A stretch of 33,785 nt of DNA. Source: Candidatus Woesearchaeota archaeon (GTDB taxonomy: Archaea; Nanobdellota; Nanobdellia; SCGC-AAA011-G17; UBA489). The translations under genes were made by a program, and so were the position numbers. How positions within the stretch are numbered: the first letter of the stretch is position 1; every line of letters begins with the position of its first letter. The stretch is taken from NCBI GenBank assembly GCA_964367575.1, contig CAYIYF010000001.1, positions 1 to 33,785 of the forward strand, written 5' to 3'. The notes under the pieces were generated by a model. That model worked only from the letters and a program-made list of their open reading frames with translations, was not told the DNA's origin and made no database searches. Positions 1-33,785 of the stretch are shown piece after piece.

Positions 1-310
1 TGTTGTACCCTTTATGGTCAAACCACTCAAGAATCGCAGAAATTAGTTCAACTTCATTCTGGGCTGTTACTGTGTACAATAATCGCCAACCATTCGGCAA
101 GTCATACTTCCATAAGTTGCTTATCTTGTATTTCCGTACATACTCTTTTGGGAATAATCTCTTTGGAATTTGGATACCGGCAAAAGCATTCTCTTTTAAG
201 TCCTTGATTGCTCGAATCATACCTTTCTTAATCGGGTCATCTTCTTTCAATTCATTAAAATCTCTTTCAAGCTCATCAGAAATAAATACAACTTTAGAAG
301 GTTTAATCAC
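1..310 (-). CDS. RelE/ParE-superfamily toxin-like protein (3' end runs off the window)
   Basis: Absent from the ORF track because there is no stop inside the window. Hand translation of the minus strand from GTG (310-308) is open to base 1: VIKPSKVVFISDELERDFNELKEDDPIKKGMIRAIKDLKENAFAGIQIPKRLFPKEYVRKYKISNLWKYDLPNGWRLLYTVTAQNEVELISAILEWFDHKGYN. The LWKYDLPNGWRLLYTV...ILEWFDHKGY core resembles RelE/ParE toxins. The GTG overlaps the upstream TGA (GTGA). An internal ATG at 220 is an alternative start. Confidence 0.6.
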   Translation of the reverse strand, partial: MIKPSKVVFISDELERDFNELKEDDPIKKGMIRAIKDLKENAFAGIQIPKRLFPKEYVRKYKISNLWKYDLPNGWRLLYTVTAQNEVELISAILEWFDHKGYN

Positions 311-591
311 CCCCTAATCTCCTTTCTGGACATTAGTTTTTTAAGTAATGCCGAATTCCAAATCCATGCAATATGTCCTTCTTTATCAACAGCAATCTTA
401 TTGATGTTTTCTAAGTAGTCCAAGATTACCAAGAATGTCTGCCACATCACTTTTTTGGGAAGTTTTTTCCACAATTCTGTTCTGTTGAACTCTCCACTAT
501 ATTTTTCGATGGTTTTTTCCACCATGAGAACAGTGTCTAATGTTGGAGATCTTACAAAGGGGTTTTTTGTCTTGTTTGTTAATTCTTGCAT
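307..591 (-). CDS. small winged-helix-like protein, putative antitoxin/regulator partner of the RelE-like gene
   Basis: Track ORF 307..597 begins with TTG; the first ATG is at 591 (MQELTNKTKNPF...). It lies directly upstream of the RelE-like ORF with a 4-nt GTGA overlap. No family recognised by eye; the role is inferred from position. Confidence 0.45.
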   Translation of the reverse strand: MQELTNKTKNPFVRSPTLDTVLMVEKTIEKYSGEFNRTELWKKLPKKVMWQTFLVILDYLENINKIAVDKEGHIAWIWNSALLKKLMSRKEIRG

Positions 592-598
592 ACGCAAA

Positions 599-618
599 TA
601 TATATCAATTGATATATA
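599..618. promoter_or_regulatory. perfect 20-nt palindrome TATATATCAATTGATATATA, candidate TATA/operator for the 591..1 operon
   Basis: Read directly: tatatatcaa / ttgatatata are reverse complements. It sits 8-27 nt upstream of the ATG at 591, which fits a leaderless archaeal transcript and autoregulation. Confidence 0.4.
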
Positions 619-759
619 AGCTTTTCGCTAGGAATTTTACCCAAAAACAGGATGAGGGTATAGGTAGGGTACCATTTTTTGTACGCTTTATAAATAAGGC
701 TTTGGAGAAAGTTTTTATATGACCTTTACAACATTTAAAATGAAGAAAAGAGGGAATAT

Positions 760-915
760 ATGTCATCAATTTTAAAAAAGAAGGTTACAAGAAAAAAATT
801 TCTAAAGTTAAGTTTAGCCATATTTGCTACAGCAATTATTGGTTCAAAATTAAATATCCTAAATAGAAATGAAAAACATAATCGTGGATATGGAAATAGC
901 CCATACGGTGGATAA
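760..915 (+). CDS. 51-aa ORF consisting essentially of a Tat/Sec-like signal peptide
   Basis: Hand translation: MSSILKKKVTRKKFLKLSLAIFATAIIGSKLNILNRNEKHNRGYGNSPYGG*. TRKKFLK resembles the Tat consensus S/T-R-R-x-F-L-K with RK in place of RR, followed by a hydrophobic h-region. The stop at 913-915 is 2 nt before the ATG of the next gene, in another frame. Confidence 0.4.
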   Translation: MSSILKKKVTRKKFLKLSLAIFATAIIGSKLNILNRNEKHNRGYGNSPYGG

Positions 916-917
916 AA

Positions 918-2714
918 ATGCCATCACTACCACAGCCAGGAGAAACAAATTGGGGAAATAAGTTAAATGAATTTATTCTTACAGGACATAACATAGATGG
1001 CACATTGAAAGGAGTTTTTTCAGGTGTTCTTAATCCGAAAGACTTTGGAGCTAAGGGCGATGGATTAAATAATGATGCTCCTGCATTCCAGGCGATGGTT
1101 GATAGTGTACCTGCTAATGGACGTGCATCAGTCGTAATCCCTCCTGGCACTTACAAACTCAACACAGTCATTACTGTAACGAATAAATTCATTTCTTGGT
1201 ATGGGTGCGGTCCGAATGTCACAGAACTGCGCTTTTTAACGAGTGGATTTGATGTTAATGCTCCAACAGCTGATCCGAATGGCAAGCCAACACTGCTCAT
1301 CAAAGACATGAGCATCTTGTCAATAGGAATTGTTACTAATGGAGTGACTCCTAATACGTTCGCTATAAAATATCGCGGTACAACAACAACTGGAATTGGT
1401 GGCAGTGCACTACTAGCTTCGAACCTTGTAATCGAGGGTCTTGATTGGAACAATAATGCCTTCGGAGTAATCTTTGACATCGCTGATTGCCAGAAGGGAC
1501 GCATAGAAAATGTTATGGCACTCGGCAAGAATGGAGTCCACGTAGCAGACCCTAATGACCCGACAAGCACTACAGCATACTTTGTCAAGATTGGCAGGAA
1601 TTCAACTGGACTGCAGATTCATCACTGCGAAATTTTCTTAGTGCATACATGCGTTGGAATCTTGGATGGAACTTCAGAAGGCATTTATGTATCAGATTGC
1701 ATCTTTGTGAAATGTCATCGGGGTGTTGTAGCTGATAAGTCTCTCACTGGTGGTGCGATGGGAGGACTACAAGTCTTTCGCAACCACATAGCAGTTTTCA
1801 AAGAGGCTGTGCTGCTCATACGAGGTAGTACAGGTACTGGAGTAAATGAAGTTCACATAAGTGAGAACTACATCCTGCCACGCGGAGATGCTCTTGCTAC
1901 TGAAGCGTCTGTTGGCATTAAAGTTGGTGGCGAACGCATCCACATCACTAACAATCTTTTATTATTAAACACAGGGGGTCCTGGTGCTTCTTATACTGGC
2001 ATCACAATTGACTCTGCTTCTGGTGGTCCAGAGGTGAATGTAGTTACTGGAAATATAATTCAAAACTACAATAACAACGCTTCTATCATTCTTGCTGCTG
2101 GTACGCAGGGGAATGTAATCACTAGTAACATAATCAATGGCACTGGCGGAATTTTGGACAATGGCGTGCCTGCTTCAGACAATCCAAACATAATACGCTT
2201 CAACATTGGATCCAACGCAAACAAAATGGATATATGCCGTGTGAAGAAGTCAGTAACTCAGGCAATTCCTAACACTGATCCGTCAACATACCAAGGAACA
2301 CAAGTTACTTTCGACACTGAAATCTTTGACCGTTTTAACACTTTCAATGCTGCAGGCAGTTATATCTCAATACCCGGTGGCGTGACACAAGTTCGCCTGA
2401 CAGCTGGCGTGCGCTTTGATGTGCCTTCAGGTACGACGAATACAAATAGCGGTATCTACTCATTGGCAATCTTCAAATCCAATCCTGCTACCGACGTATT
2501 AATCTGCAGGCAGGTAATCGAATCAACTTCAGGCAAAGGAATCAAGAATCCTGATGGCAGTGGAGACGGAATAGCTTTGTGCGTGGACTCTGGTGTTATA
2601 ACAACAACCGGAGGCGAGCAATTTTCTATTTGGGTTCATCAACATACCGACGATACAACATTAAATATTTTAAATACTCCAGAAACTTTCTTTTCTGTTG
2701 AGTTCCATAGATGA
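918..2714 (+). CDS. pectate-lyase-superfamily right-handed beta-helix protein (tailspike/depolymerase-like) with a possible jelly-roll C-terminal domain
   Basis: NPKDFGAKGDGLNNDAPAFQAMVDS...VVIPPGTYKL is the typical N-terminal signature of Pectate_lyase_3-type beta-helix proteins. Gly/Asn/Ile-rich beta-helix-like repeats follow. No signal peptide of its own. Confidence 0.75.
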   Translation: MPSLPQPGETNWGNKLNEFILTGHNIDGTLKGVFSGVLNPKDFGAKGDGLNNDAPAFQAMVDSVPANGRASVVIPPGTYKLNTVITVTNKFISWYGCGPNVTELRFLTSGFDVNAPTADPNGKPTLLIKDMSILSIGIVTNGVTPNTFAIKYRGTTTTGIGGSALLASNLVIEGLDWNNNAFGVIFDIADCQKGRIENVMALGKNGVHVADPNDPTSTTAYFVKIGRNSTGLQIHHCEIFLVHTCVGILDGTSEGIYVSDCIFVKCHRGVVADKSLTGGAMGGLQVFRNHIAVFKEAVLLIRGSTGTGVNEVHISENYILPRGDALATEASVGIKVGGERIHITNNLLLLNTGGPGASYTGITIDSASGGPEVNVVTGNIIQNYNNNASIILAAGTQGNVITSNIINGTGGILDNGVPASDNPNIIRFNIGSNANKMDICRVKKSVTQAIPNTDPSTYQGTQVTFDTEIFDRFNTFNAAGSYISIPGGVTQVRLTAGVRFDVPSGTTNTNSGIYSLAIFKSNPATDVLICRQVIESTSGKGIKNPDGSGDGIALCVDSGVITTTGGEQFSIWVHQHTDDTTLNILNTPETFFSVEFHR

Positions 2715-2739
2715 GTTATGTCTATTCAAGCTTGAAGTG

Positions 2740-3405
2740 TCAACATATCTCAATAAAATCTCGAGGAACTATGGTCATAATTTCATAACCTTCCTTTTTG
2801 ACAAGTAAAGTATCCTCAATTCGTATCCCGAATTTTTCTTTTTTATTTGAAATATAAATTCCAGGTTCTATGGTAATAAAATCTCCTTCCCTCAAAAAAT
2901 CATTGCTTTTTGGATGCAATTTTGGTTTGATATGGATATGTTTTCCTACGCCATGCCCCAGTCCATGCATATAATATTTTTTGTAACGTCCAAGCAAGTC
3001 TCTTGAATATCTGTCAAGTTCAAAGCCACTTACACCGTCTCTTACTTTTTGCACACATTTCCACTGGCATTTTTTTATTAAATCATAAAGTTTTTTCTCT
3101 TTACTATTTGCCTTTCCAATAAAGACCGTTCTTGTCATATCTGTGCAGTAGCCATTAACCTTGGAACCAAAATCAAGAATTAAAAAACCTCGAGAAAAAT
3201 TTATATCTCTTGGTTTGGCATGGACTAGACTGTTATTATTGGCAACTATTGGGGGATATGAACTTCCAACACCATAATCTTTAAATCTCTTTAAAATGTA
3301 ATCCCTCACATCATTTTCCTTTTCAAAATTAAAATCCTTAGTGATCTCATTAAATATACTGGCATTAATTTTGCATGCTTTTTTTACGCTTTGATATTGG
3401 TTCAT
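2740..3405 (-). CDS. M24-family metallopeptidase (Xaa-Pro peptidase/prolidase-like, catalytic domain only)
   Basis: Pita-bread metal-ligand pattern: LDFGSKVNGYCTDMTRT (Asp, Asp), HGLGHGVG (His), TIEPGIY (Glu), IRIEDT (Glu). Confidence 0.8.
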   Translation of the reverse strand: MNQYQSVKKACKINASIFNEITKDFNFEKENDVRDYILKRFKDYGVGSSYPPIVANNNSLVHAKPRDINFSRGFLILDFGSKVNGYCTDMTRTVFIGKANSKEKKLYDLIKKCQWKCVQKVRDGVSGFELDRYSRDLLGRYKKYYMHGLGHGVGKHIHIKPKLHPKSNDFLREGDFITIEPGIYISNKKEKFGIRIEDTLLVKKEGYEIMTIVPRDFIEIC

Positions 3406-4265
3406 TTTTTGAAAAGATTTTTCACCAGAAAAAAGATGTTTTCCTTTCTTTCTTTAAGCCTCCTAAAATAATAGGGAAACCATTCTTCTCCATAGGGAAT
3501 ATAACACCTGACAGCACATCCTTTCTTGGCCAATTCCTCCTTAAAATAAGGCCGTATTCCGTAAAGCATCTCAAACTCATACTTTTTTTGAGGTATTCTT
3601 TTCTTTTTTATAATCTTTCTTGCAAAATTGATTATTGCATCGTCATGTGTTGCAATAGCAATGAACTTACTTTTACCTAAAAATGAATTAAGAATTTTTC
3701 TGTAATTTTTATCAACATCACTTTTTTTCTGATAGGCTACGATTTCATTTTCCTTGTAAGCACCTTTAACAATTCTCAAACTTCCTTTTAATCGCACAAT
3801 TTCATCAGCATCACTATAGGCTCTATATAGATATGCTTGTATCGCCTGAATAACGTCATTGTTATATTTCAATATCTTCTTGTAAAGATGCATAGTCATT
3901 TCAGTATTTGCAGAGCCTTCCATGTCTACTTCAAGCCTTAGGTGCAATCTTTTTGCGGCAATTGCAATCTTTTTAAAATTTTCAAAACAAAAATTTTTAT
4001 CTATGGCCAAACCAATTTTGGTCAGTTTAATGGATATATTTGCGTTTAGTTTCTCTTTTTTTATTCTTTCAAGAATTTTTATATAAACCGATGTTGCATA
4101 ATTAGCAGCAGCCCTATTCAGAACATCTTCACCAAGATGGTCGATAGTAGCATTTATATTTTTTTCTTTAAATTTCTTGGCAGCACCTATAGCACTATCA
4201 AGTGTTATGCCGGCTACAAAACGCTTTGCTAGAAATGCTAGTACTTTCATAAGGCCTCTTTTCAT
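3402..4265 (-). CDS. monofunctional proline dehydrogenase
   Basis: FVAG...DHLGED, LRIVKGAYKE, IATHDD, EMLYGI and IPYGEEWFPYYFRRLKERKEN match the PRODH (PF01619) layout. ATGA overlap with the downstream M24 peptidase gene. Confidence 0.8.
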   Translation of the reverse strand: MKRGLMKVLAFLAKRFVAGITLDSAIGAAKKFKEKNINATIDHLGEDVLNRAAANYATSVYIKILERIKKEKLNANISIKLTKIGLAIDKNFCFENFKKIAIAAKRLHLRLEVDMEGSANTEMTMHLYKKILKYNNDVIQAIQAYLYRAYSDADEIVRLKGSLRIVKGAYKENEIVAYQKKSDVDKNYRKILNSFLGKSKFIAIATHDDAIINFARKIIKKKRIPQKKYEFEMLYGIRPYFKEELAKKGCAVRCYIPYGEEWFPYYFRRLKERKENIFFLVKNLFKK

Positions 4266-4501
4266 TGGTTATAATGTAATTGAATATATTAAGGTAACCT
4301 AAGCTTCTTAGAACAATGGTATAGACACTCCGAATAGTAGAGTGAGGGGTTATTGGTAGCTTTTAGAAAATCAACCAACAGAAGTTAGGTTAAACAATGA
4401 ACTTTTTGATAAAGTCCTTAACCCCCTTATTTGAGAAGACCTCTTTAAAAAGAGTGTCATTACAAAATCTTTTTAAGATAACTCTAACATCTCAGTTCTT
4501 A

Positions 4502-4819
4502 ATGTTTGTTGTCATTGAAACCAAAACGTACCAAGAAGAGTTAGATAAATGGACAAAAGCTGACAAAGAAGCTGCTAAAAAATTACCACAAAAACTATCC
4601 GAAAATCCATTCGTTGGAAAGCAACTCACGTACAAATTTCTCAGAGAAAAGCACATTGGTGGGAGAAGAGTTTACTACCTCATTTATGAAGATTTTAATC
4701 TTGTGCTGCTGGTTGCCACAAGCGAGAAAAAAGATCAACAAGCGACTATCGACCATATCAAAGGCAACTTGGATGATCTTAAAGCTCTCGCTGAAAAGAT
4801 ATCTAAGCAACTCTCTTAA
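4502..4819 (+). CDS. RelE/ParE-like toxin-fold protein, paralogue 1
   Basis: Track ORF 4397..4819; the likely start is the internal ATG at 4502 (MFVVIETKTYQEELDKW...), giving 105 aa against 104 aa for the paralogue at 5173. ENPFVGKQLTYKFLREKHIGGRRVYYLIYEDFNLVLLVATSEKKDQ resembles the RelE/ParE core. A TATA-like tttttaagat lies about 25 nt upstream. Confidence 0.55.
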   Translation: MFVVIETKTYQEELDKWTKADKEAAKKLPQKLSENPFVGKQLTYKFLREKHIGGRRVYYLIYEDFNLVLLVATSEKKDQQATIDHIKGNLDDLKALAEKISKQLS

Positions 4820-4943
4820 AACGACCTTTCTTTAAGTCTTCTAAACTGTTTTTGAATTGTCTTATTAAATCAAAGTCTATTTCTTCTAATTTTTTCAAAC
4901 GTTTGTATTCTTCTTTCGAAATACTAATCATTTCTTGTTCCAT
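4803..4943 (-). CDS. 46-aa ribbon-helix-helix-like mini-protein, putative antitoxin/regulator, copy 1
   Basis: Not in the track (too short). Hand translation: MEQEMISISKEEYKRLKKLEEIDFDLIRQFKNSLEDLKKGRFKRVA*. A short beta-strand (ISIS) followed by a helix is RHH-like. Convergent with the RelE-like gene, with a 17-nt 3' overlap. Confidence 0.5.
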   Translation of the reverse strand: MEQEMISISKEEYKRLKKLEEIDFDLIRQFKNSLEDLKKGRFKRVA

Positions 4944-4963
4944 TGTAATTACATTATTGCTGT

Positions 4964-5006
4964 AACTTGTTTATAAGTTTTGCTCGTAGGTGCGATGAGC
5001 CATTTT
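4964..5006. repeat. 43-nt block identical to 5641..5683 (upstream region of the RHH-like mini-gene)
   Basis: aacttgtttataagttttgctcgtaggtgcgatgagccatttt occurs identically at both sites. It contains a TATA-like cttataaacaag (minus strand) and the imperfect inverted repeat gctcgt-N7-atgagc. Confidence 0.8.
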
Positions 5007-5057
5007 AGAATACTTCGAGAAGGCTTGAGATTGCTAAATTCAAAGACCTTTATAAGT

Positions 5058-5088
5058 AAAAACAGGATGAGCCGAGGAATACCTGAAC
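5058..5088 (-). pseudogene. fragment copying the 3' end plus trailer of tRNA-Val (compare 8576..8606)
   Basis: aaaaacaggatgagccgaggaatacctgaac against aaaaaccggatgagccgaggaggatttgaac: 26 of 31 identical by hand alignment, same orientation. The T-stem is destroyed, so it is not a functional tRNA. Confidence 0.6.
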
Positions 5089-5172
5089 GTTAAAGGTTCA
5101 AGTCCTTCCTGGTTTTATTCAGTTCTCTCCTCATGACACAATCTTTTTATAATTGCCTCTTTTCTTTTTATC

Positions 5173-5487
5173 ATGTTTAGGGTTTTTAGATCTGAATGGT
5201 ATGAGAAAAAGTTGAAAAAACTCGACAAAGATTATCAAGAGAGAGTTTTTACTTTCGAGCAACATCTCAAAAATGAACCTTATTCTGGAAAGCCTCTAGG
5301 CTATACATTTTTTAGGGAGAAAAAGTTCAATGGAAATAGGTTGCTTTTTCTTGTTTATGAAGAGCATAACGTTGTCTTTTTAGTCACGTTAACAAATAAA
5401 AAAGCACAACCGCACGAAATTGACTTAATTAAAGCTAATCTTGATGTGTATAAAGAAACGATACAACGATTAGTTAAAAATCTTTAG
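5173..5487 (+). CDS. RelE/ParE-like toxin-fold protein, paralogue 2
   Basis: MFRVFRSEWYEKKLKKL...NEPYSGKPLGYTFFREKKFNGNRLLFLVYEEHNVVFLVTLTNKKAQ is collinear with the 4502..4819 product. Confidence 0.55.
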   Translation: MFRVFRSEWYEKKLKKLDKDYQERVFTFEQHLKNEPYSGKPLGYTFFREKKFNGNRLLFLVYEEHNVVFLVTLTNKKAQPHEIDLIKANLDVYKETIQRLVKNL

Positions 5488-5621
5488 ACTTCTTTTACTT
5501 TCCCTGAAAGAATATCCTTGATGCCTCTTGCTATGTCATCCAAGAGTTCTTGATCTACTTTTGCCATTTTCTTTAATTCTTCATATTCTTTTTTTGGTAT
5601 CTTAATCATTTCTTGTTCCAT
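5484..5621 (-). CDS. 45-aa RHH-like mini-protein, copy 2
   Basis: Hand translation: MEQEMIKIPKKEYEELKKMAKVDQELLDDIARGIKDILSGKVKEV*. Its stop overlaps the stop of the convergent 5173..5487 gene by 4 nt. Confidence 0.5.
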   Translation of the reverse strand: MEQEMIKIPKKEYEELKKMAKVDQELLDDIARGIKDILSGKVKEV

Positions 5622-5640
5622 TGTAATTATGTAACTGTTT

Positions 5641-5683
5641 AACTTGTTTATAAGTTTTGCTCGTAGGTGCGATGAGCCATTTT
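5641..5683. repeat. second copy of the invariant 43-nt block
   Basis: Identical to 4964..5006. The similarity extends with mismatches over roughly 4921..5040 and 5599..5720. Confidence 0.8.
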
Positions 5684-5766
5684 GGAATGCTTTTAGAGAG
5701 CTTAAAACGCTAGAATTTTATTTATAAAAACATCCTGTTTATTTAAAAGCAACATAAATTAAAAAA

Positions 5767-6267
5767 TCATTTCCATCGCATCTTATGCTCAATTAAGATT
5801 GCTTCTAAAGGTTTCACATCAAACCTAGTAACTGCAAGTCTTCCATCATATCTTGCTTCGGCAATCCAAGAAGACCAAGAAGGCAAGAATTGTGTGGAAA
5901 AATCCTTGATAGTAAACACATTTGATTTATAGATTGGCATATACTCAACGCTTGCTTCAACTGTATGAAAATCAGGAATGTTTCCATGATGAACTTTATT
6001 ATTTTCCCAAAATACTGGTTTGCCAGCATTATCTACACCATATGCACGAAAGGAGAGATGCAACTTTGCATCATTTTCAAAATTTTGTGCATCATTAAAC
6101 TTTAATCTTGTCCCTTTAACAATTATATCGCTATCTGAAGCAACAGAACTGCCATCTGGAGTGGTAATAAATGAAAATTCATTAGGTTCATGCAAATATC
6201 TTTCGTTTAAACTTCCACATGCAGCAACATACAATACTCCTGCACCAAAAAATAAGGATTTTTTCAT
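5767..6267 (-). CDS. putative lipoprotein, function unknown
   Basis: Track ORF 5767..6318. The internal start at 6267 gives MKKSLFFGAGVLYVAACGS, a signal peptide with a lipobox-like VAAC. It directly follows the metzincin gene on the same strand. Confidence 0.5.
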   Translation of the reverse strand: MKKSLFFGAGVLYVAACGSLNERYLHEPNEFSFITTPDGSSVASDSDIIVKGTRLKFNDAQNFENDAKLHLSFRAYGVDNAGKPVFWENNKVHHGNIPDFHTVEASVEYMPIYKSNVFTIKDFSTQFLPSWSSWIAEARYDGRLAVTRFDVKPLEAILIEHKMRWK

Positions 6268-6318
6268 AAAACCATTAAAGTAAAACATATTTAAAAAACT
6301 ATCCATTCTAGTATACAT

Positions 6319-8433
6319 CTAAGGGCAAGGAGGGTCTGTATTTACACATTGACATTTTTCACAGGGCTGGTCATAACAATACTGATATTCATCTCCCTGA
6401 GCATCAGTGCATGTTTTACAACCTACAGGACAATCTTCTGTAGAAGAACATAGTCCAATGCCACTTATAGGCATATTATCGAGAGTTTCACAGGATATGC
6501 ACTCCCATGGGCCTGCCCCATTATTGCCTCCAATGCCTCCACAAACAGCATTGTCACCACAATCTTCATCACTGCAACATTGATTGCCAGTAAGTTGAAT
6601 ATTAGGATCGTTGCAGCCATACAATTGCCCTGCCCCTGTGCTATCACCAGCACCAACTCTAGGTGGCCTTGGACTCATACCAGGGGGAGGGGGCGCTGGG
6701 GGAATTATAGGGTTACCGCCAGGAGCTGCTGGAGATGTTGTATCTGGTGGAATTGGTTGACATATACAAGGTTGCGCAGATGATCCTGGAACTACTGGGC
6801 CAATTGTACAATAAAGATCTTCATTGGGCCATTTCACAATACCATCTTCTGGTTCTGCCTTAATACACTTTGTAAGAATGTTTGCTGGAGAATATTGTCC
6901 AGGTGCAACATCAACTATGCTCCTTTCGCATTCATCGAACTCTCCGCCCATGCCATTGCCACAAGCAAACTCATTGCTAGTTACAACTTTATTAACACCA
7001 AACTCAGGATTTTGCCATAATGTTGTGCTTTCAAAAACCATTTTTTCTTTTGGATCCCCGCACATATGCCCATTAAGTATACGCGCCTGATTAACATTAA
7101 GATTTTTATTGTTATTATCACAATTTTGAAGTACACACATTAATCCCTGAGAATCTTGATGATCTAAGCCCATAGAATGTGCAAGTTCGTGCGCTACAGT
7201 GAAACCAGTAGTATATGACTCTGGACAAACGCTTGAAGGATTTGTAAAAGAATTACTATCAAATACCATATACCCTTTAGTAGGCATAGTATAACCACAC
7301 TTAATAAAAATGGATGAATTGGATGAATTTGCTGCTACACCTATCAGGTCTACCAATAAAATCATCTCCTTATTATTTGGTTTTTTCATAAACGTATATG
7401 TAGGTGTAGATGGATGATATACTGGAATGCCATCCACAAAAATATCCTCAAACAGAGTTTGTTGTGATGTTTCAGTAAGCAGATTAATAATGCCCACAAT
7501 GTTGCCACCAGTATCTTTTATAGGAGTAAAAAGAGGGTGGGGAACATGAAGTTCATCTTCCCAGTAATCCAAAGGAAATCCAATGGCAATAACTTCATTA
7601 AAATCTTTATTAAATCCATGAAATTGGTCTTGTGTTAGCTCTGCATTAATATGATCAATTCCCTGCTCAAGCTTTTGCTTAAATGCGAGCCCTTTTTGAT
7701 AATTAAGATTCATCAAACTATCTAAATCATCGGCTGGATGAGTGCCATAAATACCACTATAATAAAAGAAAGGAACATATAACCTTCCCCTGTATGTTGA
7801 ACAAAAAGAACCTACCATGGTAGAACTAATAGTGTCCTTCTTATAATTATAATCTACAGAATAATCTAAAGAAGACTTTTTTTTCATATTAGAAAGATCA
7901 CTATATTTGAAGATGCCATTATTATTTTTGGCATCTCCCTTTATTTCAAAACTTGTTTTGATTGTTTTTTCCCATCTTGATGTTACAATGCGCGCCTCCA
8001 TGCTGTGCTTGCCAATATCTAAACCAATTGGAGGAATAATGTAACCAGTAGATATTATATAGGCACTAAAATATGGAATAACTTCCGGACTTGTCCTCAC
8101 AGTTTTACCATCCACCATAAGTTCAAACTCAAGAAGTTCAAAATAACTGTCATAAATAAGTATTTTAGCATCATAAAAAACATCGGAATATCCTCCAAAC
8201 TCACTGCCACCATCATTTCTTGGATCTAGAAATTCAACAATGACATCAGGTCCTTTCTGCGCACTTTCAAATGAATTCTGTGCGATATTCTTGGTGTTAA
8301 AAATGTTATTCCATTGAAAAAATTTTCCAGTAAGACCTATTGGCGTTATAGAAGAAGCAAAAAATGCCAAGATCAAAATCGCCCCTACAACTAAAAAGAA
8401 TCTTACCCCCCCACTATTTTTGACACCCCTCAT
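6319..8433 (-). CDS. secreted/anchored metzincin zinc protease (matrixin-like motif) with a Pro-rich linker and Cys-rich C-terminal module
   Basis: N-terminal hydrophobic segment VRFFLVVGAILILAFFASS. VAHELAHSMGLDHQDSQGLMC gives HExxHxxGxxH plus a following Met, close to the MMP consensus HEFGHSLGLDHS...ALM. Linker PPDTTSPAAPGGNPIIPPAPPPPGMSPRPP. The last ~100 aa carry more than 20 Cys. Confidence 0.75.
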   Translation of the reverse strand: MRGVKNSGGVRFFLVVGAILILAFFASSITPIGLTGKFFQWNNIFNTKNIAQNSFESAQKGPDVIVEFLDPRNDGGSEFGGYSDVFYDAKILIYDSYFELLEFELMVDGKTVRTSPEVIPYFSAYIISTGYIIPPIGLDIGKHSMEARIVTSRWEKTIKTSFEIKGDAKNNNGIFKYSDLSNMKKKSSLDYSVDYNYKKDTISSTMVGSFCSTYRGRLYVPFFYYSGIYGTHPADDLDSLMNLNYQKGLAFKQKLEQGIDHINAELTQDQFHGFNKDFNEVIAIGFPLDYWEDELHVPHPLFTPIKDTGGNIVGIINLLTETSQQTLFEDIFVDGIPVYHPSTPTYTFMKKPNNKEMILLVDLIGVAANSSNSSIFIKCGYTMPTKGYMVFDSNSFTNPSSVCPESYTTGFTVAHELAHSMGLDHQDSQGLMCVLQNCDNNNKNLNVNQARILNGHMCGDPKEKMVFESTTLWQNPEFGVNKVVTSNEFACGNGMGGEFDECERSIVDVAPGQYSPANILTKCIKAEPEDGIVKWPNEDLYCTIGPVVPGSSAQPCICQPIPPDTTSPAAPGGNPIIPPAPPPPGMSPRPPRVGAGDSTGAGQLYGCNDPNIQLTGNQCCSDEDCGDNAVCGGIGGNNGAGPWECISCETLDNMPISGIGLCSSTEDCPVGCKTCTDAQGDEYQYCYDQPCEKCQCVNTDPPCP

Positions 8434-8585
8434 ATTAAATTAAAATATTTATTTACTATTTAAAGACTTCTTTTTTAGAATGTTTTTGCTTGATAAGTGC
8501 ATCGAATAAAACTTCCGCAAGAAAGTTAATTTTAATTTATAAACCGGTTCAATTTGGAAACGGTATATATAACCCAAAAACCGGA

Positions 8586-8690
8586 TGAGCCGAGGAGGAT
8601 TTGAACCTCCGACCCATACCTTGTAAGGGTATTGCCATCTGCAGGGCCTCAAACATTGTCTTAAAGACCTAACCGCTAGGCCACCGGCTC
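8586..8690 (-). tRNA. tRNA-Val(UAC) with a 32-nt non-canonical intron in the D-loop (intron 8639..8670)
   Basis: Hand fold of the minus strand: acceptor GAGCCGG/TCGGCTC, anticodon arm ATACC-CTTACAA-GGTAT, T-arm GGAGG-TTCAAAT-CCTCC, discriminator A. Total 105 nt against 73 nt expected. BHB: central helix GCGG/CTGC, 3-nt bulges TTA and AGA, 6-bp inner helix GGTCTT/GAGGCC. The spliced product is 73 nt. Confidence 0.7.
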
Positions 8691-9410
8691 GAATTCTACT
8701 ACCTTGCCATCATAATAATCTCTTAAAAACCTTTCCATCTCTTTTGATCTTGGAACGTGGCCTGTAAGTGTAAAAACATCAAATTTGATGATATGCTTTT
8801 CATTTGAACTTCCAATTTTGTCAAAATAATTCTTGACATTATCAGCGCCATAAAAGAAGATAGCTTTCTTTGAGTGACTAAACTTCATTCCTAAGGCTAT
8901 GAATCCCTCAACTGCAGATTCTAGTAATGAAGGTATCTTTATTGTCAAATCAGTCATTATTTTCGCATTTGGATGTGGACAGACACTTCCATCAGTGTCG
9001 TGCATTCCTTTGAGGCATCGTTTGAGAAGTTTAGGATTAGAAAAAAAGTATTCAGGGATTGTTATCCGCGCTGCTTTTTTATTTCCTAAAGGAAAACCGC
9101 ATTTATACATAAACTTTACAATTTTACGATTATAGATGATACATCTCGTTACTCTTCCTTGAGTACCATAGCTTGGATAAATTTTTGGCGTAATTCTAAA
9201 CAATCTGTTAATTAATTGTGGAACATAGACAGTAATATACTCCTTATCGAGAAGAGCGTCTGAACTAATATTAAGGCCATTTCCGTTAGAATATAAACAA
9301 CCATCTCCTAGCATTATCCCATAGAATTCCGCAAAATCTTCGCTTTTAACATCAGGAAGAACTCCTTCGTTTTCCTTAAATGCACCATTATTATTACGAG
9401 AAAGTCCCAT
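8676..9410 (-). CDS. double-motif LAGLIDADG homing endonuclease, free-standing
   Basis: Two LAGLIDADG motifs: FYGIMLGDGCL and LKGMHDTDGSV. TATA-like TTTAAATA about 25 nt upstream of the ATG. The last five codons plus stop (GAGCCGGTGGCCTAG) are the first 15 nt of tRNA-Val. Confidence 0.8.
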   Translation of the reverse strand: MGLSRNNNGAFKENEGVLPDVKSEDFAEFYGIMLGDGCLYSNGNGLNISSDALLDKEYITVYVPQLINRLFRITPKIYPSYGTQGRVTRCIIYNRKIVKFMYKCGFPLGNKKAARITIPEYFFSNPKLLKRCLKGMHDTDGSVCPHPNAKIMTDLTIKIPSLLESAVEGFIALGMKFSHSKKAIFFYGADNVKNYFDKIGSSNEKHIIKFDVFTLTGHVPRSKEMERFLRDYYDGKVVEFEPVA

Positions 9411-9504
9411 TAACTTTTATTAAAAAGAATATTTAAATCACTTCCCCGCACACCCAGTAAGTGCGATAAGTGCCTTTTTATATTTGAAAAGTTAATATAT
9501 TATT

Positions 9505-9660
9505 ATGCTCTCCAAAAAAAGATGCCCCAAGTGCGGAAGCTCTGAAATAGATTTTTATGCCGGAGCCTTAACTGGGGTCTACCACTGCAAGAGATGTGGT
9601 TATGTAGGGGCCATAATCATTGAAGAGGACGACCCATTATCAAAAGAAAAAAGATACTAG
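9505..9660 (+). CDS. 51-aa zinc-ribbon mini-protein
   Basis: Hand translation: MLSKKRCPKCGSSEIDFYAGALTGVYHCKRCGYVGAIIIEEDDPLSKEKRY*, with CxxC...CxxC. Confidence 0.45.
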   Translation: MLSKKRCPKCGSSEIDFYAGALTGVYHCKRCGYVGAIIIEEDDPLSKEKRY

Positions 9661-9719
9661 ATGGCAAAAAGATCCAGAATAAGTGAAAAATATTTAAACA
9701 AACCAATCAAAGTTTTTTA

Positions 9720-10727
9720 ATGCTCATAAAAAAAGTAGACAGAGATCTTGCAAGAATTGTAAAAAAGATAGGCAACTCTCATTTCAACCCAATAAATGCA
9801 AAAGATGAGATGATTAAAACATTTAATGATAATAATTACAATCCAAAACTCAAGTACCTTCCTCAAAATAAGAACATTGAAAGTATTGATAAAAAATTGC
9901 TTGCACTAAGAACTGACAATAGTGTTTTTGGAATGCTTTTGAAGAAAAAAATAATTGAACTGCATAACATATTTCTTATGATCAAGAACACTGGAAAAGA
10001 AGGATTTACTGAATACTCGATAAAAGTCTATGGAGCACCAAAACCAGAACTAGTAAATGAAGCTAGAAAAATATTAAAAATAGATGAAGAAGAGGTGTGG
10101 ACAAAATACTCAAGACTTTCAATGACAAAAGCTTTTTCTGACCATTTCAAAATAAATAAACTTGACTGGAAAATAAAAGAAAAGGAGATGGTTGCTGGTG
10201 CTGCAATTGATTCAAAAAGAAAATCGTTGATAATAAACAAGAATAAGGATTTCAGCGAAAATGATGTCAAAAGACTTATGATCCATGAGATAGGAACACA
10301 TGTGACAAGGTTTGAAAATGGAAAAAAGCAAAAACACAAGATGTTTTCCTTTGGCTTTCCAGGATATCTTGATACTGAAGAGGGGCTTGCTGCCTACAAT
10401 GAATATCGTGCAGGACTGCTTTCTCCGAAGATATTAAGGATGTATGCCGGAAGAGTTCTAGCAAATGACATGGCATTAAAAAGCAGCTTCAGTGTGGTAT
10501 ATAATACTCTGCTTGAACACTTTACAAGGTATGATGCGTGGACATTGGCATTAAGATCAAAAAGAGGTTTAAGTGATACCTCAAAGAAAGGAGGGTTTAC
10601 AAAAGATCATCTTTACCTGAAAGGATTTTTAAAAGTCAAGGACTTTGCTGAGAAAGGCGGGGATATGAAGAAGCTTTATACTGGAAAAATTGGTGTTGAA
10701 CATGTTCCTTATCTAGAGGATATTTGA
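9720..10727 (+). CDS. DUF1704-family (QEGLA-motif, tyrosine/phenylalanine carboxypeptidase-like) metalloprotein
   Basis: LMIHEIGTHVTRFENG (HExxH) followed by TEEGLAAYNE (the family's xEGLA motif). Confidence 0.55.
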   Translation: MLIKKVDRDLARIVKKIGNSHFNPINAKDEMIKTFNDNNYNPKLKYLPQNKNIESIDKKLLALRTDNSVFGMLLKKKIIELHNIFLMIKNTGKEGFTEYSIKVYGAPKPELVNEARKILKIDEEEVWTKYSRLSMTKAFSDHFKINKLDWKIKEKEMVAGAAIDSKRKSLIINKNKDFSENDVKRLMIHEIGTHVTRFENGKKQKHKMFSFGFPGYLDTEEGLAAYNEYRAGLLSPKILRMYAGRVLANDMALKSSFSVVYNTLLEHFTRYDAWTLALRSKRGLSDTSKKGGFTKDHLYLKGFLKVKDFAEKGGDMKKLYTGKIGVEHVPYLEDI

Positions 10728-10765
10728 AGATTTTAAATTATAGATAAAAAGTGTAATAATAAAAA

Positions 10766-11668
10766 ATGAGATTTAAAGAAAATTTTGTTGAAAAGTACAG
10801 CAAGCTTATTGACTTTGAGGCTTACAAAGATTCTGTTTTGCATAGATATGCCAGGCAGAGCATACGCATTAACACCATCAAATGCTCTGTCAATGAAGCT
10901 GTAAAGAATCTGCAAAAAGACGGCTGGATACTTGAAGAAGTTCCTTGGTGCAAAGAAGGATTTTTCATTGAGCATGAATCTGGAAGAAGAGATCTAGGAA
11001 CTACTGATCAACATAAGAATGGAATGTTTTTTTCCCAAGGAGCTCCTAGCATGATACCTGCACAATTGCTTGATGTTGATTCTCATTCTGTCGTTCTTGA
11101 TATGTGTGCTGCTCCTGGTGGGAAGACCAATCATATTGCCTGTCTGATGCATAACAAAGGCAAGATTGTTGCAAATGATGCAAATGGTTTTAGGGAAAGA
11201 ATATTGAAGATTAATATGGAAAGATGTGGCGTGAAGAATGTTGTTTACACGAAAGAAAAAGCAGAGGATTATTTTTGCAGAGAAGAATTTGATGCTATCC
11301 TTATTGATGCACCTTGCACAGGAAGCGGATTAATCAAAGGCAATATTGCAAGAACAAAGAAATTACTGAAAGAATGGAATCCGAACATGATTAAAAAATA
11401 TGCTAGAATGCAACGAAAAATGCTTGAAAAAGCATACAGTTGCCTGAAAAATGGAGGAAGAATGGTTTATGCAACCTGCAGCATTGAACCTGAAGAAGAT
11501 GAAATCGTTATTGATGCATTTTTAAAAGATCATAAAGACTGCAAGAATGTAACACCAAGAAAAATAAACAATTATGAAATAAAAAGCAGCCTAAAAAATT
11601 ATCTGAAGATATGGCCACATTATTATGACACTAATGGTTTGTTTATTGCTGCTCTTGAGAAGAAATAA
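10766..11668 (+). CDS. NOL1/NOP2/Sun-family RNA cytosine-C5 methyltransferase
   Basis: SAM-binding site VLDMCAAPGGKT. Catalytic Cys motifs ILIDAPCTGSG and MVYATCS. Confidence 0.85.
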   Translation: MRFKENFVEKYSKLIDFEAYKDSVLHRYARQSIRINTIKCSVNEAVKNLQKDGWILEEVPWCKEGFFIEHESGRRDLGTTDQHKNGMFFSQGAPSMIPAQLLDVDSHSVVLDMCAAPGGKTNHIACLMHNKGKIVANDANGFRERILKINMERCGVKNVVYTKEKAEDYFCREEFDAILIDAPCTGSGLIKGNIARTKKLLKEWNPNMIKKYARMQRKMLEKAYSCLKNGGRMVYATCSIEPEEDEIVIDAFLKDHKDCKNVTPRKINNYEIKSSLKNYLKIWPHYYDTNGLFIAALEKK

Positions 11669-11774
11669 TATATGCTCTTCTAAACAAATTTTCGTCCTTA
11701 TTTAATAATTATCAAGCTATATAAACAAAAAATTAGCCGGAATGTTTATTAAGAGAGGATTAGCAATTCTGTCG

Positions 11775-12335
11775 ATGAGAAAAACAGTTAGCGTGATGAT
11801 TACTGGATTATTGATATCTTTATTTTTAATACCTGGCGTAATTGGAATACCCACTACAATAGGACAATCAAGTGGACAAAGTAATCTAATTGTTAATAAC
11901 GATGTTTTAAATCCTATTCGCATACTTTTCGAAGAAATAGAAAATCTATGGAATGAAATCGCTGCACTTAGCTTAAGAATGAGTGGAATGCAAACACAAA
12001 TTAATCAAATGCCTATAGTAAAACATGTAGCAAAAACAAATGAACCATGTATAGATGACCCAGATATTGGGCCTGTTGGATGGTGCCCGGAGACAGGCAG
12101 CTATTATTACACAATTGAAGAACCAGATTACACAATAGACTCATTTGTAGATGTTGAAGTGATAAACCCATTTGACGATGAGCTTGTGATTGCAAAAGTT
12201 TCAGAGTGCTCAATGACAGCAATTGTGAAAAATTCTGATGGAGTGCCGCATATAAGATTTGCATGCCAGGCAATACCTTTAGAAAATGCCCAATTGTCAT
12301 ACATATTGGTTAAATCCAATAGTTTTCCTGCTTAA
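11775..12335 (+). CDS. secreted hypothetical protein
   Basis: Track ORF 11742..12335. The ATG at 11775 gives MRKTVSVMITGLLISLFLIPGVIG, a signal-peptide-like N-terminus. No family recognised. Confidence 0.4.
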   Translation: MRKTVSVMITGLLISLFLIPGVIGIPTTIGQSSGQSNLIVNNDVLNPIRILFEEIENLWNEIAALSLRMSGMQTQINQMPIVKHVAKTNEPCIDDPDIGPVGWCPETGSYYYTIEEPDYTIDSFVDVEVINPFDDELVIAKVSECSMTAIVKNSDGVPHIRFACQAIPLENAQLSYILVKSNSFPA

Positions 12336-12337
12336 TT

Positions 12338-12799
12338 TTATCTTTCCCAGAAATAAACCCTGAATAATTTTGAGTTACTTGATGCTAACATGACACTTTC
12401 TACATAGACTGATTTGTCTACTGGAAGATCTTCATCAAGACAGGATTCAGCCTTGTTACAAACCTCTGCAAGGTAAACATAACCATTAGGCCTGTGAATT
12501 TCTATAAAGCTGTTTATATCTGAAGCACATTGTGTTGTTACTGTCGTTCCAAGATAAGTGCCTTCTGCATTGTTCAACGCTCCTTCTGTTGTTATTTTAT
12601 TTGTAATGCAATCTCTAAATTCATTGTTAAAAAGAACTTCTGAGAATATTGCAACATGCGCCTGTTCAATAATATTTGGTTTTTCATTGTCTAATCTTAT
12701 TTTTGGAGTTATAACATAAATAAAAGAAAGCAGAATGATTATTGCAATCACTGCTTCAAGTGTCCTTATGAAACCTTTTTTACTTTTCATCTTCACCAT
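12338..12799 (-). CDS. class III signal-peptide (type IV pilin-like) protein
   Basis: MVKMKSKKGFIRTLEAVIAIIILLSFIYVI: basic head, Gly, then a hydrophobic helix containing Glu, as in prepilins. Last gene of the pilus operon. Confidence 0.55.
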   Translation of the reverse strand: MVKMKSKKGFIRTLEAVIAIIILLSFIYVITPKIRLDNEKPNIIEQAHVAIFSEVLFNNEFRDCITNKITTEGALNNAEGTYLGTTVTTQCASDINSFIEIHRPNGYVYLAEVCNKAESCLDEDLPVDKSVYVESVMLASSNSKLFRVYFWER

Positions 12800-13584
12800 A
12801 CTTTTATGTTAATCTTTGCAGGAGTTCTTGATGCATCTTGGTTTAATATTGGTATTGAGAGCTCCTTGACAAATATGTTTAGGCTTTCAGGAAGTGGATA
12901 GCCTGGTTTTATTAAATCTATCTGGCTTGACCCGTTTAAATAGTCAAGACTGACTGAGAAGTCCCTAGTTTCTGGGAAGTTCCAGTCATTTTTCTTTTGT
13001 GAATAAGACACGATTGGATTTAATGAGAGCATTAACAAATTGGACTCTTTTAATCCAGAGAAAATCTCCTTGGCCACAACTAAATAATCACATACTGCAT
13101 TGCCTCCCGGAGGAACGCATTTAACTGTGATATTAACATCTTTTATTGCTGCTGTTTCATCATTCTCCATTGCAGTTAAATAAATACCTGCAACGAGCTC
13201 AGAGGATGATGAGGTAACGGTCTTACATTGAGAATTTGCTTTACATGCTATCTTTATTTTACCAGGATTTATATCGACATTGATGTTTAATAATGTTAAA
13301 TTTTGTGGAGAGTAATAGGAAACAAAATCCCATTTTGCCGGTTGCTCCTGCACTGCCTCTATAATGAATGTGCTGTCCGATATCTTTCTAACTGCTATAG
13401 GGACACTTATTGAAGACCATGTGTTTTCTGCAATAAAGTTTGATTCGACAATGCTAATCAGATTTTGAGATTCAAATGCTGGAGCAACTCCTGGTCTGAG
13501 AAAGGCGAAAATCATCATTACAACTATTATAAATAAGCTGAAGCTTATTATCCAATCAATGTAACCAATACCATTCTTGTACAA
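12793..13584 (-). CDS. pilin-like/minor pilus component with an N-terminal hydrophobic helix
   Basis: MYKNGIGYIDWIISFSLFIIVVMMIFAFL. Overlaps the next gene by 7 nt. Assignment rests on operon context. Confidence 0.4.
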   Translation of the reverse strand: MYKNGIGYIDWIISFSLFIIVVMMIFAFLRPGVAPAFESQNLISIVESNFIAENTWSSISVPIAVRKISDSTFIIEAVQEQPAKWDFVSYYSPQNLTLLNINVDINPGKIKIACKANSQCKTVTSSSSELVAGIYLTAMENDETAAIKDVNITVKCVPPGGNAVCDYLVVAKEIFSGLKESNLLMLSLNPIVSYSQKKNDWNFPETRDFSVSLDYLNGSSQIDLIKPGYPLPESLNIFVKELSIPILNQDASRTPAKINIKVW

Positions 13585-14442
13585 TCAAATCCCTCCTTTA
13601 AATATCGTGATAAGAAGTGCTGCTGAAATCATCATTACCAGAGAATGAAGCAAGCCAGTCTTTATTGTGCCCTCAGAAAATTTTCCTATCATTATTCCTG
13701 CAAAAAAACCTTGCACCATGATAAGGGAAAAAAATATTGGGCCCATATCAAATATTGCACCACTGCCAGGAAGACCAAGGCCCGCTATGCCTACAGAACC
13801 TGCTTTCAGAGATGATATAGAAGTTGTATTTGTAAGCTGTGGAAAAAGCCACAAATCCAATGCAAGCATTATCCCTATGAAAACATAATATATTATGTAA
13901 CCTTGAACTACCTCTGAATGTATCATTGCCTTGCGCTCTTCACGCATTTTCTTTATGTTAACAACTGAATCAACAACTGATGAAAGGATGTCTGTTATAT
14001 CTCCCCCTGATTGTTCTGCCTCTATGATTATTGAAACAGATCTTTTTATCACTTTATTATCAGTGTCTAAAGCAAATGTTTGAAGTGCTTTTCTTGTTGG
14101 AATTCCCCATTCAATCTGGTGAGCGAGCTTTTGCACATATGGATTAAGCTCTGCATAATCTTTTCTTGATGCATTTCTTATTGAGCTCGGAATTGAGACT
14201 CCTGATTTTATGGATTCTGTAAGGTTTCTTATGAAATTCAAAAACATTACTTCTATTTCCTTCTGCCTTTTTATTTCAGAGAAGAAGTCCACCCAGAAGT
14301 GAATGCTCATTATCAAAAATGAAATTATTATTATCGGCATGAAGATCCTTGTAGCCATCAAGTAGTAAACATCAAGATATGCTGTTATCAAGCCAATTAT
14401 TATGCTTAAAAGATATATTGCCTTGAATTTTATTCTTGTCAT
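13585..14442 (-). CDS. T2SS-F domain platform protein (TadC/FlaJ-like half)
   Basis: Polytopic membrane protein. The cytoplasmic domain ...IKSGVSIPSSIRNA...ALQTFA...IIEAEQSGGDITDIL... is typical of GspF/TadC/FlaJ. Confidence 0.7.
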   Translation of the reverse strand: MTRIKFKAIYLLSIIIGLITAYLDVYYLMATRIFMPIIIISFLIMSIHFWVDFFSEIKRQKEIEVMFLNFIRNLTESIKSGVSIPSSIRNASRKDYAELNPYVQKLAHQIEWGIPTRKALQTFALDTDNKVIKRSVSIIIEAEQSGGDITDILSSVVDSVVNIKKMREERKAMIHSEVVQGYIIYYVFIGIMLALDLWLFPQLTNTTSISSLKAGSVGIAGLGLPGSGAIFDMGPIFFSLIMVQGFFAGIMIGKFSEGTIKTGLLHSLVMMISAALLITIFKGGI

Positions 14443-14443
14443 T

Positions 14444-15466
14444 TTATTCTCCTAGTTGCGTCATGTTAAGAAAAAGAAGAAACAATATGTTCACTATTGG
14501 AAGGACAACTAAAGTTCCTCCCCATGCCAGTGTCGGTATTGGAATTCCGCCTATTTCTCCACCTATTATATTTATTATTGCGAGAGCCACCATAAACAAC
14601 AAAGGAGCTGCTATCAATACTCCTGTATAAATATCGGAATATGTTGAAAGCGACTCTATGTATTTTTTTCTTTCTGTCCTATAGGTGCTCATTGTCTCGT
14701 CTGCCACGCTACTTAAGTAAGATTTTAAGCTTCCTCCAGATTCTATTGTTGAAGCCATACCATTAAGCAGATCGCGAAATCTCTTTGAAGGTGTTCTTGA
14801 TGCCACATTCTTGAGAGATGTTGTCATATTATAACCAAAAAGATTTACATAATTAATTATTTTTTTTATTTCGCTTTCCAAGCCCTTGTATTCTCCGGAT
14901 TGGAGAAGCAATTTGAATATTGACAATGGCTGGGCACCTGAACCTGCAACAGCAGACATGTGGATTATTGCGAAAGGGAGGTCATTCTTTATTTCTCTTG
15001 ACATTTTTGAGGCAAGAGATGAAGGATAGATATACATTATAACAAAGATTATTGTTCCTCCAACAAACATTGCGATTAGTCCTATAAGAAATGCCAGTGG
15101 ATAATCCATTTCTGCCAACATTGCAATAACTGCAATCAGCATTCCGAAGAATAACCCGCCGAGCAATGTTGATACTAGTAAAATGCTGATGTATGTCTTT
15201 GAAAGTATGCTCATTCCAGAAAAAATAACAGCATCTGCCAAATGCTTGAACATTGAGCCCTTTTTTGCTGAAAGCTCATTTGAATATGAACCCATTATTT
15301 TATTGCAAAAAGAGCCATACCTTGAAGGGACATAAACTGTAAAATCAACATCTTGCTTTTTAATTTTCTTTTTTCTGTATGCCCTTTCAATATCTTCTTT
15401 ATCTATTTCCAATTCTTTCATTAATTTCTTTTTTTTTGATTTAGAAATAATATCTTTTTTTGACAT
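14444..15466 (-). CDS. T2SS-F domain platform protein (TadB/FlaJ-like half)
   Basis: ...SLKNVASRTPSKRFRDLLNGMASTIESGGSLKSYLSSVA... plus flanking transmembrane segments. Separated by 1 nt from the second platform gene. Confidence 0.7.
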   Translation of the reverse strand: MSKKDIISKSKKKKLMKELEIDKEDIERAYRKKKIKKQDVDFTVYVPSRYGSFCNKIMGSYSNELSAKKGSMFKHLADAVIFSGMSILSKTYISILLVSTLLGGLFFGMLIAVIAMLAEMDYPLAFLIGLIAMFVGGTIIFVIMYIYPSSLASKMSREIKNDLPFAIIHMSAVAGSGAQPLSIFKLLLQSGEYKGLESEIKKIINYVNLFGYNMTTSLKNVASRTPSKRFRDLLNGMASTIESGGSLKSYLSSVADETMSTYRTERKKYIESLSTYSDIYTGVLIAAPLLFMVALAIINIIGGEIGGIPIPTLAWGGTLVVLPIVNILFLLFLNMTQLGE

Positions 15467-15482
15467 TTTATTATGAAACAGT

Positions 15483-17066
15483 CTATCTTATGTTGAATCT
15501 TTTCAATACTTCTTCCGGAGTCTTGTAATAAGCGCTGATGATGTTATGAACTTCTTTGTATCCTGTAATATGCCTCTTATACATTCCCCACAGCAATAAT
15601 GTTCTTCTTTCAAATTCCTTCAATATCTGATCTCTTGTCATTCCATATTCTGCTTCAATTTTTTTGAAAATGTGGCTTTCTCGCTTGAAAAAGAATTTAT
15701 CTGTCTGTGGATCCCATGCAAATGGTGTGTTTTTTATGAGACTTCCAACTTTTGTTCCAACTTCAATGATTTCTGTTATGTTCTTTATTCTTCTTACTTC
15801 TTTCCCCCCTATTTTTGATTGAGACATCACACATACAGCGTCAAGAGTTTCAACTAGAGACGGAGAAAGATCAATTGGGGGAGTTTCTAGACGGCGAATC
15901 ATTGTTTCTACGTCTTCTGCATGCATTGTCGACATTGTTGGATGACCTGAAGCTGCACCTTGAAAAAGAACAAATGCCTCTTTTCCGCGTATTTCTCCAA
16001 CTATAACATAATCAGGACGCTGCCTAAAACTTGATTTTAAAAGAGTGAATAAAGAGACTTCTCCTAAATTAGATTCGCCGCCAACGCCTGTTGTTTCCCG
16101 CGATACCGAAGGTAGCCAGTTTGTATGCAATAAATTTAACTCGTGCGTGTCCTCAATAGATACAATTCTTGCTTGCGGCGGCATAAAAAAACACAGACTG
16201 TTTAACAATGAAGTCTTACCTGTTCCTGTTCCGCCAATGATCATAATGTTGGATTCGTATTCTATCAACAACCACAAATATGCAAGCAATTCTGGACTTG
16301 CTGTTTTTACTTCAATTAATTTTACAGGACTCCATGGTTCACTTGTAAATTTACGAATTGTAAAAGTAGGCCCATGTGAAGATATATCCTGTGTGTATGT
16401 TGCGTTTACCCTAGATTTATCTGGAAGTCTTCCATCAAGAATTGGATTTGCATATGATATATATTTGCCACATTTTTGTGCAAGCTTTTCAACAAAATTC
16501 ATCAGCTCATCATTAGATGAAAATGTTATATTTGTCTTTAAGTTCCTATACTTTCTGTGAACAATATACAAAGGAGTGTTGAATCCATTGCACTCAATAT
16601 CCTCTATGTAGTAATCGTGCATCAAAGATTCTATCTGGTTTAACCCTACAAAATCACGATACAAGTAGTACATTAATTTGACAAAAACATCATGAGAAGG
16701 ATTTAATCCGAGTTCTGAAAGAAGAACTGTTGCATTTTTCTCAAGGTAAGAAATAACTGCCTGCTCATCCTGGATATTGATAAAGCTTATGTTGATTAAT
16801 TCTTCAATGCCTTTTTCAAGTGCTATGAGCATATTTTTTTCAGCGTCATTTAATGGCGGCTCTACAAGTTCATAAATCACTTCTTTTTCATTTTCATCCC
16901 AATGTATATGTGCATAAGAATATGGGCTCAACAACGGATACGTTACATCTAATTCCGATTTATTAACTGGCTCAGCCAATGGTGGAATTTCAGGTGATTT
17001 ATCTATATGAAACTCAACATCTGAAGTTGGGGCAGGAACAGCCAAACTCTCTTCTGAAAAAGCCAA
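15483..17066 (-). CDS. type II/IV secretion ATPase (FlaI/PilB/VirB11-like)
   Basis: Walker A IIGGTGTGKTSLLNSL; Asp/His-box region PDYVIVGEIRGKEAFVLFQGAASGHPTMSTMHA. GAGGTG Shine-Dalgarno-like element upstream. Confidence 0.85.
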   Translation of the reverse strand: MAFSEESLAVPAPTSDVEFHIDKSPEIPPLAEPVNKSELDVTYPLLSPYSYAHIHWDENEKEVIYELVEPPLNDAEKNMLIALEKGIEELINISFINIQDEQAVISYLEKNATVLLSELGLNPSHDVFVKLMYYLYRDFVGLNQIESLMHDYYIEDIECNGFNTPLYIVHRKYRNLKTNITFSSNDELMNFVEKLAQKCGKYISYANPILDGRLPDKSRVNATYTQDISSHGPTFTIRKFTSEPWSPVKLIEVKTASPELLAYLWLLIEYESNIMIIGGTGTGKTSLLNSLCFFMPPQARIVSIEDTHELNLLHTNWLPSVSRETTGVGGESNLGEVSLFTLLKSSFRQRPDYVIVGEIRGKEAFVLFQGAASGHPTMSTMHAEDVETMIRRLETPPIDLSPSLVETLDAVCVMSQSKIGGKEVRRIKNITEIIEVGTKVGSLIKNTPFAWDPQTDKFFFKRESHIFKKIEAEYGMTRDQILKEFERRTLLLWGMYKRHITGYKEVHNIISAYYKTPEEVLKRFNIR

Positions 17067-17172
17067 TTTACACCTCTTTTTTTTAAAAACCTTATTTAAG
17101 TAACATTTATGGATTTTTAATTGTTTTGTATTGAAAAATGTGTGTAATGGCTCTTAGCTTATGCTGTGCAAA

Positions 17173-17712
17173 TTAAGTGATTTTTATCTCTATTATCGGT
17201 TTTTCTTCCAGGAACTTGCCAGTATGCCTTACTGTAAGAACATACCTCCCATTAAATGGACTTGTGAACTTTGAGTTCAATGATATGTTGAACTTGTCTG
17301 AAGTGACCCAAAGCCTTGCTTCATTTACTTCTTCAACAAATGTTGAATTCAATATTTGGTGGATATTTCCTTCAATAATTTCGATATCTTTCTCCATTAC
17401 TTCACCAGAAGTGTCCATTGTCCATGCCAATAAATAAGTGCCATTTTCTATGTGAAGCTTACCTTTTTCTATGATCAATGGATCCAACTGGCGCTGACTT
17501 CCAGGGCCTTCATTTGCAACCTTCTTTATTGTATCATCTAGGGTAAGAATAATTTCTTTTGTCCTTATAATTGTGTTCTTATCAGAAATACGATTTACCA
17601 TCGGGATTGTTGCTGCAAGAATCAATGATATAACAACAATTCCAAGGGAGATAAAAAGAACTGCAGAAACCCATATCTCTCCTGACTTCCTCTTTTTTTG
17701 AACCATGAACAT
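17173..17712 (-). CDS. class III signal-peptide pilin-like protein
   Basis: MFMVQKKRKSGEIWVSAVLFISLGIVVISLILAA. Confidence 0.5.
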   Translation of the reverse strand: MFMVQKKRKSGEIWVSAVLFISLGIVVISLILAATIPMVNRISDKNTIIRTKEIILTLDDTIKKVANEGPGSQRQLDPLIIEKGKLHIENGTYLLAWTMDTSGEVMEKDIEIIEGNIHQILNSTFVEEVNEARLWVTSDKFNISLNSKFTSPFNGRYVLTVRHTGKFLEEKPIIEIKIT

Positions 17713-17724
17713 CAGAAATAAAAG

Positions 17725-18228
17725 TTAAAGTGTGTACTCTTGAATGTTTTGAGGGCAGACTATGTCATCTTCTCCAGGCTCACCTTGAACAGTTGCTATG
17801 GCCTCAACTTTTATAGCATTAGTTAAAGTGTCTGACAATATTGCGCCATTTAAATCCTCAAATTTAACCACGCCAAATTTGTCAATGCCTACTGCAGTAA
17901 GACCGCCACTTGCTGAGTCCACTGTTTTTACTTCATTTCCACCGTAAATTCTGAAAATTACTGATTTTATGTTGACTTGGCCGCGATTGTCAATTGTTAT
18001 GCTTCCTGCCAAAGGATCAACATCTGAAATTGAAAAAGAAAGATCTGAAGCACATGTCAATGTATTCTTTGTCTGCTTGTCTGTTGCATCTGCAGTCCTA
18101 TTGACAAAATCCAATCCCCAAGTCATCACAACAGCGGCAAGAGCCACTGCAAAGCCAATAAGCAATACTGTGGCAATTAACGGCGAAATTCCCCTCTTGT
18201 CCATAATTATTTTTTTAGTGCTAAGCAT
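17725..18228 (-). CDS. archaeal type IV pilin (PF07790-type N-terminus), paralogue 3
   Basis: Track ORF 17725..18357. The internal start at 18228 gives MLSTKKIIMDKRGISPLIATVLLIGFAVALAAVVM. The RG-[IV]SP-hydrophobic motif matches the neighbouring paralogue; 18204 is an alternative start. Confidence 0.65.
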   Translation of the reverse strand: MLSTKKIIMDKRGISPLIATVLLIGFAVALAAVVMTWGLDFVNRTADATDKQTKNTLTCASDLSFSISDVDPLAGSITIDNRGQVNIKSVIFRIYGGNEVKTVDSASGGLTAVGIDKFGVVKFEDLNGAILSDTLTNAIKVEAIATVQGEPGEDDIVCPQNIQEYTL

Positions 18229-18703
18229 TCTTAAGGTTAACTGTTGTCTCTGTATTTCCGCAGGTACCCCAGATGACATTGCCTTTTGGACCAGCAACGC
18301 TCTTGGCATAGAGCTTAACTTTTTCAAGATTCCCAATGCCTGGAGAGCCAACAGCAATTATTTCGCCCACACCTCCCTCTTTTATGCTGACCTTGTGATG
18401 AGAATCTATGCTTTCTGCTTCAGAGCCTATGTAACGAACAAGAAATGCATTAATATCCTGATTACCATTATTTGATACCTGTATTCTATTTCCCTGCAAT
18501 AAATTGGTAACCTTAAAACTAATAGCATCACATTCCAAGGATTTTTCAAGATTAATCCCCTGCTTTTGCTGAATGTCCTCTATTAATTCCCCCCCAAAAA
18601 GCATCACGATTGATGTGACAACAACTGCAAAACCAACTAGTATTACTGTTGTAACTAATGGAGAAACACCTCTTTTGTTTTTTGTTTTCATTTTCACGAG
18701 CAC
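18221..18703 (-). CDS. archaeal type IV pilin (PF07790-type N-terminus), paralogue 2
   Basis: MLVKMKTKNKRGVSPLVTTVILVGFAVVVTSIVML. Confidence 0.7.
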   Translation of the reverse strand: MLVKMKTKNKRGVSPLVTTVILVGFAVVVTSIVMLFGGELIEDIQQKQGINLEKSLECDAISFKVTNLLQGNRIQVSNNGNQDINAFLVRYIGSEAESIDSHHKVSIKEGGVGEIIAVGSPGIGNLEKVKLYAKSVAGPKGNVIWGTCGNTETTVNLKNA

Positions 18704-19149
18704 AAGATTGAAATTTCTTTTTCCATGCAGGCAATGAAATCCTTGCCTACTTTTGTTATGGGAATAATCCCTATTTTATTATCAGGAGGCGGTGTTAAAA
18801 TATTTAAATCTATTGATGCATCTTTTCCAGGAAGGAGCGGCGATTCAAAGACAATATCCTCTACAATGTTGATTTGCCGAGTCTTTATCCCTGCAATTGA
18901 AAAAGTGCCCCTATTTTGAATTAGTATTTGCGAGCATAAAGGAGGCGTTTTCTCATAGGCATTTATTGATATATCATTACAGCGCAGATCATTTTCCACG
19001 TTTGTTATTATCCTTTCAGATGTCGATTCTGCTGTATCTTTTACCCAAACTGTGACAATGCCTGCGAGCATTATACCTAAACCAACAAGCAGTATCCAGC
19101 TTATTGGCTCAGAAACTCCTTTTTTCATTCTAGACCTCATTGTTTTCAC
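18694..19149 (-). CDS. archaeal type IV pilin-like protein, paralogue 1
   Basis: MKTMRSRMKKGVSEPISWILLVGLGIMLAGIVTVW. A later start at 19128 (MKKGVSEP) would remove the overlap with the upstream gene. Confidence 0.6.
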   Translation of the reverse strand: MKTMRSRMKKGVSEPISWILLVGLGIMLAGIVTVWVKDTAESTSERIITNVENDLRCNDISINAYEKTPPLCSQILIQNRGTFSIAGIKTRQINIVEDIVFESPLLPGKDASIDLNILTPPPDNKIGIIPITKVGKDFIACMEKEISILCS

Positions 19150-19750
19150 TTATATATACCTTTACATCGTCTTCAAGGTTTTCACGGCTTACAATTATTA
19201 TGTCAGAACGGTTTCCATTTAAAGCAAACATATAATCAATTTCCTGTATTGTGAAGTTTATTATGCTGTTTGAAGGATATGGTGCAATGTCTATACATTC
19301 CTTGTAAAGTGAGGGGTTTATGTCAGGAACATTCAGGCTTATGCCATAAAGCGCAATTGATGTCGACACTTCACTGAAGCACCCATCAATTTCCTTTTCA
19401 TATGCACCTGACTTTAATTTTATGTCAACGTCTGCGTAGTTTCCAACAAATACGAAACCGCGGACTGGAAATGCGTAGATTAGACCAAAATTTGGATTCT
19501 TTGTCTTGGAGTATGATGTAAATGAGACAGTGAAATTAAGAAATGCGCTGTTAACAAGGCCGAGATTGGCGTCCTGCTTGTTGATAAGAGCATTAAGAAG
19601 TTTTGCACTTTCTATCCTGTAGTTCTGTGAGATTTGCTCAAAGTCATCATCAATGACTACCTGATGAACGAGATTCGCTGGAGTGACCAATGTGTATATA
19701 AGAAAAGCAATTATAACAACTGCCAGAATGTAAATTTGCCCTCTTTTCAT
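19130..19750 (-). CDS. class III signal-peptide pilin-like protein
   Basis: Track ORF 19130..19798. The internal ATG at 19750 gives MKRGQIYILAVVIIAFLIYTLV. Confidence 0.5.
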   Translation of the reverse strand: MKRGQIYILAVVIIAFLIYTLVTPANLVHQVVIDDDFEQISQNYRIESAKLLNALINKQDANLGLVNSAFLNFTVSFTSYSKTKNPNFGLIYAFPVRGFVFVGNYADVDIKLKSGAYEKEIDGCFSEVSTSIALYGISLNVPDINPSLYKECIDIAPYPSNSIINFTIQEIDYMFALNGNRSDIIIVSRENLEDDVKVYISENNEV

Positions 19751-19827
19751 CCTATTATTATATAATCTTAATTTATTAATGTTTTCCAATACCTGCATTG
19801 TTTTGTGGCTGCATCATAACAGATATA

Positions 19828-20313
19828 TTAACCCATGTAGGTGTTATTCTTCTTACTTTCGTCTTTCTGGTTCTTCCAGCCTTCTGTCAACTTTGAGGTA
19901 ATGTTTTTAATTTTTGGCCTTACTTCTTTCCATTTGCTGAACATTTCCTTGATTAATTTTGCTTCCTGTTCATCTGTCGAATACAAGTCCAAATCACCAG
20001 AAAGCCTTTCATAATACATTAAATCCTTGAGAAGATTGATAATGTCCTTTTGTTTTTCTTCTTTTGTAAAAAATGAGGATTCTTCTATGCTGATTATTGA
20101 GCCAGGATTTGGCTGAATGATGCCTTGGAGCATGCTGCATGCCCAACCCAACTTGTCATAAATTCTACGCCTTATGAATACTAGTGGTCTTGATATTTCG
20201 AAAATCTCTCTAACATAAAGGAATTCAAACTCGTTGTCAAGAGATTCATAAGATGGAAGGCTGAAGTTTTGCTGTAATTTCTTGTATCTTTCCTTTAAAT
20301 TTTTCATCAGCAT
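19828..20313 (-). CDS. hypothetical cytoplasmic protein at the head of the pilus operon
   Basis: 161-aa ORF, charged and helical-looking, no recognisable motif. Same strand as, and 29 nt upstream of, the first pilin-like gene. Confidence 0.4.
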   Translation of the reverse strand: MLMKNLKERYKKLQQNFSLPSYESLDNEFEFLYVREIFEISRPLVFIRRRIYDKLGWACSMLQGIIQPNPGSIISIEESSFFTKEEKQKDIINLLKDLMYYERLSGDLDLYSTDEQEAKLIKEMFSKWKEVRPKIKNITSKLTEGWKNQKDESKKNNTYMG

Positions 20314-20358
20314 TAAATGATAAAAATATGTTTTTAAGTTTAACTAAAGAAAAAAGGC

Positions 20359-20487
20359 CTAATAAGGCCACAAGAATAATCCAAAATCCTCAAGTACAGA
20401 CCAGTTATCATGGGTTTTTGTTCTGTATTTACTGAGCAAATCAGTATTATCTGAATTTGCCACTTTTAGCTTGTATTGCTCTTGCAT
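20359..20487 (-). CDS. 42-aa mini-ORF with a strong Shine-Dalgarno element
   Basis: Hand translation: MQEQYKLKVANSDNTDLLSKYRTKTHDNWSVLEDFGLFLWPY*. AGGAGG lies 8 nt upstream of the ATG. A GGCC-TAATAA-GGCC palindrome overlaps the stop. Confidence 0.35.
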   Translation of the reverse strand: MQEQYKLKVANSDNTDLLSKYRTKTHDNWSVLEDFGLFLWPY

Positions 20488-20605
20488 TTTGTGTGCCTCC
20501 TGATTTTAGGTAGTACCATCCTAGTGATTTAATATAGATTTGCCGTGTGGGTGAGAAGTGCGAGAAATGCGAACTTTTCGACTTTTTGGGCATAATATTT
20601 ATAAA

Positions 20606-20625
20606 CTATAGTTATTCTATAGTTA
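20606..20625 (+). promoter_or_regulatory. tandem CTATAGTTA repeats, candidate operator of the MazEF-like operon
   Basis: ctatagtta-tt-ctatagtta lies immediately before the ATG at 20628. Each unit contains the palindrome CTATAG. TATA-like tttataaa sits just upstream (about 20597..20604). Confidence 0.45.
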
Positions 20626-20627
20626 AC

Positions 20628-20870
20628 ATGATAACTAGCATACAGCTTCATGATAAAGTGAAAACAGCTCTTGATAAGCTAAAAGAAAAAAATAGCGAAA
20701 CTTATGAAGAGGTCATTGCAAAAATGATATCTCTCTTTGATAAACAAAAAAGGAAAAATAGGGAACTACTTATAGAAGGCTGCAAAGAGATGGCTCAAGA
20801 AAGCCTGAACATCACAAAGGAATTTGAAGTAGCTGATTCTGAAATAGAGTGGGAATGGAATGAAAATTAG
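20628..20870 (+). CDS. RHH/VapB-like antitoxin partnered with MazF
   Basis: Track ORF 20547..20870. The ATG at 20628 gives MITSIQLHDKVKTALDKLKEKNSETYEEVIAKMISL..., the common archaeal antitoxin N-terminus. It overlaps the toxin gene by 11 nt. Confidence 0.6.
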   Translation: MITSIQLHDKVKTALDKLKEKNSETYEEVIAKMISLFDKQKRKNRELLIEGCKEMAQESLNITKEFEVADSEIEWEWNEN

Positions 20871-21204
20871 TAGAGGAGATATAATTCTTGCAAACTTAGA
20901 ACCAGTCATTGGCAGTGAACAGGGCAGGACAAGACCTGTTTTAATTATCCAAAATAATGATTCAAACGAATTTAGTCCGACTACTATCATTGCACCAATA
21001 ACCACTAAAGTGTATACAAAAGAGTTTCCCACAAACGTAGAAATTGAAGCTGACGAGTCAAAATTAAAAAATAAGTCAACAATCTTGCTAAATCAAATAA
21101 GAACGATTGACAAATCAAGACTAATAAAGAGAATTTCTTTTTTGAGTAAAGAGATAATGAACAAAGTTGATTTGGCTATAAAAATAAGCCTTGGACTTGA
21201 ATAA
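20860..21204 (+). CDS. mazF: MazF/PemK-family endoribonuclease toxin
   Basis: RGDIILANLEPVIGSEQGRTRPVLIIQNND...TTIIAPITT...LLNQIRTIDKSRL matches the PemK/MazF signature. Confidence 0.85.
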   Translation: MKISRGDIILANLEPVIGSEQGRTRPVLIIQNNDSNEFSPTTIIAPITTKVYTKEFPTNVEIEADESKLKNKSTILLNQIRTIDKSRLIKRISFLSKEIMNKVDLAIKISLGLE

Positions 21205-21209
21205 ATAAA

Positions 21210-21283
21210 AGCCACCGATGGGATTTGAACCCACGACCTCCGCATTACCAATGCGACGCTCTACCGAGCTGAGCCACGGCGGC
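21210..21283 (-). tRNA. tRNA-Thr(GGU), intronless
   Basis: Hand fold of GCCGCCGTGGCTCAGCTCGGTAGAGCGTCGCATTGGTAATGCGGAGGTCGTGGGTTCAAATCCCATCGGTGGCT: anticodon loop TTGGTAA, T-loop TTCAAAT. Confidence 0.85.
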
Positions 21284-21368
21284 ATTTCTATCTTGAATTA
21301 GTAATGTTTTTTAAGATTATCTTATAAGAAAAGCTATATAAAACATGTTTCTTGTTATACTAGCAAAG

Positions 21369-21878
21369 ATGGATATAAAAAAAGAGAGTTATGTGGCGAG
21401 CAAGGATCCTTTAATTGCCGTTATTATTGTTATTTTTGCTGGTTTTTATGGCATACTTTTTGGGACATTTGAAATTGATTCACAAGTCGTACATGATGGA
21501 ATTCCATTGTTTAATGTAAATGTTGAAATTCCGCGACAGTACAAGGTATCGACAACAGAAGTTTTGACAACAATAAAACTTGTAAATCTTGGCGGCAAAG
21601 AAAGAATGGATGTTGTTTTGGATTATTCAATAACTAATTCATTTGGTAATGTTTTTTTAAGCAAAGGAGAAACTGTTGCCATTGAAACGCAAGCGAGCTT
21701 GGTGCGATACTTTATTCTTCCTGATGGTATTGTTCCTGGTACGTATGAAGTCAATGTCGTGGTGTTATCTCTGGATGGAAAACCTTATGCCGTTGCGAAA
21801 GATTCTTTTGAGGTTCCAAAGATAAAATCAGATAGCTTCTTTTTACGAGTATTTTCTCCTATTTTTGCATTGTTTTAA
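21369..21878 (+). CDS. membrane protein carrying a beta-sandwich domain paralogous to the membrane-proximal domain of the large adhesin
   Basis: Track ORF 21345..21878 (starts at 21345 or 21369). LFNVNVEIP...TEVLTTIKLVNLGG...VVLDYSITNSFGNV...ETQ...PGTYEVNVVVLS...AKDSFEV aligns by eye with LFDIAFHVD...TEILTTVSLINFGE...VVYVIKNGAGEV...ETQ...EGVYTIGVTLKY...SEDTFTIV of the 22204 protein. Confidence 0.55.
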   Translation: MDIKKESYVASKDPLIAVIIVIFAGFYGILFGTFEIDSQVVHDGIPLFNVNVEIPRQYKVSTTEVLTTIKLVNLGGKERMDVVLDYSITNSFGNVFLSKGETVAIETQASLVRYFILPDGIVPGTYEVNVVVLSLDGKPYAVAKDSFEVPKIKSDSFFLRVFSPIFALF

Positions 21879-21994
21879 CCTTTTCGAGTGTCTTTGCTGT
21901 ACTATATGCTAATGATTATTACTAATAATTATCGTTGATGTATATTTATAAAGTATCTTATAGATTTATATACTAGTATGAACAATAAAATAAC

Positions 21995-22207
21995 ATGGGT
22001 AAAGTAGACATTGTGCTCGAAAAGAGCAAAGACGCTCTCAAACATGATCCTAGAGGACTGACTATTCAAGAGATTTCTCAGAAAATGCATGTTTCAAGGA
22101 TAACTGCAGCAATAGCCCTTGCCAGGCTTGAAGGGGCTGGTTTGATTGATGTTCGCGTTGTTGGAAATTGCAAATTACATTATTGGAGAGAGGGCAAGAA
22201 GAAATGA
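21995..22207 (+). CDS. 70-aa winged-helix DNA-binding protein
   Basis: LTIQEISQKMHVSRITAAIALARLEGAGLIDVRVVGNCKLHYW has an HTH-plus-wing layout. Its TGA overlaps the ATG at 22204 (ATGA). Confidence 0.6.
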   Translation: MGKVDIVLEKSKDALKHDPRGLTIQEISQKMHVSRITAAIALARLEGAGLIDVRVVGNCKLHYWREGKKK

Positions 22208-25200
22208 TTTCTGGCCATAAAAAAAGAATAAGTGAGATTTTTGTATTCACTTTCATTTTAGCAATCTTGACTTTTAGTGCACAAGCAGCAACATTTGCAA
22301 CAACAACGCAAAGTAATTTCAATGAAGGAACTTACGTAAGAACATTCTACAATACTTCAGGGTTTGTACAGCTTAATACCAGCCAGACAACTGGCGGATA
22401 TACAAGCAAGATATTTGATGCTGGAGCCACAGCAAACTGGAGCTCAATTTCATTTGTACCAGGTTCATGTTATGGATGCGAATTATTAAATGACAATGCC
22501 GTTGAAAATGGATTTGCCAACAATACAAACATGACAAGAAATGTTTTGCTTCTTCACTTCAACAATGAAAATGGAGAGAACGCAACATTCTTTAAAGATT
22601 GGTCAGGACTAGGAAATAATGGAACTTGCTCTGGAACAACTTGCCCAAGCCTTAGCACAACTGCAAAATTTAACAAGTCATATGACTTTGATGGCACTAA
22701 TGACCGCATTAATTTCAGCAACCCACAAACTTTGAAAAATTATGGAAACCAGATAACACTTGAAGCATGGGTAAGGCCTGACTCTTTCACTAACACTCCA
22801 AGCATTATTGAAAAAAGCTATCAAAATCAATTTGCGCTATATTTTAGAAGCTCTCCGCGGGTACTTCGTGTTGATTTGGTCAATTCTTCTGGAAAAAGCC
22901 AAATTACTGGAGCTGCAATTCACAGTACTGGAAACTGGTACCATATTGCCTTCACTTATAATGGCTCTGAAATGAGACTATATTCTAACGGCTTGCTGGA
23001 TGGCTCTCCTGTTCTTGCAAGTGGGAATATTAACGGCAGCACAAATGACCTGCTCATTGGCGCAGGGTGGGAAGGAAACACCATCACTTATTTCTTCAAC
23101 GGTCGTATTGAGGAAGTTGCAGTATACAACAGAAGTCTGCTTCAAGATGAAATAAAAGGTCATTACTTGCGTGGAATATTATCATTGAACATGAGCGTAA
23201 GAAGCTGCGACGACGCCGTGTGCTCTGGCGAAAGTTTTGTCTTATTAAATTCTACCCCTTCACAAAATCTTTCTGTTGCAAACAACAAATACTTTCAGTA
23301 TGCCGTCAACTTCACCACGCAAAATGTTTCATATACGCCAGAATTCCACAGCAACAACATAAACTATGCAGTAATCAATCAAAATTCAACTGTTGTTCTT
23401 AATGCGCCTTCCAATGGGAGCGTAACAACAGATAACCATACCTTTCTTAATTTTACCATCTATGACAATGACTTGCACAACATGACTGTATGGTTGTATG
23501 GGGATGGAGCTTTGCTCAATACTCTTTATAACAACACAAATGCTACAGAAATAACCTATAACTGGACGAACCTGAATAATGGATTACATAACTGGAGCGT
23601 TGTTGTCAATGATGGTTTTGATAATTCTTCAAGTGCTATGCATCAGCTTACTGTTAATTACCTCGCACCAAACACCAATTCCAGCATCAGCATCAACAGT
23701 CCTGCGAACAATAGCATTTTGATTATAAACTCCTCCTTCCTTAATGCAAGCGTTTATGACATTGATTTGAATACAATTAACGTGTCTCTTTATGGCAATG
23801 ACGCATTGCTCCAGAGTTTTGTTGACAAAACAAACGGAAGCGAAGTAACGTACAACTGGACGAACCTGAACAATGGGGCATATAATTGGAGCGTGACCGC
23901 GAACGACGGCAACAGCACTACAACCGTGGTTTCATTCTTCACAATAAACTATACTGCACCAAACAATGCCCCTGAAGTTCAATTGAACAGTCCAACAAAT
24001 GGTGCGAACATCACAACAAATTCAGCAGCATTGAATGCAAGCGTTTATGACCAAAACTTGAACAACATGACTGTATGGTTCTATGGTGATGGCAGCGTGC
24101 TAACAAGCACTAGTGGAAACACAAATGGAACAAATGTCAATTACAACTGGACTTCACTGAGTGACGGGGTACATAACTGGAGCGTTGTTGTAAATGATGG
24201 ATTCATCAATGCCTCTAGTGCAACGTACAGCTTCCTGATTAACACAACTGTACCAAACACTGTGCCAAGTATAACCTTGAATGCTCCAGCAAACAACAGT
24301 GCGCTCACTGTTAACAGCACGCTTCTCAATGCAACAGTGTATGACAATGAATTGAACAACATGACTGTATGGTTCTATGGTGATGGCAGCGTGCTGAATA
24401 TTAATTATAATGTCACGAATGCGACACAGACAACTTACAACTGGACGAACCTGAACAATTCTATCCATACATGGTATATTGTTTCATATGATGGGGCTGC
24501 AAATACAACAAGCATCACCTATCAGTTTCTTGTCAATGTAACAGAACCTCCAGCACAACAAAGCGGAAGCACAGATGCTTCAAATGATAACTTCAACGGA
24601 AATAGCAATGATGATTCCACTGACGAAAGTTCTGATGAAAACAATGCCCCCCAAGCTGCGAAGCCTCCTGCAAAGAAACCAGCGACAACAGCCAAAAAGG
24701 CATCTACAGCATTATTTGACATTGCCTTCCATGTCGACCAGAAATCAAAAGAAGTTATGTCTGGAACTGAGATATTGACGACTGTAAGCCTGATTAACTT
24801 TGGTGAGCCTGGGAAGGTTGTCACAACCGTTGTCTATGTGATCAAGAATGGTGCTGGAGAAGTTGTTTATGAGCTTTCTGAGCAAGTGCCTGTTGAAACG
24901 CAAAATGAGTTTGTCAAATCAATTGCGATACCAAGAGAACTGGAAGAAGGAGTTTATACTATTGGCGTAACTTTGAAGTACGGAGAAGGGCAGGAAGCAT
25001 ATTCTGAGGATACTTTTACCATTGTTAAACCTGAAGCTGAAAAGAAATCATTTGCTGTGCTGTGGAAAGCAATATCGATTGTTGGCATAATATTAACTGT
25101 CTCGCTGCTAATTTATATTGTGGTAAACAACAGAGTTATACCAAGATTTGTCAATAAGATTAAATCAAGAAAGTTCTTGCCAAGGAAGAGCATTACTGAG

Positions 25201-25587
25201 GAAACAATAAAGCCTCAAAAAAAGAAACTTGCTGCATCAGACAACATAAGCAGCGAACCATACTATAAGCATGATGAGAATAACAGGCTTAACAACTATA
25301 AACCTGTTGTTATAAACAAAGAGACTGTAAGGCAAAGACTTGAAAGATTGCAAGAGCAGAATTTCAGGAGAACCTTGGAGCATAGAAGGAAAGGAGGATT
25401 TGCAGAGCCTGTGAAGCACGTTGAAACCTACTTGTATCCTCATGACAAGGAGACTGTGAGGGCAAGGCTTGAAAGGATGAGGGAAAAAACCAAAGGCTAC
25501 AAGCCTCTTGTAAAAGAAACTATCAAAAAAGAAAATTTTAAGAAAGAACCGCCTAAGAATATAGGAGATTTGGGGTTAGATGACTAA
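22204..25587 (+). CDS. large type I membrane surface glycoprotein/adhesin: signal peptide, LamG-like domain, four ~97-aa tandem repeats, acidic/basic linker, beta-sandwich domain, TM helix, basic cytoplasmic tail
   Basis: The track start at 22168 is TTG; the ATG at 22204 gives MISGHKKRISEIFVFTFILAILTFSAQA. The LamG/ConA-like core is LTLEAWVRPDSF...NWYHIAFTYNGSEMRLYSNG...FNGRIEEVAVYNRSL. TM helix AISIVGIILTVSLLIYIVV. N-x-S/T sequons occur throughout. Confidence 0.75.
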   Translation: MISGHKKRISEIFVFTFILAILTFSAQAATFATTTQSNFNEGTYVRTFYNTSGFVQLNTSQTTGGYTSKIFDAGATANWSSISFVPGSCYGCELLNDNAVENGFANNTNMTRNVLLLHFNNENGENATFFKDWSGLGNNGTCSGTTCPSLSTTAKFNKSYDFDGTNDRINFSNPQTLKNYGNQITLEAWVRPDSFTNTPSIIEKSYQNQFALYFRSSPRVLRVDLVNSSGKSQITGAAIHSTGNWYHIAFTYNGSEMRLYSNGLLDGSPVLASGNINGSTNDLLIGAGWEGNTITYFFNGRIEEVAVYNRSLLQDEIKGHYLRGILSLNMSVRSCDDAVCSGESFVLLNSTPSQNLSVANNKYFQYAVNFTTQNVSYTPEFHSNNINYAVINQNSTVVLNAPSNGSVTTDNHTFLNFTIYDNDLHNMTVWLYGDGALLNTLYNNTNATEITYNWTNLNNGLHNWSVVVNDGFDNSSSAMHQLTVNYLAPNTNSSISINSPANNSILIINSSFLNASVYDIDLNTINVSLYGNDALLQSFVDKTNGSEVTYNWTNLNNGAYNWSVTANDGNSTTTVVSFFTINYTAPNNAPEVQLNSPTNGANITTNSAALNASVYDQNLNNMTVWFYGDGSVLTSTSGNTNGTNVNYNWTSLSDGVHNWSVVVNDGFINASSATYSFLINTTVPNTVPSITLNAPANNSALTVNSTLLNATVYDNELNNMTVWFYGDGSVLNINYNVTNATQTTYNWTNLNNSIHTWYIVSYDGAANTTSITYQFLVNVTEPPAQQSGSTDASNDNFNGNSNDDSTDESSDENNAPQAAKPPAKKPATTAKKASTALFDIAFHVDQKSKEVMSGTEILTTVSLINFGEPGKVVTTVVYVIKNGAGEVVYELSEQVPVETQNEFVKSIAIPRELEEGVYTIGVTLKYGEGQEAYSEDTFTIVKPEAEKKSFAVLWKAISIVGIILTVSLLIYIVVNNRVIPRFVNKIKSRKFLPRKSITEETIKPQKKKLAASDNISSEPYYKHDENNRLNNYKPVVINKETVRQRLERLQEQNFRRTLEHRRKGGFAEPVKHVETYLYPHDKETVRARLERMREKTKGYKPLVKETIKKENFKKEPPKNIGDLGLDD
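23390..24550 (+). repeat. four in-frame tandem coding repeats of 291-294 bp
   Basis: Repeat starts (LNAPSNGS / INSPANNS / LNSPTNGA / LNAPANNS) lie at about 23398, 23692, 23983 and 24277. Repeats 3 and 4 share near-identical DNA around aacaacatgactgtatggttctatggtgatggcagcgtgct. Confidence 0.8.
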
Positions 25588-25964
25588 ACATTAATTTTTT
25601 CTTTATAATTCAGAGGAAGAATCAACCTATGCAAAACAGCAAATTCTAAACCTTCATAAGTAAATCTCGTTATATTTTCTAAAGATTTTTCTTTGTTCAA
25701 CAGTGCACCTTTAGGAATTTTTAAGTTAAGCCTGTATTTCTCCATTAATTTTTGCTCGAAAGCAGCTGCTTGATATATCACTGTTAAAGAGTCAACAGAT
25801 TCCGCTCTTGGAGAGTAACCTGTATGGGGCATTGAAGGCTCCCATGAAAAAGAATCCTCTGGAAGCTTTTTTATATTTCTAGCACATTCCAAGCTTTCAC
25901 ATAAAACAGATCCAAGAGTTCCAAACTGGAATAAGGTCTCATTTGCTATGTTAATTTGGTGCAT
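25584..25964 (-). CDS. hypothetical protein
   Basis: 126-aa ORF with no recognisable motif. Its stop overlaps the stop of the convergent adhesin gene by 4 nt. Confidence 0.35.
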   Translation of the reverse strand: MHQINIANETLFQFGTLGSVLCESLECARNIKKLPEDSFSWEPSMPHTGYSPRAESVDSLTVIYQAAAFEQKLMEKYRLNLKIPKGALLNKEKSLENITRFTYEGLEFAVLHRLILPLNYKEKINV

Positions 25965-26099
25965 TTAATATTAGTAACTAAGATGGCTATAAAGTTATGT
26001 TGAGTAAATTGATGTTGATGGATGATATGTGACTTTTAAGCAAGATTTGAAAAGAATTCTGATAGAAAACTATATATAATCTCTTTATATCTTTAGGTT

Positions 26100-26519
26100 A
26101 TGCACATGCATTCAGATCCGATGATAGACCAAATGAGGATGGAATTGACTTCACTTGGCATAAAAGAACTAAGAACGCCTAAAGAGGTGGATAATGAGCT
26201 TTTAAACAAGAAAGGAACGCTTTTGATTGTTGTAAATTCTGTATGCGGGTGTGCTGCAGGGAATGCAAGGCCTGCTGTAAAGATGGCCCTAAAGAATGCT
26301 AAACTTCCAAAAAGATTGACGACTGTTTTTGCTGGCCAAGATGCTGATGCAACTGCCAAAGCTAGATCTTATTTTTCAGAGTATCCCCCTAGTTCTCCAA
26401 GCATGGCTTTGTTTAAAGATGGCAAGCCTGTTTTTATGCTTCCAAGAGACAGGATAGAAGGAAGGGATGCTGTTGACATTTCAAAGGATTTAGTTGAGAG
26501 TTTTAATAAATTCTGCTGA
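26100..26519 (+). CDS. BrxA/BrxB (YphP/YqiW, DUF1094)-type bacilliredoxin-like thiol oxidoreductase
   Basis: LLIVVNSVCGCAAGNARPAV carries the CGC active-site context of this family. The size and the C-terminal ...PSSPSMALFKDGKPV...RIEGRD... also fit. Confidence 0.7.
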   Translation: MHMHSDPMIDQMRMELTSLGIKELRTPKEVDNELLNKKGTLLIVVNSVCGCAAGNARPAVKMALKNAKLPKRLTTVFAGQDADATAKARSYFSEYPPSSPSMALFKDGKPVFMLPRDRIEGRDAVDISKDLVESFNKFC

Positions 26520-26570
26520 GAAAAATTACTAGACTAATTCGGTAGGTATATAAATGTCTTAATTCTATGT

Positions 26571-26750
26571 ATGGTAATGGGAAAAAAGGAAAAGTTCAAT
26601 TCTAAAAAAACAGCATTAATTCTTATTTTAATGTGGATAATTTACATTATCATGGGTGGTTTTTACACTCGCTATGGTGAACATGTTTTTTGGATTTTTA
26701 TTATAATTAATATTCTTTATCTATATAAAGTATTTTTTCAAAAAAAGTAA
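26571..26750 (+). CDS. small two-TM membrane protein
   Basis: Hand translation: MVMGKKEKFNSKKTALILILMWIIYIIMGGFYTRYGEHVFWIFIIINILYLYKVFFQKK* (start at 26571 or 26577). Confidence 0.35.
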   Translation: MVMGKKEKFNSKKTALILILMWIIYIIMGGFYTRYGEHVFWIFIIINILYLYKVFFQKK

Positions 26751-26810
26751 TATCTAAAAAATCATCTCCTTATTTGATTTAGTGCACTAGCGCATCGTAC
26801 TTAGAATAAC

Positions 26811-26944
26811 TGCGAGGGGAAGGATTTGAACCTTCGGAGGCACTAAGCCACAGGATTTCTTACCTTCTGGTCTTAAGTTTGACAATCCTCAAAGATATAC
26901 CTTACAGGATTCCTGCCCAATTGACCAGACTATGGGACCCCCGC
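26811..26944 (-). tRNA. tRNA-Leu(UAA) with two introns (26879..26911, 33 nt; 26857..26871, 15 nt) flanking a 7-nt micro-exon (26872..26878)
   Basis: Hand fold of the minus strand: acceptor GCGGGGG/CCCTCGC, Leu-type D-arm CCA-TAGTCTGGTCAAT-TGG, long variable arm TGGCTTAGTGCCTCC, T-arm GAAGG-TTCAAAT-CCTTC. The total of 134 nt equals an 86-nt mature tRNA plus 33 plus 15. Splicing gives the anticodon arm CAGGA-CTTAAGA-TCCTG. Both introns sit in BHB motifs (details in findings). Confidence 0.65.
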
Positions 26945-26970
26945 ATCTCTAGAAAGCTCTGATTATTTCA

Positions 26971-26978
26971 TTTAAAAG
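26971..26978 (-). promoter_or_regulatory. TATA-like box for tRNA-Leu
   Basis: CTTTTAAA (minus strand), centred about 27-30 nt upstream of the tRNA 5' end at 26944. Confidence 0.4.
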
Positions 26979-27018
26979 TGTTAGGTTTAGCCAAAGTAAT
27001 CAAAAAAAATAGAATTAG

Positions 27019-27234
27019 CTAGGATATGCAAGTTCCACGGCAATTACTCGTTTTATTACACGTGCAGATGCCAATTTTCTTTTCCTTTACTTGACCATTG
27101 AGAACATATAAAGAAGAACCAGAACTGGTGGATTTGGAAGCACCATAAGAAGTGTCATCTTGAGATGTATAACTAGAACTTTCTGATTGTACATAACTAG
27201 ATTGCTTATTGTATTTTGCCATTTTGATTAACAT
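27019..27234 (-). CDS. Ser-rich small protein with a Cys/Thr-rich C-terminus
   Basis: MLIKMAKYNKQSSYVQSESSSYTSQDDTSYGASKSTSSGSSLYVLNGQVKEKKIGICTCNKTSNCRGTCIS. An alternative start at 27222 gives MAKYNK. The low-complexity composition lowers coding confidence. Confidence 0.3.
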   Translation of the reverse strand: MLIKMAKYNKQSSYVQSESSSYTSQDDTSYGASKSTSSGSSLYVLNGQVKEKKIGICTCNKTSNCRGTCIS

Positions 27235-27311
27235 ATGTTATGTTTCAAATAGTTATAACATTTTTGGTTTTATAAATAGAAAGTGTTTATAAGATAAAAC
27301 CACTCTTTTTG

Positions 27312-28529
27312 ATGAGAAAAAAGATGACAAAATTAAAAAGAGAGTTAAATCTTTGGCAAGTCACTGTTGCCGGTATTGGAATAATTCTTGGCGCAGGAAT
27401 TTATGCCCTGATTGGCGTTGCTGCCAATGATTCTGGAAATGCAATCTGGCTCGCATTTTTAATTTCTGCTGTTGTTGCGGCATTTACTGGATTAAGCTAT
27501 GCTGAACTTTCATCCATGTTCAAGGGAGATGCAGGGGAATATGACTATATACATTCTGCCTTCAACAAAAAAATTGCTTATTTTGGAAGCCTTGCAATTA
27601 TTTTTGCCGGTATTGTCAGTGCTGCTACAGTTTCAATTGGTTTTGCTGGTTACTTTACAAGCATATTTAATGTTTCACTCTTGATTGCTGCAATTGGCCT
27701 TGTTATTCTGATGACATTGATTAATTTTATTGGAATAAAACAATCTGCGCAATTTAACACAATTTCAACATTCATTGAGTTTGCAGGTTTATTGCTTGTC
27801 ATATTCATCGGAGCAAAGAAGATAGGAAGCGTAGACTACTTGGTTATGCCTGCCGGCATGTCTGGAGTGTTTAGTGCTGCTGCTTTAGTTTTCTTTGCGT
27901 ACATGGGTTTTGAGAGCATTGTTAAGCTGGCAGAAGAAACAAAGAATCCAGAGAAGACCATACCAAAGGCCATTGTGTATTCTGTCATAATAACTACACT
28001 AATTTATATTTTAGTATCAATTGCTGCCGTGAGTGTTCTGGACTGGCAAGAATTAGGGCATTCAACTGCTCCTTTAGCTAGTGTAGTTGCATCATCACTT
28101 GGTCCTCTTGCTTTTGTAATTGTTGGTATTATTGCCTTGTTCTCAACTTCGAATACTGTATTGATTACACTTGTGACAACTTCGCGAATGATATATGGAA
28201 TGGCAAAAGAGAATACTATGCCAAAGATTTTTTCTTATATTCATAAAAGAACACAAACCCCTTGGGTTGCCATATTCTTCCTTGCTGCGACAACCATTGC
28301 ATTCCTTTTTACTGAGAACCTTGAATTCTTAGCGAACCTGACAACGTTGTTTCTGTTTATAATTTTTGCACTTGCAAACTTAAGCATGCTTATCTTGAGG
28401 TACACAATGAAAGAAAAGAAGAGAGGATTTTACTGCCCTGGAAACATTGGAAGATTTTCCGTTGTTGCGCTGCTTGGATTCTTGACTTCAGTGTTCATGC
28501 TTTACTTTTCTGTTGTCAATTTAATGTGA
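27312..28529 (+). CDS. APC-superfamily amino acid/polyamine transporter
   Basis: Roughly 12 hydrophobic segments. N-terminal LWQVTVAGIGIILGAGIYALIG and AYMGFESIVKLAEETKNPEKTIPKAI are typical of APC permeases. The track start at 27309 is TTG; the first ATG is at 27312. Confidence 0.8.
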   Translation: MRKKMTKLKRELNLWQVTVAGIGIILGAGIYALIGVAANDSGNAIWLAFLISAVVAAFTGLSYAELSSMFKGDAGEYDYIHSAFNKKIAYFGSLAIIFAGIVSAATVSIGFAGYFTSIFNVSLLIAAIGLVILMTLINFIGIKQSAQFNTISTFIEFAGLLLVIFIGAKKIGSVDYLVMPAGMSGVFSAAALVFFAYMGFESIVKLAEETKNPEKTIPKAIVYSVIITTLIYILVSIAAVSVLDWQELGHSTAPLASVVASSLGPLAFVIVGIIALFSTSNTVLITLVTTSRMIYGMAKENTMPKIFSYIHKRTQTPWVAIFFLAATTIAFLFTENLEFLANLTTLFLFIIFALANLSMLILRYTMKEKKRGFYCPGNIGRFSVVALLGFLTSVFMLYFSVVNLM

Positions 28530-29055
28530 ATTCTTCAATTGTCTTGTAGAATGGACCATCCGGCGTCAAGGTTGATTCCTTAAGCCAGAATTTGTCAATA
28601 AAAAATTCAATTTTTTTTGTTTTATTCTTGGTTGGATAGTCGAGAAGCTTCTGCCTATGCTCAAGGCCTTTTATTCTGGCAATTGTGACGTGGCTTGCAA
28701 ACTCCATTTTTTCTTTAGGAAAAACCTTTGAAAGAGTTTCATCTATCTCTTTTTTTAGGTCGTGTATCTCCTGGGCATTTATGCTAATCCAAAATATTCT
28801 TGGAGTCTTTGTATTAAATATTCCCAAACTGCCGAGACTTGCCTTAAATTTTCTTAGCTTTATTTCATTCAATAGCAATTTAACTTTTTCAATTTGCGCA
28901 TTGCTTATCTCTCCCAAAAACTTCAACGTGAGATGCAGATTTTCTTCTTTCGCAAAACTGCCATGGAATAAATTTTTAGATTCCAAATCAGACTGGATAT
29001 TCTTAATTTCTGCTGTAACTTCTTTTGGAAGCTCAATGGAAATAAAACACCTCAT
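28516..29055 (-). CDS. thpR: RNA 2',3'-cyclic phosphodiesterase (2H family, ThpR/LigT)
   Basis: Two H-x-T-x motifs: HLTLKFLGE and SHVTIARI. The 179-aa size is typical. Confidence 0.8.
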   Translation of the reverse strand: MRCFISIELPKEVTAEIKNIQSDLESKNLFHGSFAKEENLHLTLKFLGEISNAQIEKVKLLLNEIKLRKFKASLGSLGIFNTKTPRIFWISINAQEIHDLKKEIDETLSKVFPKEKMEFASHVTIARIKGLEHRQKLLDYPTKNKTKKIEFFIDKFWLKESTLTPDGPFYKTIEEFTLN

Positions 29056-29169
29056 TTATCCTCCTATTAATTTTTTGTGCTATAACAAATTTAATGCGCG
29101 TTAATCTTATGCCTGCTGCAGGGCAAATAGATTTAAAAGCATATATTATTACAAAATGAGTTGATATTT

Positions 29170-30795
29170 ATGACAACATTTACCATGATGGCCTCAACAA
29201 TAGCGATCCTAGCACTTGCAATGGCATCACATGCTGCTTTGACAGGTCAGCTTATTACGCAAAAACATAGCCAGCTAGAGTGGTCTACCTTTCTTGGCGG
29301 GAATGAATATGATTTTCCAATGCAAATGGCATATCATCCCTCAGGCGACATTATCATCACAGGACAAACAAAATCCTTGGATTTCCCAGTCACACCAGAT
29401 GCATACCAACAGCAATATGCTGGAGGCGGTTTTGATATATTCTTGGCACGTCTCAGTGCTGATGGAACCCAACTGCTATATGCCACGTACTTTGGCGGGT
29501 CTGGCGGCGACACAGTAACCTCAATTGCCTTATCAGAAACAGGAGAAATTGTCATTGGTGGAAAAACATTATCTACCGACTTTCCGACAACAACCAATGC
29601 ATTTTCAATGGCACTAGATGACTCAGGCTGCGGCGGAGGTGATGCTTTTGTTTCGCGTTTCAGTGAAGATGGAAAAATACTGCTGTCATCAACATTTCTA
29701 GGCGCAGAAAATTCAGATGTCATCCAAGAGATTATTATCGACCAAAATAACAATGCTATTGCAACTGGTGATACTGCGTCTGCAAATTTTCCAATAACAC
29801 CTGGAAGTTACAGTTCAACGATACAAGGACCAGCCACATGCCCTGGAACATTCGGATGCCAAAAACCATGCCTTGAGGGATTTGTCACAATAGTTTCTCC
29901 AGATGCAACACAAGTTCTAGCGTCAACATTTTTTGGAGGATCCAATGCAGAACTGACAACCACGATGACACAGAATATTGATGGCGAAATTATCATTGCA
30001 GGACAGACAACATCTCCGGACTTTCCGACAACACCAAATGCTTTTGACACAACATACAATGATCCTTCTGATTTGGCTGACGGATTTATCTCTGCATTGT
30101 CATCTGACTTAACACAATTGCAATGGTCCACGTTCCTTGGAGGAAATGGGGTAGTACAATCACCATTTGCAGGACAGGATACCGTCTATGACATCGCTAC
30201 AGACACAAGAGGCAATATCATTGCAACAGGATGGACAACATCTCCGGACTTTCCGACAACACCAAATGCTTTTGACACCACATTTAACAGCGAGTGCAAT
30301 CAGATGCTCTGCTTTGGCGATGCCTTTGTAACAAAGCTAAACAATGAGGCCACAGCGTTAATATCATCTTCATTTTTTGGAGGCAAGAATGATGAAATTG
30401 CAGTGACCATATCAAATAATGACCTTGACCAAATTACCATAGCAGGACCAACATTGTCATCAAACATTCCTACAACAGTAAATGCTTATGATTCTATTTT
30501 TAATGGGCCATCAACAACATCTGATGGATTCATAGCAAGATTCAATGCGCGAACGAACAAACTGCTCTTTTCAACATACATTGGCGGAGATGATGGCATT
30601 GGAACAGATACCATAAAGGACATAGCAAAAGGAGAAGATGACTCCTTAATAGCCATGGGAGCAACATGGGCCCAAGATTTCCCTACAACTGCTAATGCAT
30701 ATGATACGACACTGGGCCAGCAATTCTCTGACGCTTTCGTCACGAAACTAACTATAGAACCGTCTTATGTAATCATACAAAAAGAAAAACACTAA
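29170..30795 (+). CDS. secreted SBBP-type beta-propeller repeat protein
   Basis: The track start at 29161 is TTG; the ATG at 29170 gives MTTFTMMASTIAILALAMASHAA. About eight repeats follow, of the form WSTFLGG...(D/T)...I.I.G.T.S.DFPTT.NAFDT...DAFV.KL. Confidence 0.75.
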   Translation: MTTFTMMASTIAILALAMASHAALTGQLITQKHSQLEWSTFLGGNEYDFPMQMAYHPSGDIIITGQTKSLDFPVTPDAYQQQYAGGGFDIFLARLSADGTQLLYATYFGGSGGDTVTSIALSETGEIVIGGKTLSTDFPTTTNAFSMALDDSGCGGGDAFVSRFSEDGKILLSSTFLGAENSDVIQEIIIDQNNNAIATGDTASANFPITPGSYSSTIQGPATCPGTFGCQKPCLEGFVTIVSPDATQVLASTFFGGSNAELTTTMTQNIDGEIIIAGQTTSPDFPTTPNAFDTTYNDPSDLADGFISALSSDLTQLQWSTFLGGNGVVQSPFAGQDTVYDIATDTRGNIIATGWTTSPDFPTTPNAFDTTFNSECNQMLCFGDAFVTKLNNEATALISSSFFGGKNDEIAVTISNNDLDQITIAGPTLSSNIPTTVNAYDSIFNGPSTTSDGFIARFNARTNKLLFSTYIGGDDGIGTDTIKDIAKGEDDSLIAMGATWAQDFPTTANAYDTTLGQQFSDAFVTKLTIEPSYVIIQKEKH

Positions 30796-30816
30796 CTAGA
30801 TGTTTTTCAATGTAAG

Positions 30817-30890
30817 AGCCACCGAGGGGATTTGAACCCCCGACCTATGGTTTACGAAACCATCGCTATACCGAGCTAAGCCACGGTGGC
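30817..30890 (-). tRNA. tRNA-Thr(CGU), intronless
   Basis: Hand fold of GCCACCGTGGCTTAGCTCGGTATAGCGATGGTTTCGTAAACCATAGGTCGGGGGTTCAAATCCCCTCGGTGGCT: anticodon loop TTCGTAA. Confidence 0.85.
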
Positions 30891-30964
30891 ACACTTTCAC
30901 AAGATAAAATGTTGTTTTAAATGTATTGTTACATCATAAAAATTTCTAGAATAATAATTACTTT

Positions 30965-31114
30965 TTAGATGTTAAGCTTTTTCTTAATATCCTCAAGAGA
31001 ATTTGACTTTTGACAATTTTTACAAATAAGATGCTTCTTTTTGCCGATGTAAGATCCAAGAGGCTTATCTAAAAAAGTTGTTTCTATTTTTTCCCTGCAT
31101 ATCTCGCATTTCAT
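30965..31114 (-). CDS. 49-aa zinc-ribbon mini-protein
   Basis: Hand translation: MKCEICREKIETTFLDKPLGSYIGKKKHLICKNCQKSNSLEDIKKKLNI*, with CxxC...CxxC. Confidence 0.4.
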   Translation of the reverse strand: MKCEICREKIETTFLDKPLGSYIGKKKHLICKNCQKSNSLEDIKKKLNI

Positions 31115-31167
31115 TTAAGAAATAAAACTTCTAAACCTTTTTAAATATTGTTTTTCAATAAACCAAC

Positions 31168-31998
31168 ATGAAAGATTACATTGGCGGGCAAGCAGTAATT
31201 GAAGGCGTTATGATGGCCAGTCGCAAAAAGGTTGCTGTTGCTGTCAGGAAGCCTAATGGCAAAATAAAGATAAAGGTTGAAAATAGAAGCAGCGCTGCTG
31301 AGAAATTCAGGAAAACCCCATTCTTAAGAGGCCTTGCTTCTTTGTTTGAGATGCTGATAATAGGAACAAAGGCATTAACCTGGAGCAGCAATGAAAATCT
31401 TGAAGAAGACGAGCAGATTGGCGGATGGGGGATATTCTTCACAATATTACTATCACTCGGATTGGCAGTAGGATTATTTATTGCATTGCCTTTATGGGTG
31501 AGCAAGCTTCTGAGTGAAGACAGAATTATCTTTAATGTAATAGACGGGGCATTGAGGGTCGGAATATTCGTTGTGTACTTAATGTTTATTTCCAGATTTA
31601 AAGATGTTAAAAGAGTATTCCAATATCATGGAGCAGAACACAAAGCTGTAAACTGCTATGAAGCTGGAAAGCCATTGACTGCAAAGAATGCAAAGAAATT
31701 TTCAACCATACATCCGAGATGCGGAACATCTTTTATTTTTATTGTCCTGCTTGTGAGCATTATTTTATTTACATTTGTTTGGAGCGAGGCATGGTTAATG
31801 AAGCTCTTGTACAGAATATTGCTGATACCAGTAATTGCAATGATTAGTTATGAGATATTAAGATTTAATGCAAGAAAACCCAATAAGGTTCTTGGATTTC
31901 TTACAACACCTGGGTTGTGGCTGCAAAAGATTACAACACAAGAACCAGATTTGAAGATGCTTGAAGTTGCTGTTAGAGCATTGAAGGCGGCGATGTAA
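31168..31998 (+). CDS. DUF1385-family membrane protein
   Basis: IGGQAVIEGVMM at the N-terminus and YHGAEHKAVN are the hallmark motifs of DUF1385. Several transmembrane segments. Confidence 0.7.
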   Translation: MKDYIGGQAVIEGVMMASRKKVAVAVRKPNGKIKIKVENRSSAAEKFRKTPFLRGLASLFEMLIIGTKALTWSSNENLEEDEQIGGWGIFFTILLSLGLAVGLFIALPLWVSKLLSEDRIIFNVIDGALRVGIFVVYLMFISRFKDVKRVFQYHGAEHKAVNCYEAGKPLTAKNAKKFSTIHPRCGTSFIFIVLLVSIILFTFVWSEAWLMKLLYRILLIPVIAMISYEILRFNARKPNKVLGFLTTPGLWLQKITTQEPDLKMLEVAVRALKAAM

Positions 31999-31999
31999 A

Positions 32000-32383
32000 A
32001 TGGACTTGAAAAAGCTGTCAAAGATACGAGATAAGCTGAATAAAGTGAAAGGATTGAGGGTTCTTTTTACCCTTGAGGATGAACAGAGGGATATCATACG
32101 AGATCTAGAAGAAGAGAGAAACAAAGGGGTTTTTGAGTGTCTTGACAGGGAATATACTATGCTGCTTGCGCATGACTCGAGTTTTCGAGAGCCTGATGAA
32201 AAGATAGTGAATGGCAAGGACAAGAAAGTGATATTTCCAGGAGTTCCTTTTCATGAAGTTGATGCAAAGAATGTTGTGTCCTCATCTCCTTCTGGAAGGG
32301 TTCATAGGGCACTGATGGAAATGCTGCATATTCACTTGGATGAAGAAGAAGCTACCTTATTAATTGGGTTTGATTTGAATTAA
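32000..32383 (+). CDS. hypothetical protein
   Basis: 127-aa ORF starting 2 nt after the DUF1385 stop. No motif recognised. Confidence 0.4.
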   Translation: MDLKKLSKIRDKLNKVKGLRVLFTLEDEQRDIIRDLEEERNKGVFECLDREYTMLLAHDSSFREPDEKIVNGKDKKVIFPGVPFHEVDAKNVVSSSPSGRVHRALMEMLHIHLDEEEATLLIGFDLN

Positions 32384-32812
32384 TTATCTTCCTGTACTGC
32401 CGAATCCAGCTTTACCTCTGGAGGAAGATTCTTCTAAGTTTTTTGTTTCAAGAATTTTTGCCTGTTCTATCTGTACAAGAACTAACTGTGCAATCTTGTC
32501 TCCTTTTTTTATTTCGTAATTAACATTTGATGTGTTCAAGAGAACTACTTTGTATTCGCCACGATAACCAGAATCAATGACACCTGCCATTGTCTTTATT
32601 CCGAATTTTGCTGCAAGACCACTCTTGTCCCATACATGTGCAACATAACCTTGAGGGAATTCTGCTGAGAATCCAAGAGAAAATGTTTTTCTTTCTCCTG
32701 GCCTGAGAACATAATCCTCAATAGAATGCATGTCCATTCCTGCGTCTGTTGGATTTGCGTAGCTTGGAAGCGTTGCGTCTTTATGGATTTTTTTTACTTT
32801 GAAGGATATCAT
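32384..32812 (-). CDS. dut: trimeric dUTP diphosphatase
   Basis: AGVIDSGYRGE and the C-terminal RGKAGFGSTG motifs. The track start at 32827 is TTG; the first ATG at 32812 lies 2 nt after the nrdJ stop. Confidence 0.85.
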   Translation of the reverse strand: MISFKVKKIHKDATLPSYANPTDAGMDMHSIEDYVLRPGERKTFSLGFSAEFPQGYVAHVWDKSGLAAKFGIKTMAGVIDSGYRGEYKVVLLNTSNVNYEIKKGDKIAQLVLVQIEQAKILETKNLEESSSRGKAGFGSTGR

Positions 32813-32814
32813 TT

Positions 32815-33785
32815 TTACATTCCACAACCACCAATTGAGTTGCTACATACACATTTGTAACATCCAGGTGCCGTCTGCATCATTACTCTGCTGCATTCTG
32901 GACAGAGAACTCCTCTTTGATTATCCAAGCTTGATTTACCATTATGAGGCATTAGGTCTAAAAGAGAACCTTTTTCTGGCTGCTTAAATCCACCAAGTTC
33001 TGGATCGTTTATGACTTGTGCAAAATCCCAATCATTGATTTGCATGCGTCTGAATGTTCTGAAAGCACCATTCTTGAATCCGCGAAGTTTTGCTACATCT
33101 ACTTTTTCAGGTTCTTCTGCTACAGAAGAGTCTCCAAGATATTCAAGCTTCAATAATTTTCCTGCAAAGTCAAGTGGTGACAATGCTGTGTTGATGTATG
33201 GATGTCCTGTTACAAATCCTTTTGGCTCAAATTCCTGTCCAACCCAACCTTTTGCAATGTCCTCCAAATGCACACCACGTTTTAATGATCGTGATGCCTG
33301 CACTCCTGCTGTTGTGAATACTGCTCCAAGGTCAGAACCTGCTTTGAATGAAAGAAATGTGATTTGCCCTGGTCTTCCATCCGGCTGTTCACTGATTAGC
33401 ACATGCAAAGGCTTGCCATTAATTTTTACTTCTGTTTCATATGCATGCCTTTGATTTGGTAAGTCTTCTTTTTCTCCGCGCTTTAATGCGACAACGCTTT
33501 TTGATGCTCCAAAATTCAATGCGCTTGTTGGTTTGCTGTTATTCCTGAAAACTGCAAGCGCTTTTAGCCCAAGTTCTTGTCCAAGCAAGTAACCATCATA
33601 AATATCTTTTACGGTTGCGTGTTCTGGAAGATTATTTGTTTTTGAGATTGCACCAGAAACAAATGGCTGTGCTGCACCCAACATACGTACATGACCTTCA
33701 AAAGGAATGCTTCCAACACCTTGTGCATTTCCAAATGCAGTGTCGAAAACAGTGTAATGATCCACATTAACATGAGGTGCTCCTC
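32815..33785 (-). CDS. nrdJ: class II (adenosylcobalamin-dependent) ribonucleotide reductase, C-terminal part (5' end outside the window)
   Basis: The frame is open to the window edge. ...GAISKTNNLPEHATVKDIYDGYLLGQELGLKALAVFRNNSK... matches the conserved RNR C-terminal core, followed by the Cys-rich tail CPECSRVMMQTAPGCYKCVCSNSIGGCGM. Confidence 0.75.
   Translation of the reverse strand, partial: GAPHVNVDHYTVFDTAFGNAQGVGSIPFEGHVRMLGAAQPFVSGAISKTNNLPEHATVKDIYDGYLLGQELGLKALAVFRNNSKPTSALNFGASKSVVALKRGEKEDLPNQRHAYETEVKINGKPLHVLISEQPDGRPGQITFLSFKAGSDLGAVFTTAGVQASRSLKRGVHLEDIAKGWVGQEFEPKGFVTGHPYINTALSPLDFAGKLLKLEYLGDSSVAEEPEKVDVAKLRGFKNGAFRTFRRMQINDWDFAQVINDPELGGFKQPEKGSLLDLMPHNGKSSLDNQRGVLCPECSRVMMQTAPGCYKCVCSNSIGGCGM

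Follow-up and report, generated by a model that had tools for sequence, protein, structure and literature searches.

The window analysed in this study is a 33,785-nt stretch of DNA from a Candidatus Woesearchaeota archaeon. It carries two gene modules, spaced 677–678 bp apart, each of which consists of a gene for a 104–105-aa protein on the plus strand and a gene for a 45–46-aa protein (referred to here as the mini gene) on the minus strand, with the 3' ends of the two genes overlapping. This layout, given in a preliminary description of the region together with overlaps of 17 nt and 4 nt, was confirmed by the ORF coordinates (4803..4819 in module 1 and a TTAG in module 2). The features of both modules are as follows:

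4457..4501, plus strand: promoter of toxin-like gene 1, with a TATA-like box TTTTTAAGAT at 4470-4479 (some 32 nt upstream of the ATG)
4502..4819, plus strand: toxin-like gene 1, ORF of 105 aa, subfamily A (17-nt overlap type)
4803..4819, coding on both strands: 3' overlap of toxin-like gene 1 and mini gene 1, 17 nt as taken from the coordinates
4803..4943, minus strand: mini-antitoxin-like gene 1, ORF of 46 aa, convergent with toxin-like gene 1
4924..4951 (identical to 5602..5629), minus strand: 28-nt identical run that spans mini codons 1-6 (MEQEMI) with 2 nt of codon 7, and extends 8 nt into the 5' flank
4963..5006, minus strand: invariant block, copy 1, made up of the mini gene 1 core promoter and a further 23-25 nt or so upstream
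4970-4977, 4978-4983 and 4984-5006, minus strand: elements of block copy 1, namely the TATA box CTTATAAA, a BRE-like GCAAAA and the upstream part
5131..5172, plus strand: promoter of toxin-like gene 2, with a TATA-like box TTTTTATAAT at 5144-5153
5173..5487, plus strand: toxin-like gene 2, ORF of 104 aa, subfamily B (4-nt overlap type)
5484..5621, minus strand: mini-antitoxin-like gene 2, ORF of 45 aa, convergent with toxin-like gene 2
5640..5683, minus strand: invariant block, copy 2, made up of the mini gene 2 core promoter, whose TATA is at 5647-5654, and the part upstream of it

The TTAG overlap of module 2 contains the stop codons of both genes. A longer ORF in frame with toxin-like gene 1 opens at 4397, a start that is unlikely to be used because family members begin with MF and 4502 is preceded, at about 30 nt, by a TATA box. 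Strong divergence of the coding sequences, as proposed earlier, was evident at both levels: the two toxin-like proteins share 39% and the two mini proteins 42% amino acid identity, and the coding parts of the two modules are 56-60% identical in nucleotide sequence. The notion that the modules arose by tandem duplication did not hold up, as modules 1 and 2 fall into two old subfamilies with hundreds of members each and are not recent duplicates. Homologues numbered 262 for toxin-like protein 1 (mostly 105 aa), 318 for toxin-like protein 2 and 73 for mini protein 1, and two orthologous loci, L090 and L092, show the arrangement of module 2.

The family comprises about 440 clusters at 50% identity and occurs at 213 places in species-representative genomes. 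Eighty of these 213 hits were retrieved from GTDB genomes, 79 of them being evaluable for the mini gene, and in 79/79 of these DPANN loci an intact, convergent mini gene adjoined the toxin gene; the convergent, 3'-overlapping arrangement is strongly conserved. The overlap was 17 nt long in 39/68 loci and 4 nt long in another 18. Neither a conserved co-directional small partner upstream of the toxin gene nor a conserved third gene accompanying the module was found in these loci, the neighbourhoods of which are patchy and variable, and a single genome may carry several paralogues. With convergent genes and separate TATA boxes, the module is not the co-directional bicistronic operon of type II toxin-antitoxin systems. 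A literature search, covering sources other than subscription journals, returned no description of convergent type II systems or of DPANN RelE modules arranged in this way. Judged from the sequences, the convergent, 3'-overlapping layout thus appears to be a previously undescribed architecture for a RelE-type toxin–antitoxin system, and it is widespread in DPANN archaea.

That each gene has its own TATA-like box, as noted for the window, holds across the family. A TATA pattern (at least 7/8) starting between −40 and −26 was present before 55% of toxin genes and 70% of mini genes, compared with 6-7% in a control interval, and the peak lies at −31 to −27 before toxin starts and at −34 to −29 before mini starts. 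The distance of about 32 nt between the TATA-like box and the ATG of toxin-like gene 1 implies a leaderless or near-leaderless mRNA. The two toxin promoters of the window share a 19-nt repeat (4457-4475 and 5131-5149) that is 89% identical. Within the toxin-2 promoter, the sequence ACACAATCTTTTTATAATT is identical to the toxin promoter of L001, a type-A orthologue of module 1, and the module-2 orthologues L090, L092 and L093 do not have the toxin-2 promoter before their own toxin genes. Motifs common to the toxin and mini promoters of the same locus were near background over the family as a whole and significant in one subclade only. A 16-mer, ACTTTTACCGAGAAAG, adjoins the TATA boxes of both toxin and mini promoters in one subclade (L020, L029, L033, L035 and L066, with L030 carrying it at the toxin promoter only), where it flanks the module as an inverted pair and occurs almost nowhere else in the 6-kb loci.

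The large proteins had been described as RelE/ParE-like, and their fold agrees with this. The AF2 model of toxin-like protein 1 (pLDDT 93.6) has strands at residues 3-6, 47-52, 55-62 and 67-75 and helices at residues 8-14, 19-26 and 28-34, i.e., N-terminal helices on a three- to four-stranded antiparallel sheet, followed by a two-helix C-terminal extension (residues 76-104). The top Foldseek matches were RelE, HigB2, ParE and YafQ. Their target-normalised TM-scores ran from about 0.54 to 0.81 and their E-values reached 3.6e-5 at best; 17/17 matches at E <= 0.001, and nearly all of the 50 matches listed, were these or related toxins. Similarity at the sequence level is weak. The Pfam family PF05016 (ParE_toxin) matched toxin-like protein 1 at E 0.0045 and 18 bits, under its cutoff of 23, and matched 19/33 relatives, every time below threshold; the NCBIfam model TIGR02683 scored 16.5 against a cutoff of 62.85. 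Precomputed Pfam annotation is absent from all family members listed, profile searches of the PDB with alignments of the toxin and the mini protein gave no meaningful matches, and hhalign against E. coli RelE, using an approximate RelE sequence, reached a probability of 12%. In that weak alignment, basic residues stand opposite K52/K54, R61 and the R81 region of RelE, and in the family R48, E49, R56, K76, K77, Q79 and H85 are invariant or nearly so; these residues are the only hints of a catalytic activity, be it ribosome-dependent mRNA cleavage as in RelE or gyrase poisoning as in ParE. A PADLOC search gave no matches, and a scan of IMG/VR with toxin-like protein 1 found no relatives, leaving a viral origin without support. 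We take the large protein to be a candidate toxin, in all likelihood an mRNA endonuclease that depends on the ribosome as RelE does.

The same fold could also belong to a housekeeping or regulatory factor that is not toxic, perhaps one associated with the ribosome, with the mini protein as its partner and the overlapping layout reflecting compaction of DPANN genomes. The 60-80% identity of the large protein over many DPANN lineages is unusually high for such a toxin and fits this idea, as do the positions of some copies amid housekeeping genes (those of the window included) and the absence of a co-directional operon, of Pfam membership and of a PADLOC match. However, the patchy and variable contexts, and the several paralogues that a genome may carry, speak against it. 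Premature TAA, TAG or TGA codons, at differing positions, were found in 10/80 toxin genes, whereas 0/79 mini genes were broken, and MNT/HEPN toxin-antitoxin pairs lie near the module in some loci. Since some variants of the partner also carry an antitoxin domain (see below), a function outside toxin-antitoxin biology seems improbable.

The small ORFs are real genes that are kept at homologous loci in a fixed position. Variability at the three codon positions of the mini gene was 0.25 / 0.10 / 0.55, indicating that the gene is protein-coding and under purifying selection, and even within the 17-nt overlap the variation sits at the third codon position of the mini gene. The distances among toxins correlated with those of the mini C-terminal 27 aa at r = 0.83, compared with r = 0.50 for the N-terminus, so the two adjacent small genes, which occur together in 79/79 loci of varied context, also co-vary through the C-terminal part of the mini protein. 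The mini protein is 44-51 aa long across the family, apart from 68-aa variants of the convergent partner, in which an N-terminal MazE/AbrB domain (PF04014, 43.9 bits, cutoff 24.7) is fused to the same C-terminal motif. This fusion marks the mini protein as an antitoxin. Both window proteins and most of the family are without the MazE/AbrB domain, and the toxin-associated C-terminal motif alone is common to all. We infer that the C-terminal amphipathic helix and basic tail of the mini protein bind and neutralise the toxin.

The mini protein had been proposed to be a ribbon-helix-helix (RHH) protein, a claim that was not substantiated: no RHH family was among the Pfam matches of 46 mini members, and the AF2 model (pLDDT 87.5, monomer only) shows an extended stretch at residues 1-9 and one helix at residues 10-38, while the longer variants are of the AbrB/MazE type. 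No DNA-binding domain was detectable in the 44-46-aa mini protein by the AF2 monomer model or by Pfam in the 46 members. Single members gave weak matches to PF02697 (VAPB_antitox, E 0.079) and NF010249 (PRK13696, E 0.069), and one JGI record labels a mini homologue as a "predicted CopG family antitoxin".

The toxin fold is the same as that of E. coli RelBE (4FXE), M. tuberculosis RelBE1/2 (9G12, 3G5O), and the archaeal aRelE-aRelB of P. horikoshii (1WMI) and M. jannaschii (3BPQ), with target-normalised TM-scores of 0.74-0.81. As in RelBE, a toxin of about 100 aa goes with a small partner that is largely helical and that co-varies with the toxin in its C-terminal part. However, RelBE is a bicistronic operon with the antitoxin gene first, whereas the genes here are convergent, have separate promoters and overlap at their 3' ends; the partner has 44-51 aa and no detectable RHH domain, and the toxin carries the extra extension at residues 76-104 and a sequence that stays under the Pfam and NCBIfam thresholds. 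PaaR2-PaaA2-ParE2 (5CW7, one of the Foldseek matches) is similar in combining a RelE/ParE-fold toxin with a short, mostly helical antitoxin lacking a DNA-binding domain. In that system the regulator is supplied by a third, co-directional gene, while the module described here has no conserved third gene. The 68-aa partner variants resemble MazE/AbrB antitoxins (PF04014) and follow the customary two-part design of antitoxins, with a DNA-binding N-terminus and a toxin-binding C-terminus, a domain combination from which the window proteins depart.

Convergent genes with overlapping 3' ends are characteristic of several type I systems, such as txpA/RatA, bsrG/SR4 and yonT/SR6 of B. subtilis and sprG/SprF of S. 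aureus, and also recall the "excludon" concept. The modules resemble these in that toxin and antidote genes lie on opposite strands, so that, judging from the genes, their transcripts would be mutually antisense. A minus-strand RNA might accordingly pair with the 3' part of the toxin mRNA, the small ORF being secondary, and both the fixed overlaps and the predicted complementarity of 100-240 nt would fit. Against this, the antisense gene encodes a conserved protein under clear purifying selection at the protein level, its C-terminal half co-varies with the toxin protein and an AbrB/MazE fusion exists; moreover, the toxin has a RelE fold and is not a small hydrophobic membrane peptide. The antitoxin does not fit a non-coding antisense RNA of the type I kind, and we regard an RNA-based antidote as very improbable.

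Upstream of both mini genes lies an invariant block, previously given as 43 nt. Its identity was confirmed, while its length proved to be 44 nt (4963-5006 = 5640-5683). The first six mini codons are also identical, as reported, within a 28-nt run whose 8-nt 5' flank is likely the 5' end of the mini mRNA. Within the window, a 32-nt core of the block is found at just two places, and 0/100 shuffles contained a match. The two copies agree at 44/44 positions, whereas copy 1 and the corresponding sequence of L001 agree at only 29/44 (66%); the coding sequences behave in the opposite manner, module 1 being 79-90% identical to L001 but 56-60% identical to module 2. In L090, L092 and L093, the module-2 orthologues, the mini genes have neither the block nor the MEQEMI start, and the MEQEMI N-terminus is also present in L001. 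The promoter of toxin-like gene 2 likewise agrees with the type-A lineage. A block that is identical between paralogues, 66% identical to an orthologue of module 1 and absent from orthologues of module 2 points to gene conversion from module 1 to module 2, and block copy 2 would then be the recipient. Among the three explanations offered earlier (a shared regulatory element, an encoded RNA, or gene conversion limited to the control region), the last fits best, and a shared regulatory role of the block is plausible in addition.

A simple recent conversion would be expected to leave a uniform tract. Instead, the identical tract is interrupted by an 11-nt divergent patch (5/11 identical) and, beyond its end, identity decays gradually (16/24), so that either two events or selection must be invoked. 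A pair of modules in one MAG, L020/L066, shows the same promoter mosaic, and a long promoter block is common to 2/4 co-resident module pairs examined. The variable spacer between TATA and start, the identity of promoter and 5' end and the recurrence of the mosaic in a second genome suggest functional upkeep; the shared block may therefore also be maintained functionally, as a putative regulator binding site.

An alternative is that the block is kept mainly by purifying selection as an operator for an RHH-like mini repressor, which would bind through its N-terminal strand and exert classical autoregulation as well as cross-regulation of both modules, conversion being only the vehicle that spread the block. 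The converted tract corresponds exactly to the N-terminal codons and the upstream block, with the spacer between TATA and start free to vary, as this explanation would have it, and both the L020/L066 mosaic and the presence of ACTTTTACCGAGAAAG at the TATA boxes of toxin and mini promoters in the L020 subclade are in line with it. The N-terminal pattern of the mini protein, TVTIPKEEYERLKKL, is presumably similar to the ribbon and helix 1 of RHH proteins, and the VAPB_antitox and PRK13696 matches, although weak, point the same way. However, the 46 members and the single-helix model give no sign of an RHH family, 44 aa leave little space for a DNA-binding fold in addition to a segment that binds the toxin, and the block in L001 is less conserved than the flanking coding sequence. 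The hairpin or operator GCTCGT-N7-ATGAGC, noted earlier within the block, did not stand up either: an equally good inverted repeat was found in 41% of shuffled 44-mers, and the repeat is not kept at L001. An operator of this kind is consequently unlikely, and gene conversion of the promoter remains the preferred explanation.

The repeated block might alternatively be a structural element of DNA or RNA: it could encode a small RNA, bound gene cassettes as an integron attC site or form the terminal repeat of a mobile element. Each module has one copy, in the same terminal position; DPANN-type archaea are reported to contain integrons with toxin-antitoxin cassettes; and the 16-mer flanks the module as an inverted pair in one subclade. 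Nevertheless, folding of the block as single-stranded DNA gave z-scores of −0.44 to +0.36 over both strands, revealing no structure beyond that of shuffled sequences, and Rfam, scanned at E up to 10 over 4300-5800, returned chance-level matches only, none of them in the block; no tRNA, tmRNA or Rfam family turned up in the block or in either module in scans of the window and of 4300-5800. The block is neither a recognisable attC site nor a structured non-coding RNA, and the suggestion that it encodes an RNA found no support. It holds TATA and BRE where every family member has them, no integrase or other recombinase was among the neighbours checked and no cassette array was seen. In a metagenome scan, a degenerate pattern of the block hit one locus only (L089), so it is not a dispersed repeat. 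Structural readings of the block are therefore largely refuted and scarcely credible.

Taken together, the data are probably best explained by two old paralogues (A and B), each consisting of a RelE-fold toxin and a small antitoxin encoded convergently, in which the mini promoter of module 1 was converted onto module 2. Each gene would be read from its own BRE/TATA promoter about 30 nt before the ATG, giving leaderless mRNAs, and since the two genes share a fixed 17 or 4 nt at their 3' ends, these mRNAs would be complementary at their 3' ends, over roughly 100-240 nt when the first T5 run is taken as a crude end point. Antisense pairing or transcriptional interference may then couple the expression levels of the two genes, replacing the coupling provided by an operon, and the mini protein would neutralise the toxin through its C-terminal helix and basic tail. 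The 44-nt block together with the first six codons would have been copied from module 1 to module 2 by gene conversion, after which both antitoxin genes would have the same promoter and the same mRNA 5' end. Such homogenisation of promoters between paralogues would illustrate, on a small scale but cleanly, concerted evolution that is restricted to a control region.

A bolder version, in which the convergent layout is itself the regulatory mechanism, with an RNA duplex or polymerase collision setting the toxin:antitoxin ratio and the shared block making one regulon of both modules, is put forward tentatively, as we find it somewhat doubtful. If true, type I and type II logic would be combined in one system, dispensing with operon coupling and with conditional cooperativity, and a promoter block common to co-resident paralogues would tie several modules into one regulon.

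Type II systems are modelled as operons, with co-transcription, translational coupling and autoregulation by the antitoxin-toxin complex, and the tools used to search for them seek co-directional pairs. The family described here departs from that model in its tail-to-tail overlap, its two promoters and a predicted antitoxin of 44 aa without a recognisable DNA-binding domain, and surveys based on operons will miss systems of this kind. It is a natural setting in which to ask whether antisense or convergent transcription can take the place of operon coupling, and it adds a candidate addiction or defence module for the poorly understood, host-dependent DPANN archaea.

As to genomic setting, insertion beside tRNA genes is not general, a tRNA gene being present in 3/60 loci. 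A small gene called on opposite strands in L006 and L007 had raised the possibility of an invertible segment, which was rejected, as the DNA is identical and the gene calls alone differ. The window modules have genes for an M24 peptidase, a proline dehydrogenase and unknown proteins around them, and their tandem arrangement is rare, occurring in the window and in L025 only.

Re-derivation of the open reading frames (ORFs) reproduced the coordinates and features of the preliminary description, small details aside. The window carries two modules, spaced 677-678 bp apart, in each of which a toxin-like gene and a mini gene converge with overlapping 3' ends:

4502..4819, plus strand: toxin-like gene 1, ORF of 105 aa
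4803..4943, minus strand: mini gene 1, ORF of 46 aa, 17-nt overlap with toxin-like gene 1
5173..5487, plus strand: toxin-like gene 2, ORF of 104 aa
5484..5621, minus strand: mini gene 2, ORF of 45 aa, 4-nt overlap with toxin-like gene 2

The 4-nt overlap of module 2, TTAG, contains the stop codons of both genes. The two toxins are 39% identical and the two mini proteins 42%.

Close homologues of toxin 1 (n=262) and toxin 2 (n=318) are mostly 104-105 aa long, and a few of them bear organism names, namely Woesearchaeota, Nanoarchaeota, Pacearchaeota or Aenigmarchaeota. Among 1.84 billion cluster representatives, 440 clusters matched the family profile at E <= 0.001, and relatives are encoded at 213 places in the GTDB species genomes. 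Eighty loci were fetched and checked for a minus-strand ORF at the toxin 3' end. All 79 evaluable loci have retained the convergent arrangement with an intact mini gene, the remaining contig (L057) stopping too early. Among the 68 first-pass loci, the 3' overlap was 17 nt in 39, 4 nt in 18 and 27 or 32 nt in 6, with a few near zero. The window modules are thus members of two old subfamilies, the 17-nt type (A) and the 4-nt type (B), and the notion that they are recent tandem duplicates was rejected. Tandem placement is rare, with locus L025 the sole case besides the window. The gene neighbourhoods of the module vary between loci, which argues that the pair moves as a unit.

Several observations concern the surroundings of these modules. 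The second convergent module of L025 (1114-1422, plus strand, and about 1420-1560, minus strand) precedes the main module by 1.9 kb and is more distant in sequence, its toxin being 37% identical. The window modules are flanked by an M24 peptidase/proline dehydrogenase pair on one side and uncharacterised genes on the other; in contrast, toxin-antitoxin or defence-type genes lie near some homologous modules (L001, 108-3793; L006, 4678-5665), including Fic, a reverse transcriptase (RVT_1), and pairs of NTP_transf_2 nucleotidyltransferase and HEPN genes. Many module-bearing MAGs go under the title "uncultured Methanosarcinales archaeon", and "bacterium" or "Zixiibacteriota" is given for a few. 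The modules in them closely resemble woesearchaeotal and nanoarchaeotal ones, and the titles are probably the result of wrong taxonomic assignment or binning and do not name the real hosts.

The RelE/ParE-like character proposed for the large protein agrees with its predicted fold, while curated sequence models remained below their cutoffs. PF05016 (ParE_toxin) matched toxin 1 with E 0.0045 and 18 bits (cutoff 23), a sub-threshold match also seen in 19 of 33 relatives; TIGR02683 reached 16.5 against 62.85; and a profile search of PDB sequences gave no match. With an alignment of 33 sequences as input, AF2 gave a model of pLDDT 93.6. All 17 Foldseek matches at E <= 0.001, and nearly all of the 50 matches listed, are RelE, HigB2, ParE, YafQ or related toxins. 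The matches listed include archaeal RelE from Pyrococcus and Methanocaldococcus, and the RelE matches had target-normalised TM-scores of 0.74-0.81. The model places two additional C-terminal helices (residues 76-104) outside the RelE core. The polar residues R48, E49, R56, K76, K77, Q79 and H85 are invariant or nearly so, and an hhalign alignment with E. coli RelE, itself weak (probability 12%), set them opposite the basic catalytic region. From the modelled fold we conclude that the large protein belongs to the RelE/ParE superfamily, within a distinct uncurated family.

Judged by its pattern of substitution, the mini gene is a real gene: pairs among 27 gap-free homologues differed on average by 0.25, 0.10 and 0.55 at codon positions 1, 2 and 3, and variation within the 17-nt overlap is located at the mini gene's third codon position. 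The protein (consensus METVTIPKEEYERLKKLEQLDFDLIRQFASSLEDLKQGRFKRLA) had been taken for a ribbon-helix-helix (RHH) protein; this was not borne out, as no RHH family appeared among the Pfam matches of 46 members and the AF2 monomer has an extended N-terminus followed by a single long helix (residues 10-38). In some loci the same convergent position is occupied by a 68-aa variant, in which a MazE/AbrB domain (PF04014, 43.9 bits; cutoff 24.7) is fused to the family's C-terminal motif, D.DL..QF..SLEDLK.GR..RVA:

L071, L074, L076, L083, L085, L088: 68-aa convergent partners with N-terminal MazE/AbrB, PF04014 being confirmed on the two variants scanned

These fusions imply that the N-terminal part of the antitoxin is exchangeable. 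Toxin distances correlated with those of the mini protein's C-terminal 27 aa at r = 0.83, versus r = 0.50 for its N-terminal 17 aa, which would fit toxin binding by the C-terminal segment and an N-terminus open to exchange. In addition, premature TAA, TAG or TGA codons occur at differing positions in 10 of the 80 toxin genes, while no broken mini gene was found:

L014, L024, L031, L032, L039, L040, L044, L057, L064, L072: toxin genes with a premature stop, at about 3001-3318 in most loci

These genes, from species-representative genomes, carry one stop each (two in L039) and are otherwise well conserved; the neighbouring mini gene is unbroken in all nine loci where it is visible, the L057 contig ending first. 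An asymmetry of this kind, with only toxin genes inactivated, would be expected were the large protein harmful without its partner. An antitoxin role of the mini protein is supported by the MazE/AbrB fusions, the C-terminal covariation and the toxin-only stop codons.

Each gene has its own promoter. In 55% of toxin genes and 70% of mini genes a TATA-like box begins 27-34 nt ahead of the ATG; the corresponding frequency for a control interval is 6-7%. Archaeal transcription starts about 26 nt downstream of the centre of the TATA box, which the BRE directly precedes; with this geometry, both mRNAs should be leaderless or nearly so. Their 3' ends would have to be complementary because the coding regions overlap. 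With the first T5 run crudely taken as the transcript end, the mRNA overlap is estimated at about 100-240 nt across loci and roughly 120-130 nt per window module.

An identical block upstream of both mini genes had been described as 43 nt long; it is present in both modules, and its length is 44 nt. On the minus strand it contains GGCTCATCGCACCTACGAGCAAAACTTATAAAC, and about 25 nt then lead to the ATG:

4963-5006 = 5640-5683, minus strand: 44-nt block, identical in both modules
4970-4977, minus strand: TATA box of the block, read from sequence
4978-4983, minus strand: BRE-like GCAAAA, then about 23 nt farther upstream within the block
4924-4951 = 5602-5629, minus strand: 28-nt identical run, mini codons 1-6 plus 8 nt of 5' flank

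Within the window, a 32-nt core of the block has just these two occurrences (0 of 100 shuffles matched). Between the perfect 44- and 28-nt stretches, the 11 nt between TATA box and start are identical at only 5 positions, and past the block identity falls to 16/24.

A shared regulatory element, an RNA, or gene conversion had been offered as explanations. The proposed hairpin/operator, GCTCGT-N7-ATGAGC, is at chance level, an equivalent being found in 41% of shuffled 44-mers. For an RNA, the block had no Rfam match and, folded as DNA, no significant structure for either strand (z from -0.44 to +0.36). Comparison with orthologues was decisive. With its orthologue L001, whose toxin is 83% identical, module 1 shares 29/44 positions of the block and 79-90% of the coding sequences, whereas modules 1 and 2 share 44/44 and 56-60%. 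The module-2 orthologues L090, L092 and L093 have other promoters than module 2, and their mini proteins begin with MAPETITI, MKTITI and MNETVTI; both window mini proteins begin with MEQEMI, as does that of L001, which also has a recognisable version of the block. Likewise, the toxin-2 promoter (ACACAATCTTTTTATAATT) is identical to that of the type-A toxin gene in L001 and differs from the toxin promoters of the module-2 orthologues. Concerted evolution explains the pattern most simply: module 1 would have donated a tract of ~110 nt (promoter and first codons) to module 2. On this evidence the block is best regarded as a promoter homogenised within one genome by gene conversion; it is the ordinary part of the locus, and the conserved tail-to-tail architecture the interesting one.

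A comparable mosaic occurs in the MAG CAZBGH01, where a type-A (L020) and a type-B module (L066) on separate contigs have a common 38-nt promoter block unlike that of the window, with a variable spacer and diverged coding cores; it appears to have arisen independently. In this subclade, a 16-mer also abuts the toxin-gene TATA box, being nearly absent elsewhere in the 6-kb loci:

L020, L029, L033, L035, L066: 16-mer ACTTTTACCGAGAAAG, about 40 nt ahead of the ATG in the toxin gene and about 50 nt ahead of it in the mini gene (partial in L035, 13 nt, and L033, 10 nt)

In L030 it is found at the toxin promoter only. In the other loci the two convergent genes each have a copy just upstream of their TATA box, so that the module is bracketed by an inverted pair, which could represent an operator or mark the edge of a mobile unit. 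Together with the divergent spacer inside the window tract, these cases suggest that selection may act on the block besides conversion, the upstream promoter part being a putative binding site that tends to be common to co-resident modules. Such sharing is not universal: the co-resident pair L046/L087 has no promoter block in common, and the L025 mini promoters share only the promoter core, AGAAAGATT(T)ATAAAG.

The large protein is a putative mRNA-cleaving toxin that the mini protein would neutralise via its C-terminal helix. Pairing of the two mRNAs, or transcriptional interference, may couple their expression, and the common promoter block may co-regulate both antitoxin genes. The module is nearest to RelBE systems, archaeal ones included, in fold, to PaaA2-ParE2 in antitoxin minimalism, and to type I systems with 3'-overlapping antisense RNAs in layout. 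It is not an operon, unlike type II systems, and its candidate antitoxin is not an RNA, unlike that of type I systems. The literature searched contained no description of a convergent protein-protein RelE module, nor of this DPANN family.

Between module 1 and the toxin-2 promoter, AAAGGTTCAAGTCCTTCCTGGTT (5093-5115, plus strand) looks like the T-arm plus the 3' acceptor portion of a tRNA and was called by neither ARAGORN nor Rfam. Complete tRNA genes directly adjoin modules in L036, L050, L077, L090 and L092; a tRNA beside the module is not general (any tRNA in 3 of 60 loci). Rfam reported a third tRNA in the window (8586-8650, minus strand; 32.6 bits, gathering score 29) that is absent from the ARAGORN output. 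A 335-aa protein (9720-10727, plus strand) matches PF08014 (MATCAP, microtubule-associated tyrosine carboxypeptidase family; E 2.5e-50), which is unexpected in a DPANN-type archaeal contig. Finally, a 704-aa protein (6319-8433, minus strand) with an N-terminal hydrophobic segment, a proline-rich stretch and a cysteine-rich C-terminus has a weak matrixin-type metalloprotease motif (PF00413, E 5e-4, below cutoff) and is probably a secreted or surface protease.

Follow-up and report, generated by a model that had tools for sequence, protein, structure and literature searches.

How does a tRNA-Val(UAC) gene in which 58 nt precede the anticodon stem, where about 26 would be expected, give rise to a normal tRNA, and exactly which bases would have to be removed? 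The gene lies in the window analysed here, a 33,785-nt stretch of DNA from a Candidatus Woesearchaeota archaeon (CAYIYF010000001.1 in GCA_964367575.1; contig C1 below), which belongs to a 604-kb assembly of 69 contigs that is 81.6% complete. Its sequence and comparison with related genes make it highly probable that this is a functional tRNA-Val(UAC) gene with a BHB intron at position 20a/21 that is spliced by EndA and RtcB. Directly observed are the sequence anatomy, the endA and rtcB genes and the comparative support for this precise junction; transcription, cleavage and ligation are inferred. Both the type and the position of the intron are already known, and the case is a well supported but ordinary one.

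The gene occupies 105 nt of the minus strand (8690->8586) and reads GAGCCGG UG GCCU AGCGGUU (AGGUCUUUAAGACAAUGUUUGAGGCCCUGCAG) A UGGC A AUACC CUUACAA GGUAU GGGUC GGAGG UUCAAAU CCUCC UCGGCUC A, followed by UCCGGUUUUU. Its assignment to tRNA-Val(UAC) in a preliminary description of the window proved correct, and all of the elements listed there are present at the coordinates given, including a clean acceptor stem (GAGCCGG/UCGGCUC), anticodon arm (AUACC-CUUACAA-GGUAU) and T-arm (GGAGG-UUCAAAU-CCUCC), as well as the 58 nt counted 5' of the anticodon stem. The gene and its predicted splicing motif comprise the following features.

8671..8690, minus strand: exon 1, with the acceptor 5' strand, U8 and G9, the D-stem 5' strand GCCU, and D-loop residues A14, G15, C16, G18, G19, U20 and U20a

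8639..8670, minus strand: the 32-nt BHB intron AGGUCUUUAAGACAAUGUUUGAGGCCCUGCAG, drawn from the fold, the excision scan, BHB enumeration and same-site introns in ~85 other species

8586..8638, minus strand: exon 2, with A21, the D-stem 3' strand UGGC, A26, the anticodon arm, the variable loop GGGUC, the T-arm, the acceptor 3' strand and the discriminator A73

8623..8625, minus strand: anticodon UAC

8573..8585, minus strand: 3' trailer UCCGGUUUUUGGG with an oligo-U run

8673..8676, minus strand: exon strand of the BHB central helix, GCGG (G15 C16 G18 G19), pairing with 8641..8644

8641..8644, minus strand: intron strand of the central helix, CUGC, with one G-U pair

8670..8672, minus strand: 5' bulge UUA (U20 U20a / A), with a predicted cut after the second bulge base, by the geometry of the canonical Arg(GCG) intron

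8638..8640, minus strand: 3' bulge AGA (A G / A21)

8645..8669, minus strand: inner helix h', GGUCUU (8669..8664) paired with GAGGCC (8650..8645), and its 13-nt loop

Exon 1 is collinear with intron-less orthologues, CCA is not encoded at the end of exon 2, and the oligo-U trailer is likely to act as an archaeal terminator. In Sprinzl numbering the junction is 20a/21, within the D-loop; excision of 8638..8669 would yield the identical product, an A being repeated at both junctions. The spliced tRNA retains all stems and the conserved tertiary positions (U8, A14, G15-C48, G18, G19, U54-U55-C56 and A73).

The intron boundaries proposed earlier, 8639..8670, have held up: they give the top-ranking excision and the sole motif that can be drawn as a strict BHB, they match the orthologues, and they are supported by covariation. 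Four independent lines of evidence converge on them, namely the genome's own tRNA-Val(GAC), the orthologues, an excision scan and BHB enumeration. As had been described, the tRNA left by their removal is 73 nt long and has GCCU-AGCGGUUA-UGGC as its D-arm, with a U13.U22 mismatch, and an equal loop is found both in tRNA-Val(GAC) and in intron-less orthologues. In the Val(GAC) gene (C25:8798-8870), the D-arm reads GUCU-AGCGGUUA-UGAC, with U13.U22 as in the proposed product. For tRNA-Thr(CGU) at 30817..30890, to which the same mismatch had been ascribed, the Rfam alignment confirmed a non-standard 13-22 pair. Comparison with related tRNA-Val genes showed that, in 43 genomes from the order to which this archaeon belongs, the intron-less Val(UAC) gene matches the spliced D-arm, U13.U22 included, and reads GUGGUCUAG(Y)GGYUAUGRYR, that is, a D-loop AG(Y)GGYUA followed by UGRY-R. 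BLAST similarity to several intron-less Val(UAC) genes begins exactly at precursor base 53, the first base of exon 2. In the excision scan, all single excisions of 25-39 nt in the 5' half of the gene were scored against a profile of eight intron-less Val(UAC) genes, and removal of bases 21-52 (equivalently 22-53) ranked first, with 66.7 bits against 62.8 for the runner-up.

All three candidates for the D-stem 3' strand that the preliminary description listed (AGGU, AGGC and UGGC) are present. In a table of 84 genes, the D-stem pair 11-24 is C-G in this genome alone and U-A in the 83 others; because C11-G24 is a compensatory double change, UGGC is the D-stem 3' strand rather than AGGU or AGGC, and the double change points to selection on pairing. 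Splicing elsewhere, either directly after AGGUC (about 25/26, with AGGU as the D-stem 3' strand) or with AGGC and a second excision, is extremely unlikely. AGGU and AGGC can each pair with GCCU, and ARAGORN takes several of the alternative products as tRNA-Val(tac), accepting spliced candidates without discriminating between junctions. Against this, the alternative junctions score at least 4 bits lower against the intron-less orthologues, no BHB brackets them, the D-loop of all 43 intron-less orthologues is AGYGGYUA, with UGRY-R next to it, the C11-G24 change favours UGGC, and the covariation described below favours the helices that bracket 20a/21.

Routine tRNA searches missed or misread the locus. 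The gene was not found by default ARAGORN and was called Leu(aag) by ARAGORN -i, and the Rfam tRNA model matched only 8650..8586 (32.6 bits). A custom Val(UAC) covariance model aligned the same segment, and both models took intron bases as an acceptor strand; for the 3' strand of the D-stem they used UGGC. As neither bridges the 32-nt insert, the models leave the intron unplaced.

The helices, bulges and inner helix of the BHB drawn in the preliminary description were all found, and the helices also form when the 105 nt are folded to minimum energy without constraint (-40.4 kcal/mol, z = -2.5; 4/200 shuffles fold equally well). Enumeration of strict hBHBh' motifs with introns of 10-70 nt gave a single one in the 105 nt (h of 3 bp, bulge of 3, H of 4 bp, bulge of 3, h' of 6 bp). 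Its cuts would fall after bases 20 and 52, and it is the sole strict BHB in the gene whose excision leaves a tRNA. The strict register requires h to be formed by A14-U22, U13.G23 and C12-G24 (3 bp), together with the 6-bp h', and in a nearest-neighbour model it is ~5 kcal/mol costlier than the D-stem register GCC/GGC (-31.6 versus -37.0 kcal/mol), in which the 3' splice site lies inside a 2x4 internal loop, a point against the splicing model. The geometry is validated by tRNA-Arg(GCG) of the same genome, since the same enumeration recovers its canonical 37/38 intron. However, the tRNA-Leu(GAG) gene on contig C7, which is uninterrupted, also yields BHB-like motifs by chance, so that a BHB in a single sequence is weak evidence by itself and the case is carried by the comparative data. 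As a side candidate, a box C/D guide RNA within the 32-nt intron was considered and rejected, as inspection by eye revealed neither box C (RUGAUGA) nor box D (CUGA).

A survey of one genome per prokaryote species, using a pairing-blind pattern that looks for Val(UAC) genes in which 18-48 extra bases separate G19 from U22, returned 95 stretches, corresponding to ~88 distinct genes with an insert at the 20a/21 site. Their hosts are Woesearchaeota, Nanoarchaeota, Aenigmatarchaeota, Thermoplasmata, Methanomassiliicoccales and several bins labelled Methanosarcinales, and Val(UAC) is interrupted at this very site in ~85 other species of DPANN and Thermoplasmata. When the inserts were parsed by fixed offsets from the exons, 74 of 89 genes showed full pairing of G15-Y16-G18-G19 with the 4 nt that precede the 3 nt plus UGRY. 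Position 16 and its partner covary across these 89 genes (U:A in 37, C:G in 33, U:G in 13, mismatched in 6), and the bulges are mostly YUA/YUU and ANA. A formal pair count was made on 84 distinct composite rows, with shuffles and with partners slid by 1-3 columns as controls. Paired cells amounted to 93.4%, compared with 76.0 +/- 0.9 in shuffles (0/500 of which reach 93.4%) and 27-59% with slid partners; the covariation score was 0.553, compared with 0.087-0.152 for slid partners. The position 16 pair is U-A in 35 of these genes, C-G in 31 and U-G in 12, and the four closing pairs of the inner helix all show double-sided changes. The preliminary description had called for experimental or covariance support for the splice position; the BHB covaries across these 84 distinct genes. 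A tRNA that keeps the insert and works with a 40-nt D-loop extension has scarcely any probability in the light of these data: selection maintains a splicing motif, with two bulges 4 bp apart and a covarying intron side, while the same-site inserts range from 15 to 45 nt and have no conserved sequence. The insert would also sequester G15-G19, which the mature tRNA fold needs for contacts between the D-loop and the T-loop.

Within the order, a strict Val(UAC) pattern matched 60 of 240 genomes, distributed as follows.

13 genomes: Val(UAC) with an intron at the 20a/21 site

4 genomes: Val(UAC) with a D-loop intron elsewhere, after A14-G15

43 genomes: Val(UAC) without a D-loop intron

All six matched congeners are without the intron, and in another genus it is present in three of four species. 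The site therefore recurs but is patchily distributed, which is the usual picture for non-canonical introns of archaea. Val(UAC) is interrupted at other positions in five relatives, at L005 (G015), L012 (G020), L283 (G014), L282 (G196) and L011 (G017); four of these have inserts of 47-52 nt directly after A14-G15, with similar CUUUUU...AAAG hairpins, and in G017 and G020 the Val(UAC) gene carries inserts in the T-loop after UUCAAA. The exons of the gene studied here are identical at 63 of 73 positions to those of a gene from another family (G034), the intron of which is about half identical to this one, and at 56-60 positions to the other genes compared, among them those of the congeners G003 and G007 and of two genomes from another genus of the same family. 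We draw no conclusion on horizontal transfer from these values, as the sequence is too short and the spread of identities too small.

The interrupted gene is the only tRNA gene in this incomplete assembly that could read GUA and GUG, codons that together occur 24 times per 1000 (255 long ORFs) and make up ~39% of valine codons. The preliminary description had named an unexpressed locus together with a further tRNA-Val(UAC) as a finding that would count against it; BLAST and regular expressions for the stem-loops and the 5' end detected neither a second Val(UAC) nor a Val(CAC) in the 81.6%-complete assembly, and Val(GAC) was the sole other valine tRNA. Default tools leave the genome without any tRNA for GUA or GUG. 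Near-identical copies of Val(GAC) are located at contig ends (C25:8798-8870 and C8:1-55, the latter truncated), probably reflecting an assembly break at a repeat or a strain variant. Other interrupted tRNA genes were miscalled by ARAGORN -i (C8:6007-6110, C8:8170-8307, C8:9215-9335, C44:2230-2346 and C24:1323-1430); the first of them, Thr(UGU), has a ~30-nt D-loop insert after A14-G15, and several, e.g., C8:8170-8307 and C44:2230-2346, apparently contain more than one insert.

The genome encodes both enzymes required by the proposed mechanism. EndA (C41:3030-3557, locus L031) is a 176-aa protein with matches to PF01974 (1.2e-30) and PF02778 (1.8e-11). Its best relative of solved structure is the catalytic alpha subunit of N. 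equitans (3IEY_A, 8.8e-34), and it aligns collinearly over its full length with the alpha4 enzyme of M. jannaschii (1A79, 1.1e-30; residues 7-176 versus 2-171). RtcB is encoded on contig C31 (PF01139, 9e-175). Exactly one endA gene of ~180 aa was found in 28 of 30 relatives searched (among G001-G035), one of which is a single-contig genome; tblastn and Pfam searches detected no second (beta) subunit, although a very divergent one could escape them, either in this genome or in those 28 relatives. A single alpha4-like endA thus coexists in this lineage with an abundance of D-loop, T-loop and multiple tRNA introns.

Splicing would then proceed as follows. A precursor of 105 nt or more would be transcribed, in which G15-C16-G18-G19 would pair with CUGC at the 3' end of the intron while the 5' part of the intron forms the 6-bp stem of a hairpin. 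The result would be a BHB, with a 3-nt bulge on either strand and 4 bp between the two. EndA is predicted to make one cut per bulge, on the 3' side of U20a and of the final intron G, and RtcB would ligate the exons; the resulting 73-nt tRNA would have GCCU-AGCGGUUA-UGGC as its D-arm. The predicted spliced junction is GCCUAGCGGUU/AUGGCAAUACC, i.e., AGCGGUU joined to AUGGCAAUACC, and CCA would be added after ligation.

One point against a functional gene is that the tRNA lacks a clean promoter: an ORF that overlaps it by 15 nt takes up the 735 nt upstream.

8676..9410, minus strand: LAGLIDADG-like ORF of 244 aa, adjoining tRNA-Val(UAC) and not part of the tRNA

Its final five codons and stop (GAG CCG GUG GCC UAG) coincide with tRNA positions 1-15. 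MATCAP-like and Zn-ribbon genes stand beside the tRNA in both this genome and a congener (window 9410-9720 compared with L021 of G003, 1240-1480), with the following spacing.

Congener G003: 52 nt from the Zn-ribbon gene to the tRNA; Val(UAC) intron-less

This genome: 812 nt from the Zn-ribbon gene to the tRNA, 735 of which are the LAGLIDADG-like ORF; Val(UAC) intron-bearing

Judged by this comparison, the ORF was inserted between the Zn-ribbon gene and the tRNA at their ancestral locus. A strong TTTAAATA box is located ~20 nt before its ATG, and because of this box the tRNA may be co-transcribed with the ORF, or it may use a weak internal box. The locus could also be a decaying or silent pseudogene, with a junk insert, a promoter lost to the inserted ORF and the decoder of GUA and GUG in the unassembled 18% of the genome. 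The assembly is indeed incomplete, and the ORF parts the tRNA from the region that holds the promoter in congeners. Nevertheless, this explanation is very unlikely: the stems and conserved tertiary positions of the spliced tRNA are intact, the insert retains a complete BHB of a type conserved in ~85 species, the D-stem shows a compensatory double change that implies selection on pairing, no other decoder was found in the assembly, and the layout of ORF followed by tRNA is kept in three other, distant genomes. A functional, spliced tRNA-Val(UAC) gene remains the preferred reading.

The 244-aa translation contains the LAGLIDADG-like motifs MLGDGCL and MHDTDGSV and has no Pfam match even at E = 10. 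The only solved structures that it matches, weakly (E = 1e-4), are the V-ATPase chains 7qsu and 7qss, which we take to be intein constructs. An iterative profile search of loci collected around tRNA genes gathered a family that includes the window ORF (8676-9410, minus strand) and ORFs at L003 784-1470, L054 425-1366, L068 5592-6554, L119 4031-4768 and L101 5745-6359. Nearly all members within ~1.5 kb of the query tRNA gene directly abut a tRNA gene, lying on the same strand upstream of it or converging on its 3' end. Two long ORFs farther away also match the family and depart from this pattern. Clades of the family tree track the adjacent tRNA and the orientation. Four members upstream of an intron-bearing Val(UAC) cluster together (support 92/95). 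Another two, one of them from Aenigmatarchaeota, converge on an intron-bearing Val(UAC) and make up a separate clade (99/98). The same genome has two paralogues, each beside a tRNA gene: one (C24:3648-4253, minus strand) adjoins tRNA-Met and the other (C8:8579-9217, plus strand) lies between two interrupted tRNA genes.

Might the intron and the LAGLIDADG-like gene travel as one mobile unit? In such "collaborative homing", the putative free-standing endonuclease would cut intron-less tRNA-Val(UAC) alleles, the D-loop intron would split the target and protect the linked copy, and repair from the donor would copy gene and intron together. Within the order, direct abutment on Val(UAC) was seen for 3 of 13 intron-bearing genes versus 0 of 43 intron-less ones (one-sided hypergeometric probability of 0.01, calculated by hand on relatives that are not independent). 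In the wider sample, it was seen for 6 of ~88 intron-bearing versus 0 of 119 intron-less genes, a comparison confounded by taxonomy. Of the 88 introns, the closest to this one comes from a locus where the same gene likewise lies upstream. The insertion of the ORF relative to the congener, the lack of the intron in all six matched congeners and the clade of the four upstream members also speak for the idea. Against the idea, most intron-bearing genes have no LAGLIDADG-like neighbour, and the family also occurs beside intron-less tRNAs (Gly-GCC and Arg-CCU). We regard a joint mobile unit as unlikely. To our knowledge, collaborative homing has never been shown for archaeal BHB tRNA introns. If real, it would offer a DNA-level route for BHB introns into tRNA genes and address how archaeal tRNA introns are gained. 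The analogy is with the collaborative (trans) homing of endonuclease-less phage group I introns by a neighbouring free-standing endonuclease (PMC6083498, PMC2790892). In both cyanophage F-CphI/psbA (PMC6083498) and T4 mobE/I-TevIII (PMC2790892), as here, a gene with a short, ORF-less intron has an endonuclease-like gene as its neighbour rather than within it; those introns, however, are self-splicing group I introns in phages, whereas here the gene beside the putative endonuclease is a cellular tRNA gene and its intron is of the archaeal BHB type.

A second copy of the tRNA-Val 3' end and trailer, CCUCGGCUCAUCC(U/G)GUUUUU, is found 3.5 kb downstream in the same orientation (window 5058-5095, minus strand). 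From its sequence, the repeat pair looks att-type, bracketing a metzincin-like cassette; the ORF list and a Pfam scan revealed no integrase-like gene between the repeats.

The preliminary description had called the D-loop a non-canonical intron position. It is, but the position is less unusual than was implied there, because it is already documented: 20/21 is listed among the known non-canonical positions of tRNA introns (PMC4090602). In Asgard genomes, tRNAscan-SE is reported to miss D-arm inserts more often than any other class (2026 preprint 10.64898/2026.10.13.758758). The literature that we searched contained no description of a recurrent 20a/21 site in Val(UAC) of ~85 species of DPANN and Thermoplasmata. 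Because the same Val(UAC) site is interrupted in so many other uncultured archaeal species, the tRNA sets of metagenome-assembled DPANN and Thermoplasmata genomes are probably under-called at this position. A covarying D-loop BHB intron in a genome with a seemingly single alpha4-like EndA also bears on how the substrate breadth of EndA relates to its subunit type. Counting against the splicing model, the literature regards alpha4 enzymes as having a narrow specificity, and a D-loop BHB intron was hardly cleaved by an alpha'2 enzyme (PMC3241643); however, alpha4 enzymes with an extra loop have been reported in DPANN lineages rich in disrupted tRNAs (PMC5829648).

A close precedent comes from Aeropyrum pernix, whose pre-tRNA-Thr2(UGU), likewise an otherwise normal elongator tRNA, carries a BHB intron in the D-loop. 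This intron is transcribed, removed and cut by purified EndA; EndA alone removes it in vitro, without guide RNA or other factors (PMC3241643). A. pernix, however, is a crenarchaeon with an (alpha-beta)2 EndA that has a Crenarchaea-specific loop, whereas the present intron is in a different tRNA of a DPANN archaeon with a single alpha4-like endA. The 20b/21 intron of Methanopyrus kandleri pre-tRNA-Glu(UUC) occupies nearly the same site, just before A21, and there too the exon region around G18-G19 forms one strand of the motif (PMC5829648). It differs in having a relaxed HBh' motif, in belonging to a gene with two introns and in being cut inefficiently by the organism's own EndA (PMC5829648), while the Woesearchaeota gene has a single intron and both 3-nt bulges. 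In a broader sense, the intron resembles those of Thermoproteales, Nanoarchaeota and ARMAN (PMC4090602): protein-spliced BHB introns outside 37/38 that are patchily distributed in close relatives and hidden from simple tRNA finders.

What the first reader, a model, noticed from the sequence alone, without database searches (positions are those of the whole stretch)
8676..9410. Free-standing LAGLIDADG endonuclease gene reads 15 nt into tRNA-Val
The endonuclease is a 244-aa double-motif LAGLIDADG protein with its own TATA-like box. It is not inside an rRNA/tRNA intron or an intein. Its last five codons and stop are the tRNA acceptor/D-stem 5' strand (GAG CCG GTG GCC TAG).

The only TATA-like element for the tRNA (ATTATTAT, about -22 to -29) lies inside the endonuclease coding sequence. 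Two readings follow:
- the two genes are co-transcribed, in which case RNase P cleavage at the tRNA 5' end would remove the mRNA stop codon; or
- the endonuclease gene has invaded the tRNA promoter region.

Either way, a homing-endonuclease gene is physically coupled to an intron-bearing tRNA gene. That raises the question of whether it targets intron-less or empty alleles of this locus.
Basis: partly seen in the sequence, partly recalled or inferred. Interest (0 to 1): 0.68.

Follow-up and report, generated by a model that had tools for sequence, protein, structure and literature searches.

The report
Homing endonuclease gene welded to tRNA-Val
A gene for a selfish DNA-cutting enzyme is fused onto the front of a valine tRNA gene in a tiny (DPANN) archaeon, and relatives show this is a widespread arrangement I found no description of, in which the enzyme gene seems to colonise tRNA genes by bringing its own tRNA front end and promoter.

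Summary
A 244-aa double-motif LAGLIDADG ORF (8676-9410, minus strand) ends GAG CCG GTG GCC TAG. Those 15 nt are nt 1-15 of a tRNA-Val(UAC) gene (8690-8586) that carries a 32-nt bulge-helix-bulge intron in the D-loop.

The coupling is not a local accident:
- In 28 of 29 homologous loci from Woese-, Pace-, Aenigmat-, Nano- and Nanohaloarchaeota, the gene abuts or overlaps tRNA-Val(UAC). Thirteen stop at the same U13-A14-G15.
- A sister subfamily sits on tRNA-Gln.
- Both catalytic Asp residues are kept in about 97% of 160 cluster representatives.
- Among eight syntenic relatives the gene is present in three. Each of those three has a sister lineage with an "empty" tRNA-Val allele.
- Two copies are frameshifted.
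- Full-length members are preceded by a relic copy of the tRNA's first 20-24 nt, often supplying the ATG.
- D-loop introns are enriched at these tRNAs (16/28 versus 0/18).

Best reading: a mobile homing-endonuclease cassette that inserts into tRNA genes and carries a replacement tRNA 5' segment plus promoter. The window copy is an N-terminally truncated member. Cleavage, homing and transcription are untested. I found no prior description in the searched literature.

The parts
8676..9410 (-). LAGLIDADG endonuclease-type ORF, 244 aa, stop codon included. It is a short form that lacks the ~90-aa N-terminal domain found in most family members.
   Evidence: ORF listing. Ten homologues at 31-59% identity. 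AlphaFold model with pLDDT 89.8. Foldseek top hits are the Tli VMA intein endonuclease domain, I-Tsp061I, PI-SceI and I-DmoI.
9300..9326 (-). LAGLIDADG motif 1 (FYGIMLGDG), with catalytic Asp36.
   Evidence: Translated. D36 is kept in 156 of 160 family representatives.
8988..9014 (-). LAGLIDADG motif 2 (LKGMHDTDG), with catalytic Asp140.
   Evidence: Translated. Position 140 is D in 153 and E in 6 of 160 representatives.
9430..9437 (-). TATA box (TTTAAATA) of the ORF, 19 nt upstream of the ATG. The spacing suggests a leaderless mRNA.
   Evidence: Sequence. The same spacing of TATA, about 20 nt, then ATG is seen in homologous loci. That it acts as a promoter is inferred.
9427..9447 (-). Possible decayed relic of the tRNA 5' end (GGGGAAGTGATTTAAATATTC), now containing the ORF's TATA box.
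   Evidence: It lies 27 nt from the ancestral TATA. In empty alleles tRNA +1 lies 26 nt from that TATA. MAFFT aligns it with the tRNA 5' ends of the empty alleles. It is not significant by the position-weight-matrix score alone (p = 0.62).
9475..9486 (.). Ancestral bidirectional TATA region, shared with the divergent Zn-ribbon/MATCAP/RsmF operon.
   Evidence: It is homologous to the TTTAAATA that sits 26 nt upstream of tRNA-Val in the empty alleles L035 and L042-L045.
8586..8690 (-). tRNA-Val(UAC) gene. Exon 1 is 8690-8671, the D-loop BHB intron is 8670-8639 (32 nt), exon 2 is 8638-8586, and the anticodon is 8625-8623.
   Evidence: Rfam tRNA model, 32.6 bits. Fold with BHB. ARAGORN calls tRNA-Val(tac), 73 nt, after in-silico splicing, and the BHB central helix covaries across loci.
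8676..8690 (-). 15-nt overlap. The last four sense codons plus the stop (E-P-V-A-TAG) equal tRNA nt 1-15, and the stop is U13-A14-G15.
   Evidence: The same register is seen in 13 of 26 intact homologous loci. These tail residues are low-confidence or disordered in the model.
8712..8729 (-). TATA-like elements inside the ORF's 3' end: TTTTTAAGA (8729-8721, codons F-L-R) and ATTATTAT (8719-8712). These are the candidate tRNA promoter.
   Evidence: TTTTAAGA or TTATAAGA lies at -47..-22 of the tRNA in 24 of 26 loci. In the empty alleles the TATA is at about -34..-27. Function is inferred.
8576..8580 (-). T5 run 5 nt after the tRNA 3' end. It is the likely archaeal terminator for both the tRNA and any ORF read-through transcript.
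   Evidence: Sequence. Function is inferred from the known oligo-T termination of archaeal RNA polymerase.

Best explanation
The ORF belongs to a large DPANN-archaeal family of LAGLIDADG homing-endonuclease genes that live at the 5' edge of tRNA genes. This subfamily uses tRNA-Val(UAC); another uses tRNA-Gln.

Proposed unit and mechanism:
- The unit is a cassette. It consists of the endonuclease ORF followed by the element's own copy of the tRNA's 5' segment. The tRNA promoter is embedded in the last codons of the ORF (TTTTTAAG, coding F-L-R/K).
- The cassette inserts into a resident tRNA gene around the D-arm (nt ~20-25).
- The resident 5' segment is left upstream as a relic. In many members the relic supplies the ATG, which corresponds to tRNA nt A21-U22-G23.
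- The cassette-borne 5' segment joins the resident 3' part and rebuilds a working tRNA.
- Because the two are fused so tightly, the ORF often has no stop of its own. It terminates at U13-A14-G15 of the tRNA D-loop, as in this window.
- The 32-nt D-loop BHB intron sits at the element junction. It is either the stump of the insertion or a device that disrupts the enzyme's target site and so protects the allele.

The window copy:
- It has lost the N-terminal accessory domain.
- It keeps only a decayed relic.
- It keeps an intact catalytic core.

Shown: the anatomy, the family-wide linkage, the conserved active site, patchy presence, pseudogenes, the relics and the intron enrichment.

Inferred: DNA cleavage, the target site, homing by double-strand-break repair, and promoter use.
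For: 1. Linkage to the tRNA.
- 26 of 29 distinct Val-family loci from five DPANN lineages have tRNA-Val(UAC) starting -21 to +14 nt from the ORF stop.
- Two more are frameshifted copies that still run into the tRNA.
- 13 stop at the same TAG as the window.
- The loci were retrieved by protein patterns only, so the retrieval was blind to the tRNA.

2. Other tRNAs.
- P0011 and P0041 sit on tRNA-Gln(UUG/CUG) in the same way.
- 44 of 160 representatives end in tRNA-encoded tails such as GPVV, SPVV or APVV.

3. Enzyme.
- The fold is that of LAGLIDADG endonucleases.
- Asp36 is kept in 156 of 160 and Asp/Glu140 in 159 of 160.
- The family has 600 clusters at E < 1e-30.

4. Patchy presence.
- In eight syntenic loci (RsmF-MATCAP-Zn-ribbon), each LAGLIDADG-positive lineage has a negative sister. 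The pairs are WIN/L035 at 84% RsmF identity, L001/L043 at 85% and L004/L045 at 71%.
- L001 versus L043 shows a clean difference of 1089 nt against 69 nt. The right breakpoint falls exactly at tRNA +1.
- The WIN/L035 homology likewise breaks 1 nt upstream of tRNA +1.

5. Decay. L033 and L034 are frameshifted.

6. Relics.
- 17 of 25 ORFs have a tRNA nt 7-20-like 14-mer at a stereotyped offset upstream of the ATG, either -14/-15 or -50..-60. The score exceeds the 95th percentile of genomic windows (binomial p = 6e-17). An example is L016, GGGCCCGTGGTCTAGCGGCT|ATG.
- L023, L025 and L027 also carry a 3'-half relic of a second tRNA-Val. In L023 this relic pairs with the upstream relic.

7. Intron enrichment. 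D-loop introns occur in 16 of 28 LAGLIDADG-adjacent tRNA-Val genes against 0 of 18 other tRNAs in the same loci (Fisher p = 3e-5).

8. Promoter. A TATA-like element lies in the ORF's last codons in 24 of 26 loci.
Against: - No cleavage, target-site or transcript data exist.
- LAGLIDADG divergence among WIN, L001 and L004 (57-59%) is close to that of neighbouring housekeeping genes (RsmF 65-66%, MATCAP 68%). WIN and L001 also share homologous upstream flanks. Long vertical residence with repeated loss is therefore as compatible with the data as repeated homing.
- No near-identical copies were seen in different genomic contexts, so recent transfer is not shown.
- A cassette that rebuilds an intact tRNA would also rebuild its own target. 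Immunity by the intron or by D-loop sequence differences is assumed, not shown. The ORF-positive, intron-less alleles L001 and L004 need a separate explanation.
- The window copy lacks the N-terminal domain and a clear relic, so it may no longer be mobile or active.
- Pfam does not recognise the window protein.
- MAG contigs may contain assembly errors, and these could account for the two frameshifts.
Confidence: 0.6

Rival explanations
1. Immobilised remnant kept as a promoter donor. The window ORF descends from such a cassette but no longer works as a homing endonuclease, having lost its N-terminal DNA-binding domain and its left homology arm. It persists because its 3' end carries the only promoter, and its last 15 nt the 5' end, of what is probably the genome's only tRNA-Val(UAC) gene. 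Deletion would therefore be lethal.
For: - The short form lacks about 90 N-terminal residues that are present in most relatives.
- There is no significant upstream relic.
- The TATA-like elements for the tRNA lie inside the ORF.
- Divergence tracks the neighbouring genes.
Against: - The complete catalytic core is conserved. Both Asp residues are intact and the reading frame is open over 244 codons at about 58% identity to relatives. Promoter constraint would protect only the last ~15 codons.
- Short forms recur in several lineages (P0003, P0004, P0006, P0010 and L028), so they may be functional.
- L035 shows that the ORF can be absent while the tRNA keeps working from the ancestral TATA.
Confidence: 0.25
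2. Domesticated DNA-binding protein. The family would be a host regulator built on the LAGLIDADG scaffold, like WhiA. It would bind the tRNA gene or its own promoter and be inherited vertically, with tRNA adjacency reflecting cis-regulation rather than mobility.
For: - Most members carry an N-terminal domain with weak HTH-like hits.
- One source names a member WhiA, and WhiA structures appear among the fold matches.
- The tRNA-like 14-mer sits between the TATA and the ATG in nine loci, as an operator would.
- Divergence is similar to that of the neighbours.
Against: - The catalytic acidic residues are almost invariant. By my own knowledge, WhiA proteins have lost them.
- Presence is patchy among sister lineages.
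- There are frameshifted copies.
- The tRNA 5' and 3' relics indicate insertion events.
- The subfamilies have different tRNA targets.
Confidence: 0.12
3. Co-transcription is the point of the coupling. ORF and tRNA would be one transcript. The tRNA would act as a processing signal that defines the mRNA 3' end, as in tRNA punctuation. RNase P cleavage would remove the stop codon, so the endonuclease would be translated only from unprocessed transcripts, which would keep it scarce.
For: - There is no terminator or spacer between the ORF and the tRNA.
- The first T-run follows the tRNA.
- The read-in register is conserved in 13 loci.
- The CCN Pro codon before the tRNA uses all four third bases, so translation does reach this point.
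Against: - About half of the family has its own stop codon 1-14 nt before the tRNA, so loss of the stop is not required.
- A TATA-like element at promoter distance inside the ORF would allow independent tRNA transcription.
- This reading does not explain the relics, the patchy presence or the pseudogenes.
- It is compatible with the best explanation rather than an alternative to it.
Confidence: 0.15
4. Intron-encoded endonuclease. The ORF would lie inside a very long D-loop BHB intron whose true 5' exon is the upstream tRNA-like segment. The proximal 5' segment would be part of the intron.
For: - In L016 the upstream copy (GGGCCCGTGGTCTAGCGGCT) is intact and abuts the ATG exactly at the intron insertion site, 20|21.
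- Archaeal rRNA BHB introns are known to carry LAGLIDADG ORFs, for example I-DmoI and I-Tsp061I.
Against: - In the window the upstream segment is decayed, with about 9 of 16 matches.
- The proximal 5' segment pairs perfectly with the tRNA's 3' acceptor strand and forms the BHB.
- In most loci the upstream copies have lost the acceptor strand.
- In L016 the upstream copy fits the BHB central helix worse than the proximal one, by my own inspection.
- This reading is plausible as the ancestral state, not as the present one.
Confidence: 0.04

Closest known systems
Archaeal intron-encoded LAGLIDADG homing endonucleases (I-DmoI, I-Tsp061I, I-PorI, I-ApeI) in rRNA bulge-helix-bulge introns
   Same: - Double-motif monomeric LAGLIDADG fold. 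I-Tsp061I and I-DmoI are among the best structural matches.
- Archaeal host.
- Association with a stable-RNA gene that carries a BHB intron.
   Different: - The ORF is outside the intron.
- The host gene is a tRNA, not an rRNA.
- The ORF is bracketed by two copies of the tRNA's 5' segment.
- Start and stop codons can be tRNA sequence.
- Most members carry an extra N-terminal domain.
Intein-borne LAGLIDADG endonuclease domains (Thermococcus/Pyrococcus VMA inteins, PI-SceI)
   Same: They are the closest relatives by sequence and by structure.
   Different: - There are no Hint or protein-splicing blocks and no extein.
- The ORF starts at its own ATG behind its own TATA box.
Free-standing phage homing endonucleases beside their target: T4 SegB in the tRNA gene cluster, mobE with trans-homing of the I-TevIII intron (PMC2790892), and F-CphI "collaborative homing" with the psbA intron (the SegB and F-CphI details are from my own knowledge)
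   Same: - The endonuclease gene lies next to, not inside, the gene it presumably targets.
- A nearby intron may interrupt the target site.
- Flanking DNA moves together with the endonuclease gene.
   Different: - These enzymes are GIY-YIG or HNH, and they are in phage genomes.
- The target's terminus is not duplicated.
- The coding sequence does not overlap the target gene.
- For the present family, cleavage has not been tested.
Mitochondrial free-standing LAGLIDADG/GIY-YIG ORFs that insert at a gene end and carry a replacement copy of the displaced terminus (for example Allomyces atp6; from my own knowledge), and tRNA-targeting integrative elements that carry a tRNA 3' fragment
   Same: The logic is the same. 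The invader restores the interrupted host gene by bringing a substitute for the displaced part and leaves the resident part behind as a relic.
   Different: - Here the replaced part is the 5' end of a tRNA together with its promoter.
- The enzyme is an endonuclease rather than an integrase.
- The hosts are DPANN archaea.
WhiA (bacterial LAGLIDADG-derived transcription factor)
   Same: LAGLIDADG scaffold plus an HTH-type domain. It appears among the fold matches, and one source uses the name for a family member.
   Different: - By my own knowledge, WhiA has lost the catalytic acidic residues and its HTH is C-terminal. Here both Asp residues are conserved and the extra domain is N-terminal.
- This family is archaeal, patchily distributed and linked to tRNA genes.

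Membership tests
LAGLIDADG endonuclease superfamily | Two LAGLIDADG helices, each ending in a catalytic acidic residue | tested here: met
   The motifs are FYGIMLGDG (D36) and LKGMHDTDG (D140). D36 is kept in 156 of 160 and D/E140 in 159 of 160 representatives.
LAGLIDADG endonuclease superfamily | Pseudo-dimeric alpha-beta-beta-alpha-beta-beta-alpha fold | tested here: met
   The AlphaFold model has pLDDT 89.8 and pTM 0.87. Foldseek matches at probability 1.00 include the Tli VMA intein endonuclease domain, I-Tsp061I, PI-SceI, I-DmoI and I-SceI.
LAGLIDADG endonuclease superfamily | Match to curated family models (Pfam PF14528 / PF00961 / PF03161) | tested here: inconclusive
   The window protein gives no Pfam hit even at E <= 1. 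Homologues P0002, P0005, P0007 and P0009 pass PF14528.
LAGLIDADG endonuclease superfamily | Site-specific DNA cleavage leaving 4-nt 3' overhangs | not testable with these tools
   This needs a biochemical assay.
Homing endonuclease gene (mobile element) | Fixed, specific insertion site in a conserved host gene | tested here: met
   28 of 29 Val-family loci sit at the tRNA-Val(UAC) 5' edge. Gln-family loci sit at the tRNA-Gln 5' edge.
Homing endonuclease gene (mobile element) | Sporadic presence or absence among close relatives, with intact empty sites | tested here: met
   There are three positive/negative sister pairs among eight syntenic loci. The breakpoints fall at tRNA +1.
Homing endonuclease gene (mobile element) | Degenerating copies, as expected from the homing cycle | tested here: met
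   L033 and L034 are frameshifted or stop-containing copies still attached to tRNA-Val. Assembly error cannot be excluded.
Homing endonuclease gene (mobile element) | Horizontal spread: gene phylogeny incongruent with the host, or near-identical copies in different contexts | tested here: inconclusive
   Divergence parallels that of the neighbours. The empty alleles share an ancestral promoter segment that is absent from the positive alleles, which favours allele replacement. No recent transfer was seen.
Homing endonuclease gene (mobile element) | The enzyme cleaves the empty allele, and the occupied allele is immune | not testable with these tools
   This needs an in vitro cleavage assay on L042-L045-type and L035-type alleles and on the enzyme's own allele.
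Intron-encoded homing endonuclease | ORF located inside the intron of the host gene | tested here: not met
   The ORF lies 5' of exon 1. The intron (8670-8639) is 32 nt long and holds no ORF.
Intein | In-frame insertion in a host protein with Hint splicing blocks | tested here: not met
   The ORF is stand-alone, with its own ATG and TATA box. No Hint domain was detected.
Archaeal bulge-helix-bulge tRNA intron | Two 3-nt bulges separated by a 4-bp helix. Removal yields a canonical tRNA. | tested here: met
   The central helix is GCGG/CUGC, flanked by bulges UUA and AGA. It covaries across loci as GUGG/CCGC, GUGG/CUAC and GUGG/CCAU. The spliced product is called tRNA-Val(tac), 73 nt. Splicing itself was not tested.

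The most novel reading that the evidence does not exclude
These LAGLIDADG cassettes may be the agents that create and spread non-canonical (D-arm) bulge-helix-bulge introns, and fragmented tRNA genes, in DPANN archaea.
- The mini-intron at position 20|21 would be the 3' stump of an ORF-bearing insertion.
- An internal duplicate of exon 1 plus a promoter would turn an intron-encoded endonuclease into a free-standing one.
- The left-behind 5' and 3' relics would be intermediates on the way to split or replaced tRNA genes.

If so, this would be the first direct mechanistic link between a homing endonuclease and tRNA intron gain, tRNA gene splitting and tRNA gene replacement in archaea.
Probability: 0.3. 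Interest if true: 0.85.

Novelty: new variant of a known kind. Interest (0 to 1): 0.72.

Why it matters
How archaeal tRNA genes acquired introns at non-canonical positions is an old open question, as is how split tRNA genes arose. No enzyme that moves such introns is known. This family places a probable homing endonuclease exactly at a D-loop intron site of tRNA genes across several DPANN phyla. Empty alleles, relics and pseudogenes are all available for comparison, so the question becomes directly testable with cleavage assays on defined natural alleles.

It also shows an unusual way for a selfish gene to be harmless, and hard to lose. Instead of being spliced out, it rebuilds the essential gene it interrupts by carrying the gene's 5' end and promoter inside its own coding sequence.

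There are two practical points:
- tRNA-Val genes of this kind are missed by standard tRNA finders.
- The family offers many natural LAGLIDADG enzymes with predictable tRNA-gene targets.

Tried and rejected
- Pfam on the window protein gave no hit. The family assignment had to come from PDB, NCBIfam, homologues and the structure model.
- ARAGORN on the window missed the tRNA-Val.
- The metagenome scan with the RsmF neighbour returned only one locus, L035, but that locus was the key empty site.
- The viral-contig scan found only distant LAGLIDADG relatives at 24-27% identity, so there is no sign of a viral vector.
- The position-weight-matrix search for a tRNA relic upstream of the window ORF was not significant. 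Only positional homology supports a decayed relic.
- Eight literature searches and one reading found no description of tRNA-linked LAGLIDADG genes in DPANN.

Ideas rejected:
- Maturase for the D-loop intron. L035 has the intron without the ORF, and L001 and L004 have the ORF without the intron.
- Intein or intron-encoded ORF. The anatomy does not fit.
- Chance adjacency. 28 of 29 loci show it.
- ATTATTAT as the only tRNA TATA element. The conserved element is TTTTTAAG.

Not attempted:
- dN/dS, because the sequences are too divergent.
Full report
**Observation.**
The minus strand of 8676-9410 holds a 244-codon ORF that starts with ATG and ends with TAG at 8678-8676. Its last 15 nt, GAG CCG GTG GCC TAG (8690-8676), are nt 1-15 of a tRNA-Val(UAC) gene that runs to 8586. 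ARAGORN does not report this tRNA. Rfam's tRNA model reaches 32.6 bits, but only over 8650-8586, where it uses intron sequence as a false D-arm.

The real gene has three parts:
- exon 1, 8690-8671
- a 32-nt intron, 8670-8639
- exon 2, 8638-8586

The intron lies in the D-loop between nt 20 and 21. It forms a textbook bulge-helix-bulge motif: nt 15-18 (GCGG) pair with CUGC, flanked by the 3-nt bulges UUA and AGA. This motif appears in the minimum-free-energy fold. After in-silico splicing, ARAGORN calls a 73-nt tRNA-Val(tac). The central helix covaries in homologous loci (GUGG/CCGC, GUGG/CUAC, GUGG/CCAU).

- TTTAAATA lies 19 nt before the ORF's ATG (9437-9430).
- ATTATTAT lies at -29..-22 of the tRNA (8719-8712).

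**The protein.**
Pfam finds nothing in the window protein. PDB and NCBIfam sequence searches hit the endonuclease domain of archaeal VMA inteins. An AlphaFold model built on 11 sequences (pLDDT 89.8) matches LAGLIDADG enzymes, including the Tli VMA intein, I-Tsp061I, PI-SceI, I-DmoI and I-SceI, and also WhiA.

A profile search of 1.84 billion cluster representatives finds 600 clusters at E < 1e-30, most about 300 aa long. In an alignment of 160 members, the two catalytic acidic residues are essentially invariant: D36 in 156 of 160, and D or E at position 140 in 159 of 160.

Most members have an extra ~90-aa N-terminal domain with faint HTH-like hits. The window protein lacks it. The five tRNA-encoded C-terminal residues are low-confidence in the model.

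**The linkage to tRNA is a family property.**
Homologous loci were retrieved purely by protein similarity. The organisms include Woesearchaeota, Pacearchaeota, Aenigmatarchaeota, Nanoarchaeota and Nanohaloarchaea MAGs.

Of 29 distinct loci:
- 26 have a tRNA-Val(UAC) gene starting between -21 and +14 nt of the ORF's stop.
- 13 of those stop at the same U13-A14-G15 as the window.
- Two more are frameshifted copies that still run into tRNA-Val.
- One (L026) has the tRNA 2.1 kb downstream.

Upstream neighbours differ between lineages, so ORF and tRNA travel as a pair. More distant members sit in the same way on tRNA-Gln(UUG) and tRNA-Gln(CUG). In addition, 44 of 160 representatives end in peptides that are translations of tRNA 5' ends, such as GPVV, SPVV and APVV.

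**Patchy presence.**
Eight loci share the window's neighbourhood, in which tRNA-Val is divergent from a Zn-ribbon/MATCAP/RsmF operon. Three carry the ORF: the window, L001 and L004. Five do not: L035 and L042-L045.

On an RsmF tree, each positive locus pairs with a negative sister:

| Positive | Negative sister | RsmF identity |
|---|---|---|
| window | L035 | 84% |
| L001 | L043 | 85% |
| L004 | L045 | 71% |

Breakpoints and the state of the empty alleles:
- L001 and L043 differ by 1089 nt versus 69 nt, and homology resumes exactly at tRNA +1.
- Window/L035 homology ends 1 nt upstream of tRNA +1.
- The empty alleles share a bidirectional TATA (TTTAAATA) 26 nt upstream of the tRNA, plus a homologous spacer that the occupied alleles lack.
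- L042-L045 are intron-less.
- L035 has the same D-loop intron as the window but no ORF.

LAGLIDADG identity among the three occupied loci (57-59%) is close to that of RsmF and MATCAP (65-68%). The window and L001 also share their upstream flank. Long residence with losses, and allele replacement by recombination, are therefore both possible.

**Relics.**
Seventeen of 25 ORFs are preceded by a 14-mer resembling tRNA nt 7-20. It lies at one of two stereotyped offsets from the ATG, -14/-15 or -50..-60, and scores above the 95th percentile of genomic windows. By chance 1.25 would be expected (p = 6e-17).
- In L016 an intact GGGCCCGTGGTCTAGCGGCT abuts the ATG.
- In the -14 class the ATG coincides with tRNA A21-U22-G23, which is the first three nt of exon 2.

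In such members both the start and the stop of the ORF are tRNA sequence, and the ORF bridges a relic 5' segment and the functional tRNA.

L023, L025 and L027 also carry a 3' half of a second tRNA-Val downstream. In L023 the acceptor strand of that half pairs with the upstream relic. This indicates that a whole [ORF + tRNA-Val] unit was inserted into a resident tRNA-Val gene.

In the window, the position where the ancestral tRNA would start (27 nt from the ancestral TATA) reads GGGGAAGTGATTTAAATATTC (9447-9427). MAFFT aligns this with the tRNA 5' ends of the empty alleles. By score alone it is not significant.

D-loop introns occur in 16 of 28 LAGLIDADG-adjacent tRNA-Val genes, but in none of 18 other tRNAs in the same loci (p = 3e-5). 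The caveat is that Rfam detects D-loop-intron tRNAs only weakly.

**Expression (inferred).**
In 24 of 26 loci the codons F-L/I-R/K near the ORF's end read TTTTAAGA or TTATAAGA at -47..-22 of the tRNA. In members with their own stop codon this element sits at about -32..-23, close to the -34..-27 of the empty alleles' TATA. In read-in members it lies about 12 nt further upstream, which matches the four extra codons (L-P-Y-Y/H). The tRNA promoter therefore probably lies inside the ORF.

There is no terminator between the ORF and the tRNA. A T5 run follows the tRNA (8580-8576). ORF transcripts probably read through the tRNA, and RNase P would then remove the stop codon. None of this was measured.

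**Most likely mechanism.**
This is a homing-endonuclease cassette that targets the D-arm region of a tRNA gene. It does not rely on being spliced out. It carries its own copy of the tRNA 5' segment and a promoter, so a working tRNA is rebuilt downstream of the ORF and the resident 5' segment is left as a relic. The 15-nt overlap and the borrowed TAG are by-products of that fusion.

The D-loop mini-intron lies at the junction. It may be the stump of the insertion or may protect the allele by interrupting the target. Recombination between the two tRNA 5' copies would excise the ORF cleanly, which fits the empty sister alleles.

The window copy is an N-terminally truncated member. Whether it is still active is unknown.

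- Shown here: anatomy, linkage, active-site conservation, patchiness, pseudogenes, relics and intron enrichment.
- Inferred: cleavage, target, homing and promoter use.

**Rivals.**
- An immobilised remnant retained because it now provides the promoter and 5' end of an essential tRNA. This cannot be excluded for this particular copy.
- A domesticated WhiA-like regulator. This is disfavoured by the conserved catalytic residues, the patchiness and the pseudogenes.
- Coupling for co-transcription and RNase P-dependent control. This is compatible with the main explanation but does not account for the relics or the patchiness, and half the family has its own stop codon.
- A giant ORF-bearing D-loop intron. 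This is plausible as the ancestral state, not for this copy.

**Comparison and novelty.**
The enzyme is an ordinary member of the LAGLIDADG superfamily, nearest to intein-borne and archaeal intron-encoded enzymes. What is new is the arrangement:
- it is tRNA-gene-resident;
- it is bracketed by tRNA 5' segments;
- it contains the tRNA promoter;
- it often starts and stops in tRNA sequence;
- it is tied to a non-canonical BHB intron.

The nearest analogues in logic are:
- phage free-standing endonucleases beside their targets (mobE, PMC2790892; SegB and F-CphI from my own knowledge);
- mitochondrial ORFs that bring a replacement gene terminus (my own knowledge);
- tRNA-targeting integrative elements (my own knowledge).

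Eight full-text searches and one reading found no description of this family or arrangement. The library is incomplete, so prior description cannot be excluded.

**Limits.**
- All comparative loci are metagenome assemblies or MAGs.
- Taxon labels are those of the depositors.
- The genome scan used two peptide patterns, so prevalence across DPANN is unknown.
- Intron calls in L014, L018 and the Nanohaloarchaea were made by inspection.

Noticed in passing
L037 3964-4183: The last 17 nt of tRNA-Gln(CUG), GAATCTGCTCGGGGCTA, occur three times within about 220 nt downstream of the LAGLIDADG gene. GC-rich, structured-looking segments lie between them. These may be footprints of repeated insertions or alternative 3' pieces.
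   Followed up: no
L023 ~1083-1108 and 2203-2245; L025 ~3745-3795; L027 ~3775-3825: A 3' half of a second tRNA-Val(UAC) lies just after the intact tRNA-Val. In L023 it pairs with an upstream 5' relic (GGCCCGT / ACGGGCC), as if a whole ORF+tRNA unit had split and replaced a resident tRNA-Val.
   Followed up: partly
L014 3652-3800, L016 3655-3830, L018 1925-2100: These tRNA-Val genes carry two or three introns each, at the D-arm or position 26/27, in the anticodon loop and in the T-loop. They escaped my simple tRNA finder and were read by eye.
   Followed up: no
L026 3672-5902: This is the only intact family member without an adjacent tRNA. Its tRNA-Val(UAC) lies 2.1 kb downstream, and an Rfam RT-16 RNA match (68 bits) lies in between at 4524-4650. 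That suggests a later insertion separated the ORF from the tRNA.
   Followed up: no
window 9448-9474 (minus strand): A hairpin, CGCAC-TTACTGG-GTGCG, lies between the ancestral TATA and the putative relic. The adjacent 10-mer ACTTATCGCA is shared with the equivalent position in L001 but is absent from the empty alleles.
   Followed up: partly
L035 3570-4172: In the closest relative, the slot between tRNA-Val and the Zn-ribbon gene holds a 200-aa ORF with an HExxH motif on the opposite strand. It has no Pfam family and no homologue in the window.
   Followed up: partly
L005, L010, L014, L016-L019, L031-L034: the 12 nt before tRNA +1: The four codons before the tRNA encode L/V-P-Y-Y/H. The Pro codon uses all four third bases while CC stays fixed, which is a protein-level constraint on a tail that abuts the tRNA. 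The window does not share this tail. This is unexplained.
   Followed up: no
window 21210-21283 and 30816-30890: Two intron-less tRNA-Thr genes (GGU and CGU) on the minus strand have no LAGLIDADG neighbour.
   Followed up: yes
L005 4242-4463 and 6981-7079; L030 2306-2546: Other tRNAs in these genomes often carry introns at the anticodon loop, up to a 150-nt gene in L030, but none in the D-loop.
   Followed up: partly

What the first reader, a model, noticed from the sequence alone, without database searches (positions are those of the whole stretch)
26811..26944. tRNA-Leu(UAA) with two bulge-helix-bulge introns around a 7-nt micro-exon
The minus-strand gene is 134 nt against 86 nt for the deduced mature type II tRNA.

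Intron 1 (33 nt, AATCCTGTAAGGTATATCTTTGAGGATTGTCAA) splits the 5' strand of the anticodon stem:
- central helix GGCA/TGTC
- 3-nt bulges GGA and AAA
- 5-bp inner helix ATCCT/AGGAT

Intron 2 (15 nt, ACCAGAAGGTAAGAA) is at the canonical 37/38 site:
- central helix CTTA/TAAG stacked on the anticodon stem CAGGA/TCCTG
- bulges AGA and AAA
- inner CC/GG closed by AGAA

Only the 7 nt ACTTAAG lie between the introns. Splicing gives a textbook loop C-U-UAA-G-A. The outer helix of intron 2 is contiguous only once intron 1 is out, which hints at ordered splicing. Multi-intron tRNAs are known mainly from Thermoproteales and a few DPANN genomes.
Basis: seen in the sequence. Interest (0 to 1): 0.72.

Follow-up and report, generated by a model that had tools for sequence, protein, structure and literature searches.

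The report
Two-intron tRNA-Leu(UAA) gene, DPANN archaeon
This is a real leucine tRNA gene of a tiny groundwater archaeon, interrupted by two short protein-spliced introns that leave only 7 bases (the anticodon) between them; the layout is unusual to look at, but it belongs to a known kind and turns out to be common in public metagenomes.

Summary
Window 26944..26811 (minus strand, 134 nt) holds exon 1 (33 nt), a 33-nt intron, the micro-exon ACTTAAG, a 15-nt intron and exon 3 (46 nt).

Removing both inserts gives an 86-nt class II tRNA-Leu(UAA):
- ARAGORN calls it tRNA-Leu(taa), and it folds unconstrained into a cloverleaf.
- It aligns without gaps to intron-less genes from relatives, four of them found with the same conserved neighbouring genes. 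These show compensatory stem changes, and the D arm, anticodon arm and variable-arm helix are identical in three of them.

That register, and covariation in the inner helix of intron 1, hold across about 100 distinct metagenome sequences with the same two insertion sites. These include Bathyarchaeia and other DPANN-like contigs.

A syntenic relative with about 75% identical flanks keeps all 86 exon bases and 45 of 48 intron bases, so the gene is not a pseudogene.

The host is a Nanoarchaeota/Woesearchaeota-like DPANN archaeon. Multi-intron tRNAs, relaxed bulge-helix-bulge motifs, 6-nt micro-exons and nested splicing are all published, so this is a new member of a known kind. Ordered splicing is plausible but not shown.

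Side leads: a sister clade carries a duplicated anticodon micro-exon (UAA or CAG) and up to four introns.

The parts
26811..26944 (-). tRNA-Leu(UAA) gene, unspliced form, 134 nt. No encoded CCA; discriminator A.
   Evidence: The spliced 86-mer is called tRNA-Leu(taa) by ARAGORN and folds into a class II cloverleaf as its unconstrained minimum-energy structure.
26912..26944 (-). Exon 1 (33 nt): acceptor 5' strand GCGGGGG, D arm, and C27-G30 of the anticodon stem.
   Evidence: Apart from acceptor-stem positions 2, 4 and 6, the sequence is identical to intron-less L134, L135 and L153.
26879..26911 (-). Intron 1 (33 nt) between tRNA positions 30 and 31. Relaxed BHB of the HBh' type, with only 1 bp of outer helix.
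   Evidence: Register-specific conservation is shown and inner-helix covariation. 30 of 33 bases are identical in syntenic L083, and the one change inside a stem converts G.U to A-U.
26914..26917 (-). Central helix of BHB 1, 5' strand GGCA (tRNA G25-A28). It pairs with TGTC at 26881-26884. C27 and A28 also belong to the anticodon stem.
   Evidence: a=27, b=60: central helix 4/4, inner helix 5 bp. Across 102 sequences three of the four pairs are kept in 100% and the fourth in 82%.
26881..26884 (-). Central helix of BHB 1, 3' strand TGTC, followed by the bulge AA|A (3' splice site).
26885..26910 (-). Inner hairpin of intron 1: ATCCT/AGGAT (5 bp) extended by AAGG/CTTT around a 5-nt loop.
   Evidence: Predicted pairing probability is 0.84-0.91.
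26872..26878 (-). Micro-exon ACTTAAG: A31, C32, U33, anticodon U34-A35-A36, G37.
   Evidence: Intron-less orthologues read GGGCAGG-ACTTAAG-ATCCTG without interruption.
26857..26871 (-). Intron 2 (15 nt) at the canonical 37/38 site. Central helix CTTA (26874-26877) / TAAG (26859-26862), bulges AG|A and AA|A, inner CC/GG closed by AGAA.
   Evidence: a=67, b=82: central helix 4/4, inner helix 2 bp. 15 of 15 bases are identical in L083. The full 5-bp outer helix (the anticodon stem) is contiguous only after intron 1 is removed.
26811..26856 (-). Exon 3 (46 nt): A38, anticodon stem 3' strand, long variable arm (GGC-TTAGT-GCC), T arm, acceptor 3' strand CCCTCGC, A73.
   Evidence: consensus structure of the alignment with orthologues.
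26970..26977 (-). TTTTAAAT, an archaeal TATA-box-like element 26-33 nt upstream of G1.
   Evidence: Read from the sequence. It is conserved in L083 while most of the surrounding spacer diverges. Promoter function is inferred, not tested.

Best explanation
This is a functional tRNA-Leu(UAA) gene of a DPANN archaeon (Nanoarchaeota/Woesearchaeota-like), interrupted by two introns that are removed by the archaeal protein splicing enzymes.

Proposed pathway:
1. The gene is transcribed as one precursor of about 134 nt or more, from a TATA-like promoter.
2. The tRNA splicing endonuclease (EndA) cuts inside the 3-nt bulges of two bulge-helix-bulge motifs. One is a relaxed HBh' motif around the 33-nt intron at 30/31. 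The other is a motif around the 15-nt intron at 37/38, which becomes a strict hBHBh' once the anticodon stem is contiguous.
3. An RtcB-type ligase joins exon 1, the 7-nt micro-exon (A31 to G37, carrying the anticodon) and exon 3.
4. CCA is added after transcription.

The micro-exon is held by at most 4 bp to an intron that is itself excised. Productive maturation therefore most likely needs one complete cut-and-ligate cycle before the second, probably intron 1 first.

What is shown: the gene structure, the motifs, their conservation, and the identity of the predicted product with intron-less orthologues. What is inferred: the enzymes, the promoter, expression and the order of splicing.
For: Product:
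- The spliced 86-mer is called tRNA-Leu(taa) by ARAGORN.
- Its unconstrained minimum-energy fold is a class II cloverleaf.
- It aligns gaplessly with seven intron-less Leu genes. The consensus structure has 24 pairs, 8 with compensatory changes, and none is broken in the predicted RNA.
- It is 81/86 and 79/86 identical to L134 and L135, genes found with the same conserved neighbours in relatives. All differences lie in the acceptor stem, one base 3' of the variable-arm helix and the T loop. L153 and L155 are likewise intron-less.
- The L134 orthologue scores 53.7 bits against Rfam tRNA.

Motifs:
- Both BHBs are in the stated register.
- In 102 distinct sequences with the same two insertion sites, the intron-1 register gives 3.82 of 4 central pairs and a mean inner helix of 5.1 bp. 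Shifted registers give at most 2.0 pairs and 1.4 bp.
- Inner-helix pairs 1-5 are 78-100% paired with 3-6 pair types each, above every one of 500 shuffles.

Selection:
- L083 is syntenic with flanks 72-76% identical, yet keeps exons 86/86, intron 2 15/15 and intron 1 30/33. Two of the three changes lie in the apical loop and one is G.U to A-U.
- The same gene appears in independent assemblies L001 and L002.

Host:
- Archaeal pilus/archaellum genes are present.
- The best named relatives of the FlaI-type (archaellum/pilus) ATPase gene at 15483-17066 are Nanoarchaeota and Woesearchaeota.
- GC content is 33-39%, and the contig comes from a 0.1-um groundwater fraction.

Precedent:
- Up to three introns per archaeal tRNA and relaxed BHBs cut by broad-specificity EndA (PMC3239211).
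- Introns so close that one must go before the second BHB forms (PMC8450103; PMC3728597, citing Tocchini-Valentini 2009).
Against: - There is no RNA evidence: no junction reads, no circular introns.
- No EndA or RtcB gene lies in the window (Pfam scans), so the enzyme type is unknown.
- Whether the genome holds a second, intact tRNA-Leu(UAA) cannot be checked from 33.8 kb.
- Nearest-neighbour folding does not favour the BHB conformers: -28 to -31 kcal/mol against an MFE of -46.3. The central helix of intron 1 has predicted probability about 0.006 because it competes with the anticodon stem. This is usual for enzyme-captured motifs, but it means the structure is not supported thermodynamically.
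- Four of the six relatives of this lineage for which the gene was recovered have no introns. The introns are therefore dispensable for the tRNA as such.
Confidence: 0.88

Rival explanations
1. The locus is a decaying tRNA pseudogene whose anticodon arm was disrupted by insertions. The BHB-like pairings are chance.
For: BHB-like motifs are as frequent in shuffled sequence as in the real one. Close relatives carry an uninterrupted gene. Standard finders do not call the locus.
Against: The exons are perfect, with no stem broken. In L083 the flanks have drifted to 72-76% identity, but all 86 exon bases and 45 of 48 intron bases are unchanged. By my estimate that is about 8e-4 under neutral drift at the flank rate. 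The same two insertion sites with covarying helices recur in about 100 distinct sequences. The upstream TATA-like box is conserved.
Confidence: 0.05
2. The gene is a tRNA-Trp(CCA) with a single 48-nt intron inside the anticodon, as ARAGORN's intron mode reports.
For: ARAGORN -i calls tRNA-Trp (cca) i(39,48) on the unspliced sequence. The resulting loop AUCCAAA on the stem CAGGA/UCCUG is formally a valid anticodon arm.
Against: Those junctions have no BHB: only 2 of 4 central pairs by inspection, and no entry. The body has a long variable arm and A73, both Leu features, whereas Trp tRNAs are class I. With either intron removed by hand ARAGORN itself switches to Leu(taa). All orthologues are Leu(UAA), with the sequence GGGCAGGACTTAAGATCCTG.
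Confidence: 0.01
3. The gene is functional, but splicing has no obligatory order. Either intron can be removed first, or intron 2 goes first from a conformer in which the anticodon stem forms around the protruding intron-1 hairpin.
For: In local folding the 4-bp CAGG/CCUG stem and the intron-1 hairpin coexist (probability about 0.97 and 0.9). The central helix of intron 2 can form in that conformer (probability about 0.18), while the central helix of intron 1 is disfavoured (about 0.006). Broad-specificity EndAs do not need the outer helix (PMC3239211).
Against: The strict hBHBh' for intron 2 exists only after intron 1 is out. Published multi-intron cases are processed in order, with the anticodon-arm BHB last (PMC3728597, PMC8450103). 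Nearest-neighbour energies are a poor guide to enzyme-bound BHBs.
Confidence: 0.35
4. The interruption is an assembly or chimera artefact of a metagenomic contig.
For: The contig is a metagenome assembly of low-coverage populations. L001 and L002 have coverage of 2-3x, as stated in their record names.
Against: The same 134-nt gene is found in two separate Hainich assemblies (L001, L002) and in an unrelated data set (L083, a 79-kb contig). More than 100 other contigs share the architecture.
Confidence: 0.01

Closest known systems
Multiple-intron tRNA genes of Thermoproteales, Thaumarchaeota, Korarchaeum and ARMAN (Sugahara 2007/2008; reviewed in PMC4033280, PMC4090602; detected by tRNAscan-SE 2.0, PMC8450103)
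   Same: These also carry short introns bounded by BHB motifs, one at the canonical 37/38 site plus one or more at non-canonical sites. The non-canonical site has a relaxed HBh' motif. Introns can lie so close that one must be removed before the next BHB is complete.
   Different: The host here is a Nanoarchaeota/Woesearchaeota-like DPANN archaeon. I did not find the specific 30/31 + 37/38 pair in tRNA-Leu(UAA) described in the papers I could read. That search was limited, and GtRNAdb was not available.
[quoted passage not shown] 1C)
   Same: It is also from a DPANN archaeon and has two adjacent introns leaving a micro-exon of only 6 nt, with BHB motifs at both introns.
   Different: That micro-exon lies in the T loop. 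Here it is the 5' side of the anticodon loop including the anticodon, so the decoding triplet is itself a separate exon.
Nested, ordered splicing of multi-intron pre-tRNAs (Tocchini-Valentini et al. 2009 PNAS, as cited in PMC3728597; C. merolae tRNA-Ile(UAU), PMC3728597)
   Same: The outer helix of the 37/38 BHB is contiguous only after the neighbouring intron is gone. In the studied cases the anticodon-arm BHB is processed last.
   Different: The order is not tested here. Both BHB cores can in principle form in the primary transcript, so the introns are adjacent rather than strictly nested.
Group I intron in tRNA-Leu(UAA) of cyanobacteria and plastids
   Same: It interrupts the same tRNA species, within the anticodon loop.
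   Different: That intron is self-splicing, more than 200 nt long, and sits within the anticodon (my recollection: between U34 and A35). Here the inserts are 33 and 15 nt with BHB junctions, and Rfam finds no group I intron. The two are unrelated.
Split and tri-split tRNAs (N. equitans tRNA-Glu; C. maquilingensis tRNA-Gly; PMC4033280)
   Same: The anticodon-bearing piece is a separate module joined through BHB-like motifs. In those systems alternative anticodon pieces share common halves to make synonymous tRNAs.
   Different: Those pieces are separate genes joined in trans. Here everything lies in cis on one transcript. This comparison matters mainly for the side lead in L085, L096, L139 and L132.

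Membership tests
Archaeal EndA-spliced (bulge-helix-bulge) tRNA intron | Two 3-nt bulges on opposite strands separated by a 4-bp helix, with splice sites after the second bulge nucleotide. | tested here: met
   Intron 1: GGCA/TGTC with bulges GG|A and AA|A. Intron 2: CTTA/TAAG with bulges AG|A and AA|A. The register is conserved in 102 sequences.
Archaeal EndA-spliced (bulge-helix-bulge) tRNA intron | Flanking helices h and h' (strict hBHBh'), or at least one of them (relaxed HBh'/hBH). | tested here: met
   Intron 1 has h' of 5 bp (plus a 4-bp extension) and h of only 1 bp, so it is the relaxed HBh' type. Intron 2 has h' of 2 bp, and h of 5 bp once intron 1 is removed (1 bp before).
Archaeal EndA-spliced (bulge-helix-bulge) tRNA intron | Excision restores a canonical, conserved tRNA. 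| tested here: met
   ARAGORN calls Leu(taa). The minimum-energy fold is a cloverleaf. The product aligns gaplessly to intron-less orthologues with 8 compensatory pairs.
Archaeal EndA-spliced (bulge-helix-bulge) tRNA intron | Cleavage by EndA and ligation by RtcB; a genome with non-canonical introns encodes a broad-specificity EndA ((alpha-beta)2, epsilon2, or alpha4 with the L3 loop). | not testable with these tools
   No EndA or RtcB domain was found in any ORF of the window that I scanned.
tRNA-Leu (class II) | Long variable arm, A73 discriminator, a Leu anticodon, and a 7-nt loop with U33. | tested here: met
   The variable arm is GGC-UUAGU-GCC, the discriminator is A, and the loop is C-U-UAA-G-A.
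Nested multi-intron pre-tRNA with obligatory splicing order | The BHB of one intron cannot form until another intron is removed. | tested here: inconclusive
   Only the outer helix of BHB 2 depends on removal of intron 1. Both BHB cores can be drawn on the primary transcript. The central helix of BHB 1 competes with the anticodon stem. Energies do not discriminate.
tRNA pseudogene | Broken stems, loss of conserved positions, and neutral divergence between relatives. | tested here: not met
   No pair is broken. Exons are 86/86 and introns 45/48 identical in L083, against 72-76% in the flanks.
Group I intron of tRNA-Leu(UAA) | A self-splicing ribozyme core (P1-P9) of more than 200 nt inside the anticodon. 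| tested here: not met
   The inserts are 33 and 15 nt. No Rfam intron family matches the window.

The most novel reading that the evidence does not exclude
The most novel reading is that the 'intron / 7-nt anticodon micro-exon / intron' layout is a maintained module rather than two neutral insertions, and that the module lets the anticodon be exchanged.

Three observations point that way.
- The same two sites are used in both DPANN-like contigs and contigs whose proteins cluster with Bathyarchaeia MAG proteins.
- The introns of the window's gene are far better conserved than the flanking genes.
- In a sister DPANN clade (L085, L096, L139, L132) the module is tandemly duplicated: ...TGCT-AA|ACTCAGA|TT(T)TGCY-AA|ACTTAAG|...TGAG-AA|ATCCTG.

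In that clade both copies have complete BHB partners. They share one 3' half-motif, UGAG, which pairs 4/4 with CUCA and 4/4 (one G.U) with CUUA. Mutually exclusive splicing could therefore make tRNA-Leu(CAG) or tRNA-Leu(UAA) from one gene. This would be a cis 'cassette micro-exon' version of what tri-split tRNAs do in trans.

For the window's own gene, the reading means the split anticodon is the ancestral or enabling state of such a system.
Probability: 0.12. Interest if true: 0.8.

Novelty: new member of a known kind. Interest (0 to 1): 0.3.

Why it matters
For annotation, a required tRNA (Leu, UUA/UUG codons) is invisible to default ARAGORN and Rfam. A one-intron model mis-calls it as Trp. 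A second gene in the same window, tRNA-Val(UAC) with a D-loop intron, is seen by Rfam only as a weak, truncated hit. Such genes are a likely source of the 'missing tRNAs' reported for DPANN/Nanobdellota genomes (PMC5829648; bioRxiv 10.64898/2026.05.13.725050 notes tRNA-Val missing in 15 of 54 Pacearchaeales).

For biology, relatives of similar divergence carry either both introns or none. Distant phyla use the same two sites. This locus family is therefore a clean natural series for asking how BHB introns are gained and lost, and how a 7-nt exon survives two cut-and-ligate cycles.

The gene itself does not change what is known about archaeal tRNA splicing.

Tried and rejected
- **BHB motif count as evidence:** rejected, because shuffles give as many motifs.
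- **ARAGORN intron mode on the raw gene:** it returns the tRNA-Trp(cca) single-intron artefact.
- **Thermodynamic folding to show the BHBs or the splicing order:** uninformative. The MFE is dominated by a 7-bp D-loop/intron-2 helix (UCUGGUC/GACCAGA), a length expected by chance about once in two such sequences by my estimate.
- **'Intron 1 never occurs without intron 2':** I first read this, then withdrew it. The pattern could not match a gene lacking intron 2, because the A after ACTTAAG is A38 in such a gene. The corrected pattern could only be run on viral contigs, which hold none of these genes.
- **Looking for EndA or RtcB in the window:** none found.
- **Extending the L085 clade:** the neighbouring protein is an orphan. 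The DUF1385 neighbour yielded only one more copy of the gene, L139. The viral-contig hits to TGCTAAACTCAGATTT are all unrelated.
- **Reading Sugahara 2007 and Tocchini-Valentini 2009:** neither paper is held.
- **C/D-box guide RNA inside intron 1:** no C or D box by eye, and 33 nt is too short.
- **The 8-nt direct repeat AATCCTGT (26911-26904 and 26857-26850) as a target-site duplication:** deleting one copy plus the interval leaves no anticodon loop. A repeat of that length is also not improbable (about 0.14 expected, my estimate).
Full report
**1. What is there**

On the minus strand, 26944..26811 reads GCGGGGGTCCCATAGTCTGGTCAATTGGGCAGG / AATCCTGTAAGGTATATCTTTGAGGATTGTCAA / ACTTAAG / ACCAGAAGGTAAGAA / ATCCTGTGGCTTAGTGCCTCCGAAGGTTCAAATCCTTCCCCTCGCA. 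The parts are:
- exon 1: 26944-26912
- intron 1: 26911-26879 (33 nt)
- micro-exon: 26878-26872
- intron 2: 26871-26857 (15 nt)
- exon 3: 26856-26811

Every length, sequence and coordinate in the finding is correct.

Default ARAGORN and Rfam at gathering thresholds do not see the gene. A permissive Rfam scan finds only its T arm, at 14 bits.

**2. Is it more than chance?**

- Intron 1: GGCA/TGTC, bulges GG|A and AA|A, inner helix 5 bp, outer helix 1 bp.
- Intron 2: CTTA/TAAG, bulges AG|A and AA|A, inner helix 2 bp.

The same scan shows that such motifs are no rarer in shuffles: 22 observed against 21.1 for inner helix >=2 bp, and 1 against 1.0 for inner helix >=5 bp. The motifs alone prove nothing. 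What is far beyond chance is their position, because cutting at these four points yields a flawless tRNA.

The 86-mer is called tRNA-Leu(taa) by ARAGORN. With only one intron removed by hand, ARAGORN finds the other as a Leu(taa) intron. The unconstrained minimum-energy fold of the 86-mer is a class II cloverleaf. It has a 7-bp acceptor stem, a 5-bp anticodon stem with loop CUUAAGA, a 3-bp variable arm and a T arm.

**3. Comparative evidence for the spliced product**

A scan of one genome per species with the 3' end of the gene found intron-less tRNA-Leu(UAA) genes in Pacearchaeota (L007, L009) and Woesearchaeota (L008). Their anticodon and variable arms (GGGCAGGACTTAAGATCCTGTGGCTTAGTGCCT) equal the predicted spliced sequence.

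I then found closer relatives through the FlaI-type (archaellum/pilus) ATPase gene at 15483-17066, whose pilus operon and flanking genes are shared with the window. All of them carry intron-less tRNA-Leu(UAA) genes:
- L134: 81/86 identical to the prediction
- L135/L136: 79/86 identical
- L153 and L155: also intron-less

In L134 and L135 every difference lies in the acceptor stem (compensatory), in one base 3' of the variable-arm helix, or in the T loop. The junction regions are identical.

RNAalifold on the prediction plus seven intron-less genes returns the class II cloverleaf. It has 24 pairs, 8 with double-sided changes, and none broken in the predicted RNA. The L134 gene scores 53.7 bits against Rfam tRNA.

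**4. Comparative evidence for the introns**

All but one of these (L057, a single canonical intron) have both inserts, 18-37 nt and 15-31 nt long.

In 102 distinct sequences, the intron-1 register of the finding gives 3.82 of 4 central pairs, with 82% of sequences at 4/4, and a mean contiguous inner helix of 5.1 bp. Registers shifted by 1-3 nt give at most 2.0 pairs and 1.4 bp.

Inner-helix pairs 1-5 are 78-100% paired with 3-6 different standard pair types each. They exceed all 500 partner shuffles.

For intron 2, three central pairs (C-G, U-A, U-A/G) are kept in 94-100% of sequences and the fourth in 30%. The window's own copy is 4/4.

*Caveat.* I first read as 'intron 1 never occurs without intron 2'. 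The pattern could not have matched a gene lacking intron 2, so that claim is withdrawn.

**5. Not a pseudogene**

L083 is a 79-kb contig from another data set. It is syntenic with window 21.8-29.1 kb at 72-76% nucleotide identity. Its tRNA gene has all 86 exon bases, 15/15 of intron 2 and 30/33 of intron 1. Of the three intron-1 changes, two lie in the apical loop and one turns a G.U pair into A-U.

At the divergence of the flanks, three or fewer changes in 48 intron bases has a probability of about 8e-4 by my binomial estimate. The TTTTAAAT box at 26970-26977, which is 26-33 nt upstream of G1, is also conserved.

The same gene is present in two further Hainich assemblies (L001, L002). L002 differs by one base 3' of the variable-arm helix.

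**6. Host**

- The window has 33-39% GC.
- It encodes FlaI- and FlaJ-type archaeal pilus/archaellum proteins.
- Identical contigs come from the 0.1-um fraction of Hainich groundwater.
- The named relatives of its FlaI-type ATPase are 'Nanoarchaeota archaeon' (80% identity), 'Candidatus Nanoarchaeia' and 'Candidatus Woesearchaeota'.

It is a DPANN archaeon of the Nanoarchaeota/Woesearchaeota kind.

**7. Distribution**

Of the 119 two-intron stretches returned, six are AT-rich and DPANN-like (L013, L026, L083, L085, L096, L132). The remaining 112, plus the single-intron false positive L057, come from loci averaging about 50% GC. Proteins on two long GC-rich contigs (L032, L035) fall in 90%-identity clusters that contain proteins from NCBI MAGs named 'Candidatus Bathyarchaeia archaeon'.

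The 30/31 + 37/38 pair in tRNA-Leu(UAA) is therefore shared by two distant archaeal lineages. Within the window's own lineage, four of the six relatives for which the gene was recovered (L134, L135, L153, L155) have neither intron. The window's exons resemble its intron-less relatives, not the Bathyarchaeia genes, so transfer of the whole gene is unlikely. Repeated gain at favoured sites, or old introns lost repeatedly, cannot be told apart with these data. Loss could occur for example through a spliced cDNA.

**8. Mechanism**

*Shown:* the gene structure, the motifs, their conservation, and the identity of the product with orthologues.

*Inferred from established archaeal tRNA splicing (PMC4090602, PMC3239211):* EndA cuts in the bulges, leaving 2',3'-cyclic phosphate and 5'-OH ends. 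RtcB ligates. The introns are released.

Intron 1 has essentially no outer helix (HBh'). This is the relaxed type cut by (alpha-beta)2 and epsilon2 enzymes. Kaneta et al. propose it is also cut by alpha4 enzymes with the L3 loop, which are found in DPANN lineages rich in disrupted tRNAs (PMC5829648). No such enzyme lies in the window.

Its central helix uses G25-A28, so it excludes the anticodon stem. Intron 2 has its full outer helix only after intron 1 is gone. A 7-nt exon held by 4 bp to an excised intron would be lost if all four cuts came before ligation. I therefore infer two sequential cut-and-ligate cycles.

It is not demonstrated here. Nearest-neighbour models rate the BHB conformers 15-18 kcal/mol above the MFE and cannot rank the pathways.

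**9. Comparison with what is known**

The following are all published:
- multi-intron archaeal tRNAs with up to three introns
- relaxed BHBs
- introns too close to be recognised at the same time
- a 6-nt micro-exon in ARMAN-2 tRNA-Pro (53/54 + 59/60)

Sources: PMC3239211, PMC4033280, PMC8450103.

The finding is a new member of that kind. Its modest particularity is that the micro-exon is the anticodon itself. The classical group I intron of bacterial and plastid tRNA-Leu(UAA) is unrelated, given the sizes of 33 and 15 nt and the absence of an Rfam intron match.

**10. Things seen on the way**

(a) *A second interrupted tRNA in the window.* tRNA-Val(UAC) lies at 8690..8586 (minus strand). It has a 32-nt D-loop intron at 8670..8639 with a strict hBHBh': GCGG/CTGC 4/4, inner helix 6 bp, outer helix 3 bp. 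The same architecture, with a 34-nt intron, is found in L133. L134, L135, L137, L153 and L154 are intron-less, and ARAGORN also calls a tRNA-Val(tac) of normal length in L155. This explains the weak, truncated Rfam hit at 8586-8650.

(b) *Similarity between two introns.* That Val intron and Leu intron 1 are more alike than shuffles: global alignment score 5 against a mean of -5.6, with 1 of 2000 shuffles reaching it. This is a hint of intron transposition. It is not supported by the L133 copy (p about 0.1).

(c) *A duplicated anticodon micro-exon.* In L085, L096, L139 and L132, intron 1 contains a second copy of the unit made of the 3' half-BHB and the micro-exon. The copy reads ACTCAGA and has complete BHB partners: GGCA/TGCT with inner helix 5 bp, and CTCA/TGAG 4/4. 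Either copy gives an RNA that ARAGORN calls tRNA-Leu, (cag) or (taa). The 30-nt duplicated block is essentially unchanged between L085 and the more distant L132, differing by one C/T position and one extra T, while other intron parts differ.

(d) *Four candidate introns.* L096 and L139 have four candidate introns in this one gene: 15 nt and 19 nt in the D arm, one at 30/31 and one at 37/38. Each has a 4/4 central helix. The 15-nt one is absent from the close relative L085. The papers I read give three as the maximum (PMC3239211, PMC8450103), and two literature searches found no four-intron case and no cis alternative-anticodon case. These leads concern other contigs, rest on three or four sequences, and have no RNA support.

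**11. Verdict**

The feature is a new member of a known kind. Its interest is low to moderate, mainly for annotating DPANN tRNA sets and as an entry point to the side leads.

Noticed in passing
window 8586-8690 (minus strand); intron 8639-8670: A second interrupted tRNA: tRNA-Val(UAC) with a 32-nt intron in the D loop and a strict hBHBh' (GCGG/CTGC 4/4, inner helix 6 bp, outer helix 3 bp). Rfam sees it only as a truncated 32.6-bit hit at 8586-8650, and default ARAGORN misses it. L133 has the same architecture with a 34-nt intron. L134, L135, L137, L153 and L154 are intron-less (sequences read), and ARAGORN also calls a normal-length tRNA-Val(tac) in L155. Genes like this may explain tRNA-Val being reported 'missing' from some Nanobdellota genomes (bioRxiv 10.64898/2026.05.13.725050).
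   Followed up: yes
L085 (about 1800-1975, minus strand), L096 (about 2390-2560), L139 (about 1480-1650, minus strand), L132 (contig end): A sister DPANN clade has the anticodon micro-exon module duplicated inside intron 1...TGCT-AA|ACTCAGA|TT(T)TGCY-AA|ACTTAAG|...TGAG-AA|ATCCTG. Both copies have complete BHB partners and share one 3' half-motif. Alternative splicing would give tRNA-Leu(CAG) or tRNA-Leu(UAA) from one gene. ARAGORN calls both products tRNA-Leu. There are no RNA data, and the duplication could be a relic.
   Followed up: partly
L096 and L139 (same gene as above): Four candidate BHB introns in one tRNA gene: a 15-nt D-loop intron (CCAG/CTGG), a 19-nt D-arm intron (TGGT/ACCA), a 36-nt intron at 30/31 and a 17-nt intron at 37/38. 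L085 lacks the 15-nt one. The papers read here state a maximum of three introns per tRNA gene.
   Followed up: partly
L019, L023, L032 and similar (GC-rich group); L015, L035 and similar (variable-arm insert group): The tRNA-Leu(UAA) genes on these GC-rich contigs (proteins on L032 and L035 cluster with Bathyarchaeia MAG proteins) carry a third insert besides 30/31 and 37/38. One group has it in the D loop, after GCGGGGGTTCCCGAG. The other has it in the variable loop (CGTAGAG...GCGCAAGCC). Many of these genes also encode the 3' CCA.
   Followed up: partly
window 26879-26911 versus 8639-8670: Leu intron 1 and the Val D-loop intron are more similar than shuffled controls: 1 of 2000 shuffles reaches the score, and they share ...TAAG....AT.TTTGAGG...TG.CA. 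This may reflect intron transposition between tRNA genes, as described for Thermoproteales. The L133 Val intron does not support it.
   Followed up: partly
window 8676-9410 (minus strand); L153 18403-19140; L154 16579-17256: A 244-aa ORF with weak similarity to intein/homing-endonuclease segments abuts tRNA-Val and overlaps its first bases. In relatives, LAGLIDADG-like ORFs (weak or faint Pfam hits) lie next to tRNA-Val. Any link to intron mobility is unknown.
   Followed up: no
window 28516-29055 (minus strand): A LigT / 2H-phosphoesterase ('2'-5' RNA ligase') family ORF lies 1.6 kb from the interrupted tRNA-Leu (Pfam LigT_PEase, 8e-20). Enzymes of this family act on 2',3'-cyclic phosphate RNA ends, the kind left by EndA. 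The proximity may be coincidence.
   Followed up: no
window 26923-26929 with 26867-26873: A 7-bp perfect complement lies between the D loop (UCUGGUC) and the micro-exon/intron-2 junction (GACCAGA). It dominates the MFE of the precursor. A 6-bp version exists in L085, L096 and L139, with an A-to-G change in L139 that keeps a G.U pair. A helix of this length is expected by chance about once in two such sequences (my estimate).
   Followed up: partly
window 26904-26911 and 26850-26857: The 8-nt direct repeat AATCCTGT occurs at the start of intron 1 and across the intron 2 / exon 3 boundary. The inner helix of intron 1 (AUCCU/AGGAU) also mimics the anticodon stem core. It is not a simple target-site duplication.
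   Followed up: partly
window 20547-21204: A DUF7557 ORF and a PemK/MazF-type toxin ORF form a pair immediately next to tRNA-Thr(GGU) at 21210-21283. This looks like a type II toxin-antitoxin module beside a tRNA gene.
   Followed up: no
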